From Candidatus Saccharimonadaceae bacterium (lineage in GTDB: Bacteria; Patescibacteriota; Saccharimonadia; Saccharimonadales; Saccharimonadaceae), in NCBI GenBank assembly GCA_041907345.1, contig JAYRHL010000007.1, positions 31,933 to 95,932 on the forward strand: a DNA stretch of 64,000 nt, in the 5' to 3' direction. Below the pieces are notes generated by a model. The model made no database searches. It had not been told where the DNA came from and saw nothing but the letters and a program-made list of their open reading frames with translations. Shown here one piece after another: positions 1 to 64,000 of this stretch. Made by a program: the position numbers and the translations under genes. The stretch's first letter is position 1. Every line of letters begins with the position of its first letter.

Positions 1-404
1 ACTTAAAGTTGCGTATCCCTGCCGGTAAAGCTACCGCAGGACCTCCAGTTGGTTCAACCCTCGGTCAATGGGGTTTGAACATGATGGATTTCATCAACCC
101 ATTTAACGACGCAACCAAAGGCGACATGGGCAAAGACGTCATCGTTCACATCAAAGTGTACGAAGATCGTACTTTTGACTGGAAAAGCCTTGGTCAACCT
201 GTTGACGACGCAATCCGCGCCGCAATCGGTATCCAAAAAGGAAGCGCCAAACCACACGCTGACAAAGTCGGCAAAATCACTCGTGCTCAACTAGCCGAAA
301 TCGCTGAAGCGAAAAAAGACATGTTGAACGCAATCGACGAAGAAGGTCGTATCAAGACTCTCGCCGGAACTGCACGCAGCATGGGCGTCGAAGTCGTCGA
401 CTAG
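1..404 (+). CDS. rplK: 50S ribosomal protein L11 (N-terminus cut by window start)
   Basis: ORF 9..404 is open to the window edge. PAGKATAGPPVGSTLGQWGLNMMDF matches the L11 N-terminal PAG.A.P.PP.G..LG motif. Confidence 0.9.
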   Translation, partial: LKLRIPAGKATAGPPVGSTLGQWGLNMMDFINPFNDATKGDMGKDVIVHIKVYEDRTFDWKSLGQPVDDAIRAAIGIQKGSAKPHADKVGKITRAQLAEIAEAKKDMLNAIDEEGRIKTLAGTARSMGVEVVD

Positions 405-433
405 CATTGCAAATTTTACAGAAATGTTATAAA

Positions 434-460
434 ATACTCCTCAATACGAGGAGTATTTTT
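434..460 (+). terminator. Hairpin plus T-run after rplK; its 3' arm carries the SD of the next ORF
   Basis: ATACTCCTC (434-442) pairs with GAGGAGTAT (448-456), followed by TTTT and then ATG at 461. Confidence 0.5.
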
Positions 461-1024
461 ATGTCGTCTCAATCAGAAAAAGACATCTTTGAATACCTAG
501 AATCGACCATGCAAGACGTCGATCTCCCAACGCTGCCTACCGAGGATTTGGAGCATCGCATTGTTAACGCCGTTGATCCGATTATTGGCGCCAAAGCGAT
601 TCAGCTCTATGCGGAATCACAGTCACCTGACGCCCAGGACAAAATCATTCGTCAGTATAATGAAATCCTGAATTATACATTCATGGCAGACTACATGAAC
701 CGTAAAGTGAACGTATTGGTTAATCAAGAGTTCGAAGAACCCGACACCAATCGCCTTGCTGATATGTTTGAATTCATCGCCGAACTACGCCGCGTCGGTG
801 AAGTACAAGCTGGCGGCAAAATGAGTTTTTTTGAACGCCATGTCTACACAGACCCGGTAACAAATATTGCTCGACCTATTTTGTCGCTGCGTCTCCACAG
901 CGCCGCATACAAAATCGAAGACGGCGACGGCGGACGCATTAACGGCATCGGCAATTATGCAACCATTCCAGTCACATACATCAGTGACTATCGTATCCAA
1001 GAACGAACACGGGCCGAGGATTAA
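461..1024 (+). CDS. Hypothetical protein (tandem family member 1)
   Basis: ATG at residue 19 of ORF 407..1024, preceded by GAGGAG. No recognisable domain. Confidence 0.6.
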   Translation: MSSQSEKDIFEYLESTMQDVDLPTLPTEDLEHRIVNAVDPIIGAKAIQLYAESQSPDAQDKIIRQYNEILNYTFMADYMNRKVNVLVNQEFEEPDTNRLADMFEFIAELRRVGEVQAGGKMSFFERHVYTDPVTNIARPILSLRLHSAAYKIEDGDGGRINGIGNYATIPVTYISDYRIQERTRAED

Positions 1025-1027
1025 CCT

Positions 1028-1567
1028 ATGAAATCTGTCGTTGAGAATATCGTTGAACTAAGTGACGACCCAATCCAAAGTGCCACGTTTATTCAAAAAT
1101 ACATCAACAATCTACCCGCTGAAGACAAATCTATTGCCGCACAGTATTGCTTTGCAGCATTGGCCGGTAGATTCTACCATCAAATTGATTCGCAGTGGTT
1201 CTATGTAGAGTCAGACGGGGGTCGAGCCGTGCCAGATAAGGATAAAAAGCAGCCAGAAATTCCCGAACAACGATTCGAGGGTAAAGTACGTGTCATCGGC
1301 CATTTGGCAACATTTGCTTATCTGACGCATAACGAAGAGACGAGTATTACGCTACGACTTTGCCACCCTCGACTCTATGATACTTATCTACTAGACAGCC
1401 AGGACGGTAATCTAGCATCGGAGATTACCGACAATAAACATATGCCCGCATTTAAACTGTCAGAATTCTTCGCAGTACCCATCCTTGATGTAAAACGCTA
1501 TCATACCCTCACGTCTGATGAGGCATTGAATCCTCCGGCCAATCTAGGATATTATAATAAGACATAG
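1028..1567 (+). CDS. Hypothetical protein (tandem family member 2)
   Basis: GAGGA SD lies upstream. RVIGHLATF...ITLRLCHPRL resembles RLIGQIGHY...ILSLQLFEPR of the next ORF. Confidence 0.6.
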   Translation: MKSVVENIVELSDDPIQSATFIQKYINNLPAEDKSIAAQYCFAALAGRFYHQIDSQWFYVESDGGRAVPDKDKKQPEIPEQRFEGKVRVIGHLATFAYLTHNEETSITLRLCHPRLYDTYLLDSQDGNLASEITDNKHMPAFKLSEFFAVPILDVKRYHTLTSDEALNPPANLGYYNKT

Positions 1568-1579
1568 AAAGGAGCAACG

Positions 1580-2068
1580 ATGGCCAAAAGCTACGATCCG
1601 TTCGAAGTCTGGGAATCAGAACAGTCTATTGCTGACGACGGTCTGGTCGCCGTCCAACGCTCACTTCACCTCGCACAGGAACTGCAATTTCATCTGGCCA
1701 GTCAGCCATTAGAACTCCGTAAAGACCTCGGTATGGAGGCATTGCGGCTACTCATGCGCAACCACAACGATCTGAAACATCAACAATATGCCGTTCACGT
1801 GCAACACGCCTATCTACGTGTCAAACCAAATCAATCGCGGTCATACAATCACATGCGCAAATACGGTGAAATGCGACTTATCGGTCAGATAGGGCATTAC
1901 ACACTGCAGGAATTCAACGAAGTCGAATACATCCTGTCATTGCAACTGTTCGAACCGCGACAATTATCTGTTAGTAGCGAACAAGACAGGATAGCGGCTC
2001 GTTTATCCGAACCGCTGACTCTGCCTGTTGCCGGTATTATCGATACCCCGGTGTTATACGCCCACTAA
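1580..2068 (+). CDS. Hypothetical protein (tandem family member 3)
   Basis: AAAGGAG SD lies upstream. Motifs are shared with ORF 1028..1567. Confidence 0.6.
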   Translation: MAKSYDPFEVWESEQSIADDGLVAVQRSLHLAQELQFHLASQPLELRKDLGMEALRLLMRNHNDLKHQQYAVHVQHAYLRVKPNQSRSYNHMRKYGEMRLIGQIGHYTLQEFNEVEYILSLQLFEPRQLSVSSEQDRIAARLSEPLTLPVAGIIDTPVLYAH

Positions 2069-3723
2069 AAATGTTCGCGAATGTGTGAATAGCTGTAGTC
2101 CCACGTCGCGTTGGCTTTTTTGTGTGGGTTGAAAATATGCTGTGGGTCAAAGATGTTTTTCGTCTCACGGAATAGGTGAACAACCTCTTTGCCATACATT
2201 TGTTCCAACCAAGGTCCACGAACCAATCCGTCGTTGTGCTCACCAGATAGCGAACCGCCATATTTTAGGACAAGATTGTTGACTTCTTTCATCGCCGGCA
2301 ATAGTTTTTTGCGGTCACGTTCGTCTTCGAGTTTCATGAGAGGAATGATATGGAAATTACCATCACCCATGTGGCCAGCAATCGTTGCAAACAATTTGTA
2401 TTTTTTGATGATGTGACGGATCTTTGGCAAGAATTCAGCCAAATGTTCTGGATTCACAATCAGGTCATCAATGAACGGTGCTGTATGCTTGTCTTTGACT
2501 TTGCTACGAAGTAATTGGAAACTACGACGACGCATAATCCAGAATTTTTCGCTCTTTGCTTCGGTCGGCGTCTCTTCAAACCCGTTGATTTCATAACGAC
2601 CCTTCAAATGGCCCAGTTCTTTATGTAGGGCTCGGACTTTGTCGCGGACTTCTTGTTCGGTGTCACCATTGAACTCAACCATGAGGACGAGTTTTGGAAT
2701 ACCGCGCAGCAATTGTAGTCCGTCAGGGATCAGACTAAATAGCAGATGGATGAATTTCACTGGACCAAGCATCTTGAGAAAACTTGGCATAAATTTGATG
2801 CTCAACCACAATGTTTTGTCGTCAAAACTTTCGAATGTCGCCGGTTTATGCTCGAGTACCTTAGGAATCAGTTCACCAAGCGCATCAATGTCGTGCATGA
2901 ACAGTACTAGTAGACCAGAGTGTGCGCGGCGAGGAACAAGTTTCAGTGTTGCTTCGGTCACGAATCCCAACGTACCCTGTGCGCCGATAATGACCTGCGT
3001 CAGGTCAAATATACCTGTTTCGCGGTCCCATACGTTCCACAGGTGATAGCCCGTCGAATCTTTACTGACTTTTGGCTCGGCGGCTTTGATGACATCGTAA
3101 TGCTTTTCAACCAGCTGGAACATTTCACGGTATACTTTACCTTCGAAATCTTTTTGGGCCATTTTTTCATCCAGCTGTTTTTTGTTGAGCGGTTTCACGA
3201 CTCGTTCAACACCGTCAGCGAACACGAATTTCATTTCGGGTACGTATTTGTTCGTTTTACCGAATTCGAGGGATTTTTCACCGCCAGAGTTGTTGTTGAC
3301 CATACCGCCAACACTACAGAGATCACGACTAGCAGGGTAGGAAGGTAGTAGCAAATCACCAGTATGCTGATCAAAATCGCGGAAAAAGATTCCTGGCTGC
3401 GTCGTTGCTTTGTCGCCAGACAATTTAATGAATTTGTTGAGATGGCGATTGAAATCGACGATGATCGAATCGTTAATTGCGGCACCCGACATGTCGGTTC
3501 CGGCACTACGCGCTGTTAATGACAAATGTGCGTCGTGCGCTTTGCGTTCTGCAACAATTTGCACTGCCGCAGCGACATCATCAGCTGTTTTCGGGGCGAT
3601 AACCAGTTTTGGTTTGAGTTCGAACATACTGGCATCGTGTGAGTAAAACTCTAACGTCTCTGGTGCGTCTTCGATATCACCAGAAAATTTTCGCTTTTCA
3701 AGAGCTTGTTTGATTTCTTCCAT
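2065..3723 (-). CDS. FAD-linked oxidase (GlcD / D-lactate dehydrogenase-like)
   Basis: 552 aa. N-terminal FAD_binding_4-like RSAGTDMSGAAI and C-terminal GGSLSGEHNDGLVR, typical of the FAD-oxidase C domain. Confidence 0.8.
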   Translation of the reverse strand: MEEIKQALEKRKFSGDIEDAPETLEFYSHDASMFELKPKLVIAPKTADDVAAAVQIVAERKAHDAHLSLTARSAGTDMSGAAINDSIIVDFNRHLNKFIKLSGDKATTQPGIFFRDFDQHTGDLLLPSYPASRDLCSVGGMVNNNSGGEKSLEFGKTNKYVPEMKFVFADGVERVVKPLNKKQLDEKMAQKDFEGKVYREMFQLVEKHYDVIKAAEPKVSKDSTGYHLWNVWDRETGIFDLTQVIIGAQGTLGFVTEATLKLVPRRAHSGLLVLFMHDIDALGELIPKVLEHKPATFESFDDKTLWLSIKFMPSFLKMLGPVKFIHLLFSLIPDGLQLLRGIPKLVLMVEFNGDTEQEVRDKVRALHKELGHLKGRYEINGFEETPTEAKSEKFWIMRRRSFQLLRSKVKDKHTAPFIDDLIVNPEHLAEFLPKIRHIIKKYKLFATIAGHMGDGNFHIIPLMKLEDERDRKKLLPAMKEVNNLVLKYGGSLSGEHNDGLVRGPWLEQMYGKEVVHLFRETKNIFDPQHIFNPHKKANATWDYSYSHIREHF

Positions 3724-3790
3724 TGTAGGCCTACCTTGTTACTTGTTTGTTACTAAAGAGCTTATCCTAATAGTAACAGATGGCCGCTAT

Positions 3791-3819
3791 TTAAAATACC
3801 CCCATTTTCAGGGGGTATT
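3791..3819 (-). terminator. Intrinsic terminator
   Basis: AATACCCCC/GGGGGTATT 9-bp stem, with a T-run on the minus strand. Confidence 0.55.
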
Positions 3820-3835
3820 GTGGGGGTTGGTTGCG

Positions 3836-4051
3836 CTAATCGCGCCGACTCGACCGATCTTTCGGCTGATGTTCAGGGAGTGCGTATTCGCGGTCCCATT
3901 CTTCAGGAGTCATTCTGACATAGGTGCTACCGGTTATATCCTGCAGTACGCCGTCACCATGCACCATGACCTGACCATCTGGCATCTGTTGCCGAGGTCT
4001 GTGTGCATGAACAACAACGCGCTGAGGACGTGAGGTGGATTCATCTGCCAT
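3836..4051 (-). CDS. Small hypothetical protein (71 aa)
   Basis: TAAGGAA SD lies 8 nt upstream of the ATG. GC-rich mini-gene. Confidence 0.4.
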   Translation of the reverse strand: MADESTSRPQRVVVHAHRPRQQMPDGQVMVHGDGVLQDITGSTYVRMTPEEWDREYALPEHQPKDRSSRRD

Positions 4052-4088
4052 GATGGCAATTCCTTACGTCAATGTGACGGAGGTAGTG

Positions 4089-4118
4089 GCCCCCGCGCAT
4101 CCGAAGATGCGCGGGGGC
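4089..4118 (-). terminator. 13-bp GC hairpin without U-tract
   Basis: GCCCCCGCGCATC cgaa GATGCGCGGGGGC, directly downstream of ORF 4174..4497. Confidence 0.5.
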
Positions 4119-4173
4119 GCCGCCCTGTCACGTCTATTTTACCACTGTTACGACAAAATAGGTCGCACGATCA

Positions 4174-4497
4174 CTATTCAGCAACCCTGAACCCAAAATC
4201 GCTCGTATACGAACGAATCGGTTCAGTACTCGGCTGCGGACTGAACGCATCCATTGCTTCATCCAGACGCTTGATTGCGTCTTCGGATTCATCATGCAAT
4301 GCATCACTCGTCGTCAGTTGACACAGCATTCCCCAGGCAGTTGCCTCGAGTTTGCTCATATCCAACTCGCAACGGCGAAGAGCACGGACTTCGTCTGCGC
4401 TCAGTTCAACACCGTTCAACAATCCTTTGATGTTGGTGATCTGCGCAGAAATGACCGCACAGGCCTCGATAATAGGAGACTGCTCCTGATTCGACAT
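4174..4497 (-). CDS. Small hypothetical protein (107 aa)
   Basis: Internal ATG (residue 12 of ORF 4174..4530), preceded by GAGAGGAT with 5-nt spacing. Confidence 0.5.
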   Translation of the reverse strand: MSNQEQSPIIEACAVISAQITNIKGLLNGVELSADEVRALRRCELDMSKLEATAWGMLCQLTTSDALHDESEDAIKRLDEAMDAFSPQPSTEPIRSYTSDFGFRVAE

Positions 4498-4567
4498 CGG
4501 ATATCCTCTCGTTGTTCCGTCTATCAGCACATAAAAGTACGTTCTGGATTACCCAAAAACTCGCTAA

Positions 4568-4596
4568 ATTATAGCATATTTATATAATTTGGTCAA
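4568..4596 (-). promoter_or_regulatory. Sigma-70 type promoter TTGACC-N17-TATAAT with TGn
   Basis: The minus strand reads TTGACCaaattatataaataTGCTATAAT. Confidence 0.55.
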
Positions 4597-4690
4597 CAAA
4601 GGAAAACCGCCCTAAGGCGGTTTGATGATGATAGTGGAAGTGTTGGGTCCGCCCCGGCGCGCGGGCATAACACGCGCGCCGGGGGGCTGT

Positions 4691-4918
4691 CTACTGGAGG
4701 TCCAGAAGCCTCTGGTATTCATCGTCCGGCATCAAGTCGGAGATGTCCCGAGTAGGTTCTAGAACCATTGCATACTTTTCGACCTGACGATCGATGGACT
4801 GATTGACGATCCTGCCCGGAAACACCGGAGCAACCGGAGCGTTCGGAGCCAGCAACTGCTGAAGCAGTTGCAACCGCCGTTCTTCGGTCCGTTGTTTGAA
4901 CCGCTGTAGGAAACGCAT
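4691..4918 (-). CDS. Small hypothetical protein (75 aa)
   Basis: ATG at residue 10 of ORF 4691..4945 (MRFLQRF...). A GC-rich hairpin follows downstream at about 4650-4688. Confidence 0.45.
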   Translation of the reverse strand: MRFLQRFKQRTEERRLQLLQQLLAPNAPVAPVFPGRIVNQSIDRQVEKYAMVLEPTRDISDLMPDDEYQRLLDLQ

Positions 4919-4925
4919 AGCGCTG

Positions 4926-5027
4926 CTACTCCTCCTCTTCATCACCGGAATAGGTTATGTCGTTGAGTTTGTCGACCCAGGGAAATTCCTGGTTGTCGTT
5001 CATCGAGGGAATGCGGGTTTGAGACAT
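4926..5027 (-). CDS. Possible 33-aa acidic-tailed peptide (MSQTRIPSMNDNQEFPWVDKLNDITYSGDEEEE)
   Basis: GAGAGGA SD lies 5 nt upstream of the ATG at 5027. It is the first ORF after the promoter at 5089-5117. Not in the ORF track (<60 aa). Confidence 0.25.
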   Translation of the reverse strand: MSQTRIPSMNDNQEFPWVDKLNDITYSGDEEEE

Positions 5028-5088
5028 CGTTGTCCTCTCACTTCCACTGTCAAATTTCGATTTCGTTCAAAACGACGAAACTGAATGC

Positions 5089-5117
5089 ATTATAGCATAA
5101 TCGCGTTAAAAAGTCAA
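5089..5117 (-). promoter_or_regulatory. Promoter TTGACT-N17-TATAAT with TGn
   Basis: The minus strand reads TTGACTttttaacgcgattaTGCTATAAT. Confidence 0.55.
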
Positions 5118-5135
5118 TCAGTGGAATAGTGCCAA

Positions 5136-5167
5136 AGAAAAACCGCCCCTTTTTACAGGGGCGGTTT
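5136..5167 (-). terminator. Intrinsic terminator of the MFS gene
   Basis: ACCGCCCCT/AGGGGCGGT 9-bp stem, with a T-run on the minus strand. Confidence 0.6.
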
Positions 5168-5197
5168 GACTTGTAGAACAGAGATGGACTGCAACAA

Positions 5198-6760
5198 CTA
5201 CATCCCAGGCATCCCACCATAATCATTGATGTTGGATCGAATCGGATTTTCTTGCAGCCGCCACAATATTCCAAATGCCACCACAACCAAGGGAATGATG
5301 TATATGAATATTGGGGTCAGAGCATAATTATACGATTCGATTACTGCACTGCGGACTCCAGGAGGCAACGCCGCCACCATATCAGGTGTTAATGATCCAC
5401 GACCGCCAGCACCAACCGGCATGCCGGGCAAACGTTGCGTCAGCTGATGCTGTAGATTGGCCACAAACAGCGCGCCAATTGCAGCTGCACCGAACGTCAT
5501 ACCCATTTGTTGGAAGTAGCGGTTACCGGCTGTTGCAACAGCAAACTCATCACCCTGGTATTCATTACGGATGACCAACATCAGAATCTGCATACTCAGA
5601 CCCATTCCCAGGCCCAACAGACCGACGTACACCATAATGACACCGACAGATGTCGCTGGAGTCATTGTATTCATCAACCCCAGGCTAATTGCAATAACCA
5701 CCATGCCAGTGAGCGGTGCCCATTTGTAGCGTTTCGTGCGTCGTTCGATAACCATGACGAACATACCGGTTATGAACATACCGAATACCATTGGCATCAG
5801 GAACAGTCCCGATTTGGTCGCACTGGCACCAGACACCATTTGTAGGTATGTCGGCAGATACGCAAGCGCCCCCATCATAACCACGCCAAATACCGTCAAC
5901 GCTGCTGTCGTTACAACAAAGTTGCGATTGCGGAATAGTGACCACGGAATGATTGGTTGGGCGGCATCACGTTCGACAAACGCGAATGTCACACCGCACA
6001 GCACTGCTCCGACGAGCAGCAGCACAATCACCGGTGAGGTCCATGCGTACTGTGTACCGCCCCATGATGTCGCCAAAACAATAGCAACAGATGCCAGGCT
6101 GAGAAGTACGATACCGGCGTAGTCAATCTTTGGCTTTTCCAGGCGATCAGAAATTTTTGGCACCAATTTTAATGCCGCAAAGAGCGCTAGACCGCCAACC
6201 GGCACATTCAGCCAAAACACCAGCCGCCAATCAATGGACGTAAAAAATCCACCGATAAACGGACCGACGATGAACGACCCACCAAAAATGATGGCGAAAT
6301 ATGGCGTCACTCTTTTGAGCTGATCCAAATCCGGAAGCATCTTGGCCAAGATTGTCTGAGCGAGAACCATCAGTCCGCCGCCGCCGAATCCTTGAATGGC
6401 ACGACCGACGATCAATGCAGTCATCGTATGTGCAGAAATACACACAGCCGATCCGGCGATAAACACCAGGATCGATACAACAAACAACTGCTTATGACCG
6501 AACAGATCGCCCATTTTGCCACTGATTGGCAGCACAACGGTTGCAGCCAGCGCATACGCCGTGGTCACCCACAACATGTGCTCGACACCGTTCAGCTCAC
6601 CGACAATTGTCGGCAGGGCAGCACCCAGAACCGATTGGTCCAATGCACCTAGAAACATACCGACGAACAGACCGACAATAGCCCATTTGATCTTTTTGGG
6701 GATTGGTACCCAGTTGGCCGCTTTTGGCTTTTTAGGCTTTCTAGCGATTTTGAACGCCAT
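5198..6760 (-). CDS. MFS transporter, DHA2 (EmrB/QacA-like, 14-TMS type)
   Basis: LDQSVLGAALPTI, GKMGDLFGHK and RAIQGFGGGG motifs. About 14 hydrophobic spans. ATG at residue 14 of the ORF has an upstream SD. Confidence 0.85.
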   Translation of the reverse strand: MAFKIARKPKKPKAANWVPIPKKIKWAIVGLFVGMFLGALDQSVLGAALPTIVGELNGVEHMLWVTTAYALAATVVLPISGKMGDLFGHKQLFVVSILVFIAGSAVCISAHTMTALIVGRAIQGFGGGGLMVLAQTILAKMLPDLDQLKRVTPYFAIIFGGSFIVGPFIGGFFTSIDWRLVFWLNVPVGGLALFAALKLVPKISDRLEKPKIDYAGIVLLSLASVAIVLATSWGGTQYAWTSPVIVLLLVGAVLCGVTFAFVERDAAQPIIPWSLFRNRNFVVTTAALTVFGVVMMGALAYLPTYLQMVSGASATKSGLFLMPMVFGMFITGMFVMVIERRTKRYKWAPLTGMVVIAISLGLMNTMTPATSVGVIMVYVGLLGLGMGLSMQILMLVIRNEYQGDEFAVATAGNRYFQQMGMTFGAAAIGALFVANLQHQLTQRLPGMPVGAGGRGSLTPDMVAALPPGVRSAVIESYNYALTPIFIYIIPLVVVAFGILWRLQENPIRSNINDYGGMPGM

Positions 6761-6915
6761 TTTGTAGCCTCTCTCTCGATTCCACTTGTCAAAAAACATC
6801 GTTGTCTCGACGTGTGGAATATCCTCCCATTGTCAGACGACAAAGATGTGAATAGTGTACTGGATAGTGAACATTTGCGCAAAATAAAAACCCTTCTGAC
6901 GAAGGGTTGGGGGGC

Positions 6916-6947
6916 GGCCCCCGGCATACGGTGTAATGCCGGGGGCC
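6916..6947 (-). terminator. 12-bp GC hairpin
   Basis: GGCCCCCGGCAT/ATGCCGGGGGCC, downstream of ORF 6966..7211. Confidence 0.5.
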
Positions 6948-6965
6948 ACAACAAATGGTGGAGAA

Positions 6966-7211
6966 CTAGGAGATGTCAGCCAACTTACGCTGCGTTTTGC
7001 GCTCTTCGTAAATCAGCTCCAGCATGGACGCCAAGGTGGCAGATGCAGCCTTGAGGCGATTAACATCGTGCAATGAACCGGTGACGAATGATCGTTCAGG
7101 TATATTGTTCATCAGCTTTCTGAACTCACTCAGCCAATGATCGGTATCCGACCGAGGAGTGAACTGACGCAGAGCACTTGGTTCATCATGATGGGTATCC
7201 TGTGATCCCAT
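6966..7211 (-). CDS. Small hypothetical protein (81 aa)
   Basis: ATG at residue 73 of ORF 6966..7427, preceded by GGAAGGA. The longer ORF would run through the promoter at 7281-7309. Confidence 0.45.
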   Translation of the reverse strand: MGSQDTHHDEPSALRQFTPRSDTDHWLSEFRKLMNNIPERSFVTGSLHDVNRLKAASATLASMLELIYEERKTQRKLADIS

Positions 7212-7280
7212 AGGGTTCCTTCCAATTGTCATTCTAGTCGGTAGGGCTAGGCGATTCGTCACTGTTGACGTTTCATACAA

Positions 7281-7309
7281 ATTATAGCATAAATGACTGA
7301 TATAGTCAA
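7281..7309 (-). promoter_or_regulatory. Promoter TTGACT-N17-TATAAT with TGn
   Basis: The minus strand reads TTGACTatatcagtcatttaTGCTATAAT. Confidence 0.55.
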
Positions 7310-7395
7310 TGAGCCTGTGTGAAAATAAAAACACCCCACTGGGGGGGTGTTGGGCGGACCAGGGCTGCATAGGCAACCCCGGTCCGCCTGGTAGA

Positions 7396-7689
7396 TCAGA
7401 CAGAGACGGATTCCAGAAGGTTTTCACCTGCGAGAACCAGTTCGATCTGCTTGATGGTCAACGGACCATGCTCTTCGAACGTCGCGGCCATTTCCGGCTC
7501 GGCACCGTCGAAGTAGGTGTAGTGCTGATCCTCGTCGTTGTTCCTGTACAGAACCACATCGCCGCGGATCACCATGTTGCCTTCGTCAATGCCGTTGGCT
7601 CTGAGCGTTGCGATTGTGTTCTCCGGTCGGCCCTGCGGTTCGACGTAGGTTCCGGTCAGGATCTGCTTGATCATCGTGGTGACCTTCAT
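7396..7689 (-). CDS. Small hypothetical protein (97 aa)
   Basis: ORF with its own promoter and two downstream GC hairpins (about 7327-7390). Confidence 0.5.
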   Translation of the reverse strand: MKVTTMIKQILTGTYVEPQGRPENTIATLRANGIDEGNMVIRGDVVLYRNNDEDQHYTYFDGAEPEMAATFEEHGPLTIKQIELVLAGENLLESVSV

Positions 7690-7734
7690 GACATCTCCGT
7701 TTCTGAGGTACGTTCACAAATGTGAATTAGCTAC

Positions 7735-7763
7735 ATTTTAGCATAAACTCAATGTATTGTCAA
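7735..7763 (-). promoter_or_regulatory. Promoter TTGACA-N17-TAAAAT with TGn
   Basis: The minus strand reads TTGACAatacattgagtttaTGCTAAAAT. Confidence 0.55.
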
Positions 7764-7867
7764 CTATATCATAGACAAATCGCCCCTGTTGTGATAGCAT
7801 AGAAACACAATAAATCAATGTTGGGAGGCGATAATCGCCGTTTGCACCACAGAAAGGGTTAACACCT

Positions 7868-8878
7868 ATGGCTAAAAAAGCTGATTTGCTTGCACAAGCA
7901 AAGACACTCGGTCTCGAAGTGACCGACAAAAACACTATCGCGGAAATCGAAGCCGCTATTAACGGCGCTGCTGCTCCTGTTGTTGAAGCAGAAGTTGCCG
8001 TCGAAGCTGAAGCAGTTGTTGAGGAAAAAACGGCCGCAAAAGCAGGCAAACGTAGTACAAAAGTACAGCGTGAAGTTGCTGAAAAACTAGAGAAAGAAGC
8101 TCGCAAAGAAGCAGGCGACACGACTCCACAGTCAGAAGAAGCTGAATCTCACCACAAAAAAGGCAAAGCTCCTGTTACTCGTCCGCGTATCGAACGCCGT
8201 GGCAAAAACTACCGCAAAGCTGCTGAACTAGTCGAAAAAGACAAAGTTTACTCAATCGCAGAAGCACTAGAACTCGCGACGAAAACAAGCCCTGTAAAAT
8301 TCGACGCGTCTGTTGAACTACACGTACGCCTCGGTGTTGACCCACGTCAGGCTGACCAAAACATCCGTGCAACTGTCGCTCTACCAAACGGTAGCGGTAA
8401 AACAGTTCGTATCGCTGTATTCGCACCAGAAGGCGACCACGCTGCAGCGAAAAAAGCCGGTGCAGACATCGTTGGTGACGAAGAATTCATCAAACAACTC
8501 GACAAAGAAGAATTGAATTTTGACATCCTCGTTGCAACACCTGCATACATGCCAAAACTTGGTAAATATGCTCGTTTGCTCGGCCCACGCGGTCTGATGC
8601 CAAACCCAAAGAGCGGCACCGTTGCTGCTGATGTAGCAAAAGCAGTTACCGAAGCAAAAGCCGGTCGTGTTGAATATCGTGTCGACAAACAAGCGATCGT
8701 ACACGTTGCTATCGGTAAAGTCAGCTTTGGTACTGATAAACTACTGGTTAACGCCAACGCGTTCCTCGATAGCCTCAAATCACAAAAACCTGCCAGCCTC
8801 AAAGGTAACTACGTGAAATCTACAAGCGTATCAACAACTATGGGCCCTGGCATCAAGGTAGAAACAACCCTGAACTAG
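7868..8878 (+). CDS. rplA: 50S ribosomal protein L1 with ~110-aa N-terminal extension
   Basis: Residues ~113-336 align by eye with L1 (LGVDPRQADQNIR, LGPRGLMPNPKSGTV, STTMGPG). The N-terminus is an Ala/Glu/Lys-rich extra segment. Confidence 0.9.
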   Translation: MAKKADLLAQAKTLGLEVTDKNTIAEIEAAINGAAAPVVEAEVAVEAEAVVEEKTAAKAGKRSTKVQREVAEKLEKEARKEAGDTTPQSEEAESHHKKGKAPVTRPRIERRGKNYRKAAELVEKDKVYSIAEALELATKTSPVKFDASVELHVRLGVDPRQADQNIRATVALPNGSGKTVRIAVFAPEGDHAAAKKAGADIVGDEEFIKQLDKEELNFDILVATPAYMPKLGKYARLLGPRGLMPNPKSGTVAADVAKAVTEAKAGRVEYRVDKQAIVHVAIGKVSFGTDKLLVNANAFLDSLKSQKPASLKGNYVKSTSVSTTMGPGIKVETTLN

Positions 8879-8901
8879 TTAGTGTCATTTTAACAGCAAA
8901 A

Positions 8902-8925
8902 ACAGCCCTGCAAAGAGGCTGTTTT
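8902..8925 (+). terminator. Intrinsic terminator after rplA
   Basis: ACAGCC/GGCTGT stem followed by TTTT. Confidence 0.5.
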
Positions 8926-8954
8926 GCTTTGATGGAATGATATGATTGAAAAAT

Positions 8955-9935
8955 ATGACAACGCTTTACTCGGCAAAGCGACGTGCAGCTTTGGCAAGCA
9001 CAAGAGCACACAACAGGCACATGCACCATATTGCATGGGGTATTGTTTGTGCGTTATTGATTGCCGTTGTATCCGGATTATGGGTTCATTCTCAATCACT
9101 TGAATCTGCTAACCGTGACTTACGACGCCAACTTGCGGTCGCACAATCACATCCAAAAACATGTAAGGTAAAGGACGCCTGGACGGCGAACACTTCCAAA
9201 GAATATTCGGTTGTCACAAAGGATGGTGAACGAAGATATATCGTTCACGTTCCGGCTGATTTCCAGGATGGTCAATACTATCCACTTGTATTTTTCTATA
9301 CAGGCAAAGGAGCATCACCCGTTGAGTCAGAAGCTGCGTTCGGTCTGGACGCGTTACCGACCATCACTGTATACCCGTATCCAACAATCGGCCTTGATGG
9401 TGCGACCGCTTGGGATGGTGCTCCATATGCATCAGGTGCGGACGACGTTGCGTTTACTCAAAATATTCTGGAAAAAGTTCAATCCGACCTTTGCATAGAC
9501 AAAACGCGCGTCTATGCTACTGGTTTTTCAAATGGCGGTGGCTTTGCGGCATTACTATCGTGCAAGCTGCCCGGACGTTTCGCCGCCTACGCAGTTGTTG
9601 CTGGCGCACTCTACTATCCTTACGGTAAGTGCTTGCCACCCAAACCATCACCCCTCATGAGCATCCATGGTGATGACGACAAAATAGTACCCTACGATGG
9701 CGTACTATCACGCAATCTTCCACCGGTTTATTCATGGGCCTCCATGCGTGCCAAAGCAGAGAACTGCAAGCAGCCAACGATGAATCACCCACGTATCAAT
9801 ATCGAGATCACGACGTGGGGAGGATGTCGCTCGGGATCATCGATACAAAATATTCGTATCGTTGGTGGCATTCATGCATGGGGCGAGGTTTCCAACGATA
9901 CCCTTTGGTCGTTTTTATCGCGATTTTCACTTTAG
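8955..9935 (+). CDS. Membrane-anchored alpha/beta hydrolase, PHB-depolymerase/LpqC-family esterase
   Basis: One N-terminal TM. GFSNGG nucleophile elbow (GxSxG), HGDDD and GGIHAWG motifs. Confidence 0.7.
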   Translation: MTTLYSAKRRAALASTRAHNRHMHHIAWGIVCALLIAVVSGLWVHSQSLESANRDLRRQLAVAQSHPKTCKVKDAWTANTSKEYSVVTKDGERRYIVHVPADFQDGQYYPLVFFYTGKGASPVESEAAFGLDALPTITVYPYPTIGLDGATAWDGAPYASGADDVAFTQNILEKVQSDLCIDKTRVYATGFSNGGGFAALLSCKLPGRFAAYAVVAGALYYPYGKCLPPKPSPLMSIHGDDDKIVPYDGVLSRNLPPVYSWASMRAKAENCKQPTMNHPRINIEITTWGGCRSGSSIQNIRIVGGIHAWGEVSNDTLWSFLSRFSL

Positions 9936-10041
9936 CACCGTTGTATTTTCCATAATGGTAATGACTGTCGACAAGTGGTAGAATAAGCGTAATAGGGCGG
10001 GCAAAAACAAACACTTTCTTGGGGTTAATTAAGGAGGATAT

Positions 10042-11100
10042 ATGACATTTGAGACGAAAGTTCTTGCTGATTCGATTTCTGACCGTGACATTCGCCTGAC
10101 AACGGTCGAGGCGACATACCCGCGTCTCATTCACTCGGAATTAATGACACATCGTGTGTTCAGCCGTAACTCGGCCAGCACGCGCGCTATTCCTTTGTTC
10201 AACCAGGTCGTTAATTTGATTAATAAACCGTTCATCCCTGAAAAATTCGGTATCAATCAACCTGGAATGCAATCATTCCGTCACCTTGCAGGCATGAAAC
10301 ACGAACAAGCCACCGAAATTTGGCTACGTGGCCGCGACCGCGCATTAACAACCGCTCTCGAATTGGTATTAGGACAAGAAGTCATGGCGGATTTGTTAGA
10401 TTACGATCCGACGTCTGAATATCCAAATGGCGCAACATACAAAGAAGAGATCTACCAGATTCGTGACGTCCTACCAAAAAGCACCGATACAATCGATCTG
10501 TCCGAAACATCAATGCTAAACGTACATAAACAACTAGCCGGGCGTGGTCTGGAAGCATACATGTGGCATACTGTCATCATCACGGCAACGGAATGGGACA
10601 ACTTTATCGGCCTCCGCGTCCATCCTGATGCCCAGGGCGAAATTGCCACCAGTGCACGCCTGACCGAAATCGCTCTCGATACATCAACGCCTCGCCGATT
10701 AAAGGCCGGTGAATGGCACTTACCATTAGTTGATCCCGGTGAATTCAGTAACGAATTTGACGCGATTCGCGCATCGGCAGCACGTTGCGCTGCAGTCAGT
10801 TATAACCGTCATGAAACGAAAAACCCGCAAAAAGAATATGAACGATATAGCGACCTCCGTAACGGAGGTCACATGTCACCACTCGAGCACCAGGCAACGC
10901 CATTTGACGAATCTGACTGGTTGATTGTTGGTGCACAGCAGACCATCACGCGCGACCTCCTGGCCGTACACGCACTTGGCAAACACTACAGCAAGCACCT
11001 TGAAAACACCGAATTTTTAGGGAATTTCCGCGGCTGGGTGCAACACCGCAAACAAGTGCCGTACGAACAAGACTTTTCACAAATTACAAAGGAATCCTAA
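10042..11100 (+). CDS. thyX: FAD-dependent thymidylate synthase ThyX (long form, 352 aa)
   Basis: ThyX signature THRVFSRNSASTRA (RHRxxSxxxxSxR-like). AGGAGG SD. Confidence 0.85.
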   Translation: MTFETKVLADSISDRDIRLTTVEATYPRLIHSELMTHRVFSRNSASTRAIPLFNQVVNLINKPFIPEKFGINQPGMQSFRHLAGMKHEQATEIWLRGRDRALTTALELVLGQEVMADLLDYDPTSEYPNGATYKEEIYQIRDVLPKSTDTIDLSETSMLNVHKQLAGRGLEAYMWHTVIITATEWDNFIGLRVHPDAQGEIATSARLTEIALDTSTPRRLKAGEWHLPLVDPGEFSNEFDAIRASAARCAAVSYNRHETKNPQKEYERYSDLRNGGHMSPLEHQATPFDESDWLIVGAQQTITRDLLAVHALGKHYSKHLENTEFLGNFRGWVQHRKQVPYEQDFSQITKES

Positions 11101-11106
11101 TTTACC

Positions 11107-12066
11107 ATGTCCGAACACAAACAGCCAGTTATTAAAGTCGTTGGTGGCATCGAAACCTTCGCCAAAGAGGACAACTACGGTGTGTCCTGGGAAGATGACG
11201 TAAAATACCACGCTGCATCATTAAATGATCTTCCGGTGCGTACTTTCAAAGGACGCGTTGAAGGCCAGGGTGGCGTACTAAGCGATAAAGAACTCATTGT
11301 CGCATTGGAACTGGGGCATATTATTTGCGAGCCTAAACCAGCCCGCATCAATTCATCAAGTATCGACGTGCGCCTGGGTGAAAATTTCTACTTGGCTGGC
11401 GACGCACGTAAAGTCGGTGCTATCTTTAACCCATTTGATGAGGATGATGTTAATCGTTATTTCGGCAAGCCTCTCGTTGCAAAACCTGCCGAGTTTGTCA
11501 TCAAAAAGGCATTGGAGCACCTTGATCATATTCAAGATTTAGAAGTCCTCCCGAGCGGCATCATTGAACAGCGACGGGCATCTTTAGAATCCGTTATCGA
11601 GCATAAAAACCTCAACGGCATTGCAGAAGATCACCCAATTATACTCTTGCGTCCTGGCGAACGAGTGCTGGGTCATACTGATGAATTTATCGGCATCAAA
11701 CCACCCGGAACAACGAGCATGCAGTCACGCAGTACGACAGGCCGAATGGGTGTCGCTGCATGTTTCTGTGCCGGATGGGGCGACTCTGGCTATATCAACC
11801 GTTGGACGATGGAAATCAACAATCTCAACGAATACGAATACGTGCCATTACCTATTGGCCTACGCATGGCGCAGATTGTATTCTCGACGACAGGACCGGT
11901 CGCTGTCGAATATAGCAAGGCAAGCGGCAACTATCAAAAAAGTGACTCAGACAGTATCGAAGAACTAAAAAGATCGTGGCAACCAACATCAATGAAACCA
12001 CGAAGCTTCAAGGATATCGACGAACTGGACGCTTGGAGAGCGGGAATGCTCGGACGTATAGCCTAA
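11107..12066 (+). CDS. dcd: dCTP deaminase family protein (enlarged, 319 aa)
   Basis: SSIDVRLGENFY, MQSRSTTGRMGV and GWGDSGY match the dCTP deaminase/dUTPase fold motifs. Confidence 0.75.
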   Translation: MSEHKQPVIKVVGGIETFAKEDNYGVSWEDDVKYHAASLNDLPVRTFKGRVEGQGGVLSDKELIVALELGHIICEPKPARINSSSIDVRLGENFYLAGDARKVGAIFNPFDEDDVNRYFGKPLVAKPAEFVIKKALEHLDHIQDLEVLPSGIIEQRRASLESVIEHKNLNGIAEDHPIILLRPGERVLGHTDEFIGIKPPGTTSMQSRSTTGRMGVAACFCAGWGDSGYINRWTMEINNLNEYEYVPLPIGLRMAQIVFSTTGPVAVEYSKASGNYQKSDSDSIEELKRSWQPTSMKPRSFKDIDELDAWRAGMLGRIA

Positions 12067-12725
12067 TGGCGGAAGGTCTCTATATTGTCATCGAAGGCCT
12101 CGACGGCACCGGTAAATCGACACAGGTTACCAAACTGCGGCAAACGCTTGGTCGCCATGGACTGGGGTCGATCGAATTTAGTGAACCTGCCACTGATCCC
12201 AAAGATGGTACGGAGGACGTACTGATCGCAGATGCACTGCGCACTGTTATCAAAAACGGCACCCTCGAGCGCGACGCGCTGACAAACTTGTTCCTATTCA
12301 GTGCGGCTCGGCATGAAAAATGGCACCAAAAGGGCTTGCCCACGTTACGATTAGGACACTATGTCGTTGCTGCCCGTAATTACTGGTCAACCGAAGCATA
12401 CCAGGGGTACGGAGAAGGTCTCGATCTCGACCTTATTTATCAACAAACACGGCTAGCGACTGACGAACGCTACATGAATCCCGATATTGCCATTATTCTC
12501 AACATGGATAACGAATCAGAGCGATTAGACCGCATTGCTCAACGCGGGCCGATTGAAAACCCTGATACATTTGAATCACGTGGTAACGACTTTCAGACAA
12601 AAGTGAACAACGCATACCTCGATATCGCCAACCGCTATGATGTTCCTGTCATATCGGCGGCCGGTACACCAGACGAAGTGTCAGAACGAATCTGGGATAT
12701 CGTTGCCCACAAACTTTCTGTATAG
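12066..12725 (+). CDS. tmk: Thymidylate kinase
   Basis: P-loop IVIEGLDGTGKST. The start overlaps the dcd stop (TAATG). Confidence 0.85.
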   Translation: MAEGLYIVIEGLDGTGKSTQVTKLRQTLGRHGLGSIEFSEPATDPKDGTEDVLIADALRTVIKNGTLERDALTNLFLFSAARHEKWHQKGLPTLRLGHYVVAARNYWSTEAYQGYGEGLDLDLIYQQTRLATDERYMNPDIAIILNMDNESERLDRIAQRGPIENPDTFESRGNDFQTKVNNAYLDIANRYDVPVISAAGTPDEVSERIWDIVAHKLSV

Positions 12726-12826
12726 CCAGCATCTTTAAGCACGAGAATTAAGCGTAATATAATATTGTTTATGTTTTGCAAATTTTGTTATAGAATATAA
12801 CAAATACTAATGCCGTGGAGGGTGTG

Positions 12827-13216
12827 ATGTTAACCATACGTAAACGATTGATTCATAAAAAAAGCTATTGGGCGAGCGGACTAGCCGTCATGATCTGTAT
12901 ATCAATTGTGACCTCATTGAACATGCAAACAACAATTCGTCCGGACCGTTTGAGTGCAATTATTCATCATTCAGTTTCCACAAAAACCGACGATCAACAA
13001 CAGGCGCCAGTAACAGCGAACGAAACCAAAACAGCAACAACAACGCAAAAATCACAGAATCAGACATCATCAAATAACACGGCGACAACAACGCAACAAA
13101 CAGCAGTTGATTCGACACCCGTACCGTCTGACACGCCAACGCCGTCGCCCAGTCCCGATCCAACACCCACACCAGATCCAACACCCGTTCCTAGTGATCA
13201 GCCATTAGAGCCCTAG
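12827..13216 (+). CDS. Membrane-anchored Thr/Pro-rich protein
   Basis: GGAGGG SD before the ATG at residue 5. One TM, then a T/Q/P low-complexity tail (TPTPSPSPDPTPTPDPTP). Confidence 0.5.
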   Translation: MLTIRKRLIHKKSYWASGLAVMICISIVTSLNMQTTIRPDRLSAIIHHSVSTKTDDQQQAPVTANETKTATTTQKSQNQTSSNNTATTTQQTAVDSTPVPSDTPTPSPSPDPTPTPDPTPVPSDQPLEP

Positions 13217-13219
13217 TGA

Positions 13220-14248
13220 CTAAAACCCAGGCACGAATCCTTTGGCACCATTCAAAGCACTTTTTGCCGCCTGTGTACCCAGGCTAATCGCATGATCAAT
13301 GCGGCTCTTATGGCGACCGTTGCGTTCGCGCCTCGCGTCTTCGTAGGCACTCGGATAATAACGAACTGCGTCGGGTAGAGCATTCCACAATACCTTGGTT
13401 GCATCACGCAGGCCGTCTAGTTGCTGCTGTTCCGAACGAGAAAAAGGAATATTGAATTTGGCACGGATATCGGCAGGTAGTTCACCAATGGACAACAAAC
13501 TCACGACTTCTGTCACCGGCATAATCGCAGTCTTTGCCATGAACCATACAGCACGCGGTAACGATTCTGGACGAGGTGGTCGACGATCAAGCGCCATAGA
13601 AATCGCGCGCTCCGCCGATGGGTTCATTTCTAGTACGTTATTCAGCATATTGCGTCGATAAACCACATTGGCACTATAGTCTGCAGGCACCATGTTCATA
13701 GGCATTCCATAGTAACTAAACCAGGTTGTGGATTCGAGTTGTAACTGTTCTCGACCCATATCATCGAGTGATTTGGTCGTATATTTTTCGGCGCTATTCT
13801 GGACTCCACGATGGAACGTATTGTGTGCCCAATAGAATGCATCGGGGCTAAGAGCATTGAATTTGCGACCAGCATGATCAATGCCATGAATGCCTTTGTG
13901 GAGGTTGCGAACATGATTACCGGCGGCACGAGGATCATGCGCGTACACGACTGCCATGATTGGATCCATTGATACTGCGACGCGGCTATAGGGATTACTC
14001 CAGAATTTTCCTGTATGTTCGACGGCCGCACCGATTTCGGGATGGAGTAGTTGTTCCAGTCCAATCGATATTTGCATGCCATATTTCAAATCGCCGAGTT
14101 CACGTTTGGTGATCGAACGGCTATCAAGTGGCGCACCAATCAGTTCAACGCCATCATCATTGATAACAGGTCGACCATATCCATCCACAATCAAAAACTC
14201 TCGTGATTTTTCGCTAGTGGCGAGTGTTTCGTATTCTGGACGGGACAT
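13220..14248 (-). CDS. MpaB/DUF2236-family oxygenase-like protein
   Basis: ATG at residue 23 with a GGAGAT SD. HKGIHGIDHAGRKFNALSPDAFYWAHNTF resembles the DUF2236 core (from memory). Confidence 0.55.
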   Translation of the reverse strand: MSRPEYETLATSEKSREFLIVDGYGRPVINDDGVELIGAPLDSRSITKRELGDLKYGMQISIGLEQLLHPEIGAAVEHTGKFWSNPYSRVAVSMDPIMAVVYAHDPRAAGNHVRNLHKGIHGIDHAGRKFNALSPDAFYWAHNTFHRGVQNSAEKYTTKSLDDMGREQLQLESTTWFSYYGMPMNMVPADYSANVVYRRNMLNNVLEMNPSAERAISMALDRRPPRPESLPRAVWFMAKTAIMPVTEVVSLLSIGELPADIRAKFNIPFSRSEQQQLDGLRDATKVLWNALPDAVRYYPSAYEDARRERNGRHKSRIDHAISLGTQAAKSALNGAKGFVPGF

Positions 14249-14310
14249 GAATATCTCCGATGTTATACAAATGGTATTTATATTATTTTTACAACAATAT
14301 ATGTATTCGG

Positions 14311-14814
14311 TCAAGAATACGGTTCGGCTGCGACGAATTTATCGACCCACACAGCCAGGACACCCAATTGATGATGAAGTTTTCGATTGTGCGGTTTATC
14401 GACAAAATCGTACGCAGTGACATGGAATGAATCAGACACGTAGTGACGACGTCGTCGTTGCTGGGCATACACTTTGCGTCGCGATACAGAAACGGTACGA
14501 TTGTCGCGCCCGTCGTGCATGCTTAAATAAAATCCGAGCGCACTTCGACCGATTGCATCATCAATCGTCACAATACGATGACCAGTGTGAGCTCCGTAAA
14601 GATGCCGATCATCTGCCTGTTCAAGAACGGGGTCTTGGACGTGTTGCTGTAATGTATTCCAAATGGTATCGAACTGTTCCAGGTAGGGCTGTGCAGCGGC
14701 GCGCTTTTCTTTATACCAAGTGTCGTAGGCTTCTTTGTCCGGCATGCCATGCACATAGGCCAATATACTGTCTTGGCTAATAGGCGGTTGGGACTCTGGC
14801 AGAATAATAGTCAT
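14311..14814 (-). CDS. Hypothetical protein (167 aa)
   Basis: ORF only. TGATATAGT lies 8 nt upstream of the ATG. Confidence 0.5.
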   Translation of the reverse strand: MTIILPESQPPISQDSILAYVHGMPDKEAYDTWYKEKRAAAQPYLEQFDTIWNTLQQHVQDPVLEQADDRHLYGAHTGHRIVTIDDAIGRSALGFYLSMHDGRDNRTVSVSRRKVYAQQRRRRHYVSDSFHVTAYDFVDKPHNRKLHHQLGVLAVWVDKFVAAEPYS

Positions 14815-14929
14815 TGGCCACCACTATATCACGATTGTTATCTGTAATAAATGGACGAGCACCGGGAATGTACGGTATAATGCGGTAAATCTGAGCGTAC
14901 ATGTTCGGATAGTACCGAAAGGCAGCACA

Positions 14930-15259
14930 ATGACCGTTGATCCGCGTTTCTTTCAGGGGGAACTGGTGAACGATAGGCCGACGAATGAATTCGACCTGCT
15001 CAGGCATTGTCCGGCGGTGTTTCGCGATAGCGAGAATCCGTGGAATGTCTACGCAAGTCGACTTTTTCATGAAGGCGGCATGTTTACTAGCTGGGACTGG
15101 AAACAGATGAGTCGCACAGACAAGACAGACCTGGAAGTAAAATTCACCAATCTGCTGCGTGCGACCAATTCGCAACTGAGCGACGAAAATCGCGTTGCGA
15201 TTCTGGCATGGATGCTGAGCGAAATGCTCAGCGACGTCCCCGAGCGCACTGTCGCGTAA
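14930..15259 (+). CDS. Hypothetical protein (109 aa)
   Basis: A candidate promoter lies upstream (TGGACG-N18-TATAAT, about 14854-14883). A plus-strand hairpin with a T-run follows at about 15273-15311. It competes with antisense ORF 14777..15316. Confidence 0.4.
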   Translation: MTVDPRFFQGELVNDRPTNEFDLLRHCPAVFRDSENPWNVYASRLFHEGGMFTSWDWKQMSRTDKTDLEVKFTNLLRATNSQLSDENRVAILAWMLSEMLSDVPERTVA

Positions 15260-15334
15260 ATCCACATCACTACTGCCAAAAGGCGTCGTTACCTTGCGTA
15301 CGGCGCCTTTTTTCATTCATGTTATTATGTGCTT

Positions 15335-15628
15335 ATGGCAAATACATCGAAAAAATATTGGTTCAAACGCCGACGCTACGGGTACGGCTGGACGCCTGTC
15401 ACATGGCAAGGCTGGGCGACAATCATCATTTATTTGTTCGCATTATTGGGGTACGCATTCACTATGGATGAAGCATCGCCCGAAGGTACCCTGGAAGATG
15501 TCTATACATACCTAGGGGTTGTCTTTGCAATGACGATTGTTCTGATTATTGTTACGAGCGTGAAAGGCCCTCGACCAAAATGGCGCTGGGGTCAAAAAGA
15601 AACAGACGATCCGAACATCGACTGGTAA
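15335..15628 (+). CDS. Small membrane protein (97 aa)
   Basis: Two TM segments. TGTTATTAT -10 element lies 6 nt upstream of the ATG (leaderless type). Confidence 0.55.
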   Translation: MANTSKKYWFKRRRYGYGWTPVTWQGWATIIIYLFALLGYAFTMDEASPEGTLEDVYTYLGVVFAMTIVLIIVTSVKGPRPKWRWGQKETDDPNIDW

Positions 15629-15721
15629 TCTTGTACATTCACAGCAAACGTAGTACAACTATGACTAGTCTGCACAGTGAGGCAGAGGTGTTTTACCAAA
15701 TCAACAACGAGAGGCAAGATC

Positions 15722-16432
15722 ATGCACCGAATCATGCGGATGATGATGGCTGTTGTTTTACCCATCGGTATGCTGTTGTTTGGTGCTGCGAATGCCCAAG
15801 CACAGACCGTTGACTGCACGTCGCACGTGCTTGATGCAACCGTTCGACAGGATGTCGACACCGATTTCATCAACAAGCAAATTGACGCGCTCTACAAAGT
15901 TGTTCCAGGTGCCGAGGTTTTCGTCCAGGCATACGAACAACTGCCCGACGGCAATACCGCCGACTTCTGGAAACTGTGCGCCAACTGGCGCAATGCGGCC
16001 GGCGACAATCCCAAGGATAACTTGGTACTCGTCGTTTACGGTCGTGATGTCGACCAAGTCAGTGTGTATTACGGGTATGCATTTGAAACCGCCATTTCTC
16101 CCTATCGTAACGGGATGATGAACATGGCGAATGTCAATTTGGGACCCGACCGTTCACAGGTAAATGGCGACTATCTGACGTCTGCGCTGGTCGAACCGCT
16201 GATCAGCACGCCGTTCTATCTGAAGACCTCGGCACACTATTCTGCGGCTGATGGTACCTACCATCTCCCGCCGTATGATCCGGGTGCCGGATTTCAGTCT
16301 GATGTTGCCAGTCTGGTCAAGGTGACGATAATTGTCATTGTCGCTCTGACGTTGTTGGGTATTGTGCTCCGTCCGTTCGAACGCGCCGTCAATCGACGCA
16401 TCGATCAGCACAGAGAGCAGAACAGGTACTAG
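15722..16432 (+). CDS. Secreted/membrane TPM-domain-like protein
   Basis: Signal peptide and C-terminal TM. NLVLVVYGRDVDQVSVYYGYAFETAI resembles a TPM/DUF477 core (from memory). Confidence 0.5.
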   Translation: MHRIMRMMMAVVLPIGMLLFGAANAQAQTVDCTSHVLDATVRQDVDTDFINKQIDALYKVVPGAEVFVQAYEQLPDGNTADFWKLCANWRNAAGDNPKDNLVLVVYGRDVDQVSVYYGYAFETAISPYRNGMMNMANVNLGPDRSQVNGDYLTSALVEPLISTPFYLKTSAHYSAADGTYHLPPYDPGAGFQSDVASLVKVTIIVIVALTLLGIVLRPFERAVNRRIDQHREQNRY

Positions 16433-16454
16433 CTCCGGTTTATTCGGTCCGAGC

Positions 16455-16488
16455 AAAAAGCTCCGGGTCGCATGACCCGGAGCTTTTT
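16455..16488 (+). terminator. Intrinsic terminator
   Basis: AGCTCCGGGTC/GACCCGGAGCT 11-bp stem followed by TTTTT. Confidence 0.65.
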
Positions 16489-16573
16489 AAATGGGGTAAA
16501 CACGCATAAAAGATGATTGATTTATTCTTTCACAAGTACTACTATACTGATTAATAACGGAAGGAGACGGAGC

Positions 16574-17590
16574 ATGCCAAACTACGAAAAAAGCGAACCT
16601 CGATACAGTAGCAAAATGCCAGATGAGACATATAACAAAAAGCTACAAATATCCTCTCGACACTCTGCCAACTATGTGAATCTTGCTTATCCATACAAAA
16701 AAGTAGAAGCAATCGACTGGGACGATCCTGAATATGCAGTCACCGATGATGATACGCGCTGGATCATGCCGAATAATTTTGACTTAGGTGCTAGCAATTG
16801 GTACCAAAACCTACCGACCGAAGAGCAGATTCGTATCGGAAAGTATCGTTATGCACAGGTTGCCAAAACTGGTTCAGAATTTGAAGAAGCACTCATTGCA
16901 GGCATTATGCTTCGCAACATGCGCTTGCCTTCAGACCACGGCGAAGTAGAGTATTCAACTCACGAAGCTCATGAAGAAGTCCAACATATACAGATGTTCA
17001 AAAACATGGTTAATCGTATCGACAGCAAGCCCCATGGTGCGCCAAATTGGTTCCGCAACTTCAGCCTTTATGTTGGCCACGTCGCTCGACACGCACCTGT
17101 TGCGTTCTGGGCGATTGTTCTAGCAGGCGAAGAACCTATTGATTACACGCAGCGAGATCTTGTCAAAATGGGTCGCGAGGGACTCAACATTCATCCAATG
17201 CTTGAAAAGGTCATGGACTGGCATATCAAAGAAGAAGCGCATCATATTAATTTTGCAGACCGGTATCAGAAACAACGAATCGAAAAACTAACTCCTCTGC
17301 AAAAGCAGCTTTTTGCAGCAACTCTTCCTCTTATCCTACGTGTTGCGGCAAATGCGATCCTAAAACCAAGCAAGCAGGATCAAAAAGCAATGGGAATACC
17401 AGACGAAGTGATGAAAGAAGTTTGGTGGAATTCAGAATCTGGCCAAAAGAACCTCAACGGCATGTTTGCGAATACCGCTCGTCGTGCCGATGTCCTCGGC
17501 CTTCGTAATGGCGACGAAAAACTTGGAGCACCCAAGAATCGACTCGGTCAGCTAGCCTGGAGACTCGCAGGTCTTAACCCGACAAAATAA
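16574..17590 (+). CDS. Diiron oxygenase (AurF/ferritin-like family)
   Basis: Two E...ExxH motifs (HEAHEEVQH, IKEEAHH). GGAGACGGAG SD. Confidence 0.55.
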   Translation: MPNYEKSEPRYSSKMPDETYNKKLQISSRHSANYVNLAYPYKKVEAIDWDDPEYAVTDDDTRWIMPNNFDLGASNWYQNLPTEEQIRIGKYRYAQVAKTGSEFEEALIAGIMLRNMRLPSDHGEVEYSTHEAHEEVQHIQMFKNMVNRIDSKPHGAPNWFRNFSLYVGHVARHAPVAFWAIVLAGEEPIDYTQRDLVKMGREGLNIHPMLEKVMDWHIKEEAHHINFADRYQKQRIEKLTPLQKQLFAATLPLILRVAANAILKPSKQDQKAMGIPDEVMKEVWWNSESGQKNLNGMFANTARRADVLGLRNGDEKLGAPKNRLGQLAWRLAGLNPTK

Positions 17591-17602
17591 ATGACAAAAA
17601 GA

Positions 17603-18151
17603 CTAGGCGGTCGGTTGTATCAACCGGCCGCTTTTTGATACATACGGTTCGGTACAAGCAGCCAGATTAAAGCAGCATGGTCGTCGATGGCTGCCATTGA
17701 GTTTCGATATAGTTTTCTCGATCCGAATCGCTCGCGTCGAATCAACGCCAGTCGAATTGACCCAACGTACCCATTCCCACCTAGCCATAGGGGTAATCTC
17801 GCGCCATTTCTGCTGGACTTTTTCAGGAGCAGTATCGAGTGCTTTTTTGATATCACTTGGCAGTGTCGGTTCTGGCCATTCCTTTACTGGCGTCAGCGTC
17901 ACTGCGATCACATCACCAGGTTTTACGCCCAGCATTTTTTGCATAGCATCATCAACGCGAAACCAATGGCTCCAGTATCCATCCGGCTCCAGAACAGTAT
18001 GAAAATCATGTCCTTTGACAGTTCCTTTGACGCTAATCTGCCCACGTGACGTCAGTTTGATGCTCTCATCCTCGGGGACTTGCGCAATCGTCCAATCTTT
18101 GACCATTACTAGTGGCGTTTCAAAATGGATGGTTTGGATTGGCTTGCTCAT
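17603..18151 (-). CDS. DUF1905 + YdeI/OmpD-associated family protein
   Basis: VKGTVKGHDFHTVLEP...GDVIAVTL (DUF1905-like) and WVNSTGVDSTRAIRIEKTISKL (YdeI-like). Confidence 0.65.
   Translation of the reverse strand: MSKPIQTIHFETPLVMVKDWTIAQVPEDESIKLTSRGQISVKGTVKGHDFHTVLEPDGYWSHWFRVDDAMQKMLGVKPGDVIAVTLTPVKEWPEPTLPSDIKKALDTAPEKVQQKWREITPMARWEWVRWVNSTGVDSTRAIRIEKTISKLNGSHRRPCCFNLAACTEPYVSKSGRLIQPTA
17607..17636 (+). terminator. Intrinsic terminator overlapping the 3' end of the convergent gene
   Basis: GCGGTCGGTTG/CAACCGGCCGC stem followed by TTTTT. Confidence 0.5.
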
Positions 18152-18241
18152 ACACCCACTATACCAAATTCATATCGACGAACTATCAGATAGTAGGGTA
18201 TAGTGGAGGACAAGTCGTATCGACCGTACATTAAGGAGAGA

Positions 18242-18367
18242 ATGATGGGTGCCGAAGAACCCGTCCGTCGACGCCATGTCGTACCGGACAGGGAACCTCC
18301 GGCATACAGGCCGGAACCCGCAAAAGCACCGGTTCAGCCCGCCGAACCTGACAAGGTCCCCGCATGA
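18242..18367 (+). CDS. Possible 41-aa Pro-rich peptide, translationally coupled to the next ORF
   Basis: TAAGGAGAG SD. Its stop overlaps the next start (ATGA). Not in the ORF track (<60 aa). Confidence 0.3.
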   Translation: MMGAEEPVRRRHVVPDREPPAYRPEPAKAPVQPAEPDKVPA

Positions 18368-19008
18368 CAAACGGCAAACTTCCGTTCGTCAGTGAGACAC
18401 AGACCGATTGGGTCATTGGATGGAAGGCGGCAACGCCGTACATTCGCGACACCAACGAACTCGTATTCATGCCGCTCGTTTGTCGTAACATACCCTACGT
18501 CGTCAATGATGTTGCGGAATGTCGACGCTATGGACATGCACGACCGCCCGGTGATTTTTGCCGATGTGGATTCAATGCGTGGCATGATGTCGAACAGTCG
18601 TTGCGATATGTCAGGACTCAGGCACGAGTAGTACCGACGACGGCGTATCACGGTAATCACAAATTGCCCGTTCCAGCGACAAACGAAACGTTGACGATTC
18701 TCCGCGTTGGCCTGCATGGTGATGTTATTGATTTGACTGAACCAGCATGGGGTTACCGCGCAGAAAAACAGCGTGTTCTGGACATGTTCGTCAGCAACGC
18801 CTGTGCCGCCTGCACGCGTGATGCAGTTGCACTGGGCGTTATGAATACCATCTATCCGCAATCTCCAAACGAACGCACCGTACCATCCTATTTGGTTTGG
18901 CCACTGTGCGACAACCATATATATCTGTCGCGTCGCATGATCGATTCGAGAGATATCACAGCCCGCAACAATGTCATCGTGCATTGGGGCTTTCCCACCC
19001 CCGACTAA
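18364..19008 (+). CDS. Cys-rich hypothetical protein (214 aa)
   Basis: ORF with ATGA coupling. CRCGFNAW and CAAC motifs. GC-rich block. Confidence 0.5.
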   Translation: MTNGKLPFVSETQTDWVIGWKAATPYIRDTNELVFMPLVCRNIPYVVNDVAECRRYGHARPPGDFCRCGFNAWHDVEQSLRYVRTQARVVPTTAYHGNHKLPVPATNETLTILRVGLHGDVIDLTEPAWGYRAEKQRVLDMFVSNACAACTRDAVALGVMNTIYPQSPNERTVPSYLVWPLCDNHIYLSRRMIDSRDITARNNVIVHWGFPTPD

Positions 19009-19050
19009 GGAAACACCTTGGAAGGGGGTGTTTTCATATATAATGACGCT

Positions 19051-19338
19051 ATGGAACATTTGGATGCGACCAACAACCAACCAGAGCGCGTCTATTCACG
19101 CGATGACTGTAACGCAATTATGGCTATCATCCGCGACGTTATTGATCGTGAGTACAATGACGGGGGCATATGGGGCATTAGTGTCGAAACGAATAGTTGG
19201 GAAGAGGCATCTCGACCAGTATTTCGCATTCGTAGCGACGACTACTATCCAACACTCGTGCACATCCTACAGCAGTACATGCCCGACGACATGATTCGCC
19301 AAACAAAGGTTGTCATTAGTCGTCCGCTTGATCGATAA
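19051..19338 (+). CDS. Hypothetical protein (95 aa)
   Basis: ATG at residue 12 of ORF 19018..19338. TATAAT lies 6 nt upstream. Confidence 0.45.
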   Translation: MEHLDATNNQPERVYSRDDCNAIMAIIRDVIDREYNDGGIWGISVETNSWEEASRPVFRIRSDDYYPTLVHILQQYMPDDMIRQTKVVISRPLDR

Positions 19339-19356
19339 GTACTGTATAATCGTGGC

Positions 19357-19524
19357 ATGAACAACCGTTGTCCCGAATGTGGATCGAACGAAACGACCCG
19401 ATTAGACGTCGAACCGCAGATTGATACATTCGAAATCAACTCTCTCGAAACGCTCGTCCATTATTTGGGTGCTGTCGCGCTGAAGGCACCCGAAGCACTC
19501 GCAAAGCTCTGGAAAATTCTGTAA
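19357..19524 (+). CDS. Possible 55-aa protein (MNNRCPECGSNETT...)
   Basis: TATAAT lies 6 nt upstream of the ATG. Fills an otherwise empty gap. Not in the ORF track. Confidence 0.35.
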   Translation: MNNRCPECGSNETTRLDVEPQIDTFEINSLETLVHYLGAVALKAPEALAKLWKIL

Positions 19525-20043
19525 TTATTTGTGGCGGCCTAGATACAGATAGGTCAGTGGCAGTCCGATAACAGCCAACAAAAACACGAGACCGATAGTA
19601 AATGGTGCAACAAACTGTGTGTTCGCTGCCGGATTGGTTGAATACAAGAACCATGTGAATAGTGCGACAACAACAACCAGCAGTAGGGCGGCAACGACGT
19701 GGCTAATCGCGAACAGCCAGTCTACCCAAGTGCGCTTTTTTGATTCGGATATGTAGAATAGGTAGATATAGCAAATGCCGCGCAGGCCCAATGCAACAGC
19801 CGCGAGGAACGTTGGGATAAATATGGCATCAGAAATTTTGTCGATGACACCAGTGAACAACATCAACATCATCACGACACCAAATACCAATAGGGTATGA
19901 GTGACTTCCCATGTCGCTTCGACATATCCCTTGCGACCTTTTGTTTTGTTGAATAGTCGCGCAAAACTCAGGTATGTTTCGTACAGAAACGCCAGTACGA
20001 ACAACAGGATAGGTACATAAATGAGTAAATAGACGCCAACCAT
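19525..20043 (-). CDS. Short 5-TM membrane protein in the cytochrome bd subunit II position
   Basis: 172 aa, about 5 hydrophobic spans. Its start overlaps the cydA stop by 1 nt. Confidence 0.5.
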   Translation of the reverse strand: MVGVYLLIYVPILLFVLAFLYETYLSFARLFNKTKGRKGYVEATWEVTHTLLVFGVVMMLMLFTGVIDKISDAIFIPTFLAAVALGLRGICYIYLFYISESKKRTWVDWLFAISHVVAALLLVVVVALFTWFLYSTNPAANTQFVAPFTIGLVFLLAVIGLPLTYLYLGRHK

Positions 20044-21380
20044 TAGAGTGCACCTCCTGATTTAGATTTTTCGTTTTTAATAATCATTCGAATCGCCCAA
20101 AATGTCACGACGAACAGTGCGACATATGCCAGCGGGAATAGGTAACCAAATGTCGTAATGTCGTGCGTTTTCGTGAGTGCCTGTTCAGTCGTCACATATC
20201 CACGGACAGCCCATGGCTGACGACCCATTTCGGTCATCATCCAACCCAGTTCAACAATCGCAATACCGAACCAGCTGATCAGGACAAATCCGAGTAACAA
20301 TAGTCGGTTTTTCAACCATTCCGGTCGCCATTTGCGTACGATGAAATACAGCGGAATCACCACAACTAGGATAGTAATCAGTGTCATTTTGATATCAAAG
20401 AATGTATGGACAACCAATGGTGGCTGTTTGTCCTCGGCCGTTTCGTTCAGGCCCTGGACAGTACAGCCTGGATTATTGCATGCCAGCAGGCTGAGTGCAC
20501 TTGGAATCACAAAATGCGGACCAGCAATACCACCCTGACCATCACTCACACCACCTACGATCAATGGAGCATTATCGGTAGTCTCGTACAGTAGCTCAAT
20601 AGCAGCCAGTTTTTCCGGTTCGTTTTCGGCTAAATATTTACCTGTGATGTCTGCAGTCACCGCAGAACCAATGAACGCAACCAGTACAAACAACATTAAT
20701 TTTTGAATCACATAGTAATCAAACTGACGTTTTTTCGAGTTGATTTCAGATCGTTTTGATCGCAAAATTCTGAATGCGAATAAACCGGTTAATAGTAGTC
20801 CACTAGCCACGTAATATCCAGGCATCGAGTGGAAAAATGTCACCAACGCCGGGACAGAGAACATTGCCGCAAGGACATCAATATTCTCGAATTTGCCATC
20901 CACGATATCAAACCCAGTAGGCAAATTCATCCAACCATTGACGGCGGTGATTGCATAGGCACTCGCGGTTGCACCAACAAACACCATAACGCCGAACAAT
21001 AGATGCAACCAACCAGGAACACGCTTGTTGTCCCATGTCGCCATATAGAGGGCCAAGAACGTTGCTTCGATCAAGAACGCGAATGTTTCAAACATAAACG
21101 GTAGGCCAATCACTTCGCCACCAAATTTCAAAATACCCGGCCAGACCATAGACATTTGTAGTGCAATGACCGTACCAGACAACACACCTGCAACGACGAG
21201 CAGTGCCATAATCTTGGACAAAAACTTTGCGAATTTAATTAACTGTTGGTCTTTGCGTCGGCGCCCCAACCATTCAAACCAGACAACCAAAATTGGTAAT
21301 GTCAGGCTGAACATCACAAAGATAATATGAAACCCAAGGCTGTCGCCCATGAGCACTCGAGCGGCGTGTATTGCATCCAT
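20043..21380 (-). CDS. cydA: Cytochrome bd-type quinol oxidase subunit I
   Basis: 445 aa. N-terminal GFHIIFV (heme-ligand His region) and overall CydA-like TM pattern. Confidence 0.85.
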   Translation of the reverse strand: MDAIHAARVLMGDSLGFHIIFVMFSLTLPILVVWFEWLGRRRKDQQLIKFAKFLSKIMALLVVAGVLSGTVIALQMSMVWPGILKFGGEVIGLPFMFETFAFLIEATFLALYMATWDNKRVPGWLHLLFGVMVFVGATASAYAITAVNGWMNLPTGFDIVDGKFENIDVLAAMFSVPALVTFFHSMPGYYVASGLLLTGLFAFRILRSKRSEINSKKRQFDYYVIQKLMLFVLVAFIGSAVTADITGKYLAENEPEKLAAIELLYETTDNAPLIVGGVSDGQGGIAGPHFVIPSALSLLACNNPGCTVQGLNETAEDKQPPLVVHTFFDIKMTLITILVVVIPLYFIVRKWRPEWLKNRLLLLGFVLISWFGIAIVELGWMMTEMGRQPWAVRGYVTTEQALTKTHDITTFGYLFPLAYVALFVVTFWAIRMIIKNEKSKSGGAL

Positions 21381-21466
21381 TAATTACTGTTCCCACTTAT
21401 GCTTATATACTCAAACTATATCAATCATTTTCCAGTTGGGCAACAGAAAATCATAAGTAAAATATG

Positions 21467-21495
21467 TTGACTATTAATAGTAAAAGTATTATAAT
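21467..21495 (+). promoter_or_regulatory. Consensus promoter TTGACT-N17-TATAAT
   Basis: TTGACTattaatagtaaaagtatTATAAT. Confidence 0.6.
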
Positions 21496-21540
21496 ATTTT
21501 CGAATAGTCATACCCGATGACTCGCACCCGAGGAGTTATA

Positions 21541-21708
21541 GTGGACGTCAGGGCAGATTGCCAAGACTGCCGGTGGCACGCCACTAGCGGTGTCACCAAC
21601 AGTGCCGAATTTGTCGTTCGATCAGCATGGCGACATTGGGTTCTCACCCAAGATCCGCCGCGCAGTACGCATCATCACATCGTTGTTCGCCTCGTCAAAG
21701 GCAACTAA
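21541..21708 (+). CDS. Small hypothetical protein (55 aa from the GTG; 63 aa from the ATG at 21517)
   Basis: GAGGAG SD lies 6 nt before the GTG. CQDCRWH motif. Followed by family hairpin copy 1. Confidence 0.35.
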   Translation: MDVRADCQDCRWHATSGVTNSAEFVVRSAWRHWVLTQDPPRSTHHHIVVRLVKGN

Positions 21709-21721
21709 CACCATCCCTCAC

Positions 21722-21747
21722 AACTCCGCGACATATGTCGCGGAGTT
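21722..21747 (+). terminator. Family hairpin AACTCCGCGAC-loop-GTCGCGGAGTT, copy 1
   Basis: 11-bp stem, loop ATAT, followed by TTC. Confidence 0.6.
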
Positions 21748-21824
21748 TTCACTTGGAAATAAATGGAGACAATCTGTAATTTTTTTTACATATCAAACGA
21801 TCACCTTCTCAATACAATAGGGGT

Positions 21825-22232
21825 GTGATATTGGAACACATAGACGAACTCCAAATTTTAAATGACGCCATGGACGCCAGCAATACTGCATGGTGGGTCA
21901 TGGAATTACCAAGCGGTATTATTTTTTTTCACGAAAACAAAATTAAAAACCTCGGCTACAACAGTAAAGACATCGAAAAATTCACTCATTATTCGTCATT
22001 CACCAGCCTGATTCATCCCGACGATTATGAAAGGGTCATGAAAGCAATGAGCGATCATCTACAGGGAAAAACGGATCATTACGAGGCAACTTATCGTATC
22101 GTCGCCAAAGACGGCACATACCATCAACATTTCGATCGCGGTCGCATTGTCGCTCGCCAGGGTGATGCAATGGCGGTATCAGGCATCGTTGTCGACATAC
22201 CGGATAGCTATCTTATCCCACCTAAAAAATAA
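21825..22232 (+). CDS. Stand-alone PAS domain protein
   Basis: LIHPDDYERV...YEATYRIVAKDGTYHQHFDRGRIV is a PAS_3-like pattern. Confidence 0.65.
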   Translation: MILEHIDELQILNDAMDASNTAWWVMELPSGIIFFHENKIKNLGYNSKDIEKFTHYSSFTSLIHPDDYERVMKAMSDHLQGKTDHYEATYRIVAKDGTYHQHFDRGRIVARQGDAMAVSGIVVDIPDSYLIPPKK

Positions 22233-22278
22233 TCACCTCTATATGTACCAATCGTTACAGAGGTGGTATAATCTCGCC

Positions 22279-22836
22279 ATGACAAAAGAGTTTATTAGTT
22301 TTGCCGACACCGATCGCGCATGGACATACAATACCCTGTATGACATGGCCGACCGAGCGAAAATTATGCAAAACGAAGGAATCGACAGTGAACGATTCCA
22401 ACATCTGGAAAACTATATCGATTACATCAACAACCATATGCCTTCTGACTATCGGGTCAGTGCCGAAGTAACTGATCCCCGTGCTTACAATCCATATCCG
22501 TCAAAAGTTTCCTATGGATCGACATCAGTCCAACTCTATCAAATGGACAAATCAGGTGCGTTTGTTCCGTATCGTTGCACGACCGGTATGGAACATTTTG
22601 TCGGTGACAAAATCATACTCGAAGACGAAGAACCATTTATCTACAATTCAAAATACAAACTTGCAGCGCGCCCAATGGTCAACAAGAGCGTTGAAATGAT
22701 CAACATCATCCAGGGCAGCGGAGATGGCAAAGGGTATTCAGACTACTTGCTATTTGAATGTCGCGCCAAAGAAGTAATGCGTTTCCAGGCATTCGCACGT
22801 CGCATCATTCCTCATCCGCAACACTATTCGATCTAG
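22279..22836 (+). CDS. Hypothetical protein (185 aa)
   Basis: ATG at residue 45 of ORF 22147..22836. TGGTATAAT lies 6 nt upstream. Confidence 0.5.
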   Translation: MTKEFISFADTDRAWTYNTLYDMADRAKIMQNEGIDSERFQHLENYIDYINNHMPSDYRVSAEVTDPRAYNPYPSKVSYGSTSVQLYQMDKSGAFVPYRCTTGMEHFVGDKIILEDEEPFIYNSKYKLAARPMVNKSVEMINIIQGSGDGKGYSDYLLFECRAKEVMRFQAFARRIIPHPQHYSI

Positions 22837-22838
22837 GT

Positions 22839-23648
22839 CTATGCCCAACGTGGCATCGGCAATAGCCTCATCAGCAATTCATCCATGTCTTCGGAAGACA
22901 TTTGGGTCGTACCTAGATTCTGAGCTGTCGATCGTGATTGGATACGTTGGTTATAGTAATCTCTGACATTATCGATGAAACGATCCGTTTGATCCTCGTC
23001 ATATTTCGCTGCAACGATAGTACGTAGTGCGGCAAGGTTTTCTTCTAGTTCAGTCGGGTCTATGCGGCCACTAAACAGCGGCACGATAATATCGCTTTTA
23101 GCGACACCGACAATTTCCAGAGCCTGAGTCATCAGGGGATTTTGACGCGGACGAACACTAGACATAGCGGCAAACTGTCCATCATCGTAACGATGAATAG
23201 TGCTGGCAGACATGATATAGTCATCACGAATTGCGATGCCGACCGTTTGTATGGCGCGTTCATCAGGCAACGCCAAAATAGTTGTCGACAACACGACCTG
23301 TTCGCCAGTTTCCATTTCGTATGGTGGCAGTACCGAATACATGCCATCGACTATCGCAACGTCGCCACAATCAGGATTGATTGCTTTGTAGAATTTTGCC
23401 AACTCGCTGATTTGCGTTTCAGCCGACATACGCATTAATGATTCGCGATCAGAAAAATTTTTGAGATTATTTGTACCATTCAGTTCGCGTATATCCAGCG
23501 TCTGTGTATCAGGGTGGAGCATCAGAATTTCGGTGACACGATCAACCAGCACAGCCACGACATCATGTCGTCGTTCATGTTCATCGGGTAACGTGTTGCC
23601 GAATTCACTCATTTGGTTAATTTCATCACATTTTATCTGTATTTTCAA
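22839..23648 (-). CDS. Hypothetical protein (start uncertain; alternative ATG at 23612)
   Basis: ORF only. Confidence 0.5.
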   Translation of the reverse strand: MKIQIKCDEINQMSEFGNTLPDEHERRHDVVAVLVDRVTEILMLHPDTQTLDIRELNGTNNLKNFSDRESLMRMSAETQISELAKFYKAINPDCGDVAIVDGMYSVLPPYEMETGEQVVLSTTILALPDERAIQTVGIAIRDDYIMSASTIHRYDDGQFAAMSSVRPRQNPLMTQALEIVGVAKSDIIVPLFSGRIDPTELEENLAALRTIVAAKYDEDQTDRFIDNVRDYYNQRIQSRSTAQNLGTTQMSSEDMDELLMRLLPMPRWA

Positions 23649-23731
23649 GTCATATCATTTACATTCTAGAAGAAATATTTTATAATTTATCCAATCTGAA
23701 ATACAGATCGTTCCTATAGTGAGGTGAATAC

Positions 23732-24058
23732 ATGAGTGATACGTGCTTGCTACTTGTCAGTAGCGAACTGCCGTTGAACGACCGCCGACAGTTCGAGAAA
23801 TGCGAACGCAAGGGCGTTGTCCGCGGTAATTCTAATTTAGAGCTCGTCCTGTCGGCGTCGTCGGCGTTTGATAGTGCGGCCAAGGATCTGACCGATCACG
23901 CAATCGCACTGGGCGCCAATGTCGTTACCAGTCTACAGGTCGTCCATTCGTTGACCGACGACAGCGTTGTCGTGTTCATGTTCGGCGACGCATGGTACGC
24001 ACCGCATGTTGGCGCAGAAGTACCGGCCGGTGACAAACCGCGTGTCGGGTTCGCCTGA
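23732..24058 (+). CDS. Small protein, weak YbjQ/UPF0145-like resemblance
   Basis: AIALGANVVTSLQV resembles the YbjQ ..LGANAV.. segment. The assignment is weak. Confidence 0.35.
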   Translation: MSDTCLLLVSSELPLNDRRQFEKCERKGVVRGNSNLELVLSASSAFDSAAKDLTDHAIALGANVVTSLQVVHSLTDDSVVVFMFGDAWYAPHVGAEVPAGDKPRVGFA

Positions 24059-24067
24059 TCTACACAA

Positions 24068-24096
24068 AACTCCGCGACATCCAGTCGCGGAGTTTT
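24068..24096. terminator. Family hairpin copy 2 (bidirectional, between convergent genes)
   Basis: AACTCCGCGAC atcca GTCGCGGAGTT followed by TT. Confidence 0.6.
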
Positions 24097-24662
24097 CATT
24101 TTTCAGCAGTTGGGCGTCGCATTTGTTCGCGCACGACCTGCAGGTCGTGCCATCCATACATTCGAGGGTGCGGTGCGTTGCGGTTATACGGTTGGTCGAA
24201 CATAATCGGTTGCCATATGCCACCTGCGACATCTGGGTTGTCTTCGATAATGACACGCCCAGGCACAGATGCTTTGTTGGATGTAATAATTGCCTGGCGA
24301 GCAAATTCTTCGTCGAAATGTTCTGCTAACCAATCACGTTTTTCAACTTCGCACCGACGCATAATACCCCGCATGGGGGCAGAACAGACATAGACATTCC
24401 CGTTAAATTCTTCGCGGAGACGACGAATGCCACGGACAGCGCCAGTGATTACATCCAGATCACGATAAAAGCGCGGACTGCGTAACGCGACCATAATGTC
24501 GTCGCGGGGTAGTCCATGGAACCAATAGCTCGTGATGTCTTCGTGCGCCAACGAATGACCGAAATGTTCTTCGACATAGTCACAGACGCCCCCCATCGTA
24601 TCAGCCATGACACCATCCATATCAATCAGTATTGATTCTGGATTACTCCTCACGCGTCTCAT
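24096..24662 (-). CDS. 5'(3')-deoxyribonucleotidase (HAD superfamily, NT5C family)
   Basis: ILIDMDGVMADT (DxDxV HAD motif I) and overall NT5C-like layout. Confidence 0.7.
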   Translation of the reverse strand: MRRVRSNPESILIDMDGVMADTMGGVCDYVEEHFGHSLAHEDITSYWFHGLPRDDIMVALRSPRFYRDLDVITGAVRGIRRLREEFNGNVYVCSAPMRGIMRRCEVEKRDWLAEHFDEEFARQAIITSNKASVPGRVIIEDNPDVAGGIWQPIMFDQPYNRNAPHPRMYGWHDLQVVREQMRRPTAEK

Positions 24663-24710
24663 ATGCGCATATAGTAACACATCCCAATGAAATAAGAGAC
24701 AACCGCGAAG

Positions 24711-24789
24711 TTTTCAATTGTATTTATTATTAAAATATGTTATAAATACTTAGTCCCAAATGGGAAGCACCTACCGACTAGGAGTACAA
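24711..24789 (+). promoter_or_regulatory. Promoter/leader module copy A (TTTTCAATTGT ... TGTTATAAA ... hairpin ... ACTAGGAGTA-N3-GTG)
   Basis: Aligns block by block with 25354..25427. Confidence 0.5.
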
Positions 24790-25083
24790 GTGAACGAAGC
24801 GCCATCGCTTGATTTTGTACAGAAAAAGGATTTGTTGCTGAAACAAGCCAAAGCATACCGAATCATGGCAACAATTGGTTTAATCGCGATGTTTCCTTGG
24901 GTTAACTTTATGGGTTGGTATTTACGAGATTCCATTGGTGGCGACTATCCGTATGCCGCGCACATGAATCTCATTATGGTTTCTTGCCTGTCACCTCTCG
25001 TCATTGTTGGCATTATCGGCTTGGCACTTGGCAAGAAGGTCGAAAGACAGCTACAGCAATATGGTGAAGTGAAACCCGAATGA
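24790..25083 (+). CDS. Small 2-TM membrane protein (97 aa)
   Basis: GTG after the conserved ACTAGGAGTA, as in the paralogous module at 25428. Confidence 0.5.
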   Translation: MNEAPSLDFVQKKDLLLKQAKAYRIMATIGLIAMFPWVNFMGWYLRDSIGGDYPYAAHMNLIMVSCLSPLVIVGIIGLALGKKVERQLQQYGEVKPE

Positions 25084-25322
25084 AGTTTTTCCAAAAGCTC
25101 AAGGGTGCGTTCGTCAAATCGCCGCAGCCCGTGCCCGAACCGCTGACGCGAGAACAGATTCAGGAACGGATTACCGATCTTGATGAACGTATCAAGTCTT
25201 GCAAGCTGGAAACCCAAATTGGCACAGCACGAACGGGCGAATATGCATTTCGGGCGTTAGCAGGATTCATTCCCGAACGGGATCGTCTGCACAAACTCCT
25301 GGAACAAACTGACTTGCAATAG
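25080..25322 (+). CDS. Small soluble helical protein (80 aa)
   Basis: ATGA overlap with the upstream ORF. Confidence 0.45.
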   Translation: MKFFQKLKGAFVKSPQPVPEPLTREQIQERITDLDERIKSCKLETQIGTARTGEYAFRALAGFIPERDRLHKLLEQTDLQ

Positions 25323-25328
25323 TCAAAC

Positions 25329-25357
25329 AACTCCGCGACATTCAGTCGCGGAGTTTT
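25329..25357 (+). terminator. Family hairpin copy 3
   Basis: AACTCCGCGAC attca GTCGCGGAGTT followed by TT. Confidence 0.6.
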
Positions 25358-25427
25358 CAATTGTCACAAATTATGTTATAGTTTATTTACTTCCAACCAG
25401 GAAAGTTCCTTACAACTAGGAGTAGTC
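25354..25427 (+). promoter_or_regulatory. Promoter/leader module copy B
   Basis: TTTTCAATTGT, TGTTATAGT, TTCC aacca GGAA hairpin, ACTAGGAGTA-N3-GTG. Confidence 0.5.
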
Positions 25428-25721
25428 GTGGTCAAAAGACCTCGAACCGTAGGTACAAGAACCGAATCTTCGGCTCAACGACGAGTGGCAATTTTTGCGT
25501 CACTGTCATTGGTCACCGGAGCGGTTTTGGGTATGTGCATAGCGGCTTTTGGTATGTACGTAACGGTATATACTCAGCATCGTTCTGCTACTGATACGAC
25601 GTTTTTGCAACACCAAATCCAATGGGCATTGTGGACATCGCCGTCTATTTTACTGGCGCCACTTTTTTTCGGCCTCATGGTCAGATCATGGAAAGAACTG
25701 GATAACGCGTCACATTCATAG
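25428..25721 (+). CDS. Small 2-TM membrane protein (97 aa)
   Basis: GTG start after the conserved SD block. Confidence 0.5.
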   Translation: MVKRPRTVGTRTESSAQRRVAIFASLSLVTGAVLGMCIAAFGMYVTVYTQHRSATDTTFLQHQIQWALWTSPSILLAPLFFGLMVRSWKELDNASHS

Positions 25722-25741
25722 TGAATACAGATTGGAGCATT

Positions 25742-26191
25742 ATGTGCTACACCGTAGACCCTAGTGGTATTGAAAAGTTCGACACGTCAGGAATGCCGAG
25801 CGAACGCATGCGCAGTATCATGATTTATGGTGGTATGATTGCATTTATCACACTCCCGTTTTACATGCTGATCGATACGGTTCTTGTGCGGTATGACAAC
25901 AGTATCTTCAATAATTCAGGTACGACAATTGCGTTTATTATGGTTCCGTGGACTATTCTGAGCGTGGGAGGGTTTGCTCTCTCTCAATTCATACTTTTGT
26001 ATGATAATGTACTCGGGAATTATGTAGAGCGGGGTATTGTAACGGCACTCGATCCAACAGGGAACCGTGTTTGTCTGAAAGGATACACTCGATCCAATGT
26101 ATTCACTGAATCTTGGCGAGTTGTGCCAAGAGACATTCGAGAATCCGCGCACATTGGTCAATTGATCGACCTCAGCTACTCCAAAACATAG
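25742..26191 (+). CDS. Membrane protein with small C-terminal domain (start could be the GTG at 25721)
   Basis: TGGAG SD before the ATG at 25742. Two or three TM segments. Confidence 0.5.
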   Translation: MCYTVDPSGIEKFDTSGMPSERMRSIMIYGGMIAFITLPFYMLIDTVLVRYDNSIFNNSGTTIAFIMVPWTILSVGGFALSQFILLYDNVLGNYVERGIVTALDPTGNRVCLKGYTRSNVFTESWRVVPRDIRESAHIGQLIDLSYSKT

Positions 26192-26202
26192 TCACAACAC
26201 CA

Positions 26203-26231
26203 AACTCCGCGACATCCAGTCGCGGAGTTTT
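26203..26231 (+). terminator. Family hairpin copy 4
   Basis: AACTCCGCGAC atcca GTCGCGGAGTT followed by TT. Confidence 0.6.
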
Positions 26232-26274
26232 CATTTGTCATATTTTACCAATAAGCGAGTTTATCAAATAGTGT

Positions 26275-26302
26275 TTGACAAATATGTAAAATGTACTAGA
26301 AT
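26275..26302 (+). promoter_or_regulatory. Promoter TTGACA-N16-TAGAAT
   Basis: Lies 11 nt upstream of the sigma-factor ATG. Confidence 0.55.
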
Positions 26303-26313
26303 ATTACATATAT

Positions 26314-26907
26314 ATGGCTAATTTTGATTCTGAACCAACTACACCTATAGACAATGGCAGTGAATCTCTTGCGGCCAACGACCTTTCGTTTGAAGAGCTA
26401 TACGCAAATTATTTCTCATATATGCAGCATATTGCCAGCACATACAATGTACGCGACCCCGAAGCAACGACACAAGACGCGTTCATCAAGGCATACGAAC
26501 ACTATGATGAATACAAAAATATTGGTTATTCGCGCAAAACGTGGCTGCTACGCATACTTCACAACACTGCACTGTCTGAACACCGCAAATCAAAGATACG
26601 CGAATTCGACACACCGGTATTAGAATCAGATCTATTCGCCGCCACACAGTATTCTGATCCATTGGCATTGGACGGTTTCAATAACATTGAACTGGATGAA
26701 ATTATGGCCCGCATCGAACAGGTCATATCGGCGAAATCAGTGAACTGGTTTGAAATATTTTCTAAACGTGTCCTCAATGACGATAAATATCGCGAAATCA
26801 GTGAAGACCTGGGCATTCCAGAAGGTACCGTCAAAACAGCATTGTTCCGCGCCTGCAAGTTACTAGCAGACGACGAAGAAATCATCGCTGCACTAGGCAA
26901 AAACTAG
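26314..26907 (+). CDS. ECF-type RNA polymerase sigma factor
   Basis: Region 2 (DAFIKAYEH...WLLRILHNTALSEHRK) and region 4 (ISEDLGIPEGTVKTALFRACKLL). Confidence 0.8.
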   Translation: MANFDSEPTTPIDNGSESLAANDLSFEELYANYFSYMQHIASTYNVRDPEATTQDAFIKAYEHYDEYKNIGYSRKTWLLRILHNTALSEHRKSKIREFDTPVLESDLFAATQYSDPLALDGFNNIELDEIMARIEQVISAKSVNWFEIFSKRVLNDDKYREISEDLGIPEGTVKTALFRACKLLADDEEIIAALGKN

Positions 26908-26910
26908 TTA

Positions 26911-26937
26911 AACTCCGCAACGTCCAGTCGCGGAGTT
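26911..26937 (+). terminator. Family hairpin copy 5 (degenerate; one stem mismatch, no T-run)
   Basis: AACTCCGCAAC gtcca GTCGCGGAGTT. Confidence 0.4.
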
Positions 26938-26962
26938 ATCAGTTTTCTGGTATAGTACCGCC

Positions 26963-27673
26963 ATGAATATCCCTGACGCAGAATTCGACAACTTTTTGAC
27001 AGAGGTTACAGAAAGTGCCGAACAGCAACAAATGCGCCAACTGCAGACAGAAGTCGCGATGGCGGCATGCGATGATGCGTTAGATTACTATGGGGTACCG
27101 ACGACCTATCGGTTCGATGATACGCGTCGTGCTGCGCTAGAACGCGGCCTGGACGAGGACGATTATTTCAAATCTGCAGGCGAGGGCGTCTATGCACTGC
27201 GCGTGGCGGTATTGATCGACACATGGAGCAACGGTTGCGAAAGGGAATATATAACCGAACAGAAAAAACAACTTATGGCAGACCTTCACGTTGGACTGGG
27301 CGCAACGCCGGGCAGCGCATGGATGCTATTTGTCGACGGTGTCGTCGCTGGTGACCCGTTAGATTTCGATTCGATCGACGACATCAAATATCTCGATATT
27401 GCCCAGGAACGGCTGGATCAACAGACACAAGAAGCTCGTGAATTCAGCGCAAAAATGATGGCCAATGTCACCGAACTCCTCGGTGACAGCTTTACCGAAA
27501 TTGCATTTACACAATATATGATTGTGTATTTAGAAATAACGGCAGCCAAAATCGAAAACGAATACCAACGCTCTGCGCTGGTCGACGAACTATCCCGCAA
27601 ACACAACGTGACAAAACAGTACGTCCAAAAAATCATGACGTTGCTTGATGCGAACGACGGCGTCAAAGACTAA
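26963..27673 (+). CDS. Acidic hypothetical protein (236 aa)
   Basis: TGGTATAGT lies 6 nt upstream of the ATG. Confidence 0.5.
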   Translation: MNIPDAEFDNFLTEVTESAEQQQMRQLQTEVAMAACDDALDYYGVPTTYRFDDTRRAALERGLDEDDYFKSAGEGVYALRVAVLIDTWSNGCEREYITEQKKQLMADLHVGLGATPGSAWMLFVDGVVAGDPLDFDSIDDIKYLDIAQERLDQQTQEAREFSAKMMANVTELLGDSFTEIAFTQYMIVYLEITAAKIENEYQRSALVDELSRKHNVTKQYVQKIMTLLDANDGVKD

Positions 27674-27744
27674 TACCCATAGATAACCAGCTACTGTAAT
27701 CTAGCCCACATCCCTCTATATGCTCGTCGCAATACAATGATTTT

Positions 27745-28950
27745 ATGGAGATTGGCGGACATACGGATGATTTCGAATGGTACGAAGATTATTTTGATGA
27801 TGTCCGGTTGAATTATCGAGATGACGGCGAATGGTTTTCGTCACTAGCCAACAGGCCCTTTGGCCCAAATGCGCTCAAATCTGCCAATCAAGTCGCGATA
27901 CGTGGATCATGGAACCTCAAACGAGTACGCAAGGACGAAGAACCGGCGATCATCGCCGCCCGCAAAGAATTTTTTGAAACAATATTAGGGTGGGGCGATA
28001 CAGACCATCCGCTCCATGCGACATACGTTAAATTCGCCCGAACGTTTCCATATTTGAAACAACCATCGACCGTGATTGCCGCGATGCGCACACTACATGA
28101 GCATGGCGTCGACACCACCAGAGTTGTCAAACGATCATCAGAATTATTAGCACTCAATCCTTACGAAACAGAAGAGCGAATCGACTATCTGACCGGCATC
28201 GGTGTGTTGCCCAAAACGATTCAGCGCAACCCGGGCATACTGACATACCCCGTCAGTTTCGTTGAACGATTCGTCGAACGTATGTCGGCAAAAGGATTCG
28301 ACCCCGTCTATATCATCAACAACAGTCTGTTTGCCCTGGGGAGCAAAGACGAACTGCTGGACACGCGCATCGACGCGCTGACCGATATGGGTCTAGACCC
28401 GGTGCAGGTCATCAACTCCAACGCAAACGTATTGAACATCCGATCAGAACTAATCCATAGCAAATTGCTAACCGTACGTGCGATATTGCGCTATATCAAT
28501 TCACCGATTAGTGCCGAAGAGTTCGTCAATCAACGACCATTGGCACTCTGCCGGAATCAAGAAAAAGTCCGGGCATCGGTACGTATGCTCCACGATTCGG
28601 TCGACCACGACTATATTGCATCACTGAATGCAGTCAAATTATATGGGTTTGTCATGATGCCACTTGATTCAATACTGGCGGCAATCGCTATGCAGAAATC
28701 ATCCGATGATTTTGCGCCCGATGGTATCACCGTCGCACATATTGCTAGAATGCGCGTCAAAACACCCAAACCAGAACGTCGACAACAATCGATTGATATC
28801 CTCCGTGACGAACCAACACGGCGCCTGATTGGCAAACACGTTGTCCGCGCATACCTGCGTAGCGCGCCGTTCACTGCAGAAGAAATCGAACAATATCCAG
28901 AACTCTCGACAATAACAACTGCGACACCGTTATTACAGAATAGGATGTGA
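27745..28950 (+). CDS. mTERF-like helical-repeat protein
   Basis: At least four ~30-aa repeats, e.g. IDYLTGIGVLPKTIQRNPGILTY, VERMSAKGFDPVYIINNSLFALG and IDALTDMGLDPVQVINSNANVLNI. Confidence 0.55.
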   Translation: MEIGGHTDDFEWYEDYFDDVRLNYRDDGEWFSSLANRPFGPNALKSANQVAIRGSWNLKRVRKDEEPAIIAARKEFFETILGWGDTDHPLHATYVKFARTFPYLKQPSTVIAAMRTLHEHGVDTTRVVKRSSELLALNPYETEERIDYLTGIGVLPKTIQRNPGILTYPVSFVERFVERMSAKGFDPVYIINNSLFALGSKDELLDTRIDALTDMGLDPVQVINSNANVLNIRSELIHSKLLTVRAILRYINSPISAEEFVNQRPLALCRNQEKVRASVRMLHDSVDHDYIASLNAVKLYGFVMMPLDSILAAIAMQKSSDDFAPDGITVAHIARMRVKTPKPERRQQSIDILRDEPTRRLIGKHVVRAYLRSAPFTAEEIEQYPELSTITTATPLLQNRM

Positions 28951-29028
28951 TATTGTTTGTATAATCTATAATTATGTGACATAATATATCCAACAACATC
29001 CGTTGCGCACTTTTCATTGAGGAGTATT

Positions 29029-29502
29029 ATGTTCGACCAAAAAATTCATTTGCGACCTCTTGGCAGAGCAAGGCGCTTTGGACCGCCGAACAAGGCTGTT
29101 TTGAATTTCAAGAAGAACACCTGGTGGTGGTTTGTTGCCGTAGGCTCATTTACCGCAATGGTCTCATGGGGACTTGCAATGATCGACGTTTCAAGCCACG
29201 GCTTTGCACGAGCGTGGGGTTACCCGTCTATCTACATTGCTGCCGTTACATTGCTATTTATTGCATTGGGATTTTGGTGGGGCATGACAGTGCCCAAACT
29301 TTATGACCTTTGGTATAACGACATCGTCAGCGGTAGGATCATCGAACGAAAGTTTGTTCAGACTAGCAGGGAATCCTGCAAGTTTATCGCCGTTGTAGTA
29401 GGTCGTAACCTCGCCGACGAAATAGTCACACGAGAACTCGCCGTTAGTTACGTTTTGTGGCAAGAGCTGAAAGAAGGCCAGTCATATCCTTGGCCCAACT
29501 AA
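29029..29502 (+). CDS. Membrane protein, tandem paralog 1
   Basis: GAGGAG SD. The protein ends ...QSYPWPN. Its 5' UTR is homologous to that of paralog 2. Confidence 0.55.
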   Translation: MFDQKIHLRPLGRARRFGPPNKAVLNFKKNTWWWFVAVGSFTAMVSWGLAMIDVSSHGFARAWGYPSIYIAAVTLLFIALGFWWGMTVPKLYDLWYNDIVSGRIIERKFVQTSRESCKFIAVVVGRNLADEIVTRELAVSYVLWQELKEGQSYPWPN

Positions 29503-29517
29503 TACTCACCAAAAAAA

Positions 29518-29540
29518 GCCCCGTTTCGGCGGGGCTTTTT
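29518..29540 (+). terminator. Intrinsic terminator
   Basis: GCCCCG/CGGGGC stem followed by TTTTT. Confidence 0.6.
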
Positions 29541-29627
29541 CTTTTGTTATTGAGTTGAAAATTTTTCATTTTGGTTGTATAGTATTGCATACAACATCCG
29601 TTGAGGACCTTTCACATTAGGAGTATT

Positions 29628-30065
29628 ATGCTGGACCAAAACATCCGTGTTCGGCCGCCGAACAAGTTTTTGTTGAATCTGAAACAAAACAGTACCCCAG
29701 TCCTTCCATTGGTGATGGTTCTGTGTGTATTTATGGGTGCAATAATTTCATCGACTTCAAGATCCTACGGTTTTGCAACCGTTTGGTCACAACCGTATGT
29801 TTATCTGTTGATGTTTTTCTTTGCATTATTGATTGTCATGATCAATTGGAGTGTCAATGCGCCTCGGCAGTACAGATACTGGTACGGCGAAGTTGTGAGC
29901 GGCATCATCATAGACCGCAGGAAATACGAGAGCAACAAGAGCTATCGTTTCGTAGCAGTCGTTCAGGGTCAGAATCGTGCAGGTGAGACAATCACCCAAG
30001 ATATCGCAGTTCATGACGATGTGTGGCAAACGTTAAAAGTTAGCCAGTCGTATCCTTGGGCATAA
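29628..30065 (+). CDS. Membrane protein, tandem paralog 2
   Basis: TAGGAG SD. The protein ends ...QSYPWA. Confidence 0.55.
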   Translation: MLDQNIRVRPPNKFLLNLKQNSTPVLPLVMVLCVFMGAIISSTSRSYGFATVWSQPYVYLLMFFFALLIVMINWSVNAPRQYRYWYGEVVSGIIIDRRKYESNKSYRFVAVVQGQNRAGETITQDIAVHDDVWQTLKVSQSYPWA

Positions 30066-30077
30066 TACCCACCAAAA

Positions 30078-30100
30078 GCCCCGCTACGGCGGGGCTTTTT
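30078..30100. terminator. Bidirectional terminator
   Basis: GCCCCG/CGGGGC stem flanked by A- and T-runs. Confidence 0.6.
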
Positions 30101-30119
30101 CTTTTTACTTTGCAAATTT

Positions 30120-32426
30120 TTATACCATACTCGAATCGTCTAGCAAGAACACATCACCAACTGACGCTCCTTGAACATATGGACTAATGACGGCCGACGC
30201 AGCACCTGCAGGTGCTGTACTCTGTAGCGAGATAACTTGCCACGATCCCGACAACGTCGTATTGCTCGCACTATCATCGAAAAATACCTGAGAATTAGAA
30301 CTATCAAAGAACGTGATACGCATCCTGGCGCCTTTGGCAGAACCAGCAATCTGTTTGATTTTAATTGATCCAGTAACCGTTTGTCCCGGCGACACGGGTG
30401 CCTTGGTCGTACCGCTAGAATACGCCGAACGGGCGCCGATTGATCCGGCCGATGTGACAGTCCAACGCATCGCCCCCACAATCCCGTCTTGATCGATTGT
30501 ATTTGCGGCATTTGAATAATCCATCGTAAATCCAGTCGGGTTGTTTGTTTGTGACCATTCTCCCAAACCATAGTCAAAATGGACATCACCGCCCAACAGA
30601 TTGGCCGGAGCAATGGTTAATACATCACCAAGGTATGTATCGCGGAATCGGAATTCGTCGCCAGCCTCAACGTCGGTAAACGCCAAAAACCACAACGCAC
30701 ACCCAGCACCTGCTGGTACCGTGAATGTGTAATATACCTGTGTAGGACGCAGTGTCAAAGAAAAGTAGACTTCTGGATCCTCAAAACTAAGGGGAATTTG
30801 CCCTTCAGTCAACCACGTCATCTGGATACGCGCCCTTGCGCCCGTTCCGACAATTTGTCGCACATTGACCGATACAGTGAACTGTTCGCCCGGATATACT
30901 CTGGTTGGTTTGGTCGAATTACTATAACGATCACGAACACTGATCGATCCTGCAGCAGATGCAATAATCCTTGCATCGCTACCAGTTCTGTCGAATGTAT
31001 AATTGCCAGGGTTCGTGTCGCTTTTTACCCATTCGTCGAGTCCTAACGAAAAATCTGTACCATTTAACATCCAGTTCGGACGACCTGCGATAACGTCCAG
31101 TCGCATCGTTGATGTTGCCGTGCCCGAACTCGTAACAAGTTGATACTGTAAAAAGTACGTTCCAATCGTATTAAATATATTCGTCTGAAAATGTGTATTC
31201 GTCGTCAAATCGCCAACAGCAGTTGGTCCTGATTGTACCGTCCATTTACGACTAATAAACGTTGATCCATTCAGATAATCCTTTGCTGTACGCGCCACGG
31301 GTCGATTCGCCAAATGGTTCTCTTCGGATATTCCGCCGATTGCAAAAGGTTCGGACACAATCTGAGCGGGTGGTTGATAGTGCAGACCAGGTACGGTCAC
31401 AGGACAAAAATCACCTCCACTTGGTCGACCGCGCATAACATAGCCTTCTGTTGATGTTCTGTTGCCGTGCTGATCCAGCCCCCATACACCTTGTGACGGA
31501 TATGGTTGGCTAAACGTCCATCGGTATCTTCCTGTTGTTGAATCATAGGACTCGGCACCTTCCCAAAAACACCCAGAATCATAAAGCGTCCCGCCATGGT
31601 CGCCCAATCCCCATTTGCGTGGGCGTGGATCTGCATAGACTTGGTCAAAAATAAATGGCCCGACCAAACGATCGTTTTGAACAAAATTCAAAAAACGCCA
31701 ACCACTATTTGTCGTAGGTGTGTGACTACCCATGCCATAATTCACACGATGTAATTCGGTATAACCCCATTGCATTGCAATAGGTTGATCAGGATACGAA
31801 TCATCACCGAACATACCACCCTGACAGATTGTAATCATTGTCGTGTTCGCGATGCGCAAACCAACAACACCGCTCCATGTTTGAAAACAGTCATTATGGT
31901 ACAGTCCGTCGCCTGCTTGTACGTTCGGGTGTAGCACAGGGGGATTAATGACGATGCGGGAATTTTGTATGACCGGCATAGCAGCAAAGCCGTTATAGAC
32001 ATCGATGCCTTCGACAATTTGATCGCCGTGTATCAAAACACCTTCGATATAAATCAACCGAAAATCACCATCAAAATTACATCCCTCCATTGGGCCCAGC
32101 CACGTCGCAGTATCCGGTTGCGCAGTATCATCGTGCCTAACGTCGTCAATACGAATTTCGCCACCTATCCATGCGATATTAGTTGGACCGGCCGTTTTGA
32201 ATCGTACCCTAGAGGTGGCTGCAACAGTTTGATGGACGACAAAATTACCGCCAGACGTACCTAGATCAATAACGACGTCCTGACTAAAATCATATGCGTC
32301 CAGATTAATAACTTGCCATCCGGTCGTATCGGGGCGTGCCCACCGCAACGGAGCGGGCCGCTTGGTCTGAGCCGCCGTTACTGCAGTTACGCCAACGTTC
32401 ACGACGTTCCGCCTGCCACAATCCAT
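30120..32426 (-). CDS. Large tailspike/depolymerase-like protein with C-terminal carbohydrate-binding-type repeats (alternative GTG start at 32402)
   Basis: 768 aa. Two segments open like CBM_4_9 modules (NWMLNGTDFSLGLDEW, NLLGGDVHFDYGLGEW). An Ig-like middle segment is present. Confidence 0.55.
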   Translation of the reverse strand: MDCGRRNVVNVGVTAVTAAQTKRPAPLRWARPDTTGWQVINLDAYDFSQDVVIDLGTSGGNFVVHQTVAATSRVRFKTAGPTNIAWIGGEIRIDDVRHDDTAQPDTATWLGPMEGCNFDGDFRLIYIEGVLIHGDQIVEGIDVYNGFAAMPVIQNSRIVINPPVLHPNVQAGDGLYHNDCFQTWSGVVGLRIANTTMITICQGGMFGDDSYPDQPIAMQWGYTELHRVNYGMGSHTPTTNSGWRFLNFVQNDRLVGPFIFDQVYADPRPRKWGLGDHGGTLYDSGCFWEGAESYDSTTGRYRWTFSQPYPSQGVWGLDQHGNRTSTEGYVMRGRPSGGDFCPVTVPGLHYQPPAQIVSEPFAIGGISEENHLANRPVARTAKDYLNGSTFISRKWTVQSGPTAVGDLTTNTHFQTNIFNTIGTYFLQYQLVTSSGTATSTMRLDVIAGRPNWMLNGTDFSLGLDEWVKSDTNPGNYTFDRTGSDARIIASAAGSISVRDRYSNSTKPTRVYPGEQFTVSVNVRQIVGTGARARIQMTWLTEGQIPLSFEDPEVYFSLTLRPTQVYYTFTVPAGAGCALWFLAFTDVEAGDEFRFRDTYLGDVLTIAPANLLGGDVHFDYGLGEWSQTNNPTGFTMDYSNAANTIDQDGIVGAMRWTVTSAGSIGARSAYSSGTTKAPVSPGQTVTGSIKIKQIAGSAKGARMRITFFDSSNSQVFFDDSASNTTLSGSWQVISLQSTAPAGAASAVISPYVQGASVGDVFLLDDSSMV

Positions 32427-33028
32427 TCATTAGCGCTTGCCCGGTATACCCATGCCAACACACCCTGTGCAACATTCAGATAAACATTTCCCCCCAGGAC
32501 AGTGACGCTCGTTGCGTCTATTGTCAAACCGTCGGCGCCTTCAGCAAATAGTGTTACGGACCCACCAATCGGTACCGTACCACCCGCTAGCACAACAGTA
32601 CCGCCAGACGGAATACGCAGGACACAACCGACATGTGATGACAGTAACGTCACAGACGAATTAACAATTGTTACAGCTGTTGATAGCAACGGTTGTGCAC
32701 CAATCGCGTTTCTGGCTGTCGCAGCATCGGCACCTGCAGCAATAACTGCCGGTTTGTTGCCCAGCGTTGTCCAATCAACGGTACTGTTCAACTTTGTCTG
32801 AACATTGGTATCTAGTAATGATTCCGTGATAGATGCGTTTGCAATCCTCGTTGCGTCTACTGCGCCGCTTGAGATGTGAGTGCTCGTCACACTATTCGGC
32901 GCCAACGCATTGGACGTGACCGAATTATCTTTGAACGTACCATCTGCCTTATGGGACTGCGAAAGAAAGTCGTTGAGAAGATCTCCCCACGCTCCGTTAT
33001 CTCCGCCTGGCTGTGGTAATCGAGCCAC
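32399..33028 (-). CDS. Tail-fibre N-terminal-like protein
   Basis: GTG start with a GAGGA SD. LPQPGGDNGAWGDLLNDFL plus repeated SVTS..I..GAV motifs, as in actinophage minor tail/fibre proteins (from memory). Confidence 0.5.
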   Translation of the reverse strand: MARLPQPGGDNGAWGDLLNDFLSQSHKADGTFKDNSVTSNALAPNSVTSTHISSGAVDATRIANASITESLLDTNVQTKLNSTVDWTTLGNKPAVIAAGADAATARNAIGAQPLLSTAVTIVNSSVTLLSSHVGCVLRIPSGGTVVLAGGTVPIGGSVTLFAEGADGLTIDATSVTVLGGNVYLNVAQGVLAWVYRASANEWIVAGGTS

Positions 33029-33128
33029 TATATATCCTCATTTACATACTGTATATGTTGTGACCATTGTATAGCTTTTTGATGCTTATGGCTAGCAGGC
33101 TAGAGAAAGCCTTTGTTATTATGAATCT

Positions 33129-33413
33129 ATGAACGAAGAATCCAATCCTGAATATGTCGATTTGAACGAACGCCGATCATACCGCGTCACCATCAGCGGG
33201 GATGATGTCATGATTCCTATCCAGCAGTACGTCGAATTGCCAGTCTATCTGGCAGAATCTTTCATCCAGGCCAAACGAGAATCAGTCCACACAGGGACGC
33301 AAGAAACCGCCATCATCGAAATCGTCGCACACCTGAACCAACTATTCCCAGGCGTTGCGGATGGCGATTTTGGTTTTGAGGATGTGGTGATTGAACCAAC
33401 ACCCACTGAATAG
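33129..33413 (+). CDS. Small acidic hypothetical protein (94 aa)
   Basis: TGTTATTAT lies 6 nt upstream of the ATG. Confidence 0.45.
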   Translation: MNEESNPEYVDLNERRSYRVTISGDDVMIPIQQYVELPVYLAESFIQAKRESVHTGTQETAIIEIVAHLNQLFPGVADGDFGFEDVVIEPTPTE

Positions 33414-33512
33414 AAGTAAGTAGACAAATTAGCATAAACATGTTATAATGTAATCATAAAACTCGTCATGAGTTTTGGTACTTACTACCACTGAATCTAT
33501 CTAGGAGGATAG

Positions 33513-33914
33513 GTGCCCCAATCGGTTGCCGTAGCAATCAGCGTTGCGCTTTTTGTCATAGCGGGCGTCGCAACCTGGTATTTTATATTTCACATCGATA
33601 GCAGCAGCTTTCTCGTGGCAGTCGGTGTGCCGTCTCTGACTCTCTGCCTGGCGATATTCTCGCTGGTCTGGTCATGCAACGACAACTACTACGAGGTCAA
33701 ATCGGGTACGGTCATCAACCAGAGTTTTACCCCGGCACACCAGAACCCACCCACGATTGTGTCGACAGGCAAGTCGACCATCATCGTTCCGGGGGCATGG
33801 GTGCCAGATGACTGGGCTATAGAAGTCCAGGGCGACAATGGGCACAATGGCTGGTTTCATTTCGACAGCAACGTGTTCGATCGTTACCCGCGCGGATCAC
33901 ATTATCCAACCTAG
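33513..33914 (+). CDS. 2-TM membrane protein with small C-terminal domain
   Basis: TAGGAGGA SD and GTG start. Architecture resembles 29029 and 29628. Confidence 0.5.
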   Translation: MPQSVAVAISVALFVIAGVATWYFIFHIDSSSFLVAVGVPSLTLCLAIFSLVWSCNDNYYEVKSGTVINQSFTPAHQNPPTIVSTGKSTIIVPGAWVPDDWAIEVQGDNGHNGWFHFDSNVFDRYPRGSHYPT

Positions 33915-33935
33915 CAGTGGCATAGCCACCGAAAA

Positions 33936-33986
33936 AGCCACCGAATTGGCATGCAGCCAATTCGCTCCGCCGATTCGGTGGCTTTT
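33936..33986 (+). terminator. Long-loop terminator hairpin
   Basis: AGCCACCGAAT/ATTCGGTGGCT 11-bp stem followed by TTTT. Confidence 0.55.
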
Positions 33987-34040
33987 CATTTGCGATTCAT
34001 TGATCGAGAATTCGTGCGTTGCGGATGGTGATTTTATCTA

Positions 34041-34919
34041 TTAGCCAGAATTTTTTATTGAACTAAATGCCTTTTCCGAAATGTATGTGTCACGCAACTT
34101 GGTATTAACGTAATCATTAATCTCTGATATTTGAGGCTCAAAATGTCGCAAAGTCTCTATATATTGCAGTAAGTCCTCTAATTCAATGGACGTAAAATCA
34201 ATAACCTTCCACCTTCTTGCAATCAGGTCAATTCTTGCAATAAGCCCAAGACATCTTTCTTTAAAATTTTCTGTCGCAACTATACAACTCACAGATCCTT
34301 GCATTATTGCCTTGTTGTCTTGATGTATAACTTGGGGATTTAATGTCTCCCCCTTCAACAACATATCGTGCGCACTTGCACTTAATGCCGAATAGTAATT
34401 ATTAAACTCGACTAGATTTGCGTTTTGCAAAATTATTTCAGACTCAAACGACTGCCACTGAGACGCAAATGCTATATTCATTATATCGATACCAAGACCT
34501 GATTTGTGCGCGTATGGGTGAGGTAGGCTAATCGATGCACGAAATTTCCCATTCTTATCAACAATGCCTTGTCGCATATCTTTGTAATGATCTGTATTCT
34601 TTAAAATCAGCACTAATGTTGCCTCAATTTCTGCATTGACATTCAACATTGCACGTTCATATGCCCTTATTTTTAGTCGTTGTTCTTTAATTTCGTCTAT
34701 TTCTCTTTGTTTATTACGAGATCGTTCACTAATAAAATAGGTCGAGGTCGCACCAAAGAACCCTCCAAGCAGAGCGCCAATTGTGCCGTCACTCAAATGT
34801 ACAAAGTCACCACCGACAGGTTTTGTTTGATAAAAATTCGGAAGCATAGTGGCCCCAATCCCAATCACTAGCGCCGACATCAGAGGTATGACAAAAAGCT
34901 TTATCCGTTCCCAAATCAT
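34041..34919 (-). CDS. Hypothetical protein, 2 N-terminal TM segments plus ~220-aa cytoplasmic helical domain (low-GC islet)
   Basis: ORF only. Visibly AT-rich codon usage compared with its neighbours. Confidence 0.55.
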   Translation of the reverse strand: MIWERIKLFVIPLMSALVIGIGATMLPNFYQTKPVGGDFVHLSDGTIGALLGGFFGATSTYFISERSRNKQREIDEIKEQRLKIRAYERAMLNVNAEIEATLVLILKNTDHYKDMRQGIVDKNGKFRASISLPHPYAHKSGLGIDIMNIAFASQWQSFESEIILQNANLVEFNNYYSALSASAHDMLLKGETLNPQVIHQDNKAIMQGSVSCIVATENFKERCLGLIARIDLIARRWKVIDFTSIELEDLLQYIETLRHFEPQISEINDYVNTKLRDTYISEKAFSSIKNSG

Positions 34920-35011
34920 ATAAACAGTTTACACAAATAGTAGACATAGTGAAGATAATTTCTTTTTTCAGTCTGATATAGTATTGAATTAATAATATAA
35001 AAGGAGAGAAC

Positions 35012-35218
35012 ATGGCGGGCGGATCAAACGACTGGAATACATTAATCGATCACCAATCGAGCTTACTTACTGAGACGAAGAACTTAGTTTGCAAAACGGA
35101 AGAATTGCTCAATGAATCCAAGGCGCAAAGTAAGCAAAATGGGACAACCATGACTTTGGCTATCATTACTTTACTTGCTTCAGTCGTTTCAATCATAATC
35201 TCAATTGCGAAGCCATAA
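35012..35218 (+). CDS. Small tail-anchored protein (68 aa)
   Basis: AAAGGAGAG SD. Single C-terminal TM (MTLAIITLLASVVSIIISIA). Confidence 0.4.
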   Translation: MAGGSNDWNTLIDHQSSLLTETKNLVCKTEELLNESKAQSKQNGTTMTLAIITLLASVVSIIISIAKP

Positions 35219-35222
35219 TAGG

Positions 35223-35250
35223 TTGACATTTCACCCCCATTTGCTATACT
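35223..35250 (+). promoter_or_regulatory. rplJL promoter TTGACA-N16-TATACT with TGn
   Basis: TTGACAtttcacccccatTTGCTATACT. Confidence 0.6.
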
Positions 35251-35256
35251 TTTGAA

Positions 35257-35469
35257 TAGCATTACACCAAAGACCGTAGCTGTCGAAAGACTTAATCCGC
35301 TACCGAGGCGTAAAACTACCACCATTGTTTTATCCACCCGAACGGTCTTTGATTACACTGCGAGTATCAAAGACCTTTCTTTTATTCTCGGGTGTTGTCA
35401 GGACCTAATCGGTGTAATGAATAACCTTAACAACTCGGATCGAACAAAATTTAACCTGGAGAATCTTGA
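35257..35469 (+). promoter_or_regulatory. Structured rplJ 5' leader (probable L10-leader-type autoregulatory element)
   Basis: Long-range pairs ATTACACC (35261-68)/GGTGTAAT (35411-18) and AAAGACCG (35269-76)/CGGTCTTT (35343-50). Its position matches known L10 leaders. Confidence 0.45.
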
Positions 35470-35994
35470 ATGGCAATTTCAAAAACCACGAAGAACGAAC
35501 AGGTTGCATTAGTTGCAGAATTGCTCGCGACGTCAAAATTGACTGTTTTCGCAAAGTACGACGGATTGACGGTTGCTGATCTACAGAACCTTCGCCGCCA
35601 AGCTCGCGAAGCAGGCGTAACGGTCAAGGTGGTCAAAAACCGCCTGGTCCGCGTCGCAATGAGCCAAAACGAAACCTACAAGAACACTGATACTGTACTC
35701 CTACAGGGCCAATTGCTTTACGCAGTTAGCGCTGAGGACGAAGTAGCTCCAGCCAAAGTACTCGACAACTTTGCCAAAGCTAACCCAGCTTTGGAATTCG
35801 TCGGTGCATTCGGCATGGAAGGTGAACTGATCGACGCTGCCGGTGTCAAAGCCCTCGCAAGCTTGCCAAGCAAGAACGAGCTTATCGGCCAAGTCATCAG
35901 CACGCTGCTATCACCAGTCAACGACGTTACAAACGCGCTGTCTGGCAACTTGCACGCGCTACTTGATGGTGTTGAGGCTAAGGCTACTGCCTAA
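35470..35994 (+). CDS. rplJ: 50S ribosomal protein L10
   Basis: 174 aa. VFAKYDGLTVADLQNLRRQAREAGV is typical of L10. Confidence 0.9.
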   Translation: MAISKTTKNEQVALVAELLATSKLTVFAKYDGLTVADLQNLRRQAREAGVTVKVVKNRLVRVAMSQNETYKNTDTVLLQGQLLYAVSAEDEVAPAKVLDNFAKANPALEFVGAFGMEGELIDAAGVKALASLPSKNELIGQVISTLLSPVNDVTNALSGNLHALLDGVEAKATA

Positions 35995-36037
35995 CTTTCG
36001 CAACCTTTTAATTAATTGAATATAAGGAGTCACTAAA

Positions 36038-36418
36038 ATGGCTGATGTTAAAAAATTGGCAGAGCAACTAGTTGCTTTGACCGTACTTGAAGTAAACGAA
36101 CTAAAAACTGTCCTTAAGGACGAATACGGCATCGAACCTGCAGCAGCTGCTGCTGTTGCCGTAGCTGCACCTGCTGGCGACGCTGGCGCTGCTGCTGCTG
36201 ACGAAAAGAGCGAATTCACTGTGAAACTAGCTGACGCTGGTGCACAGAAAGTTGCTGTTATCAAAGCTGTTAAAGAAATCACTGGCCTTGGTCTTGGTGA
36301 AGCAAAAGCTATCGTTGATGGCGCTCCTGCAAACGTCAAAGAAAAAGTTTCTAAAGACGAAGCAGAATCTGCAAAGAAACTTCTGGAAGAAGCTGGCGCT
36401 TCAGTCGAATTGGTTTAA
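36038..36418 (+). CDS. rplL: 50S ribosomal protein L7/L12
   Basis: Ala-rich hinge and C-terminal [27 protein letters not shown]. Confidence 0.93.
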
Positions 36419-36438
36419 TCCAGTCCGACCGAACCCAA

Positions 36439-36606
36439 GAGTATCGTCAGACCTTTAGGTTGGAGTTAGATTACTCGCAGGCTTGCCTGCAATAATCATT
36501 TTCTCGTGACAAGGTGGATCTAAATGATCCATCGCGAAACGAAAAATGATTAGGGCAGTGCAAGAACCGAGTAAGCTAGCCCGACACGAAGGGTTTGATG
36601 ATACTC
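36439..36606 (+). ncRNA. Candidate Y-shaped structured RNA / processed 3' UTR downstream of rplL
   Basis: An 18-bp closing helix (36439-56/36589-606) is followed by an 8x8 internal loop and a 13-bp helix (36465-77/36568-80). These lead to a CUUG tetraloop hairpin and a 12+8-bp arm. Confidence 0.35.
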
Positions 36607-36629
36607 ACAATTCGATCCGATTGTTATAC

Positions 36630-36658
36630 AAAAACACCGCCATCTCGGCGGTGTTTTT
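36630..36658. terminator. Bidirectional terminator
   Basis: ACACCGCC/GGCGGTGT stem flanked by AAAAA and TTTTT. Confidence 0.65.
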
Positions 36659-36663
36659 GATTA

Positions 36664-36762
36664 TTAACGTCGATTGACTGCGCGTATCCACAGCAACAGG
36701 CGAGCGGTCAACAATACAAATCCAGACAATGCAACACAGGCGATAAATTCATTCAGGCTCAT
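36664..36762 (-). CDS. Possible 32-aa hydrophobic peptide (MSLNEFIACVALSGFVLLTARLLLWIRAVNRR)
   Basis: Own TGGTATAAT -10 at 36795-36803 and the shared terminator. Weak SD. Not in the ORF track. Confidence 0.3.
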   Translation of the reverse strand: MSLNEFIACVALSGFVLLTARLLLWIRAVNRR

Positions 36763-36794
36763 GATGATCGCAACTGCCTTTTATTCATAACCGT

Positions 36795-36803
36795 ATTATA
36801 CCA
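36795..36803 (-). promoter_or_regulatory. Extended -10 (TGGTATAAT)
   Basis: Minus-strand TGGTATAAT, about 32 nt upstream of the ATG at 36762. Confidence 0.4.
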
Positions 36804-36902
36804 TTCGCGCAGGAGTTGGGTTGGTTGCATTTTTTGCTATTTATAGTATAGTATCAGCAGCCACAAACGTGGAGATTTTGCACCTTTCTATAGAGGAGTA
36901 CG

Positions 36903-37394
36903 ATGGCAAACGATCTGGATTTGATCCGCACCGGCGAGACAGCTGAGTTGTTGGATAGAATGACCACCGAATTACCAGGTCTGAAAGTCGACAAATACGC
37001 AACCGACATGTTGGCGGCCGTACTGTGGCTAGACCATGCGCGTGGCGACAGCCAGGCGGGGGATTATGTCCTCATCAACCGCGATATGGGTGAAGTCCTG
37101 ATGTACGAAGCCGATATCGCCGATGCGACCGTCGGCCGACTGTGGGGCAAGTCCTGCGTGTTCGGGATCGCTCACGACACCGCCGAGTTTTACCGTGCGG
37201 CCAGCAACCCATTCATGATCGAGTTCCCTCTGCGTGACGATATTCCTGCCAATGTTCGTGGCAAGAAAATCGCCGTCGCTATCATGGGACAGGATGAATC
37301 CGAACAGGAACCATTCGTCGATTACGAAGCGATCACCATGCGTCGTGACCACACCATCGTCGGTGATAATCGGCCGTTCCGCCGAGTCGCCTGA
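36903..37394 (+). CDS. Hypothetical protein (163 aa)
   Basis: AGAGGAG SD. Confidence 0.5.
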   Translation: MANDLDLIRTGETAELLDRMTTELPGLKVDKYATDMLAAVLWLDHARGDSQAGDYVLINRDMGEVLMYEADIADATVGRLWGKSCVFGIAHDTAEFYRAASNPFMIEFPLRDDIPANVRGKKIAVAIMGQDESEQEPFVDYEAITMRRDHTIVGDNRPFRRVA

Positions 37395-37400
37395 CACCAA

Positions 37401-37428
37401 CCCGCATACATCCAGTATGCGGGTTTTT
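37401..37428 (+). terminator. Intrinsic terminator
   Basis: CCCGCATAC/GTATGCGGG stem followed by TTTTT. Confidence 0.65.
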
Positions 37429-37528
37429 ACTTGGCGCTCATGCTTGCGTTAACAGAGAAAAAAGTGCAAAATATACCAGATAGTTGACACCGTGTCATCT
37501 AGAGTGGTGAAATAGGAGTACCTTACAA

Positions 37529-39328
37529 ATGAGCAAACCGTATACGTGGAATTTGAGCGAACTATACAGCGGTCTGGACGATCCGCAGATTGAACATGAT
37601 CTGCAGGAAGCCAAACAGGTCGTCACTGCGTTCGCGAAAAAATGGAACCGCCGTAGCGACTATTTGAAGGACTCACGAGTACTTCGCGAAGCACTCGATG
37701 AATTTGAACGACTCTTCCGCAGCGTCGGTTTTGGCGACCGGGTCAAATATTATTTGGCGCTGAGCCGTCGAATCGACCAGAACAACAACGAACTAAAAGC
37801 CATGATGGCTGTTGTTGATGAGCGTATGACAAATCTGAGCAATCAGTTGACGTTTTTTGAACTCAAAATCGGTAAAATCAAACCGTCGATACAGCAAGTT
37901 ATGTTGGCTTCGTCTGAACTTGCTCCTTACCGAGTATGGTTAAAGCGGCGGTTCGAAGAGGGTTCACACGACCTGTCGGTTGAAACAACCAATGTCATGA
38001 GCCACGTGCTACCGCAGGCCACCGAGGCCTGGGAAACGATGGTTGACGAACTGTTGAGCGAACGTTCGGCACGTGTATTTACCGGTGAAAAAACCGAGTT
38101 GGTGCCGTTTAACGGGCTGCCAAATCTGTTAAATTCGTCGGATCTGCGCGTTATCGACGAAGTAGGGGCGGGCATGGCGCGTGTCATGAAAAAGGTCGCG
38201 CCGATCGCTGAACGCGAAATCAACGCAATCCTGACGACAAAGATTCGCTATAACAAATTGGCGAAATACGACCGCGTCGATGCTGCCAGTTTCCTGGATA
38301 ACGATCTGGATGCAGATGTCGTCGACACGCTTCTAAATACCGTCAAAAGCAACTTTGCGATTGCACACGAGTTCTTTGATCTGAAATCTCGTTTGCTGGG
38401 AATGGAAACGTTCGAGTATCATCAGCGTAACCTGAAATTCGGTTCGGTTCCCTCAGGATATAGTTTTGAGAAGGCATGCGAAATGATTCGCAGCATGCTG
38501 GGCAAACTGCATCCGGATTTTGTCGTGGAGTTCGATCGGGCACTGGCCGACGGACACATTGATGTATTCCCGCGACTTGGTAAAAGTGGCGGTGCAGAAT
38601 GTTGGCATCTATTGATTGGTCATCCAACGTATTTGTTCTTGAACCACACCGGGTCGCTGGACGATGTTCAGACGGGTGCGCATGAATTTGGCCACTACCT
38701 GAACAATCTGCATATGCAGAGTGGCGGTCTGTGTGATTCGCTGACATTCGGTGCAACAACCCCGATGGCCGAAGTCGCCAGTATGTTTTTCGAAAAGTAC
38801 ATTCTGGACGCGATCCTAGAACAGGCGAATGACGAAGAGCGATTGGCAATTCTGGTGGGATACCTCCAGGACGAAATCAATTCGATATTCCGCCAGTCAG
38901 CAGCGACACTGTTCGAACAGGAACTGTACGCCAAGGTTGAGTCAAACGGCTATCTGTCCTACAAGCAGATCGGTCAGCTGTTCAACGAACACATGAGCGC
39001 CTATTTGGGTCCTCGTGCATCGATGGCAGGTGACGCACATCTAGGATGGGTGTACTGGGGGCATTTCCGGGCAGAGTTCTATAACTACGGTTATGTGTTC
39101 GCCATGTTGGTTGCCAAAGCACTCCAGACCCGTGTGGATGCCGATCCGCAGTACATCGACGAGTTCCGTCGATTGCTGAGTACCGGTAAATCGCAAACGT
39201 CTCGTGATTTGTTGCAGTCAATGGGACTGGATGTTTCCAACGAATCTGTTTGGTTGATGGGCTTGAATCAGTTGTCAGACGTTCTGGAAGAGACGAAACA
39301 ACTGGCCAAAAAACTGGGCAAAATCTAA
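37529..39328 (+). CDS. pepF: Oligoendopeptidase F (M3B metallopeptidase)
   Basis: 599 aa. Zinc motif HEFGH (TGAHEFGHYLN). Confidence 0.85.
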   Translation: MSKPYTWNLSELYSGLDDPQIEHDLQEAKQVVTAFAKKWNRRSDYLKDSRVLREALDEFERLFRSVGFGDRVKYYLALSRRIDQNNNELKAMMAVVDERMTNLSNQLTFFELKIGKIKPSIQQVMLASSELAPYRVWLKRRFEEGSHDLSVETTNVMSHVLPQATEAWETMVDELLSERSARVFTGEKTELVPFNGLPNLLNSSDLRVIDEVGAGMARVMKKVAPIAEREINAILTTKIRYNKLAKYDRVDAASFLDNDLDADVVDTLLNTVKSNFAIAHEFFDLKSRLLGMETFEYHQRNLKFGSVPSGYSFEKACEMIRSMLGKLHPDFVVEFDRALADGHIDVFPRLGKSGGAECWHLLIGHPTYLFLNHTGSLDDVQTGAHEFGHYLNNLHMQSGGLCDSLTFGATTPMAEVASMFFEKYILDAILEQANDEERLAILVGYLQDEINSIFRQSAATLFEQELYAKVESNGYLSYKQIGQLFNEHMSAYLGPRASMAGDAHLGWVYWGHFRAEFYNYGYVFAMLVAKALQTRVDADPQYIDEFRRLLSTGKSQTSRDLLQSMGLDVSNESVWLMGLNQLSDVLEETKQLAKKLGKI

Positions 39329-39344
39329 CACCTACCACCGCAAA

Positions 39345-39374
39345 AGGCGGTTCCCTCCGGGGAACCGCCTTTTT
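39345..39374 (+). terminator. Intrinsic terminator
   Basis: AGGCGGTTCC/GGAACCGCCT stem followed by TTTT. Confidence 0.65.
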
Positions 39375-39564
39375 CAATTTTCGACTATGCGTCAAAATTA
39401 TAGGCTTGTAGTTGCAATTAAAATGCTTTCGTTCCGTCGTTTCTACAACAATATTTAAGCGTAATCTGGTAGGAGTGTGGATAAATTTGTTTGACAGTTA
39501 CTGAACGGACTGTTATATATAAAGATAGTATTACCACAACAAAACAGACAAGGAATTTGCGAGC

Positions 39565-40080
39565 ATGTCTGACCTACCAGAGAAACAAGTAAAACGACTC
39601 ACATCCCTCATCCAAGAGGCTGAAACAAACTTGGCCGCCGCCAAGGAACTTTTGATTAGTATTATCGGCGAAGACGGAAACGTCGTCACACCAAAATCAA
39701 GCATCGAAGACGTCACCGGCAAGGTGATCGAAGGCGTGTTTGACGGCCAGGTCATGGTCGGCCCAGACGGCAAAAACTACCCAGTACCTGCCAACTACGC
39801 GAGCAAATCAAAACTGCTCGAAGGCGACGTATTGAAACTGACAATTGCCGACGATGGTTCATTCATCTACAAACAAATTGCACCAGTACCACGCAAACAA
39901 GTCATTGGTACATTGGCACAACACGATGGCGCATACTATGTTGAAGCAAACGGCCACGAATACCGTATCCTGCTCGCCAGCGTGACATTCTTCCGCGTCA
40001 AAGAAGGCGACCAAGTCACCATCATCGTTCCAGAAGACAACGCAGACGCAACCTGGGCTGCCGTTGAAGCACCCCTATAG
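39565..40080 (+). CDS. Hypothetical protein (171 aa)
   Basis: ORF only. Confidence 0.5.
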   Translation: MSDLPEKQVKRLTSLIQEAETNLAAAKELLISIIGEDGNVVTPKSSIEDVTGKVIEGVFDGQVMVGPDGKNYPVPANYASKSKLLEGDVLKLTIADDGSFIYKQIAPVPRKQVIGTLAQHDGAYYVEANGHEYRILLASVTFFRVKEGDQVTIIVPEDNADATWAAVEAPL

Positions 40081-40149
40081 AGGGAAGGGCCAAACTCTTC
40101 CCGGTTGTATGTCGGAATGAATCCGATATACAACCTCCCAACCCCTAAA

Positions 40150-40171
40150 GGCCAGTTCACTGGCTATTTTT
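40150..40171 (+). terminator. Intrinsic terminator
   Basis: GCCAG ttca CTGGC followed by a T-run. It is preceded by two further hairpins (40082-40135). Confidence 0.5.
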
Positions 40172-40222
40172 GATAAACAAAACAAAAGAACAACAATAAT
40201 TCTGCATTTTAAGCGTACAATA

Positions 40223-41692
40223 ATGAATAGTATGGTGAAGGGGAAATCAGATGCGCCGCAAACGGCGCTGTATCGCAAATACCGTAGTCGCTCGCTCGAC
40301 GAGGTTGTTGGCCAGTCTCAAGTGACTGATATTTTGCGTCGTAGCCTCAAACAAGGCAAAATCGCCCACGCCTACCTGTTAACCGGCCCGCGCGGTGTTG
40401 GCAAAACATCCATCGCCCGTATCCTGGCGCACGAAATCAATAATTTGCCCTATGATGGCGAGCACACTCATCTAGATATTATCGAAATCGATGCTGCCAG
40501 CAACAATGGCGTTGATGACGTTCGTGACCTCCGCGACAAAGTCCAGTTAGCGCCGACATCCGCTGCTAAAAAGGTTTATATCATCGACGAAGTCCACATG
40601 CTGAGTAAACCTGCATTCAACGCGCTACTCAAAACCCTCGAAGAACCACCAGCGCACGTCGTATTCATCCTGGCCACAACCGACCTCCATAAAGTCCCCG
40701 CAACGATCATCAGCCGCACGCAACATTTTGCATTCCACACTGTCAGCCCGGCAAACGTCATTGCCCATTTGAGGCACATCGCAACTGCCGAAGGCATCAC
40801 TGTCAGCGATGATGCGCTGGCCGCAATCGCCGCACGTGGCGAGGGCAGCTTTCGCGATAGTATCAGCCTACTAGACCAACTGTCGGGATTTGCCGATGAC
40901 AAACAAGGCATCACACTGGAACTGGTCGAATCAACTCTAGGCCTCGCCCCACACGACGCCGTTGCATCACTACTGGATCTGGTGGGGGATAGGGACGTCG
41001 CAGGTATTATCGCCAAACTAGATACCCTTGAAATGCAGGGTATTCAGCCTGTCGTTCTGGCCGGTCAATTGACCGATGCCGTACGCAAACAATTGCCTGA
41101 ACACCCTCAACTGGTCAACCTGCTAGACGGCCTACTGTCTGTTGCAAATTCGCCACAGCCCCAGTTAAAACTCCTGACTGTCCTGGTCGGCGCAATCAAA
41201 CCGAAAACTGCCGCCGCACATACCAGCAAAACACCATCTGTCGTGATAGAAGCCCCGGTACCGAAACCTGCAGCACTGAAAAAACCAACAACACCGGCAC
41301 CGGCGCCAGTTGCCGTCGCCGAACCGACGCCCATTGCGCAACCAAAACCAGTGAAAAAATCATCAACGCCTGTTTCGTTTGACTGGGCGGCACTGGTTGC
41401 AGAACTCAAACAGCATTCGGTTGCGGTCTATAGTGTTATCGCCAAATGTGAACATGATTTTGCTGACAATACACTGACGATCTATGCTGGTCGCAAGTTC
41501 AACAAAACAAAACTGGACGATACACGATATTTGAGCCAACTACATAATGCGTTGACCGCAGTTGGTGCCGAAAATGTCGAAGTCATCACACTCTCCGAAA
41601 CAAAACCGCCAAAAGACGAGAAATTAGCAAAAGTTACTGCTATCATGGGTGGAGGAAAACAAGTGCAGGTGGGTGAAGAGGAAAAGGTATGA
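40223..41692 (+). CDS. dnaX: DNA polymerase III subunit gamma/tau
   Basis: GPRGVGKTS P-loop, IIDEVHMLS, SRTQHF. Confidence 0.9.
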   Translation: MNSMVKGKSDAPQTALYRKYRSRSLDEVVGQSQVTDILRRSLKQGKIAHAYLLTGPRGVGKTSIARILAHEINNLPYDGEHTHLDIIEIDAASNNGVDDVRDLRDKVQLAPTSAAKKVYIIDEVHMLSKPAFNALLKTLEEPPAHVVFILATTDLHKVPATIISRTQHFAFHTVSPANVIAHLRHIATAEGITVSDDALAAIAARGEGSFRDSISLLDQLSGFADDKQGITLELVESTLGLAPHDAVASLLDLVGDRDVAGIIAKLDTLEMQGIQPVVLAGQLTDAVRKQLPEHPQLVNLLDGLLSVANSPQPQLKLLTVLVGAIKPKTAAAHTSKTPSVVIEAPVPKPAALKKPTTPAPAPVAVAEPTPIAQPKPVKKSSTPVSFDWAALVAELKQHSVAVYSVIAKCEHDFADNTLTIYAGRKFNKTKLDDTRYLSQLHNALTAVGAENVEVITLSETKPPKDEKLAKVTAIMGGGKQVQVGEEEKV

Positions 41693-43038
41693 GTGCCAAA
41701 CAGGTAGAGGCAAAGATTCCGCCGCAAAACGTTGACGCCGAGATGAGTCTGCTCGGTGCTGTTTTGATTGACGAAGAAGTCCTCGCTGACGTATCTGAAA
41801 CCGTCGATGCACGGGATTTTTACGACAAACGCCATGCTGATATTTATGACGCGATGATGCGCCTGTTCGAACACCGCAAACCAGTTGATTTGTTGACATT
41901 GACTGATGAATTAAAGAAAAAAGGTCTGCTAGAAGACATCGGCGGATCAAAATATCTGACCGAACTGACCAATTATGTCCCGACTGCTGCGCACGCCGTT
42001 ACCTATGCCGAAATGGTCGCGCAAAAGGCTGTTCGCCGTCGTCTGATTCGCGCCAGTAGCGACATCACCGAACTGGGTTATAACGAAGAATCATCTATCG
42101 AAGAACTGCTGGGCAAAGCCGAGGCAGAATTGTTCGCCGTCAGCGACCAGAACCTCAAACAAGACCTCGCCAGCCTAGAATCAATCTTGCTGGAAAGTTT
42201 TGACCGTCTCGAGGAACTGCACCGCAACAAAGGACAACTGCGTGGTGTCAAAACAGGCTACCGCGACCTGGATAATATGACCGCCGGTCTGCAACGCAGC
42301 GACCTGATCATCCTGGCCGCCCGTCCTGCGATGGGTAAAACCACGCTGGTCACCAACCTGGCATACAACGTCGCGACGATTAATAAACAGTCTGTGCTGT
42401 TCTATAGCCTCGAGATGAGCAAAGAGCAGTTGGTCGACCGTATGTTGTCTGACGTCAGTGGTGTCGATTCATGGAATATCCGTACTGGTAATCTGAGCGA
42501 CGAAGATTTTGCCAAACTGTCCGAAGCGTCGGGCGAAATGGCTGAAGCGCCGATATTCATCGACGACACACCGGGTTTGTCTGTCCTGGAAATCCGCACC
42601 AAAGCCCGCCGTGCTGCGCACCAAGCGCCACTGGGATTGATCGTTATCGACTATTTGCAGTTGATCCAGGGTACTGGCCGTAGTGACGGTAACCGCGTCC
42701 AAGAGGTGAGTGAAATCAGCCGTGGACTGAAGTTGCTGGCGCGTGAATTGAACGTCCCGGTCATTGCGCTGTCACAGCTATCGCGTACTGTCGAATCGCG
42801 TACACCACAGGTCCCACAACTGTCAGATTTGCGTGAATCTGGGTCAATCGAGCAGGATGCCGATATCGTCATGTTCATCTATCGTGAAGCGTACTACAAC
42901 CCAGATACTGATCGCGAAAACATCACCGATCTGATTATTGCCAAGCACCGTAACGGTCCGACCGGTAAAGTCGAGCTATACTTCCACCCAGAACGTTTGC
43001 GATTTATGTCGTTGGACAAAAAGCATAGTGATCAATAA
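41689..43038 (+). CDS. dnaB: Replicative DNA helicase
   Basis: ARPAMGKTT Walker A, IDYLQLI, SQLSR, RESGSIEQDAD. ATGA overlap with dnaX. Confidence 0.93.
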   Translation: MSAKQVEAKIPPQNVDAEMSLLGAVLIDEEVLADVSETVDARDFYDKRHADIYDAMMRLFEHRKPVDLLTLTDELKKKGLLEDIGGSKYLTELTNYVPTAAHAVTYAEMVAQKAVRRRLIRASSDITELGYNEESSIEELLGKAEAELFAVSDQNLKQDLASLESILLESFDRLEELHRNKGQLRGVKTGYRDLDNMTAGLQRSDLIILAARPAMGKTTLVTNLAYNVATINKQSVLFYSLEMSKEQLVDRMLSDVSGVDSWNIRTGNLSDEDFAKLSEASGEMAEAPIFIDDTPGLSVLEIRTKARRAAHQAPLGLIVIDYLQLIQGTGRSDGNRVQEVSEISRGLKLLARELNVPVIALSQLSRTVESRTPQVPQLSDLRESGSIEQDADIVMFIYREAYYNPDTDRENITDLIIAKHRNGPTGKVELYFHPERLRFMSLDKKHSDQ

Positions 43039-43071
43039 CCTGATTTCTCATTTTAAAAAATGACATATTAT

Positions 43072-43543
43072 GTTCTTCTAGCTCGAAGAACCAAGAGCCC
43101 TCTTTTTGCATCGTCAAAAAGAGTCAAAAACCTCGTGACTGCTTCCCTCCACCGGGACAATCTCATGTAAAAAGCTGGTTGCTGCGGAACTCCCTGCGGT
43201 CGGTCTCGAATATTTATTCATAGTTACGGATTCTCGACAGGTCCTCGCAAATGATTCCACCTTTTTACACTCAATTTTCTCGGGTCGGTCCAGATGTCAC
43301 ACTGCGGCTCGCGGGGTCCGGGGCCCCTGCAGAATCCCGAGATGGATGATGGCTGATGAGCGGAATAGTTCGCGAGGACCTGTCATTTTTAAATAACTAT
43401 AAAAATGAAAAATGACCGACCAACGGGAGTTCCGGAGCGACCGTTCAACAGGCAACAGACTTCACGGCGATTCGAAGCCGCCCCGGGACTTTTGCTTCTT
43501 TTGGTCACAAAAGGAGGCTGTTGGTTCTTCCAGCTAGAAGAAC
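43072..43543. repeat. 472-bp imperfect foldback (long inverted repeat) with hairpin termini
   Basis: Terminal 21-mers are reverse complements (1 mismatch). Nested complementary blocks lie at 43186-205/43414-433, 43236-248/43372-384 and 43278-284/43336-342. Confidence 0.7.
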
Positions 43544-43625
43544 AAAATGTTGTTTCGTATCCAAAATCATCAATCATTTGATAACTTTGGGCACGAGACA
43601 GGAGAATCCGTCTCGGCCGCAGCGG

Positions 43626-43970
43626 TTAGGCCGCTTGCTGGTCGACGAGCGACATGATGCGCGCCAAACGCGACACGCGTCCACGATCGTTGCAGATGTG
43701 ACGCAGGTACTTCGCGATGATGGCAGTCGCACGCTGAACGTTCTCGTCGGCGAAGTCGTCCTTGTGCATCGGGTTGAACCGATCCCTGGCAGTAGAAATG
43801 CCAGTCAGCACATAGGTGACAACGGCGCTCGAGAGGTCGTTGACGTAGCGAGAGCACACAGAGCCCTGGAAATGACACACCTCGGCAATCGCGCCTTCGG
43901 TTGCGACCATCACCTCGTGCAGAACGCCCTGGTTCAGACCGTACACGTGATTCTCCTGTCTATTAATCAT
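43626..43970 (-). CDS. Small hypothetical protein (114 aa; GTG alternative at 43982)
   Basis: Own promoter at 44020-44048. GC-rich mini-gene. Confidence 0.45.
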   Translation of the reverse strand: MINRQENHVYGLNQGVLHEVMVATEGAIAEVCHFQGSVCSRYVNDLSSAVVTYVLTGISTARDRFNPMHKDDFADENVQRATAIIAKYLRHICNDRGRVSRLARIMSLVDQQAA

Positions 43971-44019
43971 GTGGTTTCCCACAGGACTTCATATTCATCG
44001 CTGAATATGTGTAATTAAT

Positions 44020-44048
44020 ATTATAGCATAAACATAATATTTATGCAA
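44020..44048 (-). promoter_or_regulatory. Promoter TTGCAT-N17-TATAAT with TGn
   Basis: The minus strand reads TTGCATaaatattatgtttaTGCTATAAT. Confidence 0.5.
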
Positions 44049-44102
44049 TATCTGCGCTATTCACCGTACTGTACATCGGTGATGTTTGCTATAATGATGC
44101 CA

Positions 44103-45548
44103 ATGGCAAAGTTTCAGCTGTCTGACTTTTTCACTTATAAATACCGCTATCAAATCGGCTACGGTTTGATCGTACTGCTGTTCGTCGCACTCCTGGCTGT
44201 TGCCGGGCTGTTTGTCCCGGGCGGACTCAGCAAGGGCGAGATGGCAACATTCGTCCAGACCGCATCCCTGGACCGCGAAAACCCTGCGACATTGGCAATA
44301 CCAAACCTGCCGTTTGCACTAGTCCAGCGAGCCAGCATGGAATTGTTCGGACCAAGTATTTTTGCATTCAAGCTGCCTGCGCTGATTTGTGCGTTTATAG
44401 CCGGAGTCGGCGCCGTCCTGCTGTTGCGTCGTTGGTTCCGTCCGAACATTGCGATCCTCGCAACAGTAATTATGATCACGACCGGACAGTTCCTGTACGT
44501 TGCCCAATCGGGATCGGCCAGTATCACGTATATCATGTGGTCGGTTTGGTTGTTGCTTGCGGCAACAATGATCACATCGTCTCCGCGACACAAACGATTC
44601 TGGAAAGTACTGTTTTTTGCCGTCATGCCGCTCAGTCTGTACACACCACTCAGTATTTATCTAGTACTGGCGATATTCAGCGCAGGTATATTGCACCCAC
44701 ATGTTCGTTACGTTCTGAAACGAATGCCTCGATCACACCTGATTACTTTGACCGCTATGAGCCTCGTCATTGTGGCGCCCCTAGGATATTTGCTGGTCAT
44801 CAAACCACAACTAGCGCTACAGTTACTCGGCGCTCCGGCATCGTGGCCGCCGAACTTGTGGGCCAACCTCAAGATTTTGGTCCAACAATATTTGAACTTT
44901 ATTTCGCCAGAAAGTGGCGTATTGATGACGCCCGTTCTCGGCTTAGGATCCATTGCGCTGATCCTCATTGGCGTATGGCAACTATTCACAATACGTTATA
45001 CCGCACGTAGCTACACGTTGACCGCATGGCTGCTGTTGCTGTTCCCGATACTGTTGATCAACCCTGTATTTACGAGTGTCACATTTGTACCGTTGCTGCT
45101 ACTTCTCGCTAGTGGATTGGGATATCTATTACGCGAATGGTACGGGATGTTCCCGCGAAATCCATATGCACGATTTGTCGGTATTGTTCCTCTCACTATC
45201 CTCGTCGCAGGCTTGGTTGTTACGGGCACCAACCGCTATTTTGACGGCTATCGTTACGACCCAGAGACAGCGTCGAGTTTTAACCACGATGTGAACCTGT
45301 ACAACCAACACATCAATGCACAGAACATTCCAAAACTTGTCGTGACACGCTATGAACTGCCGTTTTACATTGCGCTCGTCCGCTATGACCACAAAACACC
45401 ACCACTGATCCTGACGACCCCACCGACCGGTGGCGTGTTTGCTGCCACCAAAGCCGCCCATTCAAAAGTAAAAGACGCCCAGATTAGTCGTATCATCACA
45501 ACTGATGTCAGCGGGGATAGCGACCGGTTCTACATCTATAATAAGTAG
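44103..45548 (+). CDS. Polytopic membrane protein, GT-C-type glycosyltransferase-like (ArnT/PMT resemblance)
   Basis: About 11-13 TM segments with a C-terminal soluble domain. TGCTATAAT lies 7 nt upstream of the ATG. Family call is from architecture only. Confidence 0.4.
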   Translation: MAKFQLSDFFTYKYRYQIGYGLIVLLFVALLAVAGLFVPGGLSKGEMATFVQTASLDRENPATLAIPNLPFALVQRASMELFGPSIFAFKLPALICAFIAGVGAVLLLRRWFRPNIAILATVIMITTGQFLYVAQSGSASITYIMWSVWLLLAATMITSSPRHKRFWKVLFFAVMPLSLYTPLSIYLVLAIFSAGILHPHVRYVLKRMPRSHLITLTAMSLVIVAPLGYLLVIKPQLALQLLGAPASWPPNLWANLKILVQQYLNFISPESGVLMTPVLGLGSIALILIGVWQLFTIRYTARSYTLTAWLLLLFPILLINPVFTSVTFVPLLLLLASGLGYLLREWYGMFPRNPYARFVGIVPLTILVAGLVVTGTNRYFDGYRYDPETASSFNHDVNLYNQHINAQNIPKLVVTRYELPFYIALVRYDHKTPPLILTTPPTGGVFAATKAAHSKVKDAQISRIITTDVSGDSDRFYIYNK

Positions 45549-45615
45549 ACGAAATATAGTATTATGAACATATACGCCAACGAGCCGAACACTACAGTAT
45601 AAGAGGAGAAATATT

Positions 45616-45918
45616 ATGGCTTTTGATCAAATGAAGATGCTCAACGATTTGCGTAAAGCGCAGAAAGAACTAAAAGCACAGAAAGTTGTCGTTGTTGCCG
45701 GTGGTGACGACGAAGATCCAGCTGTTGAAATCACTATCAACGGCGAACTAAAGGTTGAAAGGGTCAAGATTAACCCTGATTACGTTGACCTGGATGATAT
45801 CGAAGACCTCGAAAACAACATCGAAGTCGCTATCCGTGACGGTATGCAAAAAGCACAAGAAATTGCTGCTGAAAAGATGAAGCCGCTGATGGGCGGACTC
45901 GGCAACCTCGGTCTGTAA
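45616..45918 (+). CDS. ybaB: Nucleoid-associated protein YbaB/EbfC
   Basis: 100 aa. KVERVKINPD...EDLENNIEVAIRDGMQKAQE and the C-terminal GGLGNLGL tail. Confidence 0.85.
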   Translation: MAFDQMKMLNDLRKAQKELKAQKVVVVAGGDDEDPAVEITINGELKVERVKINPDYVDLDDIEDLENNIEVAIRDGMQKAQEIAAEKMKPLMGGLGNLGL

Positions 45919-45961
45919 TAGCGATCTAAATTAATAGGGGAGTAACTGGTAGGGACATACC

Positions 45962-46576
45962 ATGAGTGATCTGTTGCCAAAAGCACTGATTGACGTCATC
46001 GAAGACCTCGGCAGATTGCCGGGTGTCGGCGCACGCACCGCAGAACGCTATGCGTATTATTTGTTGCGCGCCAAACCAAACGTTGCCGACAAACTGGCCA
46101 CCAGCATCAACCACCTCCACGAAGGCGTCAAATCATGCCCGGTCACGTTTGCGCTGATTGATGCATCACAGGACGTGTCGCCACTGTATAGCGACCCATC
46201 ACGGGACAAAACAACCATTGCCGTTGTCGAAGAGCCATTGGATATCGTTGCCCTAGAACGCACCGGTCAATACCACGGCACCTACCATGTGCTGGGCGGG
46301 GCAATCAGCCCCATCGATGGCATCGGACCGGAACAATTACACATCCCTGAATTGATGGAACGAATCAACAGCGACAAAGTTACCGAACTCATCATTGCGA
46401 CCAATGCCAGTGTCGAGGGGGAATCAACCGCGTTGTTCCTGCAACGCCACATCAAAGATGCCGGGATCGACGTCAAAATGACGCGATTGGCACGCGGCAT
46501 CCCTGTCGGTGTCGATCTAGAATACGCCGACCAAATCACACTGTCCCACGCCCTCGAAGGCCGACGAACACTCTAA
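45962..46576 (+). CDS. recR: Recombination protein RecR (zinc-finger cysteines missing)
   Basis: LPGVGARTAERYAYYLL HhH motif and Toprim region TELIIATNASVEGESTA. Only one Cys in the whole protein. Confidence 0.9.
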   Translation: MSDLLPKALIDVIEDLGRLPGVGARTAERYAYYLLRAKPNVADKLATSINHLHEGVKSCPVTFALIDASQDVSPLYSDPSRDKTTIAVVEEPLDIVALERTGQYHGTYHVLGGAISPIDGIGPEQLHIPELMERINSDKVTELIIATNASVEGESTALFLQRHIKDAGIDVKMTRLARGIPVGVDLEYADQITLSHALEGRRTL

Positions 46577-46577
46577 A

Positions 46578-46608
46578 GAAAAAGCCCCCGTGCATAACGG
46601 GGGCTTTT
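46578..46608. terminator. Bidirectional terminator
   Basis: GCCCCCG/CGGGGGC stem flanked by A- and T-runs. Confidence 0.6.
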
Positions 46609-46617
46609 GTTCGACCA

Positions 46618-46929
46618 CTAAGATCGAACGGTAGAGGTGCGGAGCTTTTCGAATGATTTGACGACAGTTCGTGGCAGGCCAACAATGACCGAAAACAGCA
46701 TCATCGCCGTCATACCGACGACAACGGCAAACGCATACACGATCCGAAATATATGACCATATGCATACAGACAGACGACACCGACAATCGACGCCAGTAG
46801 CGCCAGGATGCCGTATTTGTTCTCGTCATAGAAAATCATGATATACAGTCCGACAATGATCAACGCGTGGACGATAGTCGCCAACACATAGAATCCAACT
46901 GATGGACGGTCGTTAGTTGTGCTCATCAT
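46618..46929 (-). CDS. Small membrane protein (103 aa, 3 TM)
   Basis: ORF with hydrophobic spans. Confidence 0.5.
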   Translation of the reverse strand: MMSTTNDRPSVGFYVLATIVHALIIVGLYIMIFYDENKYGILALLASIVGVVCLYAYGHIFRIVYAFAVVVGMTAMMLFSVIVGLPRTVVKSFEKLRTSTVRS

Positions 46930-47000
46930 CCTCCCAAGGTTCGTCAGTAACAGCTGTTACTAATGTGAATATTTATAACATATTTACGGTATTCATTCAA

Positions 47001-47028
47001 ATCAAAACCCCCGCTATATTGCGGGGGT
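47001..47028 (-). terminator. Intrinsic terminator
   Basis: ACCCCCGC/GCGGGGGT stem, with a T-run on the minus strand. Confidence 0.55.
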
Positions 47029-47036
47029 AATGTAGA

Positions 47037-47315
47037 TCAACGAAATACGTCGAACTCGTCGATTGGTTCTTTGGTTGCGCCTTCGGGGACAAATCCATGT
47101 CGTAGCGAATACCAACAGGTCATCAGAAATCCGAGTACTTCGATGACGACAAACACTGCGACGCCGACAGCCAGAGATCGAACAACGTCCTTGGTTGTCA
47201 GGCTAAGGTTCAGTACTGTGGTGCACACCAACATGATAAAGGCGATTCCTAGAATCGGCCTCAGCGTCATGATGGTACAGGTAACGAATGTACGCATAAC
47301 GTTCCTTGAAATCAC
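47037..47315 (-). CDS. Small membrane protein (92 aa)
   Basis: ORF with hydrophobic spans. Confidence 0.5.
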   Translation of the reverse strand: MISRNVMRTFVTCTIMTLRPILGIAFIMLVCTTVLNLSLTTKDVVRSLAVGVAVFVVIEVLGFLMTCWYSLRHGFVPEGATKEPIDEFDVFR

Positions 47316-47416
47316 GACAGACAGTCTGTCTGAACTGTACGAGCCAGGACGGATGTACGAGGCTTATATTTTTATTATAGTACTTTTATATATAACTGTC
47401 AATTTTCTATCTGTTA

Positions 47417-47447
47417 TGAAAAGCCCCCGTCTGATAGCGGGGGCTTT
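47417..47447 (-). terminator. Intrinsic terminator
   Basis: AGCCCCCG/CGGGGGCT stem. Confidence 0.55.
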
Positions 47448-47455
47448 GCCTGGGA

Positions 47456-47794
47456 TCACTGTGGCCGTGAGTGATAGTGGAACAAAAATCCCAATCCACC
47501 CAACACGGCAACAACCCAGAGGAAATGCGGCCAAGTGGCGTAGGCAACAATGCCGAGGAACGCACCAACCGCAGTCGGCGCAACCAACCAGAATCCGACA
47601 TTTGCGACAAACGCGCTGACTGCCTCGACAGTACGGATGCTCTTGCGATGGTACGATTCGTACCGATACTGCTGAACGGCCAAAATGCCTCCGAAGAGCG
47701 CAAACAGCGCACCGACGACAAAACCGACAACCGTACCGAGAATGGGCGCCCATGCGGGCACATCACCGAATACGGCAAACAGAACTGAATCCAC
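47456..47794 (-). CDS. Small membrane protein (112 aa from the GTG)
   Basis: GAGGGAGAG SD lies 6 nt before the GTG at residue 14 of ORF 47456..47833. Confidence 0.5.
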   Translation of the reverse strand: MDSVLFAVFGDVPAWAPILGTVVGFVVGALFALFGGILAVQQYRYESYHRKSIRTVEAVSAFVANVGFWLVAPTAVGAFLGIVAYATWPHFLWVVAVLGGLGFLFHYHSRPQ

Positions 47795-47916
47795 TGGACT
47801 CTCCCTCGCTGTAAGGTTCAATGGACGATCCATTGATCATCGATGGCACTATCGTCGCACTTTACCAACGAATAATCAATAGGTACTATTACCGGACCTC
47901 TGATACAATAGATGCA

Positions 47917-48909
47917 ATGTACGAAACAGCAACAAAACTCATCAACGACGCCAAAAAAATCATCGTCATCCAAGCCGAAAACCCCGATGGGGATAGTGTC
48001 GGTAGTTCTGTTGCGTTAGAAGAAATCCTGGGTGATATGGGCAAAGACGTCGTGCTGTATTGTCCTGTTGAGATTCCCAAATACCTGCGCTACATCATCG
48101 GTTGGGACCGCGTCGTGTCGGATTTTGATACGTCTGCCGACCTGGCAATTATTGTCGACACTGCCGCTGATGTGTTGATCACAAAAGTCCTTGAAACGCG
48201 GGGCGTGCGTCATTTCCTCGAAACACACCCGGTATTGGTCATCGACCATCACACCACGGCATCCAACCTGTCGTTCGAACACACGATGTTGTCCGATGAC
48301 GCCATCGCCACCAGCGAGGTCATCTATGGCCTGGCGAGCGCTAATAACTGGCCAATCAGCGCCCAAGCCGCCGAAGACATGATGGTCGCCATCATGAGCG
48401 ATAGCCTGGGGCTGACAACACAAGGTGTTACTCCACGCACGTATGAAGTCGTCGGCAAACTAGCAGCCCTCGGCGCACACAATTCAACCATCGAAGAACG
48501 CCGCCGTGAATTCATGAAAAAATCACCGGAAATTCTAGAATACAAAGGCCAACTAATCGGCCGCATCGAATATTTCCTAGATGGCAGATTGGCCCTGGTC
48601 CACGTCCCTTGGGACGATATCCAGAAATACAGCGACCAGTACAACCCGAGCATGTTGGTCCTGGACGAAATGCGCCTGGTCGAAGGTGTCGAAGTGGGCG
48701 TCGCGATTAAAACATACCCTGACGGCAAATTAACCGGCAAATTACGTTCGAATATTCCTGTATCCGAAATGGTCGCAGGCTATTTCGGTGGTGGCGGCCA
48801 CGAATACGCCGCCGGGTTCCGCGTGTACGAAGATTATGACAAAATAGTAAGAGAGTTAATCGAAGCGACAGACAAGGCACTGCACGAGTATGACAACAAA
48901 GCTGCATAA
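47917..48909 (+). CDS. nrnA: DHH-family phosphoesterase (NrnA-like oligoribonuclease/pAp phosphatase)
   Basis: DGDSVGS, DTAA, IDHH and GGGHEYAAG motifs. TGATACAAT lies 7 nt upstream of the ATG at residue 33. Confidence 0.75.
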   Translation: MYETATKLINDAKKIIVIQAENPDGDSVGSSVALEEILGDMGKDVVLYCPVEIPKYLRYIIGWDRVVSDFDTSADLAIIVDTAADVLITKVLETRGVRHFLETHPVLVIDHHTTASNLSFEHTMLSDDAIATSEVIYGLASANNWPISAQAAEDMMVAIMSDSLGLTTQGVTPRTYEVVGKLAALGAHNSTIEERRREFMKKSPEILEYKGQLIGRIEYFLDGRLALVHVPWDDIQKYSDQYNPSMLVLDEMRLVEGVEVGVAIKTYPDGKLTGKLRSNIPVSEMVAGYFGGGGHEYAAGFRVYEDYDKIVRELIEATDKALHEYDNKAA

Positions 48910-50245
48910 TACGCTGACACGAAATACTGACGAACTGCACCCGATTGACGGGGATAATGTCACGCTGTATACCTGCGGTTTGACTGTGTACAGCCAACCA
49001 CACATCGGCAACTGGGTCAGTTATATCTATTGGGACGTATTGGTTCGATCACTACGCGCCAGCGGTTACAACGTCACCCGCGTCCAGAATATTACCGACG
49101 TTGGACATTTGACCAGCGACGAAGACGCCGGGGAAGACAAGATGCTCAAAGGTGCAATAAAAGAAGGCATCACCGCATGGCAAGTTGCTGACAAATATAT
49201 TCAAATTGCCGACGACGAAGCCTACAGCCAACTGGGCCTGGTACGTCCTGATCACATGCCGCGCGCGACCGAATACATCCCACAGCAGATTGCATTCGTG
49301 CAGGAACTCGAAGACAAAGGCTATACCTATACTATCGAAGATGGCGTCTATTTTGACACCAGCAAACTGAGCGATTACGGCAAATTAGCGCGTCTGGACA
49401 TCGACGGCCTACAGTTTGGCGCCCGCGTTGCCGATACTGGCAAAAAGAACCCGACTGATTTTGCCGTCTGGAAATTCAGCCACCCCGACGAAAAACGCGA
49501 TATGGAATGGGACAGCCCATGGGGCAAAGGATTCCCTGGATGGCACCTAGAATGTAGTGTCATGGCGCGCGAAATCCTGGGCGATCAAATCGACATCCAT
49601 ACCGGCGGTATCGACCATATTCCTGTCCACCACACCAACGAGATTGCACAGACCGAAGCCGTCACCGGCAAACAGTTCAGCAATGTTTGGCTGCACGCTA
49701 ACCACATAAAAGTCGACGGTACCAAGATGAGCAAGAGCCTGGGCAATATCTACACATTGCAGGACATCCGCGACAAAGGATTCGATCTGGATGCGTTCAA
49801 ATTAGTCGTCCTCAGCAAACATTATCGGACCGAAGGCAACTTCACATGGGAGATTCTGGAATCAGCCCAAAACCGTTTGAACAACTGGCGCGCTGCTGGT
49901 GATTTGCGTTGGCAAGGAGCGGGAGAGGGCGATTCTGATAGTGGCCTATTAGAGCTGCTACAGAATGACCTAGACACCCCAGCGGCTGTGGCACGCATCG
50001 ACGAACTGCTTGGCGCCGAACAACCGACCGGACTGCATGCGCTATTGGACGAAATCCGCGACCTGCTGGGAATTACACTCCACCGTGATGATATTACCGA
50101 CGAACAAAAATCATTGATCACCGAACGTGAACAGGCCCGCGAATCAAAAGATTGGGCCAAATCAGACGAACTCCGTGACAAACTGGCTGAACAGGGTATA
50201 GCAGTCCGCGATACGCCGAACGGCACCGTTTGGGCACATAATTAA
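48890..50245 (+). CDS. cysS: Cysteine--tRNA ligase
   Basis: HIGN and KMSKS class I signatures. Confidence 0.93.
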   Translation: MTTKLHNTLTRNTDELHPIDGDNVTLYTCGLTVYSQPHIGNWVSYIYWDVLVRSLRASGYNVTRVQNITDVGHLTSDEDAGEDKMLKGAIKEGITAWQVADKYIQIADDEAYSQLGLVRPDHMPRATEYIPQQIAFVQELEDKGYTYTIEDGVYFDTSKLSDYGKLARLDIDGLQFGARVADTGKKNPTDFAVWKFSHPDEKRDMEWDSPWGKGFPGWHLECSVMAREILGDQIDIHTGGIDHIPVHHTNEIAQTEAVTGKQFSNVWLHANHIKVDGTKMSKSLGNIYTLQDIRDKGFDLDAFKLVVLSKHYRTEGNFTWEILESAQNRLNNWRAAGDLRWQGAGEGDSDSGLLELLQNDLDTPAAVARIDELLGAEQPTGLHALLDEIRDLLGITLHRDDITDEQKSLITEREQARESKDWAKSDELRDKLAEQGIAVRDTPNGTVWAHN

Positions 50246-50279
50246 ACCTTTCTGTTACCTAAGCGTCCGCTGAGGACTA

Positions 50280-50308
50280 TTGACTAATTATGCTTGTGGT
50301 TGTATAAT
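50280..50308 (+). promoter_or_regulatory. Promoter TTGACT-N17-TATAAT
   Basis: TTGACTaattatgcttgtggttgTATAAT. It shares TATAATAGTATTA with the promoter at 50580. Confidence 0.55.
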
Positions 50309-50376
50309 AGTATTATCGTTATCATACATGTATGTGACGAGCAATCAAAAATCCGACAACCAACGCAGGAGTCAGT

Positions 50377-50511
50377 ATGTCCCTCACACAATTGTTTGGG
50401 CGCATCATTCACCCGCACCACCGCGTCAAGCTGACTCCTGATCAGGAGACACAGCGAATCGCGAAACGACGCGAAGATCTCAGAAAGTCAGGTGTGTGGC
50501 TTGGTTACTAA
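50377..50511 (+). CDS. Possible 44-aa basic peptide (MSLTQLFGRIIHPHHRVKL...)
   Basis: GCAGGAG SD, with its own promoter and terminator. Not in the ORF track. Confidence 0.35.
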   Translation: MSLTQLFGRIIHPHHRVKLTPDQETQRIAKRREDLRKSGVWLGY

Positions 50512-50535
50512 CCAGCCATAACGTCGGCGAACATT

Positions 50536-50565
50536 ACAGCCCCGGTCATCACGACCGGGGCTGTT
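50536..50565 (+). terminator. 12-bp GC hairpin
   Basis: ACAGCCCCGGTC/GACCGGGGCTGT. Confidence 0.5.
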
Positions 50566-50579
50566 CATATCTGTAGATA

Positions 50580-50608
50580 TTGCATTTTTATCATGATTAT
50601 GCTATAAT
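50580..50608 (+). promoter_or_regulatory. Promoter TTGCAT-N17-TATAAT with TGn
   Basis: TTGCATttttatcatgattaTGCTATAAT. Confidence 0.55.
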
Positions 50609-50644
50609 AGTATTACTCGCACATTGAGAAAAGGGAGAAGCGAA

Positions 50645-50872
50645 ATGGCAGATACGTTCGCCGATATGGCGTCCGACGCCAGTCAGGATGACTACGCGAC
50701 CGCCGAATGGCTGACCACCCCCGAGGGTTGGCAGGCACAGGCGGACATGTGGGCACGGCACGACGCGGTCGATGAACTGATTCAACGATCAATCGACTGT
50801 CTGGACACCGATCTGATGCCGTACGTGCCTTCGGCATACGCCAGGGCCAACACGCAGCTGATGCTGTTCTGA
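50645..50872 (+). CDS. Small acidic hypothetical protein (75 aa)
   Basis: AAGGGAGAAG SD before the ATG at residue 8. Confidence 0.45.
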   Translation: MADTFADMASDASQDDYATAEWLTTPEGWQAQADMWARHDAVDELIQRSIDCLDTDLMPYVPSAYARANTQLMLF

Positions 50873-50888
50873 CACTAACTCAATAGCG

Positions 50889-50917
50889 AAATACCCCTGT
50901 CGACGACAGGGGTATTT
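50889..50917. terminator. Bidirectional terminator
   Basis: ATACCCCTGT/ACAGGGGTAT 10-bp stem. Confidence 0.6.
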
Positions 50918-50932
50918 GCATACTTGATATAC

Positions 50933-52048
50933 TTAGGCTTTTTCAACCAGTTCTTGTTTGGCGTGATGATGTTTTTTACGTTCTAGATAATCTTCGACGA
51001 GGACTTTGACACATCCAGCAATCGGAATCGATATAATACCGCCGACGATACCAAATAGGTACAGTCCAATCGTTACTGATGCTAGGACGGCCAGCGCAGA
51101 TAGTTCGACTGTTTTTGATTGTACGGTCGGTGAGATAAAGTTGTTTTCAATCTGCTGATAGATGACAAAGTAGACACCGAATACCAACGCAGCAGACACA
51201 TCGTTAAATGCCAGGAGGATAGTAACGATAACGCCGGCGATTGTCGCACCAAACATCGGGATCATTGATAGCAAGAAACAGATCACTGCAGCCGGGAGCG
51301 CTAGGTTGTGAGGTATATTGAATATCCAGCTGAGGATAAATACAGTCACCCCGGCAAAGAATCCGTCAATCGCCGACACAGTCAACTGGCCAGTGACATA
51401 ACCGGTGACGACGTTGTACATACGTGACGCCAGTTTTTTGTGGTATTCCATTCGGTCATGGTCGCTGTATGCACCCCAGATAAATTTCAGTACTCGTGGT
51501 GCTTCGATTAACATCAAGAACGATAATACCAGTGTCAAAAACGCTGCAGTAAAGAATCCAAACACCGATCCAACACTGCCAACCACGCCAGCGCCTATGT
51601 TTGTAGCCCAGTTCGTCGCCCAATCAGTGGCGTGGCTTTTAATTGATTCAAGGGCTTGGTTGAACTGTGATTCTAGACCATACCGCTCTGCCAGATTTGA
51701 CACACCGTGCCACTGTGTCTGCGCCTGATCAACAAGTGCGGGTACTGATGCGGCGACTTTGGCAGTCTGTTCAACAACAGGAGGAACAACAAGTAGCAAA
51801 AATCCGCCCAGTAAAGCAACGACGATAACAAATGCTATTGCCGTACCGCCAACACGGCTTTTACCGGGCAGGTATTTAGCTAGTGTTGTTACTGGTTTGT
51901 TTAATGCAAGTGCCAAGAAAAAGGCGACACCTAGGATAACTAATGCGTCGCGAGCCCTATAGATGACAAGTGCTGCCAGTGCAAACCCGATCACAACCAG
52001 CCAAAAGCGGACAAACGTTTGTGTTTCGATGTCGATTCGGGTTCTCAT
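50933..52048 (-). CDS. AI-2E family transporter (PerM/UPF0118)
   Basis: 371 aa, about 8 TM segments, with a family-typical layout. Confidence 0.75.
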   Translation of the reverse strand: MRTRIDIETQTFVRFWLVVIGFALAALVIYRARDALVILGVAFFLALALNKPVTTLAKYLPGKSRVGGTAIAFVIVVALLGGFLLLVVPPVVEQTAKVAASVPALVDQAQTQWHGVSNLAERYGLESQFNQALESIKSHATDWATNWATNIGAGVVGSVGSVFGFFTAAFLTLVLSFLMLIEAPRVLKFIWGAYSDHDRMEYHKKLASRMYNVVTGYVTGQLTVSAIDGFFAGVTVFILSWIFNIPHNLALPAAVICFLLSMIPMFGATIAGVIVTILLAFNDVSAALVFGVYFVIYQQIENNFISPTVQSKTVELSALAVLASVTIGLYLFGIVGGIISIPIAGCVKVLVEDYLERKKHHHAKQELVEKA

Positions 52049-52089
52049 TACTGGTAATTATACCATATAGGCTTAAGCAAAAAACAATA

Positions 52090-52386
52090 TTAACCGCGAT
52101 GGCGAATCAATCGTGCATTATCTGCAAATCCGCTACCAAATCCATACGTGTAGAGTAGTGTCGTCGCGATCAGATAGACCGTCAGGAGTGCACATTGCAA
52201 CATCAATGGCGCGAACAAGAGCATAATCGCGCCGGTAACAGCACCGACAGTAGTCGCAACCATACCACCGGTCGCCAAACGCATCGCACTCTTCCGACCG
52301 CGCAGGGCCTGCACAACAGCGCCACCCATGAGGAATAATGATGCTGACATTGCGACGATATGTGTTGTAAGAAGAAGTGTACTCAT
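52090..52386 (-). CDS. Small membrane protein (98 aa, 3 TM)
   Basis: ORF with hydrophobic spans. Confidence 0.5.
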   Translation of the reverse strand: MSTLLLTTHIVAMSASLFLMGGAVVQALRGRKSAMRLATGGMVATTVGAVTGAIMLLFAPLMLQCALLTVYLIATTLLYTYGFGSGFADNARLIRHRG

Positions 52387-52437
52387 ATATCTATTATAGC
52401 AGGTGTCGCCTGTGCTTATGCTTAAATAAGTCGCTGA

Positions 52438-53661
52438 TTATTGCGAACGGTCACCGTAATATTCGGTGAGAAATTTGTTTTTAAATTCGAAAAACGTCCC
52501 GTCGGCAATCGAGGCGCGAATATCGTCAACCAACCGAACAATGAATCGTTCGTTGTGGATCGTCGCCAAGGTTTTGGATAATAATTCATCTGCATTAAAT
52601 AGGTGATGGATATAGGCAGATGTGTAGTGTTCGCACGAATAGCAATCGCAGTCGGCATCAAATGGCGTAAAGTCGTCTTTGTACTGCGCCCGCGTGATAT
52701 TGATGCGGCCGCGGCGGGTATACATCGCACCATTGCGTGCGACACGGGCAGGGGATACACAGTCAAATGTATCAGCGCCGTTTTCGATACAAGCAAAGAT
52801 ATCGTCCGGTTCGCTGATGCCGAGCATATGGCGCGGTTTGTCGTCCGGAAGTTCTTCGTTCATCCAACGGACGATGTCGCCGATGTTTTCTTTGCGCAGG
52901 GCACCGCCTAGGCCATAACCGTCAAAATCCATTTCGCCCAAGAATTTAGCGCTTTTGCGACGGAGGTCTTCGTGATCTGCGCCCTGAACCACGCCGAATA
53001 GTGCTTGCGGTGGGCGATGCGATCGTTCAGCGTTCAGGCGTTGATGTTCCGCCAGGCTGCGGACCGCCCATGGGTGAGTGCGTTTATCCAGCGATTCGAT
53101 CTGATAATAATAGTCATGGTGCAGTGTCGTCAGTTCGTCGAAAGCAAACGTGATATCTGCTCCAATACCATGTTGGATCTGCATAGACAGTTCGGGCGTG
53201 AATGTATGCATCGATCCGTCGAGGTGTGATTTGAACCGCACGCCGTCGTCGTCGATCCAGGCCAGTTTTTCTTTTTTGTGGGTCACGTTTTCGGCACGAT
53301 CGCCAGTCATGTCGATGACTTTTTTGAACCCAACGCCCAGAGACATCACCTGGAACCCGCCGCTATCGCTAAATGTCGGACCCTGCCAGTTCATAAACGT
53401 ATGAATACCACCGGCCCGGTCAATCAAATTATGTCCAGGGCGCAGGTATAAATGATACGCGTTGACCAGTGCCGCTTGCGCACCCGTACCTGCCAACTGT
53501 TCGGTCGTAATGCCACGCATTGCTGCGCGCGTGGCAACAGGAATAAACGCCGGGGTCTGAATTGTCCCGTGCGGCGTGGTGATCGTACCAGTACGCGCTA
53601 ATGCGCCGTCCAGGCGGTGGTGAATCTCGAATTCGAGTGCATTTGTCATTGACCGTATCAT
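52438..53661 (-). CDS. tgt: tRNA-guanine transglycosylase
   Basis: TPAFIPVAT, DSGGFQV, zinc site CDCYSCEHYTSAYIHHL. Confidence 0.9.
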   Translation of the reverse strand: MIRSMTNALEFEIHHRLDGALARTGTITTPHGTIQTPAFIPVATRAAMRGITTEQLAGTGAQAALVNAYHLYLRPGHNLIDRAGGIHTFMNWQGPTFSDSGGFQVMSLGVGFKKVIDMTGDRAENVTHKKEKLAWIDDDGVRFKSHLDGSMHTFTPELSMQIQHGIGADITFAFDELTTLHHDYYYQIESLDKRTHPWAVRSLAEHQRLNAERSHRPPQALFGVVQGADHEDLRRKSAKFLGEMDFDGYGLGGALRKENIGDIVRWMNEELPDDKPRHMLGISEPDDIFACIENGADTFDCVSPARVARNGAMYTRRGRINITRAQYKDDFTPFDADCDCYSCEHYTSAYIHHLFNADELLSKTLATIHNERFIVRLVDDIRASIADGTFFEFKNKFLTEYYGDRSQ

Positions 53662-53714
53662 ACCATAATTAACAGAGGTAATAAATGCGCCAGTTGTAAA
53701 AAGTACAAGCAGTA

Positions 53715-53744
53715 TTGACCAGTCCCGATGGACGGGAGCATAAT
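53715..53744 (+). promoter_or_regulatory. Promoter TTGACC-N18-CATAAT
   Basis: TTGACCagtcccgatggacgggagCATAAT. Confidence 0.45.
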
Positions 53745-53750
53745 AATGTT

Positions 53751-53914
53751 AGTCATGTGAGTACTGGGCGACCTTTCCACCCGCAGACTTTATATACAAT
53801 CGCCGTTACCAAACGGTTCACTAACTACAAAAGCGTTACGACGGGTCATGCGGTAGAATCTGTCAGCCAATGTAGTTCCCCAATAAAATCCGCAACTGGC
53901 CACTGCCGGTTTTT
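53751..53914 (+). promoter_or_regulatory. About 160-nt leader ending in an intrinsic terminator (candidate attenuator/riboswitch or sRNA)
   Basis: The terminator is CTGGC cact GCCGG followed by TTTTT (53896-53914), 43 nt before the ATG at 53957. Possible crossing helices lie at 53781-89/53846-55 and 53823-29/53871-77. Confidence 0.3.
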
Positions 53915-53956
53915 CACTAATTTCAAATGATTTTTATCCAAAAGGGGAATAAGGAA

Positions 53957-54202
53957 ATGACTACTCAAATCAACGTACCTGTAACAATACTGAGCATGGG
54001 ATTCGGCCGCGACCTCCGCGCGATTCCACGCACAATGGAATACCAGGGTCGACACATCGACTTTATCGGCGGCGGACTGCGAACAACTGTCAAAAAAGGC
54101 AATCAATTTTTGCAGATCCTCGCAATGAGCGACGGATTCCGCACGTTCCATTTGCGCAGCGACAACCGCGGTGGCACGTGGACTTTGGTCGGCATCAATT
54201 AG
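53957..54202 (+). CDS. Small hypothetical protein (81 aa)
   Basis: AAGGGGAATAAGGAA SD region before the ATG at residue 11. Confidence 0.5.
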   Translation: MTTQINVPVTILSMGFGRDLRAIPRTMEYQGRHIDFIGGGLRTTVKKGNQFLQILAMSDGFRTFHLRSDNRGGTWTLVGIN

Positions 54203-54220
54203 TCATCGCCAAAGAAAAGA

Positions 54221-54260
54221 GTGTGCGGACGGGACAGAATCAACTGTCCCGGCCGCACAC
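54221..54260. terminator. Bidirectional long hairpin
   Basis: GTGTGCGG..GGGACAG/CTGTCCC..CCGCACAC. Confidence 0.6.
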
Positions 54261-54266
54261 TTTGAT

Positions 54267-54461
54267 TTAGGGGCGCCGCGGTGGCGTTAGGCCGAACAGT
54301 CTGGCATGCAGACGACGACGGCGCACCTTGAGTGTGTACAGTGGGCGCGATGCAATGATGCGATCGACCACATTCGATGCCGCTAGGACGACCTTGGCGC
54401 CGTTGTTCATACACGTATCAACGACGATGCGGCCGATGTCCTTTACCGCCGGTAACGACAT
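54267..54461 (-). CDS. Small protein with Arg-rich tail (64 aa)
   Basis: GAAGGGA SD. TATAGT promoter at about 54506-54511. Confidence 0.4.
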   Translation of the reverse strand: MSLPAVKDIGRIVVDTCMNNGAKVVLAASNVVDRIIASRPLYTLKVRRRRLHARLFGLTPPRRP

Positions 54462-54594
54462 GATTCATTGTCCCTTCATAGTCCGAAATGAATACGAATA
54501 CTATAACCTATATGCTTTATCCGGTCAAGAATTCGGCCTACAGATGACCACCTCTATTGCAAAAAGGCCGATTTGAGTATATTATAATCCCACT

Positions 54595-55638
54595 ATGAGT
54601 GAGCATCTGCCGACAGCAGCAAATGATAACGACGACGCCAAAATCGTTGAGGCGGCATTTACTGCGGCGCTGTCACGCCCTGAAAATCCTATCAACAACG
54701 CACACAAAGATGCACTTGCTGCCGAAGAATATCTCAACGAGTACCTTGAATCTGTTGATCCAGAAGAAGATTCCGCTGAAATTAGTGAAACGATCGCCGA
54801 TGTCGTGAACGAACTCGACAGAACGTGTGGCCACATGGGTGATGAGATCGTCGTGACGGGTCTGATCAAAATGCGCACCCTCGATCATCGTCAGGTCGAC
54901 GGTGATACCAAATCCATTACCAAAGATGTCTATGATGATGTTTGGACACCCGTCGAACGGCGTGTTGCGACATCACTGGGTTATTTCGCACAGAAATCAG
55001 ATGTCGAAGGCAAACTAGCCAACATCTACCATGGTGCCGAAACAAAAATTGAATCGATTTTTTATAGCAGCACATTCGGTTCTGTATATACATCAAAACG
55101 TCTGTTCATCCCGATTGATGGCACCGCAGATGCTGAATTGCAATACGCACCCCGCAGCACTAATTTTGAACTGTTAGATTATTATCTGGGAGAAGAAATG
55201 ATGTACCAGATTGATGACGCACTGCACAACAAAGAATCACTCAACGACACGCTGCACAGCCTGGGCAAAATTGACCTCAAAAAAGCCGCCGCAGTCACCG
55301 TCGACCCTGACGTCCGATTCGCTCTGATTGATTACGTTAATCACACGCTGGATCTAAAACAAGAAATTCCCTATGAAATCAGTGGCGCATCATTCGTTGA
55401 TTATGACGATGACGAGGGCAATCCGGTGTTCTGCCGATTGAACCCCAAAATTGCCATGACCGGCCATCTTGACGGCATTGGAATCGACCTCGAATCCAAC
55501 CGTTTCCGCCTGGTTGCTTCGATGCCATTTAGCGACGACACCGTCCAAAATGTATCGTACCGAATCACCCCACGACTATCAGTCCAACGACACAAGTCTT
55601 TTGTGTTCAGTACCACTGCTAAATTACGTGTTCAATAA
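54595..55638 (+). CDS. Acidic hypothetical protein (347 aa)
   Basis: TATAAT lies 6 nt upstream of the ATG. Confidence 0.55.
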   Translation: MSEHLPTAANDNDDAKIVEAAFTAALSRPENPINNAHKDALAAEEYLNEYLESVDPEEDSAEISETIADVVNELDRTCGHMGDEIVVTGLIKMRTLDHRQVDGDTKSITKDVYDDVWTPVERRVATSLGYFAQKSDVEGKLANIYHGAETKIESIFYSSTFGSVYTSKRLFIPIDGTADAELQYAPRSTNFELLDYYLGEEMMYQIDDALHNKESLNDTLHSLGKIDLKKAAAVTVDPDVRFALIDYVNHTLDLKQEIPYEISGASFVDYDDDEGNPVFCRLNPKIAMTGHLDGIGIDLESNRFRLVASMPFSDDTVQNVSYRITPRLSVQRHKSFVFSTTAKLRVQ

Positions 55639-55674
55639 TTGCCAAATGAAAGTTTGCGCGCTATAGTTATTTGT

Positions 55675-56007
55675 ATGAAAACCGCTCAGGAAACAATCGG
55701 TTGTGTTGGAAGTGCCACGGCGATACTTGGAAACAAGTGGACGCCGTTATTGCTGCGTGCATTTTTAAACCAAGAAACCGTGCGGTTTTGCCAAATGCAG
55801 GAACTCGTTGGGGGCATCAATCCTCGCACCCTTTGTTCTCGTTTAGAGCAATTGGAATCCGAAGGTATCATACGCAAAACTCAGTCCGACGAAGGATCTC
55901 GTAGCGTATACCAGCTGACAAAAAAAGGCAGTGATCTTTTGCCAGTTCTGCAGACTATGCAGGAATGGAGCAGCAAATACCCGACACTACAGCCAAAAAA
56001 GGCCTAA
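55675..56007 (+). CDS. HxlR-family winged-helix transcriptional regulator
   Basis: ILGNKWTPLLLRAF...RFCQMQELVGGINPRTLCSRLEQLESEGII. Confidence 0.8.
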   Translation: MKTAQETIGCVGSATAILGNKWTPLLLRAFLNQETVRFCQMQELVGGINPRTLCSRLEQLESEGIIRKTQSDEGSRSVYQLTKKGSDLLPVLQTMQEWSSKYPTLQPKKA

Positions 56008-56083
56008 TATCTCATCTGAAAATCCGGACTGAGAGTGGGCTTTCTAACAGCTTTTTATAAGCTAACGGGAGTATCATAGATAT

Positions 56084-56755
56084 ATGAGAGTATTAGTTGT
56101 TGAAGATGAGCACAAAATAGCACGCGCCGTTGCCCGGGCTTTAGAACAGGAAAATTACGCTGTTGACGTCGCCTATGATGGCGATGAAGGTTTTGCTATG
56201 GCAACAACAGAACCATACGATGTCGCAATCATTGACCGTATGATCCCTGGTGGTCATGACGGTATTGGTATCGTTACCGCAATGCGCGATGCCAAAATTC
56301 ACACGCCAGTATTATTATTGACCGCACTAGGTACAACCGCCGACAAAACGCGTGGACTCGACAGTGGTGCTGATGATTATTTAGTCAAACCATTCGCCCT
56401 TGCCGAACTGTTAGCGCGCGTCCGTGCATTATTGCGACGTCCGCCAGAACAACAGGGAACAGTGTTAAAAGCAGATGATCTGGAACTGGACACGACGACA
56501 TTCCGCGTTACCCGCGGCGGCAAAGAAATCAACCTAACGAGTAAAGAATTCGCGCTACTGGAATATCTCCTGCGCAATCAGGGACGACCATCGAGCAAAG
56601 AAACAATCGTCGCCCATGTTTGGGACTACGATGCAGATATTCTTCTGAATACCGTGGAAGTCTACGTGAAATACCTCCGCGCCAAAGTCGACGAACCATT
56701 CGACAAACAGCTCATCAAAACCGTACGCGGATTTGGCTACAAAATCGAAGCCTAG
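56084..56755 (+). CDS. OmpR-family response regulator
   Basis: Receiver domain (VLVVEDE, DVAIIDRMIP, LLLTA, KPF) plus a winged-helix C-terminus (VRGFGYKI). Confidence 0.9.
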   Translation: MRVLVVEDEHKIARAVARALEQENYAVDVAYDGDEGFAMATTEPYDVAIIDRMIPGGHDGIGIVTAMRDAKIHTPVLLLTALGTTADKTRGLDSGADDYLVKPFALAELLARVRALLRRPPEQQGTVLKADDLELDTTTFRVTRGGKEINLTSKEFALLEYLLRNQGRPSSKETIVAHVWDYDADILLNTVEVYVKYLRAKVDEPFDKQLIKTVRGFGYKIEA

Positions 56756-56809
56756 TATTCGCCACCTGTCACTCAGGGCATTATAAGGTGTTACACTTAC
56801 ACTAGAACT

Positions 56810-57808
56810 ATGTTTCATTCAGCAACACTCAAATTGACTGGCTGGTATCTATTGATTCTCATGAGTATCAGTCTGATTTTTAGTGCTGCAATCTATAAAG
56901 TCACCACCGACGAACTAGGGAACCGCCTGGGCGAGTTCCAGGAGCGGTTCGAACAGCCGGATATGGCACCATATACTTCGCCGAACCATCGGCTGTTTTC
57001 ATCGTTCCGCAACGACCAGCGATCATCAGCAGACCGTAATATTCTGTTCACACTCGTATACGTCAACGCATTGATATTTCTGGGTGGCGGTGCGCTGAGT
57101 TATTTGCTGGCTCGACGTACTCTCGGACAAATAGAACAGGCACACGAGCAGCAATCACGATTTACGAGTGATGCCAGCCACGAACTTCGCACACCACTAG
57201 CGGCAATGAAAACCGAGCTAGAGCTGGCACTCCATGACCCGAATATCACCAAAGCTGAAATGCAAGAACTTCTCAAAAGTAATTTAGAGGAAGTCGATCG
57301 ACTCACCACACTATCGACGACGCTGTTGCAGTTATCACGTATGGACTATAGCAACATCGAGTTCGAACGAGTTGATGCAAATGTCGTTGCAGAAGAAGTC
57401 ATCCAACGCTATGACAAAAATGCGAATCGCATCGTTTTGCAGCTGCCGAAAACATCGACATACATCAAAGCCAACCAATCGAGTATCGAAGAGTTGTTTA
57501 CCATTCTGGTTGATAATGCACTCAAATACAGTCCAGCCAACGACAAGATCCAGACCGAAATCACTGTCCGCGGACGCCAGGCGCAGTTTTCGATTAGTAA
57601 CGGCGGCAAAGGAATCCCTGCCGACAAACTGCCACGTATATTCGATCGATTTTATCGCGCAGATGAATCCCGCAGCCAGGGCGGTGCAGGTCTAGGACTG
57701 GCGCTTGCCAAGGAAATTGTTGAGCTGCATCGTGGCGAATTGCTTGTGACAAGCACCGATTCAAAAACAACATTTCGTGTTGTTTTGCCGCTCTTTCGCA
57801 AAAACTAG
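56810..57808 (+). CDS. Sensor histidine kinase (HisKA + HATPase_c)
   Basis: H-box FTSDASHELRTPL, N-box DNALKYS, G-box GGAGLGLALAKEIV. Confidence 0.88.
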   Translation: MFHSATLKLTGWYLLILMSISLIFSAAIYKVTTDELGNRLGEFQERFEQPDMAPYTSPNHRLFSSFRNDQRSSADRNILFTLVYVNALIFLGGGALSYLLARRTLGQIEQAHEQQSRFTSDASHELRTPLAAMKTELELALHDPNITKAEMQELLKSNLEEVDRLTTLSTTLLQLSRMDYSNIEFERVDANVVAEEVIQRYDKNANRIVLQLPKTSTYIKANQSSIEELFTILVDNALKYSPANDKIQTEITVRGRQAQFSISNGGKGIPADKLPRIFDRFYRADESRSQGGAGLGLALAKEIVELHRGELLVTSTDSKTTFRVVLPLFRKN

Positions 57809-58029
57809 TCTCCGCCCATTTTGACCTGATTTTGGGGTTTTGGTATGGAAATTACTACATGATTTTTGGTAAAAAATTGGATATTTCACCCCTGTTAACT
57901 AATCTAAATCATAGTATTAAATCATAAAAAACAAAGATTGTTAAATAATTCACTGTTTTCTAAGCTAGGCTGTATAAACTAGACAACATAACCGGCGCAA
58001 AAACCGGTACAAATAGCAACTAAGGAGGG

Positions 58030-58506
58030 ATGACAGAAATGGAAACCACCGAAACAATTTACTTAAGCAAGAAGGGTCTCAAGGAACTAAAAAAGGCTGT
58101 AGCACAGCTAGAAAGAGACCGACACAAAACAATTATCGACCTGCACGAACAGGACAAAACCGATAACCATGACGAGCGTTACGCACGTATTGAAAAGCTC
58201 GCGCAACTCGACGCAATCGAATCAGAGCTGGACGAAAAGCGCGAACTGCTCATGAACGCAAAACCATATCCAAAGACGAGCAAGCTAGAGACTCTTGCCG
58301 TTACGATTGGATCGGTCGTTGAATTGATCGACAAAAGCGGACGCAAATACGTCTATACTATCGTCAATTCAGTCGAAGCAAACCCAAGTGATGGACGTAT
58401 CAGTTTCAAGAGCCCTCTAGGCCAGAACCTGCTCGGTAAATCACTCAAAGACACGGTGAATTGGGGCGGCGGCAAAACCGAACTTCGCCTGGTTCGCATT
58501 TCGTAA
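58030..58506 (+). CDS. greA: Transcription elongation factor GreA family
   Basis: N-terminal coiled coil and C-terminal GSVVEL...ISFKSPLGQNLLGKSLKDTV. Confidence 0.8.
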   Translation: MTEMETTETIYLSKKGLKELKKAVAQLERDRHKTIIDLHEQDKTDNHDERYARIEKLAQLDAIESELDEKRELLMNAKPYPKTSKLETLAVTIGSVVELIDKSGRKYVYTIVNSVEANPSDGRISFKSPLGQNLLGKSLKDTVNWGGGKTELRLVRIS

Positions 58507-58528
58507 AAAAACAGTTATTCCTCCACAT

Positions 58529-58560
58529 AATAACTCCGCCGATTGGCGGAGTTATTATTT
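58529..58560 (+). terminator. Intrinsic terminator
   Basis: AATAACTCCGCC/GGCGGAGTTATT 12-bp stem. Confidence 0.6.
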
Positions 58561-58612
58561 ATCTTGCTAATGCTGAGGATCGGGATTATAGTTATCTCAC
58601 TAGGTACGCATT

Positions 58613-59389
58613 GTGAGTGAGATTTACGAACAATCAAACACACCCAACTATCACGAGAGTATTGCTCCCGAGTCGCGGTTCGTGCGGATTGCGAATGCAA
58701 TCATCGAGAAATCTGGCGAACAGATAGGGGCAAACCCGAACAACAAGGCATTCGTCTGGCCCAACAAACCCGAAGGTTATTACTACAAAGTACAGGTCGT
58801 CGTCACATTAGGTATTTGGGGACAGCCATCATTCGTATTTTCTCTCGAACATCATATAACCGAATTACCAGACGGGCGTCCGTTGGTACGCTATGCCGTC
58901 ACATCGGAAAACGGCAAAACATCGTCCATTGGTGTCTATGATGCAAATGGCAAACCCAAAGAACTCAGCAAAGAAGACCGACATATCGCCACTATCCATG
59001 CGTTGGACATACTGACGCAGGCCGCGCCCAGAGAAGCGCAGGAAATATTTGATGATGTCGTTGATTATCGATTCAAGGGCATCGTGGGCAGTTATGTACT
59101 CAGTAAATACGCAGTCGAAGGCACAGCGGAGCTAATGGATGAATTCGGTGCCATGATGGCCGCCGAAGAACATGCTCGACGCGTCCAAGAAATCGAATCA
59201 AAAGTACTGACAAAAAGTAGCAAACACGATAGTCCCGCCAAACATGAAACTATCGCCGAAGCCGTCGCCACTCGACGTACCAAAACTGACAAAAATAACT
59301 ACACACCCGTCGATGTCCATGCCGCGACCGATCGCGTATTTCGAATGATTGGCCCCAAGTGGCGATACCATGTACGAGACGACCAATAA
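58613..59389 (+). CDS. Hypothetical protein (258 aa)
   Basis: ORF only (GTG start). Confidence 0.5.
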   Translation: MSEIYEQSNTPNYHESIAPESRFVRIANAIIEKSGEQIGANPNNKAFVWPNKPEGYYYKVQVVVTLGIWGQPSFVFSLEHHITELPDGRPLVRYAVTSENGKTSSIGVYDANGKPKELSKEDRHIATIHALDILTQAAPREAQEIFDDVVDYRFKGIVGSYVLSKYAVEGTAELMDEFGAMMAAEEHARRVQEIESKVLTKSSKHDSPAKHETIAEAVATRRTKTDKNNYTPVDVHAATDRVFRMIGPKWRYHVRDDQ

Positions 59390-59437
59390 ACACTGTGATA
59401 CTATTGAATTACACTACTAACGATAGAGGTACGGTAT

Positions 59438-60118
59438 ATGAGTGCAATTGGCAGTATAGTAGGGATTCAAGAGGGCATCGAAGCAGGACTGGTAACCGGA
59501 GGTCTCTCGACCGCCGAAAAGAACCAATCTCGTAAATTAATCGCATTAGGACTGGGCGCGACAGCCGCCGGTGTCGCGTTGGGCCACACCGTCGGCGAAA
59601 GCGCACTCGAGGCAATCGACCAATACATTGGTGATGGCGGGGTCGGGTTCCTGCCGGCACTTGCTATTGGCGGTACAGTCATGTGGCATAACATGCGCAG
59701 CAAACCACCTCAGAAATCTATGGAAAAACTCGAAACGCGCCTACCAATTGTTATCGGTGCTGGATTCGCCGCATTCGAAGGTACCGAATCAGGTATTCTG
59801 ACATCCGCAACACAGACAGGACTATTGTCTGCGGAAACAGTCACGCTCGCATCCGCCGCTGCTGCTGTTGCGCTGTTCGCCGGTGCCAAGAAATTCGCCG
59901 GAAAAGTATCGCCGAAAAACGCCCTCCGTTATGCACGCGGGGTCGCCCTCGTACCAGCCGCCTATATTGGTGCCAAAGCCGCGCCTGAATTACTCGAAGA
60001 ACCAAAGGTTGCCGGTGTAGCTATCGCCGCACTGGGCACCGTCGCCATGGCTGGGGCAGTGAAAAGCTTTTTCAAACGAAAACCAGCAGCCGAATCAGAG
60101 CCGCAAGCCACTGAATAA
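59438..60118 (+). CDS. Gly/Ala-rich membrane protein (226 aa)
   Basis: ORF with several G/A-rich hydrophobic spans. Confidence 0.5.
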   Translation: MSAIGSIVGIQEGIEAGLVTGGLSTAEKNQSRKLIALGLGATAAGVALGHTVGESALEAIDQYIGDGGVGFLPALAIGGTVMWHNMRSKPPQKSMEKLETRLPIVIGAGFAAFEGTESGILTSATQTGLLSAETVTLASAAAAVALFAGAKKFAGKVSPKNALRYARGVALVPAAYIGAKAAPELLEEPKVAGVAIAALGTVAMAGAVKSFFKRKPAAESEPQATE

Positions 60119-60201
60119 TCATCCGGTAAATAGGTAAGATATAAAAACTCCGTACCTTGCTCTCATGAGAGTAAAGTACGGAGTCATCCGCTGTTGCCAT
60201 T

Positions 60202-60543
60202 TTAGAACAAAATAACTACAGCGTTATCACCACCGACACAACGAACGGCATTGACCGTTGATCCGTTGTTCAGACTTGCAACAAAACCAGGCTGACACTG
60301 CATGGTATATGACATACCTGTGACAGGACTATACGCGACAACGACTGGGCCGACCTGATTCAGATATGCGCTCCTGACATTCTGCGCAAACGGACAGGAC
60401 GTGACGGTCGTCGCGATACCCGCATGCCCGCCGGGGCATACCGCGAACACTTCGTCGGCGTACGCCGATACGGGTAATAACATCGCCGTACCGGTACTAA
60501 ATGCACCCACCGCTGCAGCAATAGCCGCAATTTTTTTATACAT
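60202..60543 (-). CDS. Small secreted Cys-containing protein (113 aa)
   Basis: TAAGGAGG SD before the ATG at residue 128 of ORF 60202..60924. Signal peptide MYKKIAAIAAAVGAFSTGTAMLLPVSAYA. Confidence 0.55.
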   Translation of the reverse strand: MYKKIAAIAAAVGAFSTGTAMLLPVSAYADEVFAVCPGGHAGIATTVTSCPFAQNVRSAYLNQVGPVVVAYSPVTGMSYTMQCQPGFVASLNNGSTVNAVRCVGGDNAVVILF

Positions 60544-60689
60544 ACCTGGCCTCCTTACAAGATAGACAATCCAGGTTATTACTATTGTATGAATTATCTT
60601 CTGCTGCGTCTGTGAGGTAACTGACATGAAGGGTGAGAATCCAGGCATCACTGACAAGAAACAACGAGTCCAACGGACTCGATTTTTCT

Positions 60690-60788
60690 TGGCTGGAATG
60701 GAGGGATTGTATTGTTCAGCATGCTTCTCTTGGCTGGGATGGAGGGTGAAAGTCTTTGAGAACTCATTCCTGGCTGGGATGGAGGGTG
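60690..60788 (-). repeat. Three tandem partial copies of the tRNA-Gln 3' end (18-mers at 60690, 60731, 60771)
   Basis: TGGCTGG(A/G)ATGGAGGG recurs with a 40-41 nt period and equals the last 16-18 nt of the tRNA at 60967-60984. Confidence 0.8.
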
Positions 60789-60923
60789 AGACGTGCCAGC
60801 GGCACGTCGCAAGGCCGGAAACCCGGAGCGTCTTACGACGCCCGAGTTGAGGCGGGCTTGCAGAAAATTCTGAAAGAATTTTACTGTGAGTCGAACCCAG
60901 GCGTTCGAATCCACACCTATACA

Positions 60924-60955
60924 AAAAGTAAAAAGCCCCAGGTCTGTAAACCTAG
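60924..60955 (-). terminator. Strand-specific terminator after tRNA-Gln
   Basis: On the minus strand, CUAGGU uuacag ACCUGG (with a U-G pair) is followed by GGCUUUUUACUUUUU. Confidence 0.5.
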
Positions 60956-60966
60956 AGCATTTTACT

Positions 60967-61041
60967 TGGCTGGGATGGAGGGATTCGAACCCCCGAATGC
61001 CAGGACCAAAACCTGGTGCCTTACCACTTGGCGACATCCCA
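60967..61041 (-). tRNA. tRNA-Gln (anticodon UUG), CCA encoded
   Basis: Manual cloverleaf: acceptor UGGGAUG/CAUCCCA, anticodon stem CCAGG/CCUGG with loop UUUUGGU, T arm GGGGG UUCGAAU CCCUC. Close to E. coli tRNA-Gln. Confidence 0.92.
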
Positions 61042-61168
61042 AAATACAAATGATAGTATACCATATAATCCATTATTCTTGTATCTCTGACGTAGAGCAA
61101 AAAATAATGAATCAAAACTGTTTTTTAGCTTACAGAATTAGCGATGGAGGAGAACTATAATACACGGT

Positions 61169-62806
61169 ATGAAAAGACCGTTGTGGAAAGGCATCGTGCT
61201 GAACATCAGTATGTTCGTGATATTTTTGATATTCGCACGGATCGGTCTGAATCTGGGATACGCAGATATACTCACATCAGTATGGCCAGTCGCGGGTATC
61301 ACGCTCGCTGCCGTTTATTTGTTCGGCTATCAACTCCTCCCGTCGATCGCTCTTGGGTCACTCGTTTTTAGCTTTTCCGTGGGGACCGCACCGATCGCCG
61401 CAGCAGGAATTATGGTTGAGGCCACCCTCAGACCATTTCTGGGAGCATATATCCTTCGAAAAATAGGTTTTGACCCTTTACTCAGACGATCCCGAGATGT
61501 CCTGTACTTTATTGGTGCCGCGGGTATGCTGTGCTGTATCATTAGCGCAACAATTGGTGCGGTTAGTTTGATTGTCGGTGGCATGATACAGTACGATGAT
61601 TTTGCCTACGCATGGGGGACATGGTTTATCGGCGACTTTCTCGGTGTTGTTGTCATCGCGCCGGCATTACTGGTATGGGCTAGCCGTATTCGATCGAGCG
61701 AGGAAAGAAAAAAAATTCTTTATAAAGAAATGATCATGTATGGCATCTCCCTAGCAATAATTAGTGGTATTGTGTATTCAGATGTGATCTGGCGGGGGTT
61801 TGACCCAAATGCTTCGGCGTACATCATGTATGTACCACTCATATTTATTTCGTTAAAGTTTCGTCAGTCTGGTAGCGTCCTTGGTGTATTAGTCGTTTCG
61901 ATTGTGGCGACTGCCTTCGTTGAATTGCTCTATTCACGCGGTATCTCGTCCAAGGAATCTTCTGATTTACATTTTCAGCTGCAACAATTTATGGGCATTA
62001 CCGCCATGACATTTCTGATGATGTCCGCGCTCGTTGAGCAGTATATTCGCTCAAAGACGCGACAAATTGCACTGCTGGAAGAAACAATCGCGCTGAGTGA
62101 GGAGAGAACGAAATTGCATAAACTTTCCGAAGCAAAAGATGAATTTATCGCCGTTGCCTCACACCAATTACGCACACCGACGGCGGGTATAAAAGTCAGT
62201 CTGGGCATGTTACGCGACGGTATACACGGTAGGCTGAATAGAGACCAGCTGAAAAGCGTCGATGCCGCCAATGAATTTAACGATAGACAGATAAAAATGA
62301 TTGATGATTTACTGAGCATTGCCCAGCTGACGATGGACGGCGTTGCGTTACGGAAAAAATCGGTTAACATTAATGAAATCATTTCTGATGTCGTCTACCG
62401 AATTATGCCGAAAATCCTCCATCGCAAACAACGACTCGTTTTTCATAATAGCGAGGATACAATGCGGGTACGCGTGGACCCGGATAAATTTTCTGCAGTC
62501 GTCGAAAACATTGTTGATAATGCCAGCAAATATTCACCTGATGGTTCCAAGATTTTCATTACAACAACCCAAAAGAAAAATTCCTATTACATTGCCGTCA
62601 AGGACCAGGGCGTCGGAATTGCAAAAAAAGACATTAATAAACTATTCAAAAAATTCTCTCGCATTCATAACAAACTGACCGATACAACGATCGGGAATGG
62701 ACTGGGACTCTATTGGTCGCGCAAGATTATTCAGCTACATGGCGGCGATATTACGGTGACATCATCGCCAGGCAAGGGATCGACCTTCACAATTGTTATC
62801 AAATAA
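61169..62806 (+). CDS. Sensor histidine kinase with polytopic N-terminal sensor (MASE1-like)
   Basis: About 8 TM segments, then H-box VASHQLRTPT, N-box DNASKYS and G-box GNGLGLYWSRKII. TATAAT lies 7 nt upstream of the ATG. Confidence 0.75.
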   Translation: MKRPLWKGIVLNISMFVIFLIFARIGLNLGYADILTSVWPVAGITLAAVYLFGYQLLPSIALGSLVFSFSVGTAPIAAAGIMVEATLRPFLGAYILRKIGFDPLLRRSRDVLYFIGAAGMLCCIISATIGAVSLIVGGMIQYDDFAYAWGTWFIGDFLGVVVIAPALLVWASRIRSSEERKKILYKEMIMYGISLAIISGIVYSDVIWRGFDPNASAYIMYVPLIFISLKFRQSGSVLGVLVVSIVATAFVELLYSRGISSKESSDLHFQLQQFMGITAMTFLMMSALVEQYIRSKTRQIALLEETIALSEERTKLHKLSEAKDEFIAVASHQLRTPTAGIKVSLGMLRDGIHGRLNRDQLKSVDAANEFNDRQIKMIDDLLSIAQLTMDGVALRKKSVNINEIISDVVYRIMPKILHRKQRLVFHNSEDTMRVRVDPDKFSAVVENIVDNASKYSPDGSKIFITTTQKKNSYYIAVKDQGVGIAKKDINKLFKKFSRIHNKLTDTTIGNGLGLYWSRKIIQLHGGDITVTSSPGKGSTFTIVIK

Positions 62807-62886
62807 AACTGCTCCGTGGATAGCGGTGCACTTGCGAATTCTGTTAGATACTGGCATAATACACATACTAAATAACAGAGAGAACC

Positions 62887-63552
62887 ATGCGCATTCCAGG
62901 CAGATCAGACATCATCGACCAACTCGCAGTCGAAACAACCAGTCAACCGCACTACGACATTCGACAGCTGTCGCACGAAATAATCTTGCGTTCTGGCAAC
63001 ACGTCTCATACCTGGATAAACGACCGCGGTTCCAAAATTAGCCTGGTCGCCATTGATGATAGTAACTATCGTACATATGAACTATTCGTCCAGGATCACA
63101 ATGACACTGATTTTCACCATTTCATCTACAGCAATATGTCCCAACCAATTCGCTATGAATACCCGCTGTATACCTGGCACCGGAAACGAGATGGGGAAGA
63201 GACACGTGCTCAATTGGAATCACTACTACTGACCGGACCGGTAGGTGACAAAACGCCCGATAATCATACAGAAAACAAAATACAGAAAATATTTTCGGTT
63301 ATCGCGCGTCGTCTCGTCATGGAAAACATCGAAGAGAATCAACCGGGTTACCGCGCACAGATTTTTAACGAAATCCTTGCAGCTAACGATACGGACACCA
63401 AATTCGCTATTGGACAAAAACTCTATGACGAGAGCATCATGATTGGCAACTTTACTATCGATGCAGCCCAATTCGATCTCGCCCTCAGCGAGCAAATGAT
63501 GCACTACCGCGCACAACAGCGTCAATTAACACAGCGAACCGAGAATCAATAA
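62887..63552 (+). CDS. Hypothetical protein (221 aa)
   Basis: ORF only. Confidence 0.5.
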   Translation: MRIPGRSDIIDQLAVETTSQPHYDIRQLSHEIILRSGNTSHTWINDRGSKISLVAIDDSNYRTYELFVQDHNDTDFHHFIYSNMSQPIRYEYPLYTWHRKRDGEETRAQLESLLLTGPVGDKTPDNHTENKIQKIFSVIARRLVMENIEENQPGYRAQIFNEILAANDTDTKFAIGQKLYDESIMIGNFTIDAAQFDLALSEQMMHYRAQQRQLTQRTENQ

Positions 63553-63553
63553 A

Positions 63554-64000
63554 TTATTGTTTGCCGTCGATGTTGTGGCCACCAAATTTGTTGCGCATTG
63601 CCGCAAGTAGTTTCGTAGAGAAATCAACCTGACCTTGTTGTGACGCCAAACGAACGTCGAATGATGCCTGAATTGCCGGCATTGGAATACCTAATTCTTT
63701 GGCTGTTTCGAGTGTCCATCGAGCTTCGCCCGATTCGGCAACAACGCCGCTGATCCCGTCCATATTTGGATTTTCATGAAGTGCTTGACGAGTTAAATCG
63801 TTCAACCAACTTGTCACGACACTCGACTGCTGCCAGATATCACCAGCTGCAGCGAGGTCAAGATCAGGGTATGGACCTTCTTTTAACACTCGGTAGCCTT
63901 CGGCCAATGATTGCATCATGCCGTATTCAATCGCGTTGTGGACCATTTTGACGAAATGTCCCGTGCCGTTCGTGCCAAAGAATTGATGACCGCCACGCGG
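63554..64000 (-). CDS. gnd: 6-phosphogluconate dehydrogenase, C-terminal part (N-terminus beyond window end)
   Basis: MVHNAIEYGMMQSLAEGY and SGEARWT match the 6PGDH C-terminal domain. The reading frame stays open to position 64000. Confidence 0.8.
   Translation of the reverse strand, partial: PRGGHQFFGTNGTGHFVKMVHNAIEYGMMQSLAEGYRVLKEGPYPDLDLAAAGDIWQQSSVVTSWLNDLTRQALHENPNMDGISGVVAESGEARWTLETAKELGIPMPAIQASFDVRLASQQGQVDFSTKLLAAMRNKFGGHNIDGKQ

Follow-up and report, generated by a model that had tools for sequence, protein, structure and literature searches.

The stretch of DNA analysed here, called the window throughout, spans 64 kb, and the relatives of its DnaB protein are Candidatus Saccharibacteria (TM7, Patescibacteria/CPR), the best species representative sharing 84% amino-acid identity. 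Non-coding DNA is very scarce in the tiny genomes of CPR/Patescibacteria, for which hardly any lineage-specific structured RNA or small mobile element has been described. In the region of interest, dnaB (41689-43038, + strand) is preceded by dnaX and followed by a convergent gene of 106 amino acids on the minus strand (43626-43946), a PMT_2-family glycosyltransferase gene, ybaB and recR. Across the clade (window 40223-46576, contigs L010-L031), dnaB and the PMT_2 gene sit between dnaX and ybaB-recR, a placement that splits the widespread dnaX-ybaB-recR cluster, and the gap between a 171-aa gene and dnaX ranges from about 130 to 2700 nt among relatives. The 106-aa gene is real, since it has 107-aa homologs (P0121-P0128) at 56-98% identity, and it is conserved only in the window's own clade; no similar ORF was found beside the units described below at other loci.

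Between dnaB and this small gene lies a discrete self-complementary module at 43072-43543. An earlier note on this DNA had described it as an imperfect foldback with hairpin termini, and the observation was confirmed, far above chance. An inverted-repeat scan of the window recovered all of the repeats that had been listed, with 40-nt termini (43067-43106 and 43509-43548) 88% complementary to each other and nested blocks at 43177-43205/43414-43442 and 43236-43258/43362-43384 that were 83% and 87% complementary, respectively. The hairpin motif GTTCTTC-N6-GAAGAAC was found at both termini as claimed, and these were its only 2 matches in 64 kb (chance expectation, 0.02). When 43060-43555 was folded as a single strand, the free energy was -210 kcal/mol for the + strand (z = -12.3 relative to dinucleotide shuffles) and -215 kcal/mol for the - strand (z = -11.4), and none of the 100 shuffles folded as well. 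The G+C content of the module is 0.50, compared with 0.48 for the window. It was also correctly stated that no ORF longer than 62 aa lies wholly inside 43072-43543, and that the module fills a gap between convergent genes. An ORF of 165 aa with TTG as its start codon (43521-44018, +) opens within the terminal hairpin on the right, on the strand opposite to the small gene; it matches no family and is probably spurious.

Two divergent units and their fold

Two long-diverged copies of an element of about 165 nt, pointing away from each other, make up the module; each has two tail hairpins, T1 (inner) and T2 (outer). The core of the left unit, measured from P1 to P1, occupies 166 nt at 43135-43300 with its functional strand on the minus strand (cmsearch, 149 bits) and forms 42 of 48 consensus pairs, while that of the right unit occupies 165 nt at 43320-43484 on the plus strand (171.5 bits) and forms 45 of 48. 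Their 5' ends face each other across a GC-rich junction of 19 nt seen in the sequence at 43301-43319, and the GC-rich apex that the note had singled out, GGGGTCCGGGGCCCC, covers this junction plus the 5' strand of P1 of the right unit; several other copies carry a GGGGTCY leader before P1. On the left (- strand), T1 lies at 43100-43123 (CTCTTTTTG-CATCGT-CAAAAAGAG) and T2 at 43072-43091 (GTTCTTC-TAGCTC-GAAGAAC). On the right (+ strand), T1 lies at 43494-43518 and T2 at 43524-43543 (GTTCTTC-CAGCTA-GAAGAAC). The two T2 hairpins form the left and right boundaries of the module.

Each arm folds to the consensus by itself, the left at -72.6 kcal/mol and the right at -86.3 kcal/mol (z = -4.4). Identity between the arms is 58%, comparable to that of copies from different species, and a single unit of about 230 nt in contig L014, located between the 171-aa gene and dnaX, is about 70% identical to both of them. 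The variable helices were too diverged to assign the two arms to orthologous A and B types across loci. At helices that vary between copies, intra-arm pairs were formed at 31/34 and 28/34 positions (about 87%), whereas in the same variable columns inter-arm pairing reached only 27/68, which is about chance. The same fold is kept in single units and in pairs whose members are split by a gene (L097, L100). The earlier proposal of one rod-like ncRNA built from two arms of about 235 nt is therefore not borne out: the arms are inverted homologous units that fold on themselves, and the single long hairpin is a thermodynamic by-product of two inverted homologs. A conspicuous long foldback may, as a general caution, be merely two homologous units in inverted orientation.

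To collect homologs, positions conserved in three copies were turned into a search pattern, which matched 11 metagenome loci, and a profile search at these loci distinguished full units, partial units and inverted pairs. The alignment used for the fold comprised 14 full units from Saccharibacteria metagenomes, and the consensus was obtained with RNAalifold. Identity between copies is 43-67%, and the core length from P1 to P1 was 162-168 nt in 14/14 units. Folding and comparing homologs, as the note had suggested, revealed strong covariation within units, with compensatory double changes in 36 of the 48 consensus pairs. In this alignment 89.2% of the cells paired, compared with 31-46% when the 3' partners were slid by 1-3 columns; the covariation score was 0.653 versus about 0.13 for the control, and 0/500 shuffles reached any of the five measures. 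The core is predicted to consist of a closing helix P1, a helix P2, a long hypervariable helix P3 and two further helices, the short conserved P4 and P5, with an optional apical hairpin P6. The blocks GGAAUAAUUCGCGAGGACCUGUC, GACCGACCAACGGGAGUUCCGCAGCGACC and GAAGCC are invariant among the 14 units, and the unpaired invariant blocks that P4 and P5 surround are AAUAAU, CCU, CGACCAACGGGAGU and GCA. In L014, P3 is a perfect 27-bp duplex (4152-4178/4256-4282), the longest uninterrupted stem of the family.

Pairing is also kept between positional orthologs. L094 and L098 share a site of the element, flanked by cysS and an AI-2E transporter gene, with CysS only 54% identical; between L094R and L098, 14 pairs had changed on both sides and were still paired, 2 had changed on one side and were still paired, and 4 were broken. 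Between the window and L111, a close syntenic relative, 7 substitutions fall at positions paired in the window, and 6 of them preserve the pair by a change to G.U or A.U on the forward strand. In the consensus helices of intergenic units, G.U outnumbered A.C by 30:10 (p = 0.003, composition-corrected), which points to a functional strand that runs from the centre to the terminus (+ for the right unit, - for the left). The fold of each unit is thus kept by selection on the centre-to-terminus strand, with covariation support equal to that of many accepted Rfam families. Where copies belong to a mobile element, part of their covariation may come from selection to stay competent for transposition and not from a function for the host, and the strand bias is compatible with single-stranded DNA as well, in which G.T is tolerated, so it does not prove RNA.

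T1 (CUUCUUUUG/CAAAAGAAG) starts 9-11 nt past P1 in 15/16 copies and is followed by T2, and its stem covaries in distant copies. In a terminator scan on the functional strand, T1 was terminator-like in the right unit of the window and in both units of L094, and in L090 and L095 the GC-rich stem of T2 leads into a U-rich stretch. A promoter search found no convincing sigma70-like promoter upstream of the units; in the window, L096 and L111 the 5' ends lie so close together (about 19-22 nt) that two upstream promoters would not fit between them.

Distribution, empty sites and inversion in place

Nine metagenome contigs (L001-L009) come from the same strain and are 100% identical to the window at this locus, and are thus uninformative on covariation and orientation. 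In at least 13 related species dnaB lies directly upstream of the PMT_2 gene with a gap of only 17-80 nt; these are empty sites, and the roughly 1 kb of the window that holds the element and the small gene is accordingly lineage-specific. Another empty site was found where fmt abuts a DUF5663 gene in syntenic relatives of L095. A covariance model of the core, R1, detected all copies at 119-178 bits, together with decayed partners in L096 and L100, and gave no match in 21 other dnaB loci. Copies neighbour dnaB in the window, L110 and L111, dnaX in L014, cysS and the AI-2E transporter gene in L094 and L098, mscL and a DUF4352 gene in L090 and L097, rpsP and rnc in L091, dprA in L093, MacB and DUF6159 genes in L096, and fmt and the DUF5663 gene in L095. 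This is a low-copy family located at different intergenic sites in different lineages and, as far as seen, limited to Saccharibacteria. At five independent loci with two copies, the copies were always divergent with the tails pointing outward. In L091 (1186-1453, +) and L093 (1536-1803, -) a partner of about 270 nt stands back-to-back with the full unit; the two partners are similar to each other, share only the T1/T2 tail with the unit and are missed by the covariance model, and each represents either a copy in advanced decay or another RNA that ends in this tail.

Following the note's suggestion to look for further copies, empty sites and target-site duplications, we found the empty sites described above, no extra copy in the 64-kb window (blastn, nhmmer and cmsearch) and no target-site duplication visible at four boundaries (including those of the window, L094 and L111), the recJ boundaries being too diverged to judge. 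The long form is rare: the search pattern matched once in each of two contigs of 148 kb and 220 kb, and about one further long-form copy occurred in about 480 kb of unselected related DNA. Viral contigs gave 0 matches to the conserved pattern, blastn against phages and plasmids gave none, and no near-identical copies were found. No transposase or shared partner ORF was present at the examined loci apart from syntenic housekeeping genes, and the window module has no gene for a recombinase or a Y1 transposase within about 8 kb.

L110 and L111 are syntenic with the window, and L111 carries a pair of units at the same locus. All flanking genes of L111 match the window in reverse with 73-91% identity, whereas the two arms match it forward with 95.0% and 91.4% identity (the left-unit core is 95% identical to its L111 ortholog), and L110 agrees with L111 in orientation. 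Homology of the element to L111 starts at 43071, with the flanks in the opposite orientation, and flank homology resumes at about 43553. Flank homology to both L110 and L111 ends at the outer edges of the terminal T2 hairpins, which vindicates the boundaries drawn in the note and identifies 43072-43543 as a discrete module that was inverted, or excised and re-inserted, in place. Thus, the module from T2 to T2 has flipped in place between close relatives. The flip is not an assembly artefact, since the exact repeats at the ends (13 nt at most) are too short to mislead an assembler and each orientation is present in independent assemblies; the two outer hairpins of L111 differ from each other. 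Only one orientation was seen in the nine assemblies of the window strain, opposite to that in L110 and L111, and no invertase gene is nearby.

Short copies within recJ

R1 also matched L095 at 5282-5428, within recJ and on the opposite strand. In the protein, the match corresponds to amino acids 185-234, between NPKR..DYPDE and LYPFLDLPGVGVAF. RecJ orthologs occur in two forms, one of 614-647 aa with a homologous insert of 50-60 aa and one of 545-566 aa without it, and the insert-less forms include the closest in sequence (81-82% identity), so that presence of the insert does not follow RecJ similarity. The conserved peptide SAEL of the insert is the antisense reading of the invariant GAGUUCCGCAG block. 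R1 found the short form in 7 insert-bearing recJ genes and in 0/2 insert-less ones. It measures 138-147 nt, with P6 reduced and the tails absent.

Aligned without the model, the recJ copies (n = 8) yielded a consensus of 62 pairs, of which 38 are compensatory; 91.7% of the cells paired, versus 37-46% in slid controls. G.U exceeded A.C by 49:11 on the strand antisense to the mRNA (p = 7e-5, composition-corrected). This covariation and strand bias indicate that selection preserves the fold even within a translated gene, and does so on the strand opposite to its message. Many lineages carry such a short form without tails in recJ, in frame and antisense to the gene. In about 0.65 Mb of Saccharibacteria DNA, recJ was the sole intragenic target met. 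Two RecJ proteins have other insertions, a second insert of about 27 aa past the DHHA1 region in P0093 and one of about 13 aa near the C-terminus in P0031, and RecJ seems to tolerate insertions in this phylum.

Nature of the family and neighbouring small genes

The earlier note could not match the module to tmRNA, RNase P, 6S RNA or a hammerhead ribozyme; no match to a known RNA family was found in Rfam 15 either, whose families include 6S, SRP, RNase P, tmRNA, OLE, GOLLD, ROOL, HEARO, raiA and ribozymes. At the gathering score the whole window yielded only a ribosomal protein L10 leader (35249-35390, +, 57.5 bits) and a tRNA (60970-61041, -, 63 bits), the region 42900-43750 gave only two chance-level matches at E <= 10, and the 12 homolog-bearing loci gave only L10 leaders; such leaders are present in L011, L014, L018 and L030. 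No published description of such an element in Saccharibacteria or CPR was found in the literature searched. A riboswitch or 5' leader was discarded, since it is the 3' end of the adjacent gene that most units face. SRP RNA, considered because the L014 unit lies upstream of dnaX, and 6S RNA were rejected since their motifs do not match, Rfam is silent and copies within recJ are incompatible with a housekeeping RNA. Like the element, 6S and SRP 4.5S RNAs are long irregular hairpins that end in a terminator; they measure about 110-190 nt, conserve an internal or apical region and number 1-2 per genome. However, the motifs of the element fit neither SRP domain IV nor the 6S central bubble, and those RNAs show neither presence/absence between relatives nor in-frame copies in genes. 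Retron, DGR and omega/bridge RNAs were rejected as well, there being no reverse transcriptase, TnpB/IscB or IS110 gene nearby.

Two described families come closest. The Rickettsia palindromic elements (RPEs) are, in the account given in PMC10969869, small palindromic repeats of a reduced-genome bacterium that often lie in frame within genes (Ogata et al. 2000, as summarised in PMC10969869 and PMC3184786). The present family resembles them in being small, non-coding and palindromic, in residing in a host-dependent bacterium with a reduced genome, and in having both intergenic copies and in-frame copies in a housekeeping gene that add a conserved peptide; in-frame insertion with insert-less orthologs, which characterises RPEs, is seen in recJ. 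For neither is a transposase known, and the copies of both are old and diverged. There is no sequence relationship between them, however, and only one intragenic target (recJ) was seen here, compared with dozens for RPEs. The Saccharibacteria long form is also larger (about 165 nt plus a tail of about 70 nt), more intricately folded, low-copy, often arranged in divergent pairs and endowed with invariant unpaired blocks, and its selected structure is antisense to the host gene. The other family is bcr1 of the Bacillus cereus group, which PMC3184786 summarises as about 155 bp long, variably distributed among genomes and transcribed, with compensatory changes that keep the RNA structure; it is multi-copy, with 5-bp direct repeats on either side (Okstad 2004 and Klevan 2007, as summarised there). 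The two are alike in length (about 155-165 nt), and both the non-conserved distribution among relatives and the compensatory changes were found here; bcr1 is the model for an element that combines mobility with a structured RNA. The Saccharibacteria element differs in its lack of direct repeats and its low copy number, and its transcript is a predicted one.

The foldback MITE/PATE-type element considered in the earlier note describes the module in part. Like MITEs, and like the REPINs and PATEs that IS200/IS605-type or RAYT transposases mobilise, it is non-coding, has terminal inverted repeats (40 nt, 88%) or hairpin termini and lies between convergent genes; it is moreover discrete, variable in site, inverted in place and present as a short form in recJ. 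On the other hand, target-site duplications, many similar or near-identical copies and a related autonomous IS were all lacking in the window, contigs and flanks examined, and the rarity of the long form is unlike classical MITEs. The absence of a target-site duplication is shared with IS200/IS605 derivatives and the long hairpin formed by an inverted doublet with REPINs, whereas the ends here are inverted and not co-oriented as in IS200/IS605-derived PATEs and REPINs. No cognate transposase was present in the examined flanks, the copies are few and diverged by 35-45%, a 165-nt fold with conserved loops is unparalleled among these elements, and the arms of the Saccharibacteria pair are not kept mutually complementary.

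Taken together, we regard the units as probably a new family of structured non-coding elements, formerly or currently mobile, akin to Rickettsia RPEs and Bacillus bcr1 and most likely acting as RNA. We infer that RNA is the functional form, and likewise infer its role and the way in which the element moves. The family would have spread, or would still spread, as a non-autonomous mobile element in the manner of RPEs and bcr1, and the large foldback would be a side effect of two inverted copies. Each unit may be transcribed outward and ended by its tail hairpins to give a structured RNA of about 240 nt, whose conserved loops could bind a protein or another nucleic acid; the strand bias and the terminator-like T1 are indirect evidence for such transcription. 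A tentative and less probable version holds that the units constitute a new Saccharibacteria-specific class of functional RNA, a rod of about 165 nt with invariant loops that the host keeps at one or two loci, with a structurally selected antisense copy in recJ; it could serve, for example, as a protein-binding scaffold, a ribozyme or a guide-like RNA. More speculatively, an RNA system linked to repair or recombination could be imagined, in which the free RNA would be complementary to recJ mRNA at the invariant GGGAGUUCCGCAG block.

It is also conceivable, if rather unlikely, that the units are non-mobile genes for trans-acting ncRNAs, often present as two divergent paralogs, in which case shifts in location would result from rearrangement and the recJ insert from an old one-off capture. 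The long form is indeed low-copy, is kept at cysS/AI-2E across deep divergence with compensatory change in place, and is 91-95% identical between the window and L111 compared with 73-91% for the flanking genes, and the invariant unpaired blocks and terminator-like tails on the favoured strand would fit such genes. What speaks against them is presence/absence at at least 6 unrelated sites among fairly close relatives, a precise module inverted in place, an in-frame recJ copy whose presence does not follow RecJ similarity, the existence of decayed partner copies, the lack of a detected promoter, and the fact that most dnaB and recJ loci of Saccharibacteria are without the long form.

An element that works at the DNA level, another option raised in the earlier note, is improbable. 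In that case, a folded strand or cruciform would be a site of recombination, inversion or replication, for example an inverton or the substrate of an IS200/IS605- or REPIN-type transposase. Both orientations of the whole module occur at one locus, its termini are hairpins and mutual inverted repeats, the absence of a target-site duplication is as with IS200/IS605, a strand-specific G.T bias fits single-stranded DNA, and the recJ structure is on the non-mRNA strand. Nevertheless, a 165-nt fold with many invariant unpaired bases exceeds the needs of known hairpin sites of recombinases or transposases, the nine window-strain assemblies show a single orientation, a recombinase or Y1 transposase gene is absent within about 8 kb, and single units and tail-less recJ copies are conserved too. 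It is very improbable that the arms of about 235 nt function by pairing with each other, as one long rod or as dsRNA produced by read-through from the convergent genes. The whole module folds at -210 kcal/mol compared with -159 kcal/mol for the arms separately, and without central promoters read-through transcripts would span both arms; against this, inter-arm pairing at variable positions is at the chance level, the single units of L014, L090 and L095 and the recJ copies keep the fold without a partner, and in L097 and L100 a gene lies between the two units. A chance or recent inverted duplication without function has next to no probability, as it accounts for the inverted-repeat shape only, while arms that are 58% identical both keep the fold and at least 20 homologs show strong covariation.

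If the favoured elements act as RNA, they make up a new CPR-specific RNA class. If they are selfish DNA, elements that enter genes in frame as RPEs do arose independently in another host-dependent lineage with reduced genomes, and recJ with and without the insert offers a tractable case of how such elements enter proteins.

Several small features surround the module. The 106-aa gene has its own promoter-like block of 43 nt at 44011-44053 (-). Two small genes at 50.3-50.9 kb have strong promoters that this block matches, and at one of them (50575-50616, +) the identity is 84%, which suggests that small, GC-richer, lineage-specific genes form a family with a shared promoter. The two small genes (about 50378-50512 and 50627-50872) lie in the gap between cysS and the AI-2E gene (window 50246-50932), where L094 and L098 hold an element pair instead. 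Both have a near-consensus promoter, TTGACT or TTGCAT -N17- TATAAT ('TATAATAGTATTA'), and a GC-rich intrinsic terminator. After the 106-aa gene, at about 43575-43616 of the window, lies a conserved non-coding block, ggccgagacggattctcctgtctcgtgcccaaagttatcaa, with a GAGACGG...CTGTCTC hairpin; this block occurs twice in L111 (8331-8389 and 8774-8839), behind the small gene and behind an additional gene of 104 aa that the window lacks.
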